Origin: a virus
Lineage: Duplodnaviria; Caudoviricetes
Virus record (IMG/VR): IMGVR_UViG_3300030708_000492
Span: 1 to 37,127 of that record
Direction: 5' to 3' (one strand)
DNA length: 37,127 bases
Shown here piece by piece: positions 1 through 37,127 of this stretch. Numbering within the stretch: position 1 is the stretch's first letter; every line of letters begins with the position of its first letter. The translations under genes were made by a program, and so were the position numbers. The notes below the pieces were generated by a model, which saw nothing but the letters and a program-made list of their open reading frames with translations, had not been told where the DNA came from and made no database searches.

Positions 1-77
1 TCATCAGGTACTTTTGGCGAAAAAATGCGTATTACATCTGGTGGTAACGTTGGTATTGGAACTACTTCGCCTAGTTA
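1..77 (+). repeat. 77-bp exact direct repeat, copy 1 (copy 2 at 35989-36065)
   Basis: tcatcaggtacttttggcgaaaaaatg...acttcgcctagtta is identical at both places and diverges at the next base. Confidence 0.95.
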
Positions 78-3000
78 CAAATTAGATGTTGCTGGTACTA
101 CTTCAAACACAAATGTTAGAGTAAAAACAACAACAGGCAATGCTAATTATAGATTGCATACTAACAATTCACATTATGTTATAACAGGTGTTGGCACAAA
201 TAATCAATTGACAATATATGATTCAAATGCAGCGGCAGTAAGATTTCTTTTAGAATCTGATGGGCAAATTAAATTTAACACTTACGGTTCTGGCACATTT
301 ACCGGAACTGCAACACAACGTTTGGCTGTTGATAGTTCTGGTAACATAATAGAAGTGCCAATAGGTAGTGGTGCTGTTGATGGTTCTGGTGCAGCTAATA
401 AATTGGCTATCTGGTCTGATGCAGATACACTTACAAGTGATACTAATTTGCATTGGGACACAACTAACGACAGATTAGGAATTTCAACAACTTCACCTGG
501 CGGTAAATTACAACTTGACGAATATACAGTTGGTTCAAATGGCAGCCAAAGTATTTTTGGTAATTTGTCAAGTTTTTCTAATAGCGGTTCTGAAAATTTA
601 TTTTTAGGCATTAAAGATGCTTCATACCCAAACAGAGGTTGGGCATTTAACCCAGTAAACAATGGTGTAAATAGTGATCTAGTTATCAAAGAACATGGTC
701 AAACAGGTGAACGCATACGTATTCAAACTGGCGGTAGAGTAGGAATAGGCACTTCATCACCTGATGAATTATTAGACGTAGCTGGCTGGGCAAGAATGCA
801 GAATGGTGTTGTTGAAAATTCAATATATGTAGGTGATACTGTTACGCATTGGGGTGACGGTGGTACAGCTTTAAAATTTAACACTGATGAAATTCTTTTA
901 CAAACAGCATCTTCAACAGCTGTCACAATAGATTCATCTCAAAATGTCGGAATAGGAACTGCACCAGCTTCTGGCATGGAATTGCACGTTAATGGTAATA
1001 TTAGAGTTGATGCATCTGATGGGATAAAAGCTAGGGGGATATATGGTGATTATTTTTCTTCTGGTCAGAATATGACAATAAATGCTGGTGATAGTGGGGA
1101 TATAGTATTTGCTGATTCTGCTGGTACTAGGGCAGTTATTGATGATAATGGGCATTTAGGTATTGGCACAACTTCGCCTGTATCTAGTTATCAATTAACA
1201 ATTGAAGATGGTCAAACAGCTGGTATTGCATTAAGTGACACTGGACAATCTGGTGATTATCAATTTGCGGCTAATTCTGATTTATGTTATTGGCGTTATG
1301 ACGGTGATAATTCTAAAGCAATATTTTTAAAAAATTCAGGCAACGTAGGAATAGGCACAACTTCGCCTGGACAAAAACTTGAGGTAGCTGGTAGAATTAG
1401 GGTTACAACTGACCCTACTATTGAATTTTATGAAGCATCAAATAAAAGGGGTGGTATTCAATGGGATATAACAAATGATTATACAAATATATTTGCTGTT
1501 GGTGGTGATATAAGATTTGATATTGGTGGTGAAAAAATGCGTATCACTAGCGCTGGTTATTTAGGTGTAGGGTTAACTTCACCAGAAGAAAAATTAACAA
1601 TAAAATCAGGTAATATACAATTTAGACAAAATGCTTCAACGGCTGACACTTCAATAGGTTTTATTGGTTTTAAAAACACTTACGCAACAGGCACACACAT
1701 TGCCGCTAAAATAGACGTTTTAACAAGAGAAACTGGCAGTTCAGTACACGATTACACAAATATTTCTTTTCAAACTTGGAATGGTTATAATTCACTTGCA
1801 GAAAAATTTAGAATAAATGACAGTGGCAAAATAAAAATGAATACTTACGGTTCAGGTACTTTTACAGGCACTGCAACATATAGATTAGCAGTGGATTCAT
1901 CTGGTAATATAATTGAAATACCTATTGGTTCTGGTGCTGTTGACGGTAGTGGTACGGCTAATACAGTTACAATGTGGTCAGATGCAGATACGTTAACTGA
2001 TGCACCAATTACTATAAGTAGTAATAACGCAACTTTTGTTGGAAGTGTTCAAGCAGAAAATACTTTAATTCTAAATGGGTCAGGCAATGACACTATTAAT
2101 ACAACAAACGCATCTGTAAGAAGAGGATCATCTGGTGAAATATTTTTTGATGCACCTGGTCATGCTATTGTTAATATTGATACAAACAATAATAATACTG
2201 ATCGAATTTTTGCAGTAAGGAAAGATGCTGGCACAAGCAATTTATTTTCAGTAAATGAAAACGGAAATGCAACTTTTGCTGGTACGATTACATCAGGCAA
2301 TATAACAACAAATTCAAGAATAACATTTGATTATGGTGGTGACCATTATTTAGAAGCTGGGACAAATAGTTTAGCTTTTAAAACATCAGGTGGTTCAACA
2401 GTAGCATTAATTGATTATGCTAATAGTAGTGTAGGTATAGGAACTGCACCAGCTTCTGGGATGGAATTGCACGTTAATGGTAATATTAGAGCAGATGCAT
2501 CTGATGGTATAAAAGCTAGGGGGATATATGGTGATTATTTTTCTTCTGGTCAGAATATGACAATAAATGCTGGTAATAGTGGGGATATACTATTTGCTGA
2601 TTCTGCTGGTACTAGGGCAGTTATTGATGATAATGGGCGTTTAGGTATTGGCACTACTTCGCCAGGAAGAGATTTACAGATTGGTGATGGCTCAAGCGAT
2701 TCAGTATTAGCTATAGTAGCACCTACTACAGGATTATCACAAATAGGATTAGGTGATACAGATGATGATAATAGAATGCAAATAATTGCAGACCATAATC
2801 AAGAATTATTTTCTATTCAAACAGGTGGCGGTACTGCTGTAAATGGCAGTAAAGATAGATTAACAATTAAAGGTTCTGGTGAGGTTGGTATTGGAACTAT
2901 TTCGCCCGGCGCACCGTTAGATGTTAAATCTAATTCAACTTCATCAGCTGATTCTGGTATCAGATTAATTGCTAATGGTAGTTCAGATGTAATTGCTGCT

Positions 3001-5151
3001 ATTGGTGAAAAATCAACAAATGGTGGACGTTTTCATTTATACGATGGTGGTGTTGTTAAAGTTTCACTATATAGTGATGGTACTTCTAATTATATAGCTG
3101 CTGGAAACACAGGTATCGGTACTACTAATCCTAGTGAAAAGTTGCATGTGGCAACTTCAAATAATACTGTTGCTAAATTCGAATCAACAGACGCAAATGC
3201 TAATATAAGAATTGGCGACACTGTTGATAACACGCATATTGGTACTGATGGTGGCAAAACATATATTGGTGCTGACACGTCTGTTGGTGGCAATAATTTA
3301 ACAATACTTTCAGACGGAAGAGTTGGAATAGGAACTGGTTCGCCAACTGGTAAACTTAACATAGTTCAATCATCAACAACTGACCCAGCATTAAGATTAA
3401 CTGATGACGGAGTAGCAAGTTATGATTTTACGTTTCCAGACACATCAACTATTCAATTAGGGACAAACACAACAAGCGATAAAACTTTTAAATTAGTAAA
3501 TGCTGGTAGTGGTAATTTTAATATTTCAGTTGATAACGCAACTTTAAAATCTACTTCGCCTGAACTTTTATTCTCTGAAACTGGTAGTGGCACTTCTAAT
3601 AGAATATATGCTGATGGTGGCAATTTACACATTGATATAGACAATACAGCTAACGATAGTGGCAATTTAAAATTATTACATCAAGGAAATCAATTTGCAG
3701 TGTTTAAAGGCAGTACAGGTGCTTTAGGTATAGGAACTACTTCGCCTGGTGGTAATTTACACGTTGTTGGTTCTTCTGGTGGTGCTGGTCAAATATATCT
3801 TTCAGATCTTGATAATGGTTCAGGAACAAGTGATTCTTTGTTAATATCGAAATCAGGGACTAACGCATTCGTTTATAATAGAGATAGTGGTCAAATGTCT
3901 TTTGGTACAAACGATACAAGTAATATGCTTGTTATAGCAAATACAGGTAATGCAACTTTTAGTGGTAATATAACATTTGGTGATTCTCATTTTATAGGTG
4001 ATGATTCATTTGATAATTTACATATATTACCATCAAGCGGTGAAAACTTAGTTTTACAAGCACCTACTAATAACTATATTGATTTAAAAACACAGGGTGG
4101 TTCAACTATGGTTATTAAAGATAACAAAGTTGGAATAGGAACTACTTCGCCAAGTTCATTGCTACATTTAGAAAGTGCTTCTAGTCCATCATTACAATTA
4201 ACTGATACTTCACAAACAACTACTTTAAAATTATATGCACAAGACAGCAATACTCATATAGCTAATACAACTTCACATGACATGGTGTTTGACACTGCAA
4301 ACACTGAAAGAATGCGTATTGATTCCAGTGGTGATGTAATGATAGGCACAACTTCATCAAACGCTAAATTAACTATTAGAGCAGATTCAGGGTATGCGTT
4401 AAGAACAGAAAACGCATCTGGCAACACATTTAGAGTTGAAGCAAGTAGTGGTAATTTATACCCAGCTGGTAATATTTATATTTTAGATAGTAAAAAATTA
4501 AGATTAGGCGCAGATTCAGATTTACTAATATATCACGACACCAGTCATTCATACATTGAAGATACAGGCACAGGGCAGTTAAGATTAAAAAGTAATAGCC
4601 ACATTCAATTTCTTTCTGATACTAACGATTATCATGCAAGAATGATAAAAGACGAAGGCGTTGAGTTGTATTACGATAATAGTAAAAAGTTTGAAACTAC
4701 AAACACAGGAATTAGTGTTACAGGTACTATTGCAAGTAGAAACATTCCTGTTTTAATACACACTGGTTGGGGTGATGACACATCAACAACTAGTAATTTA
4801 ATTATTCCTTTAAGCAATTCTATTAATGAAACAACAGTATCAGCTGCTGATGGTCAACACTTTTTTATAGCGCCTAGTAATATGAAGGTTATAAAAGTTA
4901 TTATGAAAAACGTTTCTGGTTCTGTTAGTAGCAGTTTTACAACACAATTTAAATTGTATAAAAACGGCTCTGAATCTACTACTAGTAGTGAAATAGCACA
5001 ATCTACTAATGCAATAACATGGGAGCCGACAACAGGAAACAGTTTTGTTGAAGGAGATGAATTATCTTTAATTTATCAAAAAAGTGCAACAAGCAAATAT
5101 TGGCGTGAGGTATCACTTACAATAGTTTTAGAATTAATACACGATATATAA
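1..5151 (+). CDS. Giant repetitive fibre/adhesin protein, C-terminal part (5'-truncated; continues the ORF starting at 33763)
   Basis: Frame is open from base 1 (TCA TCA GGT ACT TTT GGC GAA AAA ATG). Many G/S/T/N-rich modules bounded by (E)xMRIxxxGNVGIGTTSP and NATFxG motifs. Bases 1-77 are identical to 35989-36065, in the same frame as the 33763 ORF. Confidence 0.85.
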   Translation, partial: SSGTFGEKMRITSGGNVGIGTTSPSYKLDVAGTTSNTNVRVKTTTGNANYRLHTNNSHYVITGVGTNNQLTIYDSNAAAVRFLLESDGQIKFNTYGSGTFTGTATQRLAVDSSGNIIEVPIGSGAVDGSGAANKLAIWSDADTLTSDTNLHWDTTNDRLGISTTSPGGKLQLDEYTVGSNGSQSIFGNLSSFSNSGSENLFLGIKDASYPNRGWAFNPVNNGVNSDLVIKEHGQTGERIRIQTGGRVGIGTSSPDELLDVAGWARMQNGVVENSIYVGDTVTHWGDGGTALKFNTDEILLQTASSTAVTIDSSQNVGIGTAPASGMELHVNGNIRVDASDGIKARGIYGDYFSSGQNMTINAGDSGDIVFADSAGTRAVIDDNGHLGIGTTSPVSSYQLTIEDGQTAGIALSDTGQSGDYQFAANSDLCYWRYDGDNSKAIFLKNSGNVGIGTTSPGQKLEVAGRIRVTTDPTIEFYEASNKRGGIQWDITNDYTNIFAVGGDIRFDIGGEKMRITSAGYLGVGLTSPEEKLTIKSGNIQFRQNASTADTSIGFIGFKNTYATGTHIAAKIDVLTRETGSSVHDYTNISFQTWNGYNSLAEKFRINDSGKIKMNTYGSGTFTGTATYRLAVDSSGNIIEIPIGSGAVDGSGTANTVTMWSDADTLTDAPITISSNNATFVGSVQAENTLILNGSGNDTINTTNASVRRGSSGEIFFDAPGHAIVNIDTNNNNTDRIFAVRKDAGTSNLFSVNENGNATFAGTITSGNITTNSRITFDYGGDHYLEAGTNSLAFKTSGGSTVALIDYANSSVGIGTAPASGMELHVNGNIRADASDGIKARGIYGDYFSSGQNMTINAGNSGDILFADSAGTRAVIDDNGRLGIGTTSPGRDLQIGDGSSDSVLAIVAPTTGLSQIGLGDTDDDNRMQIIADHNQELFSIQTGGGTAVNGSKDRLTIKGSGEVGIGTISPGAPLDVKSNSTSSADSGIRLIANGSSDVIAAIGEKSTNGGRFHLYDGGVVKVSLYSDGTSNYIAAGNTGIGTTNPSEKLHVATSNNTVAKFESTDANANIRIGDTVDNTHIGTDGGKTYIGADTSVGGNNLTILSDGRVGIGTGSPTGKLNIVQSSTTDPALRLTDDGVASYDFTFPDTSTIQLGTNTTSDKTFKLVNAGSGNFNISVDNATLKSTSPELLFSETGSGTSNRIYADGGNLHIDIDNTANDSGNLKLLHQGNQFAVFKGSTGALGIGTTSPGGNLHVVGSSGGAGQIYLSDLDNGSGTSDSLLISKSGTNAFVYNRDSGQMSFGTNDTSNMLVIANTGNATFSGNITFGDSHFIGDDSFDNLHILPSSGENLVLQAPTNNYIDLKTQGGSTMVIKDNKVGIGTTSPSSLLHLESASSPSLQLTDTSQTTTLKLYAQDSNTHIANTTSHDMVFDTANTERMRIDSSGDVMIGTTSSNAKLTIRADSGYALRTENASGNTFRVEASSGNLYPAGNIYILDSKKLRLGADSDLLIYHDTSHSYIEDTGTGQLRLKSNSHIQFLSDTNDYHARMIKDEGVELYYDNSKKFETTNTGISVTGTIASRNIPVLIHTGWGDDTSTTSNLIIPLSNSINETTVSAADGQHFFIAPSNMKVIKVIMKNVSGSVSSSFTTQFKLYKNGSESTTSSEIAQSTNAITWEPTTGNSFVEGDELSLIYQKSATSKYWREVSLTIVLELIHDI
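268..435 (+). repeat. Older internal module duplication (second copy at about 1831-1998)
   Basis: IKFNTYGSGTFTGTATQRLAVDSSGNIIEVPIGSGAVDGSGAANKLAIWSDADTLT versus IKMNTYGSGTFTGTATYRLAVDSSGNIIEIPIGSGAVDGSGTANTVTMWSDADTLT, with many synonymous differences. Confidence 0.9.
952..1178 (+). repeat. 227-bp near-identical fibre module, copy 1 (copy 2 at 2437-2663)
   Basis: About 8 mismatches in 227 bp by manual comparison; offset 1485 bp keeps the frame. Confidence 0.95.
1175..1301 (+). repeat. 127-bp direct repeat, copy 1 (copy 2 at 37001-37127, the window end)
   Basis: Identical except CAA versus TCA at 1213-1215/37039-37041; the last 87 bp match exactly. Confidence 0.95.
2437..2663 (+). repeat. 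227-bp near-identical fibre module, copy 2
   Basis: Matches 952-1178 (IGTAPASGMELHVNGNIR...DDNGxLGIGTTSP). Confidence 0.95.
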
Positions 5152-5154
5152 GAT

Positions 5155-5649
5155 ATGAGTTATTTTGAAAATTTAAATTTAGATAGTTATAATATAAAAA
5201 CTGACGGCAAAATTAGAAACATTGACGGCGGTTTACGTTTTGTTCCATACATTAATGGAGTAGATGACCCTATATATAAAGGTTGCATTGCTGATTTACT
5301 TGCGTTAGATTGGAGTAATTACAAATTATATTTAGTTGGCGGAGTTCTTGAAGGTTGGCCAACAACCGACATTGACATTTGTATTACAGGCGAAATTAAA
5401 AATGATCTTGTTAATTTAATGGAACAAGCACATAAACTTGCGCCATTTGATATGTATTACGTTAAATCTTTAGAAGAAATAAAAGGTACAGGTAACAGAA
5501 TATGGGAATTTGCAAAGCACACTGATAGAAAAAGTAAACGTTCAATTAGATGGAATGGACAATGGAAAACAGATGGTTTATTTTGGATGACAGAAAAATT
5601 TGACACTAAAGACAGAACATATACAAAAGAACCATTGTTGTTGAATTAA
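5155..5649 (+). CDS. Putative minimal nucleotidyltransferase (pol-beta superfamily)
   Basis: YLVGGVLEGWPTTDIDICI fits hG[GS]x(n)DhD; a later FDMYY could supply the third acidic residue. Confidence 0.6.
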   Translation: MSYFENLNLDSYNIKTDGKIRNIDGGLRFVPYINGVDDPIYKGCIADLLALDWSNYKLYLVGGVLEGWPTTDIDICITGEIKNDLVNLMEQAHKLAPFDMYYVKSLEEIKGTGNRIWEFAKHTDRKSKRSIRWNGQWKTDGLFWMTEKFDTKDRTYTKEPLLLN

Positions 5650-5653
5650 TTAT

Positions 5654-5661
5654 TATATTTG
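5654..5661 (+). promoter_or_regulatory. Bacteroidota-type -7 promoter element
   Basis: Intergenic TATATTTG matches TAnnTTTG, 17 nt before ATG 5679. Confidence 0.6.
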
Positions 5662-5678
5662 TATTAAAATTTAAAACA

Positions 5679-6005
5679 ATGGCAAATACTTACACATGGG
5701 ATATTCCAGCACTTGATTGCAGACCAAAAGAAGGCGATTTGTCAACTGTTGTTTACAATGTTCATTGGCGTTACAATGCTGATGACGGCAACGGAAACGT
5801 TGCTACTATAATTGGAACACAAACAGTAGAAGCGCCTGACCCAGATGATTTTAAACCTTATGATGATTTAACTAAAGAAATAGTAGTTTCTTGGATTGAA
5901 CCACAAATGAATATGGTTGAAATGAAATCTAACCTTGACGCACAAATAGCTGAAAAAGAAAACCCAACAACGGAAACACTACCATTACCAAGTGATAGTG
6001 AATAA
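5679..6005 (+). CDS. Hypothetical phage protein, probably fibre-associated
   Basis: 108 aa, acidic, TYTW...VVYNVHW...YDDLT...WI pattern; lies next to the fibre gene. Confidence 0.6.
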   Translation: MANTYTWDIPALDCRPKEGDLSTVVYNVHWRYNADDGNGNVATIIGTQTVEAPDPDDFKPYDDLTKEIVVSWIEPQMNMVEMKSNLDAQIAEKENPTTETLPLPSDSE

Positions 6006-6025
6006 TTAACAATAAAAACAGAAAA

Positions 6026-6265
6026 ATGGCAAATCTCGAAGAACAAGAATTTGAAAAATTAAAACAACATGAAGCTACAAAAAATGCAATTTTATTTGAC
6101 ATTGGAGCAATGGCTACGCAAACTAAAAAACTACATAAAGCGTTTGAAAATCTGGAAAATGATATGCAAACTTTTCGTGAAGAACTAGTTGCAAAGTATG
6201 GCAAAATTAATGTGGATTTAAAAGACGGTAGTTATACAGTTGTAGAAGAAGAAAATCAAGAGTAA
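6026..6265 (+). CDS. Small coiled-coil hypothetical protein
   Basis: 79 aa, heptad-like; TAATG overlap with the next gene. Confidence 0.7.
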   Translation: MANLEEQEFEKLKQHEATKNAILFDIGAMATQTKKLHKAFENLENDMQTFREELVAKYGKINVDLKDGSYTVVEEENQE

Positions 6266-6732
6266 TGGCGTTAATAAATGGAACATCTTTTGGTTTGTTC
6301 CATAACGGCAATATACTTGGACATTCCACACAAACTAAATTTTCACTTAGCGTTGACTTGCCTGAATCCACGACTAAAGAATCGGCAGGGTTCCAAGAAG
6401 TCATAGCTGGCGTTAGATCAGGAACAATATCAGTTTCTGCTTTAACTAATTATTCAGACAATTTAAATTTTGAGCAATTAGCAGATATGGTGCTAACACG
6501 TCAAGAAAATGAATTTGTTTTTGAACAATCTGCTTTTGAAGGACTACTGTTAATAGGTAACGCAATTATACAAAACGTTGAGGAAATAGCTGAAACAGAA
6601 AATGTTGTAAGTTTTGACATAGAATTACAGTTAACAGGGTTGTTTAGCATACAACAACAAGGCACTGACAGATATTGGAATACTACTGATGTTTTATGGG
6701 AAAATGCCAATTTTGAATGGCAAGTTGCTTAA
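6265..6732 (+). CDS. Tail tube-like protein, paralog 1 (TP901-1 MTP-like) with Trp-rich C-tail
   Basis: ING...LGHST...LSVDLPESTTKES.GFQEVIAGVRSGTIS, clearly homologous to 6785-7192. Confidence 0.75.
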   Translation: MALINGTSFGLFHNGNILGHSTQTKFSLSVDLPESTTKESAGFQEVIAGVRSGTISVSALTNYSDNLNFEQLADMVLTRQENEFVFEQSAFEGLLLIGNAIIQNVEEIAETENVVSFDIELQLTGLFSIQQQGTDRYWNTTDVLWENANFEWQVA

Positions 6733-6744
6733 TGAAAAAAATTG

Positions 6745-6752
6745 TATATTTG
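6745..6752 (+). promoter_or_regulatory. Bacteroidota-type -7 promoter element
   Basis: Intergenic TATATTTG ahead of the major tail gene. Confidence 0.65.
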
Positions 6753-6784
6753 TAACTAATATTTAATTATTTAAAAATAAAAAA

Positions 6785-7192
6785 ATGGCTACAACATCAG
6801 TATTTAATGGAACTAATTTAATTTTAAAGATTGAAACAGTAACACTAGGACATACAACTAGTTGTTCACTTACATTATCTAATGACTTGCCAGAAGCGAC
6901 AACCAAGAATTCAAACGGGTTCCAAGAAGTTATTGCTGGTGTTATTAGTGGTGAAATATCTTTTGAAGGATTAGTTGATTACAGTGATAGCGCCAACGCA
7001 ATTGAAATGGCAGATTATTTATTAGCTAGAACACAATTAACATGTGTTTTTGGTACTGCTGAAACAGGTGATGCAGTTTACACTGCTGAAGGGTTTTTAA
7101 GCTCTTTAGAACAATCAGCTGAAATGGAATCTCCAGTAAGTTATTCTGGTTCAATTACGTTAACTGGCAGTATTACAAAATCAACTAACTAA
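6785..7192 (+). CDS. Major tail (tube) protein, TP901-1-like
   Basis: NGT.L.L...LGHTTSCSLTLSNDLPEATTK.S.GFQEVIAG..SGEISFEG...YSGSITLTG; directly upstream of the chaperone and tape measure genes. Confidence 0.85.
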   Translation: MATTSVFNGTNLILKIETVTLGHTTSCSLTLSNDLPEATTKNSNGFQEVIAGVISGEISFEGLVDYSDSANAIEMADYLLARTQLTCVFGTAETGDAVYTAEGFLSSLEQSAEMESPVSYSGSITLTGSITKSTN

Positions 7193-7204
7193 TAGTTAAA
7201 AAAA

Positions 7205-7582
7205 ATGGCAAACAGAAAAAGAGGTTATTACTCAACTAAATTGGGTGGTAAAGTTCGCACAATGCATTTTTCAATGAATTTTTGGACGAATTTTACAGAT
7301 TTATTAGAAATACCAATTGAAAGAATTGGTGACATATTCCAAAAAGGAATTAACCTGTCAACTATAAGAGCGCTGATCTATTCGGCGCTTTTGGCTAATG
7401 ATCAAGAAAACAACAATGAAATAGATTACAATGTTTATACTGTTGGTTCTTGGTTAGATAATATGCCAGCAGAAAAAATAGAGGATATTGTTTCTGCAAT
7501 GATGGAATCAAAAATACTTGGCAACGATCTTAACGTTGGTATTAAACGTACTGTCACTAAAACTACAAAAAAGGGAAAGTAA
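7205..7582 (+). CDS. Tail assembly chaperone (lambda gpG analogue)
   Basis: Lies between tube and tape measure genes; ends in codons GGA AAG TAA at a slippery site. Confidence 0.85.
   Translation: MANRKRGYYSTKLGGKVRTMHFSMNFWTNFTDLLEIPIERIGDIFQKGINLSTIRALIYSALLANDQENNNEIDYNVYTVGSWLDNMPAEKIEDIVSAMMESKILGNDLNVGIKRTVTKTTKKGK
7573..7579 (+). other. Programmed -1 frameshift heptamer G GGA AAG
   Basis: Same heptamer as the lambda G/GT site, in the correct X XXY YYZ phase immediately before the stop. Confidence 0.85.
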
Positions 7583-7908
7583 AAAAGTCCATTAGTTGGG
7601 ACGACTTATTTGATTATTATATTGGACAAGTTGGAATTTCGCCAAACAACTTTTGGACTAACACTTGGAAAGAAAACCAACTACTAGGCGAATCGTATCA
7701 AATCAAACAAAATTTAGAGTGGGAGCGAACACGTTATTTAGCAATGATGTTATTTAACACAAATGTTGACAAACGTGCTAATATGATAACGCCTGATAAA
7801 TTATTTCCATTACCACAAGATGTTTATTTAGAACGTGGTAAACCAAAATCTACACGTGAACAATACGAAAAGTTTTTACAAAAAGTCAATAAGATCAAAA
7901 AAAAATAA
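7573..7908 (+). CDS. Frameshift extension of the tail chaperone (gpGT analogue, fusion about 234 aa); missing from the ORF track
   Basis: The -1 frame reads GKVKKSISWDDLFDYYIGQVGISPNNFWTNTWKE...EWERTRYLA...LFPLPQD to TAA 7906-7908; the first in-frame ATG is only at 7744. Confidence 0.85.
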   Translation, partial: GKVKKSISWDDLFDYYIGQVGISPNNFWTNTWKENQLLGESYQIKQNLEWERTRYLAMMLFNTNVDKRANMITPDKLFPLPQDVYLERGKPKSTREQYEKFLQKVNKIKKK

Positions 7909-7923
7909 CTAATTCATTTTTTG

Positions 7924-7931
7924 TATTTTTG
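7924..7931 (+). promoter_or_regulatory. Bacteroidota-type -7 promoter element
   Basis: TATTTTTG before the tape measure gene. Confidence 0.55.
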
Positions 7932-7948
7932 TTTTATAATCTTTTCAC

Positions 7949-10342
7949 ATGGCAAACCAAAATTTAAGAGTTAACATACAGGGTAATGCTACTGGTTTAA
8001 CAAGTGCTTTAAAAACAGCGCAAGGAAAATTAAAATCTTTTGGAAGTAAACTACAATCACTTGGAAATTCTTTACAAGCAATTGCAGTGCCTATGGGTCT
8101 TATTGGTGGTGCTGGTATAAAAATGGCAATGGACTTTGATAAGTCAATGACTAAAATCAAAGCGCTTGTAGGACTTAGCACACAACAAGTTGATCAATTA
8201 GCGGCACATACTAGAAAAATGGCTCTTGAAACAGGTATATCAAGTCAAGAGGCAGGCGAAGCATTATTCTTTATTACATCAGCTGGTTTGCGTGGCAAAG
8301 ATGCAATGGAGGCGCTTGAAATGGCAACAAAAGCAGCTGCATCTGGATTGGGCGAAACAGCTACAATTGCAGATTTGGCAACATCAGCCATGAATGCATA
8401 TGGTGTCGAAAATCTTAATGCAACACAAGCTACAGATGTGTTAACAGCAGCTGTAAGATTGGGTAAATTAGCGCCTGATGAACTTGCTGGCGCCATGGGT
8501 AGTGTAATTCCAATTGCATCAAACATGGGTATAGAGTTTCACGAAGTTGGAGCTGCTATGGCCGCAATGTCAAAAACAGGTACAAATGCCGCTTCTGCCG
8601 CTACGCAGTTAAATGCTATTATGTTGGGTATAACTTCCCCAGCTGAAGAATCACGTGCAAAGTTAGCACAACTTGGAATGACATTTGAACAATTAGAACA
8701 AGCTGTTGGCCAGGATGGTTTAATGCCAACACTCGCAATGTTAAAAGAACGAATGAGTGGTACTGATGTAATCATGAAAGATTTGTTTAAAAATATACGT
8801 GCATATAAAGGGGTTCTTGATTTAACAGGCGCATCAATGCAAGACAACGTAGCGTTAGCTGATGAAATGACTAGATCACACGGCGCAACTGAAAAAGCAT
8901 TTAAAACAACAGCAGATTCTGCTAGTCATCAGTTTAAACGATCTTTAAACAGTGCAAAAGAAACTTTAACAAGTTTGGGACAACAACTACTAGTTGGAGT
9001 AGTGCCTATATTAGAAAAAGCGGCAGGGTTTGTAAGAAATTTATATAAACGTTTTACTGAATTAGAGCCAGCAACGCAAAAAATAACAATGGCAGTTGGA
9101 TTACTGACAGTTGCGTTGCCTACATTGATAACAATAATCGGTGGTTTAATTAAAGTTCTTGCAGTTGTTTTTTCAACAGCAGGTTTAGTTGTTGCAGTTT
9201 TAGGTGGTATTGCATACGTTATATATACACAATGGGACGGAATTAAAAAAATTCTAGTTGACATAGCAAATTATTTTATCGACTTGTATAATGAATCAGA
9301 ACTTTTTGCTACTATAATACACGTTATTGGCGCTAATTTTAAATCTATGTTTCAAATTGGCAAACTTGCAATTACAACTTTAGTTGATGCATTTAAAAGT
9401 GGTTTAGGAATAATAAAAGATTTATTTAGTGGTTTAGGTGGTATTATAAAAGGCGTTTTGACTTTTGACATGGATGAAATTAAATCTGGTGTCAAAAAAA
9501 TGGGTCAAGCAATCACAAAAAACTTCAAAGAAAGTATTGAAAGAAATAAAGGTTTTTTAACAAAATCAGCTGAAATTTTCCATAACAATACTGTTGACGC
9601 ATTTAATAAAGCAAAAGGAAGAAAAAAAATTGAACTAGTTACTGAAGATGACGTTGATGCAGGTGTTGACTTTTTAAAAGACAAAATAACTGGTGTTAAA
9701 GACAAACTTGTTGGAATGTTAGATTTTGGCACTGGTGGAACTGGTGGCGCAGACACGACAGATGACAGCACATCTATATTAGAAAAAGCAGTTGGCACTG
9801 ACGAAGATGAAAATGCAGCTAATGAAAAAATAAACAGATTTGTAGAAGCAATTAAAAATTTAGGTTTAAGTGTTGACGCAATTATGTCTGCTGTTGGTGA
9901 TTCTTTAATGGGAGCATTTACAGCAATGTTAGACGGAGAAAATTTTGTCAAAACACTAGGTAACGCACTAAAACAAATAATAAAACAATTAATAGCTGCA
10001 GCTATGGCTGCTCTTGCACTATCAGTCATTTTAGGTGGTTTAGGTATTGGCACTTTTCAGGGTGGAGGTACTGGTTTTAAAGACATATTTGGTAAACTTT
10101 CTGGATTCGGAACATTTGCAAATGGCGGAATTGTTAGCGCACCAACAATGGGTTTAATGGGCGAATATCCTGGCGCTAAATCCAATCCTGAAGTTATTGC
10201 GCCATTAGACAAATTAAAAAACATGATTGGCAACACTACAGGAAAACAACAAGTTCAAGTTGGCGGTTCATTTGAAATACGTGGACAAGATTTGGTTGTA
10301 GCACTTGAACGAGCAAACAGCACACGTAACAGATTAATTTAA
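7949..10342 (+). CDS. Tape measure protein (TP901-family core)
   Basis: 797 aa, Ala/Gly-rich helical sequence, AMDFDKSM..., hydrophobic segment, C-terminal FANGGIV.APTMGLMGEY...NPEVIAPL. Confidence 0.92.
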   Translation: MANQNLRVNIQGNATGLTSALKTAQGKLKSFGSKLQSLGNSLQAIAVPMGLIGGAGIKMAMDFDKSMTKIKALVGLSTQQVDQLAAHTRKMALETGISSQEAGEALFFITSAGLRGKDAMEALEMATKAAASGLGETATIADLATSAMNAYGVENLNATQATDVLTAAVRLGKLAPDELAGAMGSVIPIASNMGIEFHEVGAAMAAMSKTGTNAASAATQLNAIMLGITSPAEESRAKLAQLGMTFEQLEQAVGQDGLMPTLAMLKERMSGTDVIMKDLFKNIRAYKGVLDLTGASMQDNVALADEMTRSHGATEKAFKTTADSASHQFKRSLNSAKETLTSLGQQLLVGVVPILEKAAGFVRNLYKRFTELEPATQKITMAVGLLTVALPTLITIIGGLIKVLAVVFSTAGLVVAVLGGIAYVIYTQWDGIKKILVDIANYFIDLYNESELFATIIHVIGANFKSMFQIGKLAITTLVDAFKSGLGIIKDLFSGLGGIIKGVLTFDMDEIKSGVKKMGQAITKNFKESIERNKGFLTKSAEIFHNNTVDAFNKAKGRKKIELVTEDDVDAGVDFLKDKITGVKDKLVGMLDFGTGGTGGADTTDDSTSILEKAVGTDEDENAANEKINRFVEAIKNLGLSVDAIMSAVGDSLMGAFTAMLDGENFVKTLGNALKQIIKQLIAAAMAALALSVILGGLGIGTFQGGGTGFKDIFGKLSGFGTFANGGIVSAPTMGLMGEYPGAKSNPEVIAPLDKLKNMIGNTTGKQQVQVGGSFEIRGQDLVVALERANSTRNRLI

Positions 10343-12351
10343 TGGCATACGGAGTAAAATATCGTTTAGAATTTAGTGACGTTTTAACTAAAGTAAAAAA
10401 AATTGAAATTTGGAAAGATGGTTATTCAGGGGCAGTTCTTGACATGGTCGGACAAGCAGAACCTGTTGTTATAAAATGGAATGCAAATGATGACCCATAT
10501 AATTCGCCAATAATAGGTTCAGTTTGCACATTAAATTTATTTACAACAGACACTGTTACTTATGATAATTTTTATGAACATGACGAAAGAGAATATAAAG
10601 TAAAAATTTCATATAAAGACAGTTCAAATGTTTATCGAACTTATTGGATTGGCTGGTTAGTTGTTGACAGATTTAAAGAACAGTATAAAGCAAACCCTGT
10701 AGCATTTAGTTTAAATGCGTATGACGGTTTAGGAACTCTTGATAATTTTGACGCACCAATAGGGACAAGTCCATTTAATGAAGCAACAGGAATAACAAAT
10801 TCAACAAGAATAGCAACAATTCTTGCTAATTTAAATTTAGGTTTAGAAATATATGTTCAAGCTGATTTAATGGTTAGCTTTGGAAGTTACCCGAAACGTA
10901 AAAACGTTATGAGTGATACACTTATAACAAATGGTCGGAATGAATTACTTAATAAATTTGATCTACCAACTTGTAAAAAACAACTCGAAGCAATACTTAG
11001 CAATTACAACTGTCGTATTTTTCAATCTTATGGGCGTTGGTACATATTAGAAAATTCAAATATATTTGACGCAAATGTTAAATCAAGTATTTATTCAACA
11101 GCAAATGGAGGGACAACTCCAACAGGAATACAATCTAGTATTACAGCTCAATTAGTCAGCGCAAATGATGAAGTAATACAAACTGACATTTATAATTCAT
11201 CTGGCGTTTATCAATCGAGCACAAATGAATCAGTTTTAAAAACAGTTCCAACAAATTTAAAAAACATTGGAGGCGATTTAATACGTGAATATATACAACC
11301 ACTAAACGAAGCAAAATATAAATTCTCCACAACACAAAACAACTGTTATGAATATACTCGTAACATAGGTTTTGAGTACGGCACATATGGTTGGGTTTTA
11401 TCAAGTTACGCATCATTAACAACAGATGATTTTACAGAACAAGGACGCAAAGCAATAAAATTTGTAAATGCGCCAACATCTGGTGAAACTCTTGTATTTA
11501 ATTCAGATTATGCTGGTCAAACTGCAAAATCTTGGAACTATTATTATACAGGAACTACAGCACAATTTGGAGTTTTTGCAGAAAAAAATGAAAACAGTGT
11601 TTCAAGTTTTACAGTGCAAGTAAGAATTGTTGCTGATAGATCGCCAAACTTCCATTATTGGGACGATGAAAACAGTACATGGACTACAACTGAAACCACT
11701 ATAACAAGAACAGTTGAAGTGTTTAACAATTGGCAAGTTTTAAGCATACCATTTACTGGAACAGGATATCCAACTAATTTTACTGGTATTCAAATAGGCG
11801 TACAAGTTTTAAATTGTACTTATTCTGGTACAGGAATACAGAACATTTATTTTGACAATGTTGGTATTTTAGGTAATTATTTTAAACCTTCAGGATTGTC
11901 AGCAGCAGCTAACGACAATAGACAATTGCCGAGTGCATACATAGAGTTTGCAAAAAGAAGTTCAACGTCAAGTGTTTACAGTGATGAAAAAACAATAACA
12001 GGAACTTATTATTTTAGCACTGGAAATGGATTGCCTACAACATATGTTTATAAAAGAACACGTGATACAGATGTAAAACCTATGTATCATAGACATTTAC
12101 AAAATATATTAAATGATTATAGAACGTTTTTAGTACGTTATGAAGGAACTTTCCGCAACATGGACAATAGTCCTGTCAGCATTCATAACAGAATATGGTT
12201 TAATTTCGGAACGTCAATTGCACAAGACCCACAAAGTTGTTACATTGACGGTTTAACTTATAACATAAAATCAGCAAGCGCAAAAGTGATAGCTCATTTA
12301 CCAAATAGTGATGATGATATTAGTTGTATCTTTAGAATAACGAGTGAATAA
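10342..12351 (+). CDS. Tail tip/baseplate hub structural protein
   Basis: 669 aa, coupled to the tape measure gene (TAATG); beta-rich with a possible jelly-roll insert (NIGFEYG...W...YFDNV). Confidence 0.7.
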   Translation: MAYGVKYRLEFSDVLTKVKKIEIWKDGYSGAVLDMVGQAEPVVIKWNANDDPYNSPIIGSVCTLNLFTTDTVTYDNFYEHDEREYKVKISYKDSSNVYRTYWIGWLVVDRFKEQYKANPVAFSLNAYDGLGTLDNFDAPIGTSPFNEATGITNSTRIATILANLNLGLEIYVQADLMVSFGSYPKRKNVMSDTLITNGRNELLNKFDLPTCKKQLEAILSNYNCRIFQSYGRWYILENSNIFDANVKSSIYSTANGGTTPTGIQSSITAQLVSANDEVIQTDIYNSSGVYQSSTNESVLKTVPTNLKNIGGDLIREYIQPLNEAKYKFSTTQNNCYEYTRNIGFEYGTYGWVLSSYASLTTDDFTEQGRKAIKFVNAPTSGETLVFNSDYAGQTAKSWNYYYTGTTAQFGVFAEKNENSVSSFTVQVRIVADRSPNFHYWDDENSTWTTTETTITRTVEVFNNWQVLSIPFTGTGYPTNFTGIQIGVQVLNCTYSGTGIQNIYFDNVGILGNYFKPSGLSAAANDNRQLPSAYIEFAKRSSTSSVYSDEKTITGTYYFSTGNGLPTTYVYKRTRDTDVKPMYHRHLQNILNDYRTFLVRYEGTFRNMDNSPVSIHNRIWFNFGTSIAQDPQSCYIDGLTYNIKSASAKVIAHLPNSDDDISCIFRITSE

Positions 12352-12377
12352 GAACTTGCTTTCCTTTTCTGTTTGCA

Positions 12378-12414
12378 GACCGTCATAACTTTTTTTAGTT
12401 GTGGCGGTTTTTTT
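12378..12414 (+). terminator. Intrinsic terminator ending the tail operon
   Basis: Stem ACCGTCATAACT-T6-AGTTGTGGCGGT followed by a T-run. Confidence 0.85.
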
Positions 12415-12426
12415 ATAAATATTTTT

Positions 12427-12457
12427 TTTGTTTTATTGAAAATAAATTTTAACTTTG
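12427..12457 (+). promoter_or_regulatory. Bacteroidota sigma70 promoter (-33/-7) for the replication module
   Basis: TTTG (12427-30), a 19-nt spacer, then TAACTTTG (12450-57): canonical geometry. Confidence 0.8.
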
Positions 12458-12481
12458 TAAACTAATATTAAAAATATATAC

Positions 12482-12709
12482 ATGGTAAAAACAGCATTTA
12501 TAAATGATTTAAAACGTTTAAGATACAAGCGTTATGATGTGTGTTCTATGTTACAATGCACAATGCCAACATTGAAATCAAGAATAAATAATCCAGAAAC
12601 TTTTACAATTAATGAAATAGTAGTTTTAAAAGATAATGGTTTTTATTCTTTATGCGAGAAATTAATAAATATAATATATGATGAAAACAGTAAAAATTCA
12701 AAACAATGA
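12482..12709 (+). CDS. Small HTH DNA-binding protein (Cro/XRE-like)
   Basis: RYDVCSMLQCTMPTLKSRINNPETFTINEI resembles an HTH; first gene after the promoter. Confidence 0.65.
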   Translation: MVKTAFINDLKRLRYKRYDVCSMLQCTMPTLKSRINNPETFTINEIVVLKDNGFYSLCEKLINIIYDENSKNSKQ

Positions 12710-13157
12710 TTACATTGAAGTTAATGAACGATTAAAACATTTTAGAAAAAATTATAATGATCATTCATTAACAACAGAAGTTTTAGAAAAAACAGAAAAT
12801 TCAATAATGATTCTTGCAACTATAAAAAACAAAGATGGTTTTATTCTTGCAACAGGTTTAGCTGAAGAAATTAAAGGCAGTTCAAAAGTCAATAAAACTT
12901 CACATGTCGAAAATTGTGAAACAAGTGCTTGGGGTCGAGCATTAGCAAATTTTGGCATAGGCATCGACACTAGTGTTGCAAGTGCAAATGAAGTAAGAAA
13001 CGCAAAAGAACAACAACAAAGCAAAAAATGGTTAACTGAAAGTCAATTTCAAGCAACGTTAAAAGGTTCAAAAAAAGAAGCAGAAAATGTAATAAATCTT
13101 TTTAAAATGAAAAAAGAGTACAAAGAACAAATAATTAATAAATTTAAAATTAAATAA
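12678..13157 (+). CDS. Single-strand annealing protein-like (Rad52/Sak-type)
   Basis: YIEVNERL..F...ATG.AEE...NKTSHVENCETSAWGRAL..GIGI; clustered with SSB and exonuclease genes. Confidence 0.6.
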   Translation: MMKTVKIQNNDYIEVNERLKHFRKNYNDHSLTTEVLEKTENSIMILATIKNKDGFILATGLAEEIKGSSKVNKTSHVENCETSAWGRALANFGIGIDTSVASANEVRNAKEQQQSKKWLTESQFQATLKGSKKEAENVINLFKMKKEYKEQIINKFKIK

Positions 13158-13158
13158 A

Positions 13159-13446
13159 ATGACAGACAAAAAAACACTTTATGTTGGTGGTATTAGATTT
13201 TTTCAAGCAAATGAAAATGCGCCACAGAATTTAGTAGCAAACGTTTTAATAACGCCAAAATTATTAGGTGATGCATTACGTCAAGACGGTTTAGAAAATG
13301 CAAAAACCGAGTATCAGGGCAACGAACAATATCGTGCCACGTTATGGAAAAACGAAGATGGAAGTTATTCCATGAGTTTCAACACATACAAAGCAGAAAA
13401 CAAAGTTGAGCAAGTAGCAGAAAATGGTGATGATTTACCATTTTAA
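13159..13446 (+). CDS. Putative single-stranded DNA-binding protein
   Basis: Acidic C-terminal tail DDLPF; next to the SSAP gene. Confidence 0.6.
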   Translation: MTDKKTLYVGGIRFFQANENAPQNLVANVLITPKLLGDALRQDGLENAKTEYQGNEQYRATLWKNEDGSYSMSFNTYKAENKVEQVAENGDDLPF

Positions 13447-13453
13447 TTTAACT

Positions 13454-13482
13454 AAAGGGCAGCAATTATGTTGCCCTTTTTT
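13454..13482 (+). terminator. Intrinsic terminator
   Basis: AAAGGGCAGCA-ATTA-TGTTGCCCTTT followed by TTT. Confidence 0.8.
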
Positions 13483-13493
13483 AATTAATAATT

Positions 13494-13763
13494 ATGTCAA
13501 AAACGAAAGTAAAAACACCAGAATATTATAACGGAAGAAACAATTACACAGCTAAGGAAGTTGTAGATAATTTTAACTTGAATTATCATCTAGGAACAGC
13601 ATGTACATACATTTTACGTGCATATAAAAAACATGAAAACCCAGATGAAGATATACAAAAAGCAATTGATCATTTAACATTTGAACTAGAAAGGTTAAAT
13701 TATATAAAACAATATAATAGAAATCGTGATTTTTCTGATCACATAATAGCAGGAACAGAATGA
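13494..13763 (+). CDS. DUF3310-family protein (T7 gp1.7-like domain)
   Basis: P.YY...F.LNYHLG.A..YI.RA.KK....EDI.KAI..L..E pattern. Confidence 0.75.
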   Translation: MSKTKVKTPEYYNGRNNYTAKEVVDNFNLNYHLGTACTYILRAYKKHENPDEDIQKAIDHLTFELERLNYIKQYNRNRDFSDHIIAGTE

Positions 13764-13882
13764 TAACAAATAAACGACATTTAGATAGTAAAGATTTTAC
13801 TATTGACTTTTTAGCACAAAGAGTTAAAGCATTAGAAAACGAAATAAAAAAATTAAAAAATGAAAACAGCAAAAGACAGTAA
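13760..13882 (+). CDS. Small coiled-coil hypothetical protein (40 aa, not in track)
   Basis: MITNKRHLDSKDFTIDFLAQRVKALENEIKKLKNENSKRQ; ATGA overlap with the upstream stop, fills the gap. Confidence 0.65.
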   Translation: MITNKRHLDSKDFTIDFLAQRVKALENEIKKLKNENSKRQ

Positions 13883-14615
13883 CGAAGATTATCATGCAAG
13901 TCCAGGCATTAGTGCATCTGGATTAAAAATGATATATAAAGAATCAGTAAAAAAATATTTGACACGTAAACACGTAGAAACTAAAGCAATGGCATTTGGT
14001 ACAGCTGTGCATAGTGCAATTTTAGAGCCAGATCAATTTCAATGTGAATATTTAGTTTTGCCTAAAATAGATAGGCGCACAACTGAAGGCAAAGCAGAGT
14101 ATGATTCATATATGAAAATATCAAAAAAGAAAACATTATTATCTGCTGAAGATTATAATGTTATAAACGAAATAAACAAAAATTTAAAAAAAAATAAATT
14201 AGCACAATATTATTTAAAAGGTCAAACTGAAGTTTCACATTACGGAAAACATAATGACGTTGATGTTAGAGTGCGTCCAGACGTGATAAATAAGCATAAA
14301 GATTTTATAGCTGATATAAAAACATGTCGTAACAATTCGCCAATAAATTTTAGTTATGACGTAAAAAAATACGCATATCATTTACAGGCAGCGTTTTATA
14401 TGGATATGTTAAAAATAAATCATTTTAGATTTATTACTGTCGAAACCACTTACCCGTATAATGTGGAAGTTTACGCATTAAGCAAAGAAAAAATACAAGA
14501 AGGACGTCAAGCATGGCAACAAGCATTTAGAGATTATCAAATGTATCTTGAAACAGGCGTTAAAACTAGTTACAATTGGCACACATACGCAAACGACGGA
14601 AGTTATTTAATATGA
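13860..14615 (+). CDS. RecE/exonuclease VIII-like PD-(D/E)XK nuclease (DUF3799-like)
   Basis: YHA..GISASGL...FGTAVHSAILEP...RPD...DIKT...Y.YHLQAAFY. Confidence 0.85.
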   Translation: MKTAKDSNEDYHASPGISASGLKMIYKESVKKYLTRKHVETKAMAFGTAVHSAILEPDQFQCEYLVLPKIDRRTTEGKAEYDSYMKISKKKTLLSAEDYNVINEINKNLKKNKLAQYYLKGQTEVSHYGKHNDVDVRVRPDVINKHKDFIADIKTCRNNSPINFSYDVKKYAYHLQAAFYMDMLKINHFRFITVETTYPYNVEVYALSKEKIQEGRQAWQQAFRDYQMYLETGVKTSYNWHTYANDGSYLI

Positions 14616-14992
14616 AAAAAGTAAGAGCAATTATTGAGAAATTTTATGGTATAGATTTATCTCTGCCAAGTAGAAAAAGAACGTATGTTTATCCTAGATA
14701 TATTTATTTTTATATATGCTATCATAATTTAAATATGACATATTATAAAATAGCACAATCAGTAAATAAAAATCATGCAACTGTTTTATATGGAGTAAGA
14801 GAATTGCCTTACATTATGAAATATGATAAAAAAGTTAGTCAAGATTTTCAGTTTATAAAAATATTATGCAAACAACATCATGTAAAAATGTCTGTTGATC
14901 TGTCAACTTTAGTAAAAAAATATAACGATTTATTATTAAAATTTGACAAATTAGAATCAGCATATAATGATTTAAAACAAAAAATAAATTAA
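14612..14992 (+). CDS. DnaA domain-IV-like HTH protein
   Basis: SRKR.YV.PR...IAQSVNKNHATVLYG resembles the DnaA C-terminal (R)DHTTV motif; ATGA-coupled start at 14612. Confidence 0.7.
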   Translation: MKKVRAIIEKFYGIDLSLPSRKRTYVYPRYIYFYICYHNLNMTYYKIAQSVNKNHATVLYGVRELPYIMKYDKKVSQDFQFIKILCKQHHVKMSVDLSTLVKKYNDLLLKFDKLESAYNDLKQKIN

Positions 14993-15006
14993 TTTTATAA
15001 ATAAAA

Positions 15007-15384
15007 TTGAAAGCTAACCCGTTTGAAAAATATTTAACAAAAGAAGATAAACTACAACATAGAATAATAAGTTATTTGAAGTATCAATATCCAAACTTGT
15101 TATTTGCACATGTTCCAAACGAGGGTAAACGAACAGTATTTGAACGTTATAAATTTAAATATTTAGGAGGTAAATCAGGCATTCCAGATTTATTAATATT
15201 TTATACTAATAAAAAATATTCTGGACTTGCCATTGAATTAAAAGTTGGTTACAATAAACCAACAGCAAACCAAAAAGAATGGTTAAAACAATTAAACACT
15301 AATAATTGGTTAGCTGTATGGAGTAACAACTATGATGAATGTATTAACATAATACAAAAATATTTAAACAATGAGCAAATATAA
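15007..15384 (+). CDS. VRR-NUC domain nuclease
   Basis: E..LQ...HVPNEGKR...G.KSGIPDL...IELK...P...Q..W; TTG start. Confidence 0.85.
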   Translation: MKANPFEKYLTKEDKLQHRIISYLKYQYPNLLFAHVPNEGKRTVFERYKFKYLGGKSGIPDLLIFYTNKKYSGLAIELKVGYNKPTANQKEWLKQLNTNNWLAVWSNNYDECINIIQKYLNNEQI

Positions 15385-15619
15385 TTACGTTTATTTTGAC
15401 GCCGACAATCAAAAAGTTAGATGGACGCAAAATGTAACAGAACAAATTGATATTAATTACGAATATATAGGAAAAATGACACGTGTTGAATTTGATTTAT
15501 TAGTTGAAGTTCTTTGGGAAGTTTTTGAAGATCAAGACATTGAATTAAAAGATTTTGCAAAATATTATAAAGACATACGAATATTTTGTGATAAACTAAA
15601 AGTCATTATAGATAAATAA
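15371..15619 (+). CDS. Hypothetical protein
   Basis: 82 aa ORF tightly packed within the operon. Confidence 0.65.
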   Translation: MSKYNYVYFDADNQKVRWTQNVTEQIDINYEYIGKMTRVEFDLLVEVLWEVFEDQDIELKDFAKYYKDIRIFCDKLKVIIDK

Positions 15620-16471
15620 ATGAAGATAAATAAAATTATAAAACCAAAACGTTTCACACGTTTTGTTATAGTTCCGTCGGCAATATTTAGACACAAAAAC
15701 ATTACTACATCAGCCACAGGTTTATATTGCTGGTTATTTTCACATGATGATAAACAAGAAATAACAGTAAGTTTTATTGAAAAACATTTTAAAGATGGAC
15801 GTGTTTCAATAAACACAAAATTAAAAGAATTAATTACAGCTGGGTTTCTTATACGTGATAGAGTAAGAGAAAAAGGAAAATTTATTGGCACTAATTACAT
15901 ATTACATGATGTGCCACAACACAAAAAACCACAAACGGAAAAACCACGTGTGGTCAATCCACAACAAAGTAATATAAATAATAATATATATAATAAAAGT
16001 AATATAAATACAAAAGCTAAAAAATACAATAAGAGAGTTGAAAACGCTTTTGAATATTTTGTTGAATTATTTCCAGAAAAAAATCGCCCAAGAACGAATG
16101 CACAAAAAAACAAATGGTTAGATTGTTTAGACAAAATACATAGAATAGACAAATATGATCTTGGTCAAGTTTATTTAAAATGCAAAGAATTAAGAAACGA
16201 CAGTTTTTGGCAAAATAATTTTTTGTCAATTTTAAAATTACGTAACGTAGATAAAAACGGTACTAAATACATAGATCGATTTATGTATAAAAAACAAATT
16301 ACTGTAAATGATATAAAAAAGAAAATACCGGGAGCCATTAAATTTTATAAATATTTTGACCCTTTAGGACAAGAAATAATTGGCGCAAAAACTATTAATG
16401 GCGACATTAATTTTGAAATATTACAAACAATGTTAACTGATGAAGAAATAAATATAATTTTAAATGATTAA
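15620..16471 (+). CDS. Replication initiator/replisome organiser (N-terminal winged HTH)
   Basis: F.IVP...A.GLY..L.S...G..S....LKEL..AGF, then Pro-x4 repeats and an Asn-rich linker as in lambda O-like initiators. Confidence 0.7.
   Translation: MKINKIIKPKRFTRFVIVPSAIFRHKNITTSATGLYCWLFSHDDKQEITVSFIEKHFKDGRVSINTKLKELITAGFLIRDRVREKGKFIGTNYILHDVPQHKKPQTEKPRVVNPQQSNINNNIYNKSNINTKAKKYNKRVENAFEYFVELFPEKNRPRTNAQKNKWLDCLDKIHRIDKYDLGQVYLKCKELRNDSFWQNNFLSILKLRNVDKNGTKYIDRFMYKKQITVNDIKKKIPGAIKFYKYFDPLGQEIIGAKTINGDINFEILQTMLTDEEINIILND
15914..16015. other. Candidate replication origin inside the initiator gene
   Basis: CCAC at 15914, 15929, 15944 and 15959 (15-bp period), then an AT-rich tract with AAAGTAATATAAATA repeated at 15966 and 15996. 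Confidence 0.55.
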
Positions 16472-16967
16472 AAAAAATCAAATTTTTACACTAGATAAAT
16501 TAGAACAGAAAATTGTTTACACTATTGCAAACGAAAGACAAATAAATAAAGAAAAAACAGGTTGGAATGGTTATCGTACAGTAGCAAAAAAAAATGACGT
16601 CAATTTAAATTTAGTTGGGTTTGGCGCTGAATTTATATTTTGTAGAGAATTAAATTTATTTCCTGATTTTACAATTTTAAATACTTCTAAAACATTAGGC
16701 ACAGACAAATATGATTGTATTTATAAAAATTTTACAGTTGATGTTAAAGTAAACAGAAACGTTAACAACCCTTTAATGATTCCAGAATATGCAAAGACAA
16801 ATTGTAAATTGTTCGCACTGTTTGTTTGTAAATTTCCTAAATATAGATTTGAAGGTTTTGCAACAAACAAAATGATATTTCAAAAAAATAATTTACGCAT
16901 GACTAGAGTTCAATCATACGTATTAAATAAAAAATACTTATTAGATTTTGACGAATTAAATTTATAA
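16464..16967 (+). CDS. Hypothetical protein, possible PD-(D/E)XK fold
   Basis: G.GAE...D.YD.....VDVK pattern. Confidence 0.5.
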   Translation: MIKKNQIFTLDKLEQKIVYTIANERQINKEKTGWNGYRTVAKKNDVNLNLVGFGAEFIFCRELNLFPDFTILNTSKTLGTDKYDCIYKNFTVDVKVNRNVNNPLMIPEYAKTNCKLFALFVCKFPKYRFEGFATNKMIFQKNNLRMTRVQSYVLNKKYLLDFDELNL

Positions 16968-16986
16968 ATTTACTAAAACGAATAAA

Positions 16987-18669
16987 ATGATAAATGAATT
17001 AAGTGCATTAGGTATAAAAATATTAAAACAAAAAGGTGAATATAAAACCACATGTCCACAATGTAGTCATACAAGAAAAAACAAACGGGACAAATGTTTA
17101 TCTGTTGACATCACCAACGGTTTGTACAATTGTCATAATTGCGGATGGTCAGGATCAGTGCAAAAATTTTCTACAAAACCTGACTATATTAAACCACTTG
17201 GAACAAATATACAGCTCAACAAAAGAGTTTTAAATTGGTTTGAACAACGTAAAATTACAGAATCTACATTATTACATTGGAAAATTGGCGAATCATTAGA
17301 GTATATGCCACAAGTAGGAAAAAAAAGACGTGTAATCAATTTTAATTATTTTAGAGATAATGAATTAATAAACGTAAAATTTAGAGATAGTGAGAAAAAT
17401 TTTAAAATGGTTTCTGGTGCAGAATTAATATTCTACGGATTAGATAACATCAAAGAATTAGATACTGTTTATGTAGTTGAAGGCGAAATGGACGCATTAA
17501 GTTTACATGAAGTTAATTTATACAGTGTTTGCAGTGTTCCAAACGGTGCAAGTAAAGGCAATCAAAAATTAGAATATTTAGATAATTGTTATCAGTATTT
17601 TGAAAATAAAAAAACAATTATTTTATGTACTGATAATGATGAACCAGGTTTAATGTTACGCAATGAATTAGCAAGAAGATTTGGTTATTATAAATGTAAA
17701 TATGTCGATTTTGGCGAATATAAAGACGCAAATGATGTATTAATTAACGCAGACAAAGATACATTACGCAATATAATTTTAAATGCTAAAAATTTTCCAT
17801 TAGAAGGAATTGTTAATATTGACAACATATGGCAAAACGTTTTAAATTTTAACGAAAAAGGTTTAAAAAACTATTCTATCGGAATGGGCAATTCTGATAA
17901 TTATTTTAAATTAGCATTTGGCGAATGGACAGTTGTTACAGGAATTCCTAACAGTGGAAAATCTGATATAGTAGATCAAATATGTTGCAATCTATCTACA
18001 AAATATGGTTTTAGATGTGCCATGTATGCGCCAGAATCTTTTCCATATGAAGGACACATTAAACGTATTGCAAATAAATTAAATGAAAAAAATTGCACAA
18101 ATGATGATTTAAATAACACTAAAGATTTTATACAAGAGCATTTTCATTGGGTAAAAATTGATCTAGAAAATCTTACATTAAAAGGAATACTAGACGCATT
18201 TAAACAATTAGTTTTACAAAAAGGAATTAACATTTGTGTTATTGACCCGTACAATATGTTAGATCATTCAGCACAAAAAGATTACAGTTACATTGGACGT
18301 TTACTTTCACAAATAACACAATTCTGTCAACAAACAAAAACACATTTATTTTTAGTTGCACACCCCAGAAAAATTGAAACTATCGAGGGTAAATATAAAA
18401 AACCGTCATTATATGATATTTCAGGAAGTGCTGATTTTTTTAACAAAAGTTTTAATGGTTTAATTGTGTTTAGAGAAATAGGGCAAAAATCAAAATACAA
18501 ATCAGACATTGTAAGTGTTTACGTTGAAAAAGTAAAACGTAAAGAAAACGGTCAGTTAGGAAGTTTTCAAATAGCGCCAGATTTTTATAATGGTGGCGGT
18601 GTTTATAAACATTTTACACGTGAGAATAAAAAATTTGAAGTTATAAAAGATAATAATATACCATTTTAA
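16987..18669 (+). CDS. Primase-helicase (T7 gp4/Twinkle-like)
   Basis: Zn finger CPQC...CHNC, TOPRIM VEGEMDALS and DND, SF4 helicase GIPNSGKS, IDPYN, AHPRK, DISGS. Confidence 0.93.
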   Translation: MINELSALGIKILKQKGEYKTTCPQCSHTRKNKRDKCLSVDITNGLYNCHNCGWSGSVQKFSTKPDYIKPLGTNIQLNKRVLNWFEQRKITESTLLHWKIGESLEYMPQVGKKRRVINFNYFRDNELINVKFRDSEKNFKMVSGAELIFYGLDNIKELDTVYVVEGEMDALSLHEVNLYSVCSVPNGASKGNQKLEYLDNCYQYFENKKTIILCTDNDEPGLMLRNELARRFGYYKCKYVDFGEYKDANDVLINADKDTLRNIILNAKNFPLEGIVNIDNIWQNVLNFNEKGLKNYSIGMGNSDNYFKLAFGEWTVVTGIPNSGKSDIVDQICCNLSTKYGFRCAMYAPESFPYEGHIKRIANKLNEKNCTNDDLNNTKDFIQEHFHWVKIDLENLTLKGILDAFKQLVLQKGINICVIDPYNMLDHSAQKDYSYIGRLLSQITQFCQQTKTHLFLVAHPRKIETIEGKYKKPSLYDISGSADFFNKSFNGLIVFREIGQKSKYKSDIVSVYVEKVKRKENGQLGSFQIAPDFYNGGGVYKHFTRENKKFEVIKDNNIPF

Positions 18670-18670
18670 A

Positions 18671-19867
18671 ATGAAAATAGAGTTAACACATAAAATTATA
18701 AATGACAAATACACAAAATATGTGTATGAAGCATTTGACATACAAAATCAAGAAGAAACAAAAGTTATTATTGATGCTAATTTAGAACGCATTCCTAAAG
18801 AATGGAACATTGGTGTTGTTTACGGCGGTTCAGGAACAGGAAAAACAACAATATTAAAAAATTTTTTTAATAAAGAAGTAGATCAGGAACATTTTGATTA
18901 TAACAAATCTTTAATTTCTAATTTTGATTGGTTAGAACCTAAACAAGCAACTTTTCTTCTGTCAGCTATGGGTCTTGCAAGTGTTCCGACTTGGTTACGT
19001 CCATATCATACATTGTCTAACGGCGAACAATACAGAGCAAAACTAGCATATATTGTTGGACGTGCAACAATTAACCAAGTAATTTTAGTTGATGAATATA
19101 CGTCTGTTGTTGATCGTGATGTTGCAAAAGCAATGTCAAACGCATTACAAAAATATATACGTAAGACAAACAAAAAAATTGTTCTTGCATCTTGTCATTT
19201 TGACATTATGGATTGGTTGCAACCCGATTGGATTTATTCACCACAAAAACGGCGTCTTGAAATAGCGTCACGACTTCGGCGCAAACCAAAAATTAAGCTT
19301 CAGATATTTCGATGTCGATATGAAACTTGGCAAATATTCAAAGACCATCATTATTTAAGTGAAGAACTAAATAAATCAGCAAAATCATTTGTCATATTGT
19401 ACAATGATAAACCTGTTTGTTTTATGGGTATTTTGCCAATGCCAAGTGGAACAATACAAAATGCTTTTCGAGTTAGTCGATTGGTTGTTTTACCAGATTT
19501 CCAAGGGTTAAGTATTGGTATGAAAATATTAAATTTATTTGGCGCAATGTATAAAACAAATAAACAAACATTATATATAAAAACGTCAAACCCTTCGTTG
19601 TTTGTAGGCATGAAACGTAACACACAAAATTGGTTATTAATTAATGAAAGCAATAACGTGGAAAAATTAAAAGAAACAAACAGAAAGTTAAGAGAACAAA
19701 AAGAAGCAGGTTTAATAGATTTTTTTGGAGGCATAAAATATTTTAAAGAAAGCGTGACAAAATCTTATAAATATATAGGCGAAGAACATAAAGAAGATAT
19801 ATCAATTATATTATTTAAAACTGAAGTTTATAAACACGTTGCACAAAATCAAATCAGTATGTTTTAA
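18671..19867 (+). CDS. ABC-type ATPase fused to a GNAT (Mom-like) acyltransferase
   Basis: Walker A GGSGTGKT, signature LSNGEQ, Walker B ILVDE, H-loop ASCH; C-half has HHYL and RVSRLVVLPDFQGLSIG (acyl-CoA motif A). Confidence 0.8.
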   Translation: MKIELTHKIINDKYTKYVYEAFDIQNQEETKVIIDANLERIPKEWNIGVVYGGSGTGKTTILKNFFNKEVDQEHFDYNKSLISNFDWLEPKQATFLLSAMGLASVPTWLRPYHTLSNGEQYRAKLAYIVGRATINQVILVDEYTSVVDRDVAKAMSNALQKYIRKTNKKIVLASCHFDIMDWLQPDWIYSPQKRRLEIASRLRRKPKIKLQIFRCRYETWQIFKDHHYLSEELNKSAKSFVILYNDKPVCFMGILPMPSGTIQNAFRVSRLVVLPDFQGLSIGMKILNLFGAMYKTNKQTLYIKTSNPSLFVGMKRNTQNWLLINESNNVEKLKETNRKLREQKEAGLIDFFGGIKYFKESVTKSYKYIGEEHKEDISIILFKTEVYKHVAQNQISMF

Positions 19868-19890
19868 ATAAAATTTAACAGAGAAGAATT

Positions 19891-19960
19891 AAAAAAATAA
19901 AAAAAAATTTAAAATTTTATTGAAAATATTTTTTTAATTTAAAATGTTGTTGTATATTTG
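19891..19960 (+). promoter_or_regulatory. Extended AT-rich promoter of island 1
   Basis: TATATTTG at 19953-60; 58/70 ungapped identity to 27157-27226. Confidence 0.7.
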
Positions 19961-19987
19961 GTATATCAAACAATTAAAACAATAAAA

Positions 19988-20197
19988 ATGTTAATGAAAG
20001 TTAAAAAAATAAGAGAAGGGGTTTACAGGGTTACAGATTCACAAGGTGTATGGATTGCAAGAGGTGGAGTTGGTACTGATAACGGAAAGTGGACAGCTAA
20101 TCAATGTGATAAATTAGAAGATTGCACAAACGAAAACAATTGGGGTGTTCAGTTTGATACTTTCAAACAATTAAAACAATTTGCACAAAACAATTAA
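19988..20197 (+). CDS. Hypothetical small protein (island 1)
   Basis: The ATG at 19988 after an A-rich leader is more plausible than TTG 19958, which overlaps the -7 box. Confidence 0.7.
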   Translation: MLMKVKKIREGVYRVTDSQGVWIARGGVGTDNGKWTANQCDKLEDCTNENNWGVQFDTFKQLKQFAQNN

Positions 20198-20218
20198 TAA
20201 CAATAAAAACTAAACAAA

Positions 20219-20389
20219 ATGAAAAACTTAAAAACAGCTTTAAACAAACAACTAGATATTTATTTAGATGAAAGAGAAGAACTATTAAGAACTATAACCG
20301 TTCACGAAGAAGAAAAAGCTCTTAAAATACAATTAGACATAGTAAGAGATAAAATTGTTGAAGTAGCTAAAATAATTAATAAATTATAA
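20219..20389 (+). CDS. Hypothetical helical protein, 56 aa (island 1, not in track)
   Basis: MKNLKTALNKQLDIYLDEREELL...IINKL; A-rich leader shared with 27561. Confidence 0.7.
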   Translation: MKNLKTALNKQLDIYLDEREELLRTITVHEEEKALKIQLDIVRDKIVEVAKIINKL

Positions 20390-20412
20390 AACAATAACAA
20401 TTTAAACAAAAT

Positions 20413-20441
20413 AACCCCTGCAGAAATGTGGGGGTTTTTTT
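20413..20441 (+). terminator. Intrinsic terminator closing island 1
   Basis: AACCCCTGCA-GAAA-TGTGGGGGTT followed by a T-run. Confidence 0.85.
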
Positions 20442-20451
20442 ATATTTACAT

Positions 20452-20670
20452 ATGACTAAAAAGCATTATAAAGCAATACAATGGTGTATAAACAACAAAA
20501 TATTTGTCAGTGCATATCCAACATTAAAAGGTTTAAAAATAGAAATAAAACATAATAATAAAGTGATAATATCTGATCAAACATATGATCAAAACGAATT
20601 GCAAAATAAATTATGGGAATTATATTTGTATCTTTATGAAAAATATTACAATGGCAAAAAAACAACATAA
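20452..20670 (+). CDS. Hypothetical protein
   Basis: MTKKHYKAIQWCINNKIFV...; ATG 20452 preferred because GTG 20428 lies inside the terminator stem. Confidence 0.65.
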   Translation: MTKKHYKAIQWCINNKIFVSAYPTLKGLKIEIKHNNKVIISDQTYDQNELQNKLWELYLYLYEKYYNGKKTT

Positions 20671-21031
20671 TGCAACACTAAAAAAGAGAATGTTAAATGC
20701 ATTAGAAAAAACTTTTGGTGTTGTTACAACAGCTGCAACAATGGCTGGTATAGATAGAACAACACATTACAGATGGTTAAAATCAGATGAAAAATACTTT
20801 GAACAAGTTAATGACTTGGAAAATGTAATGTTAGATTTTGCAGAAACCAATCTGCATCAACAAATAATGGAAGGCAATACAACAGCAACAATATTTCTTT
20901 TAAAAACAAGAGGAAGAAAACGTGGTTACATAGAACGTCAAAATATAGAGATGACAGCTGATATAAACACTAGTAAATTGTCACCAGAGGCACAACAGAA
21001 AATTGACGCAATTTTAAATGAGGAATATTAA
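20651..21031 (+). CDS. terS: Terminase small subunit
   Basis: HTH G.VT.AA..AGIDRTTHYRW, AE..L...I.EGN.TA.IF.LK.RG..RGY.ER; directly upstream of terL. Confidence 0.8.
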   Translation: MAKKQHNATLKKRMLNALEKTFGVVTTAATMAGIDRTTHYRWLKSDEKYFEQVNDLENVMLDFAETNLHQQIMEGNTTATIFLLKTRGRKRGYIERQNIEMTADINTSKLSPEAQQKIDAILNEEY

Positions 21032-22376
21032 TGGCATTATAAAAACAAAATGCGAAAATTCTTTATTGTTTTTTACTAGATATATATTTAAAGAAAACAC
21101 TGGAATTAAATTTGAAGTAGCTGAATTTCATAAAGAATTAGCAAATATATTACAACAGGTATATGACGGAAAAATTAAAAGATTAATTATCAATATACCT
21201 CCACGTTATGGCAAAACAGAATTAGCAGTTAAAATGTACATTAGCTGGTGTTTAGCTAAAAATCCAAGAGCCAAGTTTATACATTTATCTTATTCAGATG
21301 CATTAGCACTTGACAATAGTTCTATGACACGTGAATATATTATGTCAGATGCGTTTCAAAAAATCTGGAATTTACAATTAAAAAAAGACAGTCAAAGTCA
21401 AAAAAAGTGGTACACTACGCAAGGAGGCGGTGTTTATGCTACTGCAAGTGGAGGCGCTATAACAGGTTTTGGTGCTGGTAATGGTGGCGCTATAATCATA
21501 GACGACCCATTAAAACCAGATGACGCTTTAAGTGATGTAAGAAGAAGTTTTATAAACAATAGATACAATACAACTATTAGATCAAGAGTAAATGACAGAG
21601 ATGTTCCAATTATAGTTATTATGCAACGACTTCATGAGGACGATTTGTCTGGTTATCTTTTAGACGGTAATAGTGGCGAACAATGGCATCATTTAAAATT
21701 AACTGCTATAAATAAAAACAATGTTCCGTTGTGGCCAACCAAACATTCATTTAAAGAATTAGAATCAATAAGACAAGCAGACAGATATACATTTTCTGGA
21801 CAATACATGCAAGAACCAGCACCAGCTGAGGGTGGCGAATGGCGTAAAGATTGGTTTAACATTATAAATAAAAGTGAATTGCCAAACGACATAGAATGGG
21901 AAATGTTTATTGACGGCGCATATACTAAAGACACTAAAAACGACCCAACAGGAATACAAATCAGTGGCAAATCAAATGACAATCTTTACATATTAAAAAG
22001 CATTGATAAATATTTAGAGATGCCAGAATTAAAGAATTTTATAATTTCATTTGTCAAAAGTTGTGGTGTTCACATTAATCTAATATTGGTTGAACCAAAA
22101 GCGTCTGGTAAATCATTAGTGCAATTATTAAGACGTGAAACACATTATAACGTAAGTGAATTAAAAACAGATTTTGTTAGATTCAGTAAAATAGAACGTG
22201 CTAGAGCATCATCTCCTTTTATTGAGGGCGGCAGGGTTTACTTAACAAAAGACAATTGGAATGACGCTTATTTACAACAAGTTGGAACGTTTCCTAACGC
22301 TAAACATGATGAACACATTGACGTTACAGCATATGCCATAGAGCGTAATTTAATTAAAAATTTCTTTGTCGTTTAA
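21018..22376 (+). CDS. terL: Terminase large subunit
   Basis: IPPRYGKT Walker A, IIIDDP Walker B, MQRLHEDD, YMQEP, FPNAKHDEHID nuclease end. Confidence 0.95.
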   Translation: MRNINGIIKTKCENSLLFFTRYIFKENTGIKFEVAEFHKELANILQQVYDGKIKRLIINIPPRYGKTELAVKMYISWCLAKNPRAKFIHLSYSDALALDNSSMTREYIMSDAFQKIWNLQLKKDSQSQKKWYTTQGGGVYATASGGAITGFGAGNGGAIIIDDPLKPDDALSDVRRSFINNRYNTTIRSRVNDRDVPIIVIMQRLHEDDLSGYLLDGNSGEQWHHLKLTAINKNNVPLWPTKHSFKELESIRQADRYTFSGQYMQEPAPAEGGEWRKDWFNIINKSELPNDIEWEMFIDGAYTKDTKNDPTGIQISGKSNDNLYILKSIDKYLEMPELKNFIISFVKSCGVHINLILVEPKASGKSLVQLLRRETHYNVSELKTDFVRFSKIERARASSPFIEGGRVYLTKDNWNDAYLQQVGTFPNAKHDEHIDVTAYAIERNLIKNFFVV

Positions 22377-22421
22377 TTACTTTTAATTTTTGTATTTTTA
22401 CAAAAAATTTATTATAGGCAC

Positions 22422-24332
22422 ATGGCATCTTTATTTGATCGTTTCAAAAATCTATTGAACAAAAACGCACAAAAGACATCAGAACAATATAACCGAGCAA
22501 TATATAATTTTCTTGGCGAAAGCATTATATGGAATTCTGAAAATGATGATACTTACATACAACAAGGTTATCAAAAAAACGCAACAATATATTCTTTAAT
22601 TAATATAATCACTAAAGCTGCAACAACAATTCCGTTTCAAATTTACGAGATAGAAAATAAAAATGATTACAAAAGATATAAAGCATTAACAAGCGGAACA
22701 TTTGACGCTAACATTTTACATAAATCAGAAATATTAAGAAAGCGTGCTTTAAGCGAAATTGAAGATACTGAATTACATATGTTGTTAGATCGACCAAACC
22801 CTGCACAATCTTATAATAGTTTTATAACAGAATTAATTGCATTTGGCAAACTTACAGGGAACAGATACATATATGGCATTGGACCAGAATCAGGCGACAA
22901 TATTGGAAAATACAAAGAATTATATGTAATGCCTTCACAATTAATGGAAATAATTAGTGGTGGTATTATGCAACCTGTTGTAAAATATAAAATACAATAT
23001 AACGGAAATCATGACATTCCAGCAGAACAGATTTGCCATATTAAAGATTTTAACCCCTACTACGACGGAACTGGAACACATCTTTACGGACAATCTCCTT
23101 TACGTGCTGGTTTACGTTCAATGACCACAAATAATGAAGCTGTTCAAACAGGTGTTAAGTATTTACAAAACCAAACTGCTAGAGGTGTGTTAATGTCAGA
23201 AGAAGGTGACATAAACGAAGTACAGGCGCAACAATTAAAAGATAAATTTCGTCAATCACATCAAGGGTCAAACAACGCAGGAGATATTATAATAACTCCT
23301 AAAAAGTTATCATGGGTTAATTTTGGACTGAATGCATCAGATGTTTCTTTGATCGAGCAATATAATGCATCAATAAAAGATTTATGTAACATTTATAATG
23401 TGCCTGTTCAATTGTTAAACAACACTGATTCAACAACATATAATAACATGAAAGAAGCAAAAAAGGCATTATATCAAAATGTTGTTATTCCTGAATTGTG
23501 TAAAATACGTGATGAATTAAATAGATGGTTAACACCTAAATATGGTGAAAAACTATGCATTGATTTTGATTTTAGTGTTATTCCAGAATTGCAAGAGGAA
23601 ACAGACAAAGTTGTTAATCAGATGTCACAAGCGTGGTGGTTGACACCTAACGAAAAACGTATGGCAATGAATTATGGCGAAGATGAAGAAAACGACATTA
23701 TGAATGAATATTTTATTCCTGCTAATTTAATGCCTACAAATGATTTTGACGAAGTAGTTGACGAACCATTAGATATTGAAGTTGACAAACTTTTAAAAGA
23801 AAAAATACCAGCATTTCATGACGCATACACAACACAAGAAGAAGCAGAACAAAGAGCAATCGAAATGGGTTGGGACGGACAAGGCATAGGGTTTCATACA
23901 CATACTTACGACGGGCAAACAATTTACATGCCTTTTAAAACACATCAAGAATATGATGCTGCTTTGCAAAACAAAAAACATCAATTTAATATTAAAGAAA
24001 CGTATGACAATTATCCACAAGGCGCTACAAATAATGCTAAACGTATGATCGAATGGAGAAAAAAATATGGACGTGACACAGTGCGTGGTGGTACAAATGT
24101 TGGATGGACAAGAGCTGCACAATTAGCTAAACGTGAATCTTTGTCAGTTACAACTCTTGCACGTGTAAAATCTTTTTTAGCAAGACATAAAGACAATTCT
24201 AAAATTGATGATCAATACAAGGGCGAACCGTGGAAGGACAAAGGTTACGTAGCATATAATCTTTGGGGTGGTGAAGTTATGCGAACATGGGTAAACAGAT
24301 TTTTTGAACGCATTGAAAATGATAAACAATAA
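22422..24332 (+). CDS. Portal protein (HK97 family) with a C-terminal extension of about 200 aa
   Basis: LLDRPNP, GN.Y, YGQSPL, I.N.Y.VP..LL....STTYNN, LTPNE.R; extra domains follow about 23740. Confidence 0.92.
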   Translation: MASLFDRFKNLLNKNAQKTSEQYNRAIYNFLGESIIWNSENDDTYIQQGYQKNATIYSLINIITKAATTIPFQIYEIENKNDYKRYKALTSGTFDANILHKSEILRKRALSEIEDTELHMLLDRPNPAQSYNSFITELIAFGKLTGNRYIYGIGPESGDNIGKYKELYVMPSQLMEIISGGIMQPVVKYKIQYNGNHDIPAEQICHIKDFNPYYDGTGTHLYGQSPLRAGLRSMTTNNEAVQTGVKYLQNQTARGVLMSEEGDINEVQAQQLKDKFRQSHQGSNNAGDIIITPKKLSWVNFGLNASDVSLIEQYNASIKDLCNIYNVPVQLLNNTDSTTYNNMKEAKKALYQNVVIPELCKIRDELNRWLTPKYGEKLCIDFDFSVIPELQEETDKVVNQMSQAWWLTPNEKRMAMNYGEDEENDIMNEYFIPANLMPTNDFDEVVDEPLDIEVDKLLKEKIPAFHDAYTTQEEAEQRAIEMGWDGQGIGFHTHTYDGQTIYMPFKTHQEYDAALQNKKHQFNIKETYDNYPQGATNNAKRMIEWRKKYGRDTVRGGTNVGWTRAAQLAKRESLSVTTLARVKSFLARHKDNSKIDDQYKGEPWKDKGYVAYNLWGGEVMRTWVNRFFERIENDKQ

Positions 24333-25149
24333 AAATGAGTGGCAAAAAGCATTTGAAAAACAAATGGACATTGCCGAAAAACCTAACATTGCAAAAGTAA
24401 AACGTTACTACAAAAAAGAATATAATAAAGGAATACAATCTTTCCTGTCTTTGAATGCTACTAATTACGAAAACACTTTTTTAACTGCTGATTTTATAAA
24501 ATTATATGCAGAAATATATAAATCAGTTGGGTTGCGTTTTGCTAAATGGTATGCACGTAATTTTGATAAATACATAAAAAAAGGAATAAATCCTAGACAA
24601 TTTGAAAGTATTTGGGAACAACAATTTTTGTTTCTTGGTCAAGCCATTGCTGCTAGACGTGTAACATTAGTTTCAGGAACAGCAAAAAAAACATTACGCA
24701 ATATTTTTAGAAGTTTACTATCAGATCAAGAATTTATGCAACTAGGCGAACAACAACAAGCACGTGTATTAAGAAAAAAATTTAACAGATATTCACAAAC
24801 ACAAGCAGAACGTTTAGTCAGAACAGAATCAACTTTAATAGCAAATTATGCTACAATGCAAAGTGCATTGTCTATATTTCCAGGCGCACAAATGAAAAAA
24901 GAGTGGATAGCAAGTTTTGATGACAGAACACGTGACGCACATGCACAAGCTGACGGACAAATTGTTAATTATGATGACACATTTATTGTTGGAGTAGATT
25001 TTATGAAGTATCCAGGCGACCCAGCTGCAAGTGCTGAAAATATAATAAATTGTCGTTGTAGTGTTGCGCCTTTTCCTGATGATTTTGCAGAATCGATTAC
25101 AGACATAGATAACATAGGTTTTGGTCTTTCAAGACAAACAACTTTTTAA
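24319..25149 (+). CDS. Head morphogenesis protein (MuF/SPP1 gp7-like)
   Basis: AERLVRTE, KKEW...DDRTR.AH...DGQ, MKYPGDP...ENIINCRC. Confidence 0.9.
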   Translation: MINNKNEWQKAFEKQMDIAEKPNIAKVKRYYKKEYNKGIQSFLSLNATNYENTFLTADFIKLYAEIYKSVGLRFAKWYARNFDKYIKKGINPRQFESIWEQQFLFLGQAIAARRVTLVSGTAKKTLRNIFRSLLSDQEFMQLGEQQQARVLRKKFNRYSQTQAERLVRTESTLIANYATMQSALSIFPGAQMKKEWIASFDDRTRDAHAQADGQIVNYDDTFIVGVDFMKYPGDPAASAENIINCRCSVAPFPDDFAESITDIDNIGFGLSRQTTF

Positions 25150-25161
25150 AAATTAAAATTG

Positions 25162-25169
25162 TATCTTTG
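25162..25169 (+). promoter_or_regulatory. Bacteroidota-type -7 element before protease/capsid genes
   Basis: Intergenic TATCTTTG. Confidence 0.6.
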
Positions 25170-25185
25170 ATACAAATTTTTTGTT

Positions 25186-25878
25186 ATGGGAAATATAATT
25201 TTTAAGCAATCGCCTATTGGTGAATTATTAGACGCTGACGAATATGCTGGCGTAGTTAAAGGTTACGGTTCATATTTTGGAAATAAAGATTCTGACAATG
25301 ACGTAATAATGAAAGGTGCATACAAGAAAACCATTAAAGAAAATGGTGAAAGAGTAAAATATTTGTATCAGCACAATATGATGCAACCAATTGGTAAAAT
25401 GAAAGAATTATACGAAGATGATAAAGGTTTAGTTTTTGTAGCTGAAATTGCCAAAACGCAATTAGGTAAAGACGTTGTTGAATTAATGAAATCTGGTATA
25501 TTAACTGAAAATTCAGTTGGTATTATGCCAATACAAAAAGAAAACAAACGTGATTATAGAGAAATAACAGAGGTTAAACTTTATGAGATCAGCGCAGTAA
25601 CTTTAGCTGCAAATGAAGAGGCAAAAATTTTAGATGTAAAAGGTAACGTTGATTATGAAAAATTAACAAAACGTTACGACAATATTTGTAAAATTATTCG
25701 CAAAGGTGACATATCTGATGATTTAGGTTACGCACTAGAAGCGGAAGTTTTAAAATTAAAATCTCTATTTATAGAGTTCACAAAGCCGACAGATTTAGTC
25801 ACTTTGCCGAATGTTGAAAGTAAAAAAGACGATTTAGATATGTATAGTTATTTAATTAATTCTTTAAAAAAATCGTAA
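25186..25878 (+). CDS. HK97-type prohead protease
   Basis: GYGSYFGNKDS..D....GAY, LYQH...PIG, EDDKGL, SVG, L.EISAVT..AN..A.I..VK. Confidence 0.93.
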   Translation: MGNIIFKQSPIGELLDADEYAGVVKGYGSYFGNKDSDNDVIMKGAYKKTIKENGERVKYLYQHNMMQPIGKMKELYEDDKGLVFVAEIAKTQLGKDVVELMKSGILTENSVGIMPIQKENKRDYREITEVKLYEISAVTLAANEEAKILDVKGNVDYEKLTKRYDNICKIIRKGDISDDLGYALEAEVLKLKSLFIEFTKPTDLVTLPNVESKKDDLDMYSYLINSLKKS

Positions 25879-25879
25879 G

Positions 25880-27085
25880 ATGGAAGAAAATGTAAAACAA
25901 CAGCTTGATCAATTAGGCAATATTATTGACGAAAAAATTGAAAAAGCTAACGCACAAGTGCAACAACGCACTGACGGTAAGATTGACGAAACTTTAAAAG
26001 GTGAAATCAATAATCTTACAGAAAAATTTAACGAAAGAATGGACGCAATGGAAGTTGCTAACAAAAAATCATTTGATTCGTTAAGTTCACAAAAAGAATC
26101 AAAATCTTTCAAAAGTGCTTTAATAAAAAGCATTAATGAAGGCGCAATTGATTCAATTAAAAACGGTACTTCAAGGGGTGCTAGTTTTGAAATTAAAGCT
26201 GACATGACTGTCGGTGCTGATTTCACAGGAGAAGTTATTCCAGCACAAAGAGTGCCTGGGTATTACTTTGACCCAAACAGACCACAAAACATTAGACAAT
26301 TAATTCCAAGTGGAACTACTTCGTCTGACGTTGTAAGATTTGTTTCAGAATCTGGTTACTCAAATGGGGCGGCAGCTACGGCAGAAGGCGCAACATTTGG
26401 CCAAACTGATTTTGATATGACAGCTACAAGCGTAAATGTTGAGAAAATCGGAACCTATCTAAGGATAAGTGAAGAAATGTTAGCGGATACGCCTCAACTT
26501 ACTAGCTATATATCAAATAGAGTTCCAGCAAAATTAATGGAAGTTGAAGATGATCAATTACTAGGTGGAAATGGTGTTTCTCCAAATCTTAAAGGTTTAT
26601 ATAATTCTGGTACTGCTTTTGATGAATCAGCATCATCTGCTTTTTATCAAGCTGTTACTGCGCCAAATGAATTTGACGTATTAGTAGCTGCTATTAATCA
26701 ATTAGCATTAAACAATTATAGACCAAATTATATTCTTTTAAACCCAACTGATTTTCATAAAATCTTGTTGACAAAAGACACAACAAACAATTATATTAAA
26801 GATCAAGTATATCAAGGGCTTGCTCCTAATTTTATGGGTGTTCCTGTTGTTCAGAATGTAGAAGTTAACGCTGGGACGTTCCTAGTTGGTGACTTTGCTA
26901 ATTCATGTCAATTGTGGGTTAGAGATAACTTATCTGTTGAGTTCTTCAGAGAAGATGGAACTAACGTTAGAGATGGTTTTGTAACTGTAAGAGCAGTTGA
27001 AAGAGTTGCATTAGCAACTTATCTGCCAAAAGGTATCATTGACGGTACGTTTAGCAGTGCGATTACAGCTATGACCAAGTCATAA
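25880..27085 (+). CDS. Major capsid protein (HK97 fold, N-terminal coiled-coil delta domain)
   Basis: EG...GQ, KI..Y.RISEEML.D, EDDQLL.GNG...L.G, LNPTD, GVPVV, GDF, VRAVER. Confidence 0.95.
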   Translation: MEENVKQQLDQLGNIIDEKIEKANAQVQQRTDGKIDETLKGEINNLTEKFNERMDAMEVANKKSFDSLSSQKESKSFKSALIKSINEGAIDSIKNGTSRGASFEIKADMTVGADFTGEVIPAQRVPGYYFDPNRPQNIRQLIPSGTTSSDVVRFVSESGYSNGAAATAEGATFGQTDFDMTATSVNVEKIGTYLRISEEMLADTPQLTSYISNRVPAKLMEVEDDQLLGGNGVSPNLKGLYNSGTAFDESASSAFYQAVTAPNEFDVLVAAINQLALNNYRPNYILLNPTDFHKILLTKDTTNNYIKDQVYQGLAPNFMGVPVVQNVEVNAGTFLVGDFANSCQLWVRDNLSVEFFREDGTNVRDGFVTVRAVERVALATYLPKGIIDGTFSSAITAMTKS

Positions 27086-27100
27086 TTATAGTTAATTTAT

Positions 27101-27134
27101 AAAAAAAGGCGTCATAATAGGCGCCTTTTTTTTT
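27101..27134. terminator. Intrinsic, probably bidirectional terminator after the capsid gene
   Basis: A7-GGCGTC-ATAATA-GGCGCC-T9. Confidence 0.9.
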
Positions 27135-27156
27135 GCTCTCTGCTATCTGTAAAACA

Positions 27157-27226
27157 TAAAAAATTAAAAAAAATTTAAAAAAAAACTAAAAATATTTTTT
27201 TATTTTAAAAAAGTGTTGTATATTTG
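27157..27226 (+). promoter_or_regulatory. Extended AT-rich promoter of island 2
   Basis: TATATTTG at 27219-26; homologous to 19891-19960. Confidence 0.7.
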
Positions 27227-27255
27227 AAGTAACAATAACAACAAAAACAAAAATT

Positions 27256-27510
27256 ATGAAAACTAAATTTGAAATCGGAAAAATTTATAGAGGAGTTAGC
27301 GGAGTTGGTACTATAGATTTAACAATAACTAAAAGAACACCAAAAACTATATGGGTTAAAACTTGTTTCGGTATTGACATGTTAAGAGTTAAAAATAACT
27401 GTTCAAATGAAGAAACAGTAAAATTTAAAAGCTGGTATTGTGGTGCAAATGACATTTATACAGAAGATCAAATGTTAAAAGATGCTTATTACCAGGCATA
27501 CGAATATTAA
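27256..27510 (+). CDS. Hypothetical small protein (island 2)
   Basis: MKTKFEIGKIY...ITKRTPKTIWV, a small beta-rich phage protein; A-rich leader. Confidence 0.75.
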   Translation: MKTKFEIGKIYRGVSGVGTIDLTITKRTPKTIWVKTCFGIDMLRVKNNCSNEETVKFKSWYCGANDIYTEDQMLKDAYYQAYEY

Positions 27511-27524
27511 AAACAAATATTAAC

Positions 27525-27544
27525 GAGGGGTATTTTTGCCCCTC
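27525..27544 (+). other. Intergenic stem-loop without a U-tract
   Basis: GAGGGGTA-TTTT-TGCCCCTC directly before the leader of 27561; possible processing or stability hairpin. Confidence 0.65.
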
Positions 27545-27560
27545 ACAAAAACTAAACAAA

Positions 27561-27701
27561 ATGGAAACAAAAGATTTACTAGATTATATTGACTTTACAA
27601 CAATTTGTGAAGATTATAATTTAAAAAGTGGAGATTTAACTTGGAAACAAACAAGTGAATTACAAGAAATAATAAAACAATATATTAACCAAAATAAATA
27701 A
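27561..27701 (+). CDS. Hypothetical protein, 46 aa (not in track)
   Basis: METKDLLDYIDFTTICEDYNLKSGDLTWKQTSELQEIIKQYINQNK. Confidence 0.7.
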   Translation: METKDLLDYIDFTTICEDYNLKSGDLTWKQTSELQEIIKQYINQNK

Positions 27702-27703
27702 TT

Positions 27704-27940
27704 ATGACAACAATAGAATTTATGCTAGACAAAATAGCAAAAAAAAGATATAACGAAAAATATAAATATTGTACAAAAAAACAACAAATGCAATGTTTAA
27801 TATATCTTGATCAAGATTTAAAAATAATAAGACAAAAAGAAAAGGTAGATACACACGTAAAAAAGTGTTTAACAATAATTTTAGCAATACTTCTTATCGG
27901 TTTAATAGGTAATGCTTTTATAAACTTTTTTAGTTCGTAA
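27704..27940 (+). CDS. Hypothetical protein with a C-terminal TM helix
   Basis: CLTIILAILLIGLIGNAFINFF. Confidence 0.7.
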   Translation: MTTIEFMLDKIAKKRYNEKYKYCTKKQQMQCLIYLDQDLKIIRQKEKVDTHVKKCLTIILAILLIGLIGNAFINFFSS

Positions 27941-28059
27941 TGTACGTTTATTTTGACACATACAGCGAATATGATTATAAATGCAATTATTGTGAAAAAC
28001 AAATGTTAGAAGATCAACATTATTGTTGCAATGATTGTTTTAAAGCAGACATGTTATGA
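27940..28059 (+). CDS. Small zinc-ribbon protein, 39 aa (not in track)
   Basis: MYVYFDTYSEYDYKCNYCEKQMLEDQHYCCNDCFKADML (CxxC...YCxxxC); TAATG coupling. Confidence 0.7.
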   Translation: MYVYFDTYSEYDYKCNYCEKQMLEDQHYCCNDCFKADML

Positions 28060-28199
28060 ATAAAGATTTAATAAAATATATTTTATGTACAACTTTGCTT
28101 GTATTTAGCATTAGACAGTTACATTTATATAATGACACAATAGGGTTTTTATTTTTAATTATCCTATTTTTTTCAGTCACGTTAGCACGTGAAACATAA
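28056..28199 (+). CDS. Small membrane protein, 47 aa (not in track)
   Basis: MNKDLIKYILCTTLLVFSIRQLHLYNDTIGFLFLIILFFSVTLARET, two hydrophobic segments; ATGA coupling. Confidence 0.65.
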   Translation: MNKDLIKYILCTTLLVFSIRQLHLYNDTIGFLFLIILFFSVTLARET

Positions 28200-28260
28200 T
28201 TTTTTTTGATTAGTTTAGTTTTTGTTAGAACCAGGTAAAATTATTTTACCTGGTTTTTTT
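28195..28260 (+). ncRNA. Candidate 3'-UTR-derived antisense RNA S1 (U-rich segment plus terminator)
   Basis: Complementary to the start regions at 27240-27258, 27545-27557 and 20205-20215; no expression evidence. Confidence 0.3.
28229..28260 (+). terminator. Intrinsic terminator closing island 2
   Basis: Perfect stem AACCAGGTAAAA-TTA-TTTTACCTGGTT followed by a T-run. Confidence 0.9.
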
Positions 28261-28274
28261 GTATATTATATGAC

Positions 28275-28646
28275 GTGAATAGCAATTTACTTGGGTGTAC
28301 AGCTGAATATAAATTTGCAACCATGGCAATGGAAAACGGTTTATTTGTATCAATGCCATTGTTAGATTCCTCTCCATATGATTGTATAATTGAATTGCCA
28401 AATTATAATCTTCGCAAAATACAAATTAAATCAACTGCAAAACCTGAAGTGCCACGTGGCATACATGTTACTTTACACACAAATAATAGATACTATAAAT
28501 TAAACGAGGTAGATTATTTTGCTATTTGGGTTGCAGTTTTCAACGGTTTCTTTATAATTAAAAATACAGGAACAAACAGCGCATTTAAATTTACACGTAA
28601 TGGCAAATATTCAAATAATTTTAATAACTTTGCAATAATCGAGTAA
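28275..28646 (+). CDS. Free-standing PD-(D/E)XK endonuclease (group I intron-associated/homing type)
   Basis: G..AE......G..VS.P...SPYD.I......IQIKS...VDYFAIW; GTG start. Confidence 0.75.
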   Translation: MNSNLLGCTAEYKFATMAMENGLFVSMPLLDSSPYDCIIELPNYNLRKIQIKSTAKPEVPRGIHVTLHTNNRYYKLNEVDYFAIWVAVFNGFFIIKNTGTNSAFKFTRNGKYSNNFNNFAIIE

Positions 28647-28722
28647 ATCGATTTTCCTTTATATATAATTTTTATTCGTTTTCATTTAAAAAGTGTCGCA
28701 AAATATTGTGACACTTTTTTTT
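28647..28722 (+). ncRNA. Candidate 3'-UTR-derived antisense RNA S2 (U-rich segment plus terminator)
   Basis: 28670-28682 is a perfect 13-nt complement of the primase-helicase leader 16975-16987, and the segment contains the anti-start TTTTCATTT; no expression evidence. Confidence 0.3.
28688..28722. terminator. Intrinsic terminator after the nuclease gene
   Basis: AAAAAGTGTCGCAA-AATA-TTGTGACACTTTTT followed by a T-run. Confidence 0.9.
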
Positions 28723-28745
28723 TATCTTTACATAAAATAAATATT

Positions 28746-28937
28746 ATGAAATTAAAAGCATTAATACCGTTAAAACATAAAGGTAAAAGTTATGAAGCTG
28801 GTGATGATATAAATATTCCAGACGACAAAGTTGAAGTTTTTGTTGCTAAAGGTTGGGCGTCAAAAGAAGCAAAACCAAAAAAAGAAACAAAAGAAATGAA
28901 AGTATCTAAAGAAACTAAAGAAGATGCGTCAGAATAA
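28746..28937 (+). CDS. Small head-associated protein
   Basis: MKLKAL..LKH.GKSYEAGD.I...GWA plus a K/E tail, typical of the small ORF before a head-tail connector. Confidence 0.65.
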   Translation: MKLKALIPLKHKGKSYEAGDDINIPDDKVEVFVAKGWASKEAKPKKETKEMKVSKETKEDASE

Positions 28938-29448
28938 AATAAATTCAACAACTGGTTCTGAAATAGTTACAGCTAGTGATTTAAAATCCTACGCAAGAAT
29001 TGACACATCTGCTGATGATACAATTATTGGACGTATGATTGTACAAGCAAGAATTTGGTGCGAAAGTTATATAAGTCGTGACATTGTTGCTAAAAACAGA
29101 ACGTATTATCTTGACAAAACAGAAACAGGTGTATTTGATATACCGTTTGCGCCAGTTTCTAGTATAAGTAGCGTACATATTGAAGGTACTGCTACAACTG
29201 ATTACACAATGCTAGGTTTAGATAACGAAACAATGGAATTGGACGGAGGCGCTGCTGACAAAGTAAAAGTGGTTTACATAACATCAGGTTTGTCAGATGA
29301 TTTGTTAAAACAAGCAATTTTACAATTAGCTGCAACATACTATGATAATCGTTCAGACGTGTTTGAAGGTAACAGCAGAATTGGTGTTGTTGAAATTCCA
29401 ACAAGTGTAAAAAATATTTTAAGTTCTTATAGATCAATGTTTATATAA
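28924..29448 (+). CDS. Head-tail connector (HK97 gp6/SPP1 gp15-like)
   Basis: VT..DLK.YARID..ADD..I......AR..CE.Y, PV.SI.SV, LKQAIL.LAA.YY.NR. Confidence 0.88.
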   Translation: MRQNKINSTTGSEIVTASDLKSYARIDTSADDTIIGRMIVQARIWCESYISRDIVAKNRTYYLDKTETGVFDIPFAPVSSISSVHIEGTATTDYTMLGLDNETMELDGGAADKVKVVYITSGLSDDLLKQAILQLAATYYDNRSDVFEGNSRIGVVEIPTSVKNILSSYRSMFI

Positions 29449-29774
29449 TGGACGCTGGAAAATTAAACGACAGAATTACAATTAAAAGATTAACTAGAGT
29501 TAGCGACAATTTCGGTGGTTACAATTCAACACTTGCAGACGTAAAAACTGCGTGGTGTGATTTAAAAGAAAAATCAGGCGAAATTGAGATGGAAAACGGA
29601 AAACGTCAACACAGCATAGTTGTTGAAATTATAATGAGAAAAAAAACAGCTGATGAAATTTCTGTTGGTGACATTTTTGTTGTAGAAGGACAAACACAAA
29701 AATATAGAATTAACGACATGTATGAATCAGATTTAAAATATTATGTTAAAATCAAAGCAACAAAAACTGATTAA
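29448..29774 (+). CDS. Head closure protein (SPP1 gp16-like)
   Basis: MDAGKLNDRITI......DNFGG...W. Confidence 0.88.
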   Translation: MDAGKLNDRITIKRLTRVSDNFGGYNSTLADVKTAWCDLKEKSGEIEMENGKRQHSIVVEIIMRKKTADEISVGDIFVVEGQTQKYRINDMYESDLKYYVKIKATKTD

Positions 29775-30214
29775 TGAAAGCTAATATTAAAATAAACAGC
29801 AATGATTTAAATGAATTAAACAGAAAATTAAGTTTTCTTCGTGGTTTTGACAAAAAAATATTGTCAACAGAATTAGGAAGAACAGCATTAAGTATTGAAC
29901 GATTAGCTAAACGTGAAGTGCCAGCACCAACAGGAACTTTAAGAAAATCAATTGCAACTGTAATAAAAGACAAAACAGTTTCAGTAGTAGTTGACAAAAA
30001 TTATGCGCCATACGTAGAATTTGGAACAGGAACTAAAGTTGATTTAACAGACATGTTAAAATTAGGTATACCAAGCAGTTATGCCGCACAATTTAAAGGC
30101 GCAGGAATACGCAAAGTTAATTTACCGGCACGACCATTTTTATTTAGCAGTGCTAGAATCGAGTTTAATAATTTATTGGAAAGATTACAGAAAAAAATAA
30201 AAAAATTTAGATAA
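29774..30214 (+). CDS. HK97 gp10-like neck/tail completion protein
   Basis: AK..VP..TGTLRKSI, YAPYVEFGT, PARPFL. Confidence 0.9.
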   Translation: MKANIKINSNDLNELNRKLSFLRGFDKKILSTELGRTALSIERLAKREVPAPTGTLRKSIATVIKDKTVSVVVDKNYAPYVEFGTGTKVDLTDMLKLGIPSSYAAQFKGAGIRKVNLPARPFLFSSARIEFNNLLERLQKKIKKFR

Positions 30215-30651
30215 TGTTGGAAGCAATACATTTTGTCCGTAAAGCAATTATAACTGCATTAACTAACAACGTTAGTATTGATTCAGCAAACGTTCCTATT
30301 TATGGGCGTGTGCCTAACAATGCAACTTTTCCTTATATCAGAGTTTATTCAGTTTCTAACAACGAAATAGATCAAAATCAAACACAATATAACATGGAAA
30401 CTATAACAAGAATTGAATGCATTGCAAGATATGTTTCAGATGACGGTGGTGAATATGACGTTAATTCTATGGTTTCACAATGTCTAAATTTATTAAGAAC
30501 TAGATCATCAGGATATATTAATCTAACGTCAGACGGTTTTACTGTTTACACAAGTGAAAATGCTGGCATTACTTACATAGAAGATGATTTATCTGATCAT
30601 ACATATTACAGAGGTATAATTGAATTGTCAAATCGTATAACACAAAATTAA
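30214..30651 (+). CDS. Tail terminator (DUF3168/SPP1 gp17-like)
   Basis: AI..AL...IY.RVP.NA.FPYI; follows the gp10-like gene. Confidence 0.8.
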   Translation: MLEAIHFVRKAIITALTNNVSIDSANVPIYGRVPNNATFPYIRVYSVSNNEIDQNQTQYNMETITRIECIARYVSDDGGEYDVNSMVSQCLNLLRTRSSGYINLTSDGFTVYTSENAGITYIEDDLSDHTYYRGIIELSNRITQN

Positions 30652-30652
30652 A

Positions 30653-30955
30653 ATGGCACAAAAAATAGGCGAAGAAACAGAAATCAAAGTGGATTTAAAA
30701 ACAATAGGCATGATAGTAGGTTTTACCATATCTTTGGTTTCTATGTATTTTGCTTTGAAAACAGATATTGCAGAAGCAAAAGAATTGCCAGCGCCTGAAG
30801 TATCAAAAATTGAATTTTCTTATAAAGACGAAATTACAAGAAATTCAATAATTAACACAAATGAAAAGGTAGAAGGATTGGAAAAATCAGTCGGTGAAAT
30901 CAAACAACAACTTGACAAGATTGATGAGAGATTATATCAAATAAGTAAAAAATAA
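30653..30955 (+). CDS. Membrane protein: one TM helix plus a coiled coil
   Basis: TIGMIVGFTISLVSMYFAL, then heptads VEGLEKSVGEIKQQLDKIDERLY. Confidence 0.7.
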   Translation: MAQKIGEETEIKVDLKTIGMIVGFTISLVSMYFALKTDIAEAKELPAPEVSKIEFSYKDEITRNSIINTNEKVEGLEKSVGEIKQQLDKIDERLYQISKK

Positions 30956-31294
30956 ATGAGATGTTTTGTAACAACCCTAATTGCGTTTTTTGTAACGGTT
31001 GCGATTAATTCGCAAAACAAAGATGACATAACTGTAATTTATTACAGTGCTAAATTTATAGATAATATATCTTTAACAGAATTTAAAGATTATAATTTAC
31101 AAAAATTCTATATGGACGATAAACCTAAAGTTTTTGTAAAAGAAAAAATTAAATATCTGCCAACTATTGTATTATACAACGACGGAGAAGAAATTTTAAA
31201 ACTAGAAAGCGACATAAGTTTAAAATTAAAACCTGAAAATTGGAGAGATATTTTATCAGAACATATAGAAGTTTTATTGTCGCAACGTTTTTAG
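30956..31294 (+). CDS. Exported protein with a possible thioredoxin-like fold lacking CxxC
   Basis: Signal peptide ending INS-Q; ITVIYYSAKF...KIKYLPTIVLYNDGEEI resembles the Trx cis-Pro region. Confidence 0.55.
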   Translation: MRCFVTTLIAFFVTVAINSQNKDDITVIYYSAKFIDNISLTEFKDYNLQKFYMDDKPKVFVKEKIKYLPTIVLYNDGEEILKLESDISLKLKPENWRDILSEHIEVLLSQRF

Positions 31295-31611
31295 TAAATG
31301 TTTGTTTTGCACAAATACAACAAGACAAATATTATCATTTTGGCGCTGGTGTAATAAGCGAGTATGTTGGAAACAATTTTGTAGAAATACCAATTGTAAA
31401 TTCGTTTGTAATTGGTTTTGCTAAAGAAACATATGATTACATAGATTACGGCAAATTTGACAAAAAAGATTTGTTAGCCACTACGTTAGGTGGAGTTGCT
31501 TTAACTATAACAATTAATTTAATAAATAAAAAAAAAGATGAAAAAATTAATAAGCGTGTTTTTTGCTCTTATCGTCAGCATAAACGTAAACGCACAAGAA
31601 AAAAAAGATAA
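31240..31611 (+). CDS. YfiM/DUF2279-like membrane protein overlapping both neighbours
   Basis: DKYYHFGAG...GFAKETYD...FDKKDLLATTLGG motif; TTG start; signal-like segment ending CFA-Q. Confidence 0.6.
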   Translation: MERYFIRTYRSFIVATFLVNVCFAQIQQDKYYHFGAGVISEYVGNNFVEIPIVNSFVIGFAKETYDYIDYGKFDKKDLLATTLGGVALTITINLINKKKDEKINKRVFCSYRQHKRKRTRKKR

Positions 31612-32635
31612 CATATTTAAACAAATATTTAAATATTCAACGCCATATGTAAGTTATTCGCAAGGTAGCAGTTTGCAAGGGCCACAAACATTTTACGTAA
31701 CACAAAATTCTGAATTAATTGAAACTACTGTAAGAAATCCAGAAAATTTTGCATTTAATTTTGGTATAAGAAAAATATCAAGATTTGGTTATCAAGATCG
31801 ATTGAATTGGTATACTGGAAACGAAGATCGCAGTGCGTCAGAAAACGCAAACATTGGAAGTGTTGACGGACTTGAATATCTAATAAACATATCAAATGGG
31901 CGACAACAAGGCAGAGAATTTACAAACAATAATTATTTTGTAAGATATGTTGGTAAATATTACATAGCAAAATTTGAACATTTAAAAAATGAAATAGTAG
32001 ATATACAATATAATTCACTTGACGTTAGATTTAAATTGCCTATTGGTAAACGTTTAAATTTTTCTGTTGGCGCTGTTGCTAGAACAAATCCAATTGCATA
32101 TGGACATAACCCAATACAAAAATATTTTGACGACGGAAACGCTTGGTGGGAACTTGCATATCAATTTCATTACGATCAGTTGTATGAGATGATCGACCCA
32201 TTTACAGGCGAATCTCTAGGATATGATTATTTATGGTTTGATCAAGATGACAATTTAATTAGTTCATCAGATGAAGATTATCGAAGATTGCATTTTGGTA
32301 AAATAGTTAATCAATTTAACGCTAACGAATTAGCACAAATTGGTGATTTTACTTATCTGTCAGCAATAGCATCTTTAGATTATTATTTTTATAGACGCAA
32401 CGTCTGGGTGCATGGTTTTGTTAACGTCTTACCATATCACAAATTATTAGACGGTGACAGCAGATATTCGTATGACAATTATATTGAAAATGATAAATGG
32501 ATAGACATAAAAGGCGGAATTGTATTTGGTTTTAAAATTAATAAATGGTTTGGTTTATTTACTGAATATAATTATCAATCTTATTGGGGAAAAGAATTTG
32601 AAAGCATTAAAACAGGTGTAAATATAAAATTATGA
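31538..32635 (+). CDS. Exported protein, predicted outer-membrane beta-barrel
   Basis: Sec signal MKKLISVFFALIVSINVNA-Q; many amphipathic aromatic strands; C-end GLFTEYNY...KTGVNIKL. Confidence 0.6.
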   Translation: MKKLISVFFALIVSINVNAQEKKDNIFKQIFKYSTPYVSYSQGSSLQGPQTFYVTQNSELIETTVRNPENFAFNFGIRKISRFGYQDRLNWYTGNEDRSASENANIGSVDGLEYLINISNGRQQGREFTNNNYFVRYVGKYYIAKFEHLKNEIVDIQYNSLDVRFKLPIGKRLNFSVGAVARTNPIAYGHNPIQKYFDDGNAWWELAYQFHYDQLYEMIDPFTGESLGYDYLWFDQDDNLISSSDEDYRRLHFGKIVNQFNANELAQIGDFTYLSAIASLDYYFYRRNVWVHGFVNVLPYHKLLDGDSRYSYDNYIENDKWIDIKGGIVFGFKINKWFGLFTEYNYQSYWGKEFESIKTGVNIKL

Positions 32636-32763
32636 TAGAAAACATAAAACACATTACAGGGCTATGTGGCGAAGCACACATAAGTTTATTATTAATATTT
32701 TTTATTTACATACTTGTATATTACAGACATAATAAAATAAAAAAACATGACAAAAAATTTTAG
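32632..32763 (+). CDS. Small single-TM protein, 43 aa (not in track)
   Basis: MIENIKHITGLCGEAHISLLLIFFIYILVYYRHNKIKKHDKKF; ATGA coupling. Confidence 0.65.
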   Translation: MIENIKHITGLCGEAHISLLLIFFIYILVYYRHNKIKKHDKKF

Positions 32764-33130
32764 CAAATCAGAATTTGAATCTAAATGCGGATGTGATATG
32801 CCACAAGAGGTTTATTACAACATAGTTAAAGTAGCTAATCAGTTACAATATTTAAGAGGTCAAATTGGTAAACCTATAAAAGTAAATAGCGCATATAGAT
32901 CGCCAGAACATAATGAAAAAGTTGGTGGAGTTAAAACATCACAACATTTGTTAGGAAAAGCAGCCGATATTGCTGTAAAAGGCATGTCAACAGAAATTTT
33001 ATATCAACACATAGAAGATGCAATAAGTAATGGCGAGATGTTACAGGGTGGTTTAGGTTTATATGATACTTTTGTTCATTACGACATAAGAGGCACTAAA
33101 GCACGTTGGGACTATCGCAAAAACAAATAA
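32747..33130 (+). CDS. Endolysin, peptidase M15 family
   Basis: NFS.SEF..KCG, SAYR...HN.KVGG...SQH..GKAADI, FVHYDIRG..ARW. Confidence 0.9.
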   Translation: MTKNFSKSEFESKCGCDMPQEVYYNIVKVANQLQYLRGQIGKPIKVNSAYRSPEHNEKVGGVKTSQHLLGKAADIAVKGMSTEILYQHIEDAISNGEMLQGGLGLYDTFVHYDIRGTKARWDYRKNK

Positions 33131-33132
33131 TT

Positions 33133-33597
33133 ATGAGTACAAAAAAGAAATTTAAAGACAGTACAGTTGGCAAAATAATATTAGGCGCTGCTGGAGTAAT
33201 CAACCCAACTTTAGCTAATGTGTTGCAGGGTGTTACAAGCCCAAAAGATGCATTAAGCGAAATTTCAAAATCAAACATTGCAATTGATGATAAAATAAAA
33301 TTACAACAAATGATGTTTGATCAACAAAACAAAGAAATAGAATCTGTTACAGCACGTTGGCAAGCTGATCAAAATGTAAATTCTGGTTGGTTAAGCAAAA
33401 ATGTTCGCCCATTAGTTTTGGTGTGGTGCATTGTAATTTTTTCTTTTGCTGGAATTTTAGACAGTATTGATACAATTCCTTTTCATATAAACGATAATTG
33501 GAATTCAACGTTTGAGAATGTGATGATGGCAGTCGTTTTAGCTTATTTTGGTGGCCGTAGCACGGAAAAGGCAATGTCAGTATTAAAGAAAAAATAA
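33133..33597 (+). CDS. Holin-like membrane protein (GTA 3TM holin-like)
   Basis: RWQAD...WL.KNVRPLVL, TM segments, AYFGGRS.EK; follows the endolysin. Confidence 0.7.
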   Translation: MSTKKKFKDSTVGKIILGAAGVINPTLANVLQGVTSPKDALSEISKSNIAIDDKIKLQQMMFDQQNKEIESVTARWQADQNVNSGWLSKNVRPLVLVWCIVIFSFAGILDSIDTIPFHINDNWNSTFENVMMAVVLAYFGGRSTEKAMSVLKKK

Positions 33598-33728
33598 TGG
33601 CCAAGAGATCAAAGCAGGTTAATCCAGCACAATATAGGAAACCTCCAAAAAAAAGACCAGGCATTCATTCTAAAAATAAATCTTTGGCACAACGAAAAAA
33701 GAAGTATCGAGGGCAAGGCAAACATTGA
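33597..33728 (+). CDS. Small highly basic protein with a C-terminal YRGQG motif, 43 aa (not in track)
   Basis: MAKRSKQVNPAQYRKPPKKRPGIHSKNKSLAQRKKKYRGQGKH; TAATG coupling. Confidence 0.7.
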   Translation: MAKRSKQVNPAQYRKPPKKRPGIHSKNKSLAQRKKKYRGQGKH

Positions 33729-33741
33729 CTTTTATTTTTAG

Positions 33742-33749
33742 TAAATTTG
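33742..33749 (+). promoter_or_regulatory. Bacteroidota-type -7 element before the fibre gene
   Basis: Intergenic TAAATTTG. Confidence 0.55.
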
Positions 33750-33762
33750 TAAAAAATCACAA

Positions 33763-36700
33763 ATGGCTTCACTTACAGGAACTAAAATTAAAGATACTTA
33801 TGATGGTCTGTTAAAAGTAACAGATAATGTTGGTATAAATTCTACAAAAAAAATAATTACAGACGGATTAGGCAATAATTCTAGTGTAAAAATATCTAGT
33901 GAAGATTTCGAAGTAGGCGGTTTTTTCTTTATTGACATTGACGGTAATGTGCCAGATTCTAAAATTGGTATTGGTACAAATTCACCAACAGAAACTTTAC
34001 ATGTAGTTGGTGACTTTCGTTTAACAGCAAGATTTTTTGACGGCAGTAATTCTGCTGGTACTTCTGGGCGTGTACTTATGTCAACTGGTTCTGCAACTAG
34101 TTGGTCAAATACTTTTACAACAGCAATGACTTTTGATGCTGGTGTTATTTTAAACGCTGGTATTAAAGATTATACAGGTGCAACAGGTACAGCTGGTCAA
34201 GTTTTAAGTTCAACTGGTTCAGATGTTGAATGGGTTTCACTTTCAGAAATTCAAGGTGTTGACGGTTCTGGTACTGCAAATTATATTCCTATATGGACTG
34301 ATTCTGATACATTAGGAAATTCAGTTATATATCAATCTAACTCTAATATTGGCATTGGTACTTTGTCGCCTGGTAGTTATAAATTAAATCTTTTTGGTGA
34401 ATTTAAATTAGATTCTAATGGTAGTGGTTATATGCAATCTGATTACGGTGATCATAAAATTTCAATATTTGATTTAAACGACAATGAAGTAGTTTCATTT
34501 AAAGATTTGGACAGTAATTCTGCTAATCAATTAGTTGTTGCGTCAACTGGTGTTGGTGTTGGTGTTAATAACCCTTTAGCTAAATTACATGCATCAGTCG
34601 GTAGTTCTGGTGTAAGTTCAGTGGACACTGGAACTTCTGCAATAATTGAAAGTAACACAACTAATTATTTAAGATTTACAAATCCAGACGCAAATTTAGG
34701 CGGTTTAGTTTGGACTTCACCAAGTGATAATTTTGGTGCATTTATAAGATGGGGACATAGCACTGGTGCAATGACAATAGCAACAGCTAACAGCAACGAC
34801 AATATAGTTTTTTCGACTGACAATGCATCTGAAAAAATGCGTATTACTAGCGCAGGCAACGTAGGTATTGGAACTACTAGTCCGTCAACTAAATTGGATG
34901 TAAATGCTGGAACTGCTAACCTTGTTGCAAACTTTACAAGTACTGATTCTATTGCAGAAATAAGAATAGAAGATAGTAGCAAATACACAAGATTACTAAC
35001 TGTAGGCACTCAGTTTAAAATAATGCCAAATGATGGTTCTGAAACTTTAATATTAGACGGTAATGATGATTCAGCTACTTTTGCTGGGAATATATTACCT
35101 AGTGCTAACGTTTCAAAAAATTTAGGTTCGACTTCAAATTATTTTTTAAATGTTAACGCTTATGTTTTAAGGAGTGGTGGCGTTTTACAATTCAAAAGCA
35201 ATGGTGACAATGAAAGAATGAGGATTGATGCTAGTGGGAATGTCGGTATAGGCACTACTTCGCCAGCAAATAAATTAGAAGTTGTTGGTGATTTAAGAAT
35301 TAAAAATGCAAATGGTTCAAACCCAACAGACGCTGGCAGTTTAATATTTGCAGAAACAGGTGGTACTTGGGGAAGCAACTTGTATGGATTTAGAATTAAT
35401 CAAGAAGGCAGTAATAATTATTTAAATTTTCAATCAGCAAATACAACGACTGTTAAAGACATTTTAACTTTAACAAGAGATACAGCCAGAGTTGGCATTG
35501 GTTCTATTTCGCCTAATGAAAAATTTTCAGTTACTGGTGGTCATATTGCTTTAGATAATGGTGGCGCTTATATATTAGGTGGCGCTACAACTAGTTCTAT
35601 TATTGGTAGATTAAAAAACACATCTGGAGTTTATACTTTAGATGGTGAAGGTACAAGAAATATAAGATTAGGCAGTGAAACTAACGGTGAAGTTGTAAGA
35701 ATAGACAACACAAATGGTCGAGTTGGTATTGGAACTACTTCGCCTAGCCAAACATTACAAGTTTCCAGCGATTCTGGTCAAATAATTGCTAACTTTAACG
35801 CTAGTAACAGTAGCACAGCAACAAATAATGGTGGCGCTATTCTTGAGTTACAAAATATTAATTCTACAAATGGCAATCAAAGTAGCGTTGTATTTAGAGA
35901 TTCTAACGGTAATGGGTCAAGCGCAATATTTGGTTATAACGCAGATCATTCAGACGGTGAAGGTTTTTTAACATTTGGCACTAGAAATTCATCAGGTACT
36001 TTTGGCGAAAAAATGCGTATTACATCTGGTGGTAACGTTGGTATTGGAACTACTTCGCCTAGTTATCCTTTAGACATAGTTGGTTTTGCTAATTCAAGTT
36101 CTGGCTTTAGAGTAACTGATGGCACAATTGATAATAGAATAAGTTGGTCGAGTGGTAATGTTGGGTTTTTTGGTACTATATCAAATCATCCAATTGCGTT
36201 TAATACAAATTCTATCGAAAGAATGCGTATTGCTGGAAATAAAGTTTTAGTAGGCACTACATCAAATCAAACAGATTCTAGATTAACAAGTAGACAAAAT
36301 GGTAGTTCAATTGAATTTGGTCATGGAAATCAAAGTGGACAATATTATGGTACTATAGGTTGCATGTCTAGTTCAGGCGCTCCGTTTATAGCATTTAGCG
36401 CTGATAATACTACTGGAAATTCATTTACAACCAGAGGCGCAAAAGGTTTTGTTATTTCTCAAGACACTAGTATAAATGGTGATTTAATATTTAGTGCATT
36501 AACTAGCGACGCAGCATCAAATCAAGGTTTTGTTAGAAGAATGACAATTACTAACGCTGGTGATGTAGGTATTGGAACTACTACACCTAGCCAAAAACTT
36601 CACGTAGTTGGCACACAAATAAGATTAGATAATAATTCAGGCGGTGGTGGTGGTTATTATTTATTTAATGGGTCAGGCACTTTTAGAGCTGCTCTTTGGG

Positions 36701-37127
36701 ACAATGGCGATAGCACAAGATTATTTGCAGACGGCAATGGTTCAACAGCTACTATAACTATTGAAAGTAATAACGCAACTTTTGCTGGTGCTGTAACAGT
36801 TGAAGGTGGTATATTACATTTAGGAAAAGCAGATACATCATCTGGTCATATTAACGCTAAAGAGTTAATGACGTTTAACATTGACACAGACAATGATGAC
36901 ACTAACAGATATTTTGGGTGGTTTACTAATGGTGAATCAGCTAGTGGTAGTGAGTTAATGAGATTAACAGAAGATGGAAAATTGGGTATAGGAACTACTG
37001 CGCCTGTATCTAGTTATCAATTAACAATTGAAGATGGTTCAACAGCTGGTATTGCATTAAGTGACACTGGACAATCTGGTGATTATCAATTTGCGGCTAA
37101 TTCTGATTTATGTTATTGGCGTTATGA
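33763..37127 (+). CDS. Giant repetitive fibre/adhesin protein, N-terminal part (3'-truncated, about 1121 codons; missing from the track)
   Basis: ATG GCT TCA CTT (MASLTGTKIKDTYDGLLK...). No stop seen in the stretches translated by hand, and its absence from the track fits a frame open to the end. Same GIGTTSP modules as 1-5151. Confidence 0.88.
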   Translation, partial: MASLTGTKIKDTYDGLLKVTDNVGINSTKKIITDGLGNNSSVKISSEDFEVGGFFFIDIDGNVPDSKIGIGTNSPTETLHVVGDFRLTARFFDGSNSAGTSGRVLMSTGSATSWSNTFTTAMTFDAGVILNAGIKDYTGATGTAGQVLSSTGSDVEWVSLSEIQGVDGSGTANYIPIWTDSDTLGNSVIYQSNSNIGIGTLSPGSYKLNLFGEFKLDSNGSGYMQSDYGDHKISIFDLNDNEVVSFKDLDSNSANQLVVASTGVGVGVNNPLAKLHASVGSSGVSSVDTGTSAIIESNTTNYLRFTNPDANLGGLVWTSPSDNFGAFIRWGHSTGAMTIATANSNDNIVFSTDNASEKMRITSAGNVGIGTTSPSTKLDVNAGTANLVANFTSTDSIAEIRIEDSSKYTRLLTVGTQFKIMPNDGSETLILDGNDDSATFAGNILPSANVSKNLGSTSNYFLNVNAYVLRSGGVLQFKSNGDNERMRIDASGNVGIGTTSPANKLEVVGDLRIKNANGSNPTDAGSLIFAETGGTWGSNLYGFRINQEGSNNYLNFQSANTTTVKDILTLTRDTARVGIGSISPNEKFSVTGGHIALDNGGAYILGGATTSSIIGRLKNTSGVYTLDGEGTRNIRLGSETNGEVVRIDNTNGRVGIGTTSPSQTLQVSSDSGQIIANFNASNSSTATNNGGAILELQNINSTNGNQSSVVFRDSNGNGSSAIFGYNADHSDGEGFLTFGTRNSSGTFGEKMRITSGGNVGIGTTSPSYPLDIVGFANSSSGFRVTDGTIDNRISWSSGNVGFFGTISNHPIAFNTNSIERMRIAGNKVLVGTTSNQTDSRLTSRQNGSSIEFGHGNQSGQYYGTIGCMSSSGAPFIAFSADNTTGNSFTTRGAKGFVISQDTSINGDLIFSALTSDAASNQGFVRRMTITNAGDVGIGTTTPSQKLHVVGTQIRLDNNSGGGGGYYLFNGSGTFRAALWDNGDSTRLFADGNGSTATITIESNNATFAGAVTVEGGILHLGKADTSSGHINAKELMTFNIDTDNDDTNRYFGWFTNGESASGSELMRLTEDGKLGIGTTAPVSSYQLTIEDGSTAGIALSDTGQSGDYQFAANSDLCYWRY
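35989..36065 (+). repeat. 77-bp exact direct repeat, copy 2
   Basis: Identical to 1-77. Confidence 0.95.
37001..37127 (+). repeat. 127-bp direct repeat, copy 2
   Basis: Matches 1175-1301 with 2 mismatches. Confidence 0.95.

Follow-up and report, generated by a model that had tools for sequence, protein, structure and literature searches.

The window analysed here, the whole 37,127-base length of a virus record rated complete, carries at the end of a cluster of small genes a U-rich tail (designated S1) which, on balance, is probably the seed of an antisense RNA against leaders and start codons of the phage's island genes, acting in cis and, probably, also in trans, as judged from sequence comparison. 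This RNA would arise as the terminated 3' end of the transcript of island 2, or else by a predicted cleavage of that transcript. By covering the A-rich leaders and AUGs of the phage's promoter-proximal island genes it would block ribosome loading; its own mRNA would be reached by fold-back and other island mRNAs, probably, in trans. A conserved, terminator-capped anti-start tail which co-varies with the phage's own island leaders was supported by the comparison of relatives, while other parts of the initial annotation fared less well.

The S1 locus and its genomic setting

The phage is of siphovirus type with an HK97-like head (protein family scan and capsid comparison) and is a marine phage, probably of Flavobacteria-type bacteria. 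A Flavobacteriia-type host was suggested because terminase relatives came mostly from Bacteroidota assemblies (Saprospiraceae, Lutibacter, Flavobacterium and Sphingobacterium) and because TAnnTTTG boxes, the -7 promoter consensus being taken from PMC9723704, are found upstream of many window genes. No close cultured relative was found, the best capsid matches in the phage collection being 31-35% identical, and no integrase or repressor family was named among the 48 window proteins scanned against PHROGs. A 100% identical terminase was found on a 35.8-kb contig (L081) from an assembly labelled Woesearchaeota, which is probably a mis-binned phage contig.

Small unannotated genes form two islands, each behind a TAnnTTTG box (island 1, 19953-20436; island 2, 27219-28260), and both are presumed early from promoter type and gene content. 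The cargo of island 2 (window 27256-27510; L001, L002, L154 and L160) is swapped among relatives of 97-98% identity with the leader identical, and the start of the window's first island gene recurs in 63%-identity relatives which, with the cargo swaps, points to cassette exchange. In L035 and L039, island 2 opens after the capsid terminator with a GC-richer, ORF-free, structured-looking stretch and no gene, possibly a non-coding RNA cargo.

S1 is present as a single copy in the phage genome, and its features are given in Table 1. The anti-AUG (CAT) is formed by the last codon plus stop (ACA TAA) of the last island ORF, the stop codon overlapping the anti-AUG, and the predicted RNA consists of a small hairpin, a weakly folded U-rich seed (predicted opening cost about 2.4 kcal/mol) and a terminator, in that order. 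Other hairpins were found at the position of the small hairpin in L003 and L004 and none was evident in L006-L009; the window's own clade has this small 5' hairpin alone, and it is missing from some members. The downstream nuclease gene is apparently leaderless, with a -7-like box (28262-28269) abutting the T-run of the terminator. This PD-(D/E)XK_5 nuclease is fixed between the island and the head-tail genes in most relatives and may be packaging-associated.

In one metatranscriptome a fraction of 0.17 of the words was present, and its contigs covered all 30 bins of 17-36.9 kb. One 245-nt contig of depth 4 spans 28052-28296 across the terminator. As such contigs reveal neither strand, ends nor level and may derive from DNA, these data do not bear on an S1 transcript.

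Table 1. Positions in the window of S1, its neighbours and its predicted targets
Feature	Position	Strand	Remarks
-7 promoter box TAnnTTTG of island 1	19953..19960	+	from sequence
Start of gene 20219, island 1 (predicted trans target)	20202..20225	+	rank 3 of 53; net -13.0 kcal/mol
-7 promoter box TAnnTTTG of island 2 (capsid-nuclease interval)	27219..27226	+	from sequence; consensus PMC9723704
Leader and AUG of first island gene 27256 (predicted target)	27240..27258	+	net -6.7 kcal/mol; S1 partner in whole-transcript fold
Start region of gene 27561 (predicted target)	27545..27566	+	rank 1 of 53 leaders; net -13.5 kcal/mol
Last island ORF	28056..28199	+	47 aa, hydrophobic, no Pfam/PHROG family, kept in close relatives
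Small hairpin in last codons, 5' of seed	28177..28192	+	6 bp, 4-nt loop; predicted fold
S1 seed, from last codon and stop of last island gene to terminator	28195..28226	+	U-rich, C-poor; predicted pairing with island starts
Intrinsic terminator	28227..28260	+	+ strand polarity; covarying in relatives
PD-(D/E)XK endonuclease gene (PF11645)	28275..28646	+	immediately downstream of S1 at every locus examined
S2, second antisense tail, after nuclease	28655..28687	+	

Pairing with start regions and co-variation in relatives

The four complementary segments reported in the initial annotation were all exact when the sequence was re-checked. Positions 28213-28225 are the exact 13-nt complement of 27545-27557 in the leader of gene 27561, 28213-28223 complements 11 nt (20205-20215) in the leader of gene 20219, which lies in a separate predicted transcript 8 kb upstream of S1, and 28195-28204 and 28218-28226 complement 27249-27258 and 27240-27248, respectively. 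The latter two segments jointly cover 19 contiguous bases of the 27256 leader, AUG included, a pairing that leaves 13 nt of the tail bulged out. When S1 was ranked over 53 ORF starts, gene 27256 was placed sixth behind the targets ranked in Table 1, with the late genes 29774 and 7205 second and fourth (net energies after opening costs of -11.7 and -5.7 kcal/mol, respectively). The duplexes are A-U rich and modest, at about -7 to -13 kcal/mol net in the window.

It had been cautioned that low-complexity A/T matches arise easily by chance, and this was borne out: 995 of 2000 dinucleotide shuffles of the tail gave a match of at least 13 nt somewhere on the + strand, 68 of 2000 gave one of at least 13 nt in the five early leaders, and two leaders were matched at 11 nt or more by 110 of 2000. 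The duplex energy of the window tail compared with shuffles gave p = 0.12 for the first leader and p = 0.049 for the best island leader. The window match by itself is marginal, barely beyond chance, and its non-chance status rests on the relatives.

Capsid relatives numbered 80, at 63-98% identity, of which the 61 with the downstream nuclease were retained, most of the 19 left out ending soon after the capsid gene; with the window these gave 40 distinct tails, which were grouped by hand into 19 groups, and the duplex energies with own and foreign first island leaders were compared. The tail was found to change together with the leaders of its own genome, pairing with the own first leader at -13.5 kcal/mol versus -10.7 kcal/mol for foreign leaders (p <5e-5, 19 groups). 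This preference was retained without the four strongest groups (p = 0.01), over six super-groups (p = 0.0125) and when permuting within super-groups (p = 0.034), while the same comparison was null for the last gene (p = 0.22), the capsid (p = 0.62), the adaptor (p = 0.37) and gene 28746 (p = 0.99), as well as with the capsid UTR as query (p = 0.30). Of 14 branch-independent pairs drawn on the capsid tree, 9-11 favoured the own leader (200 draws, with a median Wilcoxon p of 0.003), compared with 5-6 of 15 for the last gene as control. Dinucleotide shuffles were beaten at p <0.05 by the tails of 10 of the 19 groups (combined p 1.5e-9, a value which overstates independence), with no excess in groups E and N.

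Island-1 leaders, which belong to a separate transcript, were also tracked by the tail (p = 0.001 in 10 groups, with hand-picked leaders in 19 loci; p = 0.01 without L076, the strongest), whereas the gene before island 1 was not. In L076, the strongest pair at -23.6 kcal/mol, 24 bases of the first leader are covered by the tail, which also has a 12-base match to the leader in island 1. The tracking of island 1 may be indirect, because island-1 and island-2 leaders of one genome are similar (their longest shared run being 10.1 nt, versus 8.8 nt).

A replication was performed on 19 loci in 9 new groups obtained from 80 nuclease hits, with a cutting rule that was essentially unchanged, truncated long UTRs and miscalled one first gene. 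It was weak for the first leader (p = 0.036) and null for the best island leader (p = 0.52). The whole-genome leader ranks listed were mixed, and in G042 no island leader was among the top 6. The weak replication, the mixed ranks and the marginal single-locus statistics all count against an antisense tail.

The base composition of the 40 tails, in which T makes up 62%, G 16%, A 19% and C 3%, was compared with that of host-family UTRs (T/G/A/C 35/12/39/14; 75 of 106 stop-to-terminator UTRs, 15-60 nt), giving a median T+G of 0.78 versus 0.47. A generic host 3' UTR was rejected for most UTRs, 2 of 75 reaching the bulk of the phage T+G range. The S1-like host-family 3' UTRs are L114 (minus strand, after a SusD-like gene) and L131:13735; that of L114 mirrors a leader plus AUG, yet not its own susC start, and hints at a host class of such tails.

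The tail persists even where capsid identity falls to about 51%. In an alignment of 19 sequences from one clade, it is the loop enclosed by a stem of 9 bp. Both sides have changed at 6 of these 9 pairs; the closing stem is paired in 96% of cells (31-50% in slid controls), its 5' arm is coding, and G-U pairs occur on the + strand. The closing stems of L191, L198 and L209 are unrelated to it. As the anti-AUG and the 5' arm of the stem overlap the last codons, the tail would be free only without translation of the last gene, or after processing. The AUG is fully paired in 32 of 49 predicted duplexes (CAU in 21, UGU in 6 and UAU in 5), and since the wobble variants of CAU are the commonest mutations too, these variants were used solely against a minus-strand start codon. 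A YR-stop ending was found in 23 of 40 last island genes, compared with 44 of 172 other island genes.

Action in cis or trans and alternative readings

A rather unlikely reading, though the best placed of the alternatives, is that S1 acts in cis only, the 3' tail closing on the first leader of the same mRNA in the manner of icaR, which would damp the first gene or age the message, any action in trans being negligible. The first leader shows the strongest co-variation, the best-of-island test failed in the replication, and in whole-transcript folds (four long transcripts were skipped) closure of the tail on the first leader by at least 10 bp is seen in 11 of the 15 groups, against 29 of 105 for shuffled tails. 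However, the remaining 4 of 15 folds lack closure, island-1 leaders are tracked as well, the best accessible targets in the window are genes 27561 and 20219 and not the first leader, and two further sets of observations, on gene-free copies and on the adjoining S2 tail, speak against cis action alone.

Gene-free copies, which have no leader in cis, were found at 9 of 9 loci of the other genome layout, with an invariant TATATTTG box upstream. The layout comprises a promoter box, a short hairpin or spacer, the U-rich tract, a terminator and the nuclease, all behind lysis genes, with zero island genes between box and terminator at all nine loci. In their preference for island leaders some 10 kb distant, the gene-free tracts of the close kin G035 and G036 exceeded 40 of 40 shuffles and that of G037 exceeded 39 of 40, while those of G038 and G039 failed to beat shuffles (15 and 13 of 40 being as good). 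The island-end UTRs of G035 and G036 showed no gain over shuffles. An invariant direct repeat (TGAATTYAATA twice), possibly an operator, precedes the -7 box of the gene-free copy (L182:2440-2500 and eight relatives), and G035, G036 and G038 have repeats similar to this pair downstream of the major tail gene.

Within S2, positions 28670-28682 are the exact 13-nt complement of the primase-helicase leader (16975-16987), 11.7 kb away, which S2 tracks (own -12.8 versus foreign -7.7 in 13 genomes, no tree correction being applied); a one-base shift in L004/L005 is matched on both sides. S2 also tracks the first island leaders (p = 0.002), while S1 showed no tracking of the primase leader (p = 0.60). 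A further tail (S3, 12349-12376) follows virion gene 10342 and contains a 12-nt exact complement of codons 2-5 (7208-7219) of gene 7205, a likely tail assembly chaperone starting MANRKR; in G044, where the gene starts MTNKK, the S3 tail is altered to match. It is conceivable, and put forward tentatively, that addressed antisense tails and not protein repressors run the gene programme, with S1 shutting off the early islands, S2 acting likewise on the primase-helicase and S3 on the tail assembly chaperone, each co-evolving with its address.

Less probable again is that the tail is a U-rich element which binds protein (e.g. an RRM protein or bS1), attracts an RNase or aids termination, its complementarity being a by-product of lineage composition. 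The tail always adjoins the terminator, and of the two similarly T/G-rich host-family UTRs the one after the susD gene fails to match its own susC leader, both of which fit such an element; but the co-variation is target-specific with null controls, and a protein site is disfavoured because it would keep one motif and not follow the leaders of each lineage.

Base composition does not tell RNA pairing apart from an inverted repeat in the DNA. A relic at the DNA level was considered, in which either an island leader copied in inverted form or the beginning of a minus-strand gene since lost has stayed alike through recent duplication or conversion. The reverse complement of the tail does resemble a hairpin-leader-ATG cassette boundary and its composition mirrors that of the leaders. 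This reading is nevertheless very improbable given that the tail is kept across such divergent capsids and forms an RNA stem with G-U pairs on the + strand. The minus strand of the window reads only MFHVLT*, as had been noted in excluding the leader of a reverse gene, and a minus-strand mini-gene was rejected in the relatives also, an ATG being present in 23 of 40, with unconserved ORFs of 1-40 aa and a minus-strand -7 box in 1 of 40.

The suggestion that host genes may also be silenced was not supported, and a host shut-off RNA masking host A-rich leaders in general is slightly more improbable still. Host leaders are A-rich, and 6% of 200 sampled reached -13 kcal/mol with the window tail versus 3% with shuffles; yet in tests on 80-200 of 553 host-family leaders (a proxy which may not represent the true host) the tails beat shuffles in 10 of 19 groups by small margins, and the own first leader stood at a median top 7% of host leaders. 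Least credible of all is an RNA antitoxin or attenuator for the downstream nuclease: the order tail-terminator-nuclease is kept even behind lysis genes (in the second locus set by construction, because those loci were found by nuclease), but own-versus-foreign pairing with the nuclease 5' end was not significant (p = 0.11), a repeat array is lacking and a separate -7-like box serves the nuclease.

Comparison with known systems and implications

Phage RNAs which silence genes of their own phage by pairing, with seeds in loops, include the c4 antisense RNA of P1/P7 and the CI RNA of P4, processed immunity RNAs of temperate elements located 5' of their targets. In contrast, S1 is at a 3' end, has no Rfam match and accompanies no integrase or repressor among the 48 proteins scanned. 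In the Rfam search there was no match to the tail at gathering score and none convincing at E <=10; a FopS entry was possibly absent from the copy searched, while the FopS structure is stated as deposited in Rfam (PMC11697453).

Bacteroidota lack Shine-Dalgarno (SD) sequences, initiation depending on mRNA structure and upstream adenines (PMC6847099), and no obvious Hfq or ProQ homologue is reported for the phylum in PMC7366714. GibS of Bacteroides thetaiotaomicron represses SD-less mRNAs by start-codon pairing (PMC7366714). FopS, a multicopy chromosomal family in Bacteroidaceae, is RbpB-bound and also pairs at start codons, mostly of the first genes of operons, with experimental repression of SusC mRNAs; FopS-14 is derived from a 3' UTR and one FopS sequence is noted in phage (PMC11697453). 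As far as these accounts describe the two RNAs, S1 resembles them in having a single-stranded seed followed by an intrinsic terminator (by predicted fold, with a covarying terminator) and in pairing, in silico only, at start codons typically of the first gene of a polycistron. Unlike them, it is phage-borne and single-copy, it is directed at island genes of the phage itself, those of its own operon among them, and not at SusC, and its seed changes with the leaders of each lineage, in a comparison made without the R1/R1' seed letters. S1 thus likely works like FopS and GibS yet falls outside them on copy number, location and targets.

In Staphylococcus aureus, the icaR 3' UTR blocks initiation of a single gene by pairing, through a UCCCCUG anti-SD motif, with the initiation region of its own mRNA, the duplex being cleaved by RNase III (PMC3868564). 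On the basis of this description, S1 is alike in that a 3' UTR is predicted to pair with the initiation region of its own mRNA, in the whole-transcript folds given above, but has no UCCCC anti-SD (its tails being 3% C and its target leaders without an SD-like run), is U-rich, addresses several SD-less leaders and appears to reach another transcript.

It had been suggested that silencing by masking starts had no described counterpart in such phages. The pairing mechanism has precedents in Bacteroidota hosts, namely GibS and FopS, whereas a phage 3' UTR antisense to the phage's own leaders was not found in the literature searched, most subscription papers being outside its scope. The antisense tail acting in cis and trans was preferred because GibS and FopS pair at start codons and icaR shows 5'-3' UTR pairing. 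Covering about -17 to +7 should, as for GibS and FopS, stop initiation, because initiation in Bacteroidota takes place on open, A-rich leaders. In both layouts the element is located among late structural or lysis genes and so may accumulate late, shutting genes that are probably early; we infer the processing, timing and repression by S1.

The question addressed is how genes are shut off in small Bacteroidota phages without a named repressor or sigma factor. A 30-nt tail silencing any cargo gene behind a shared leader would explain the control of swappable island genes and, if true, would provide design rules for antisense control in a phylum lacking Shine-Dalgarno pairing. Should the tentative scheme of several addressed tails hold, the variable A-rich, SD-less leader of Bacteroidota would be a regulatory barcode inherited by any newly acquired island gene.
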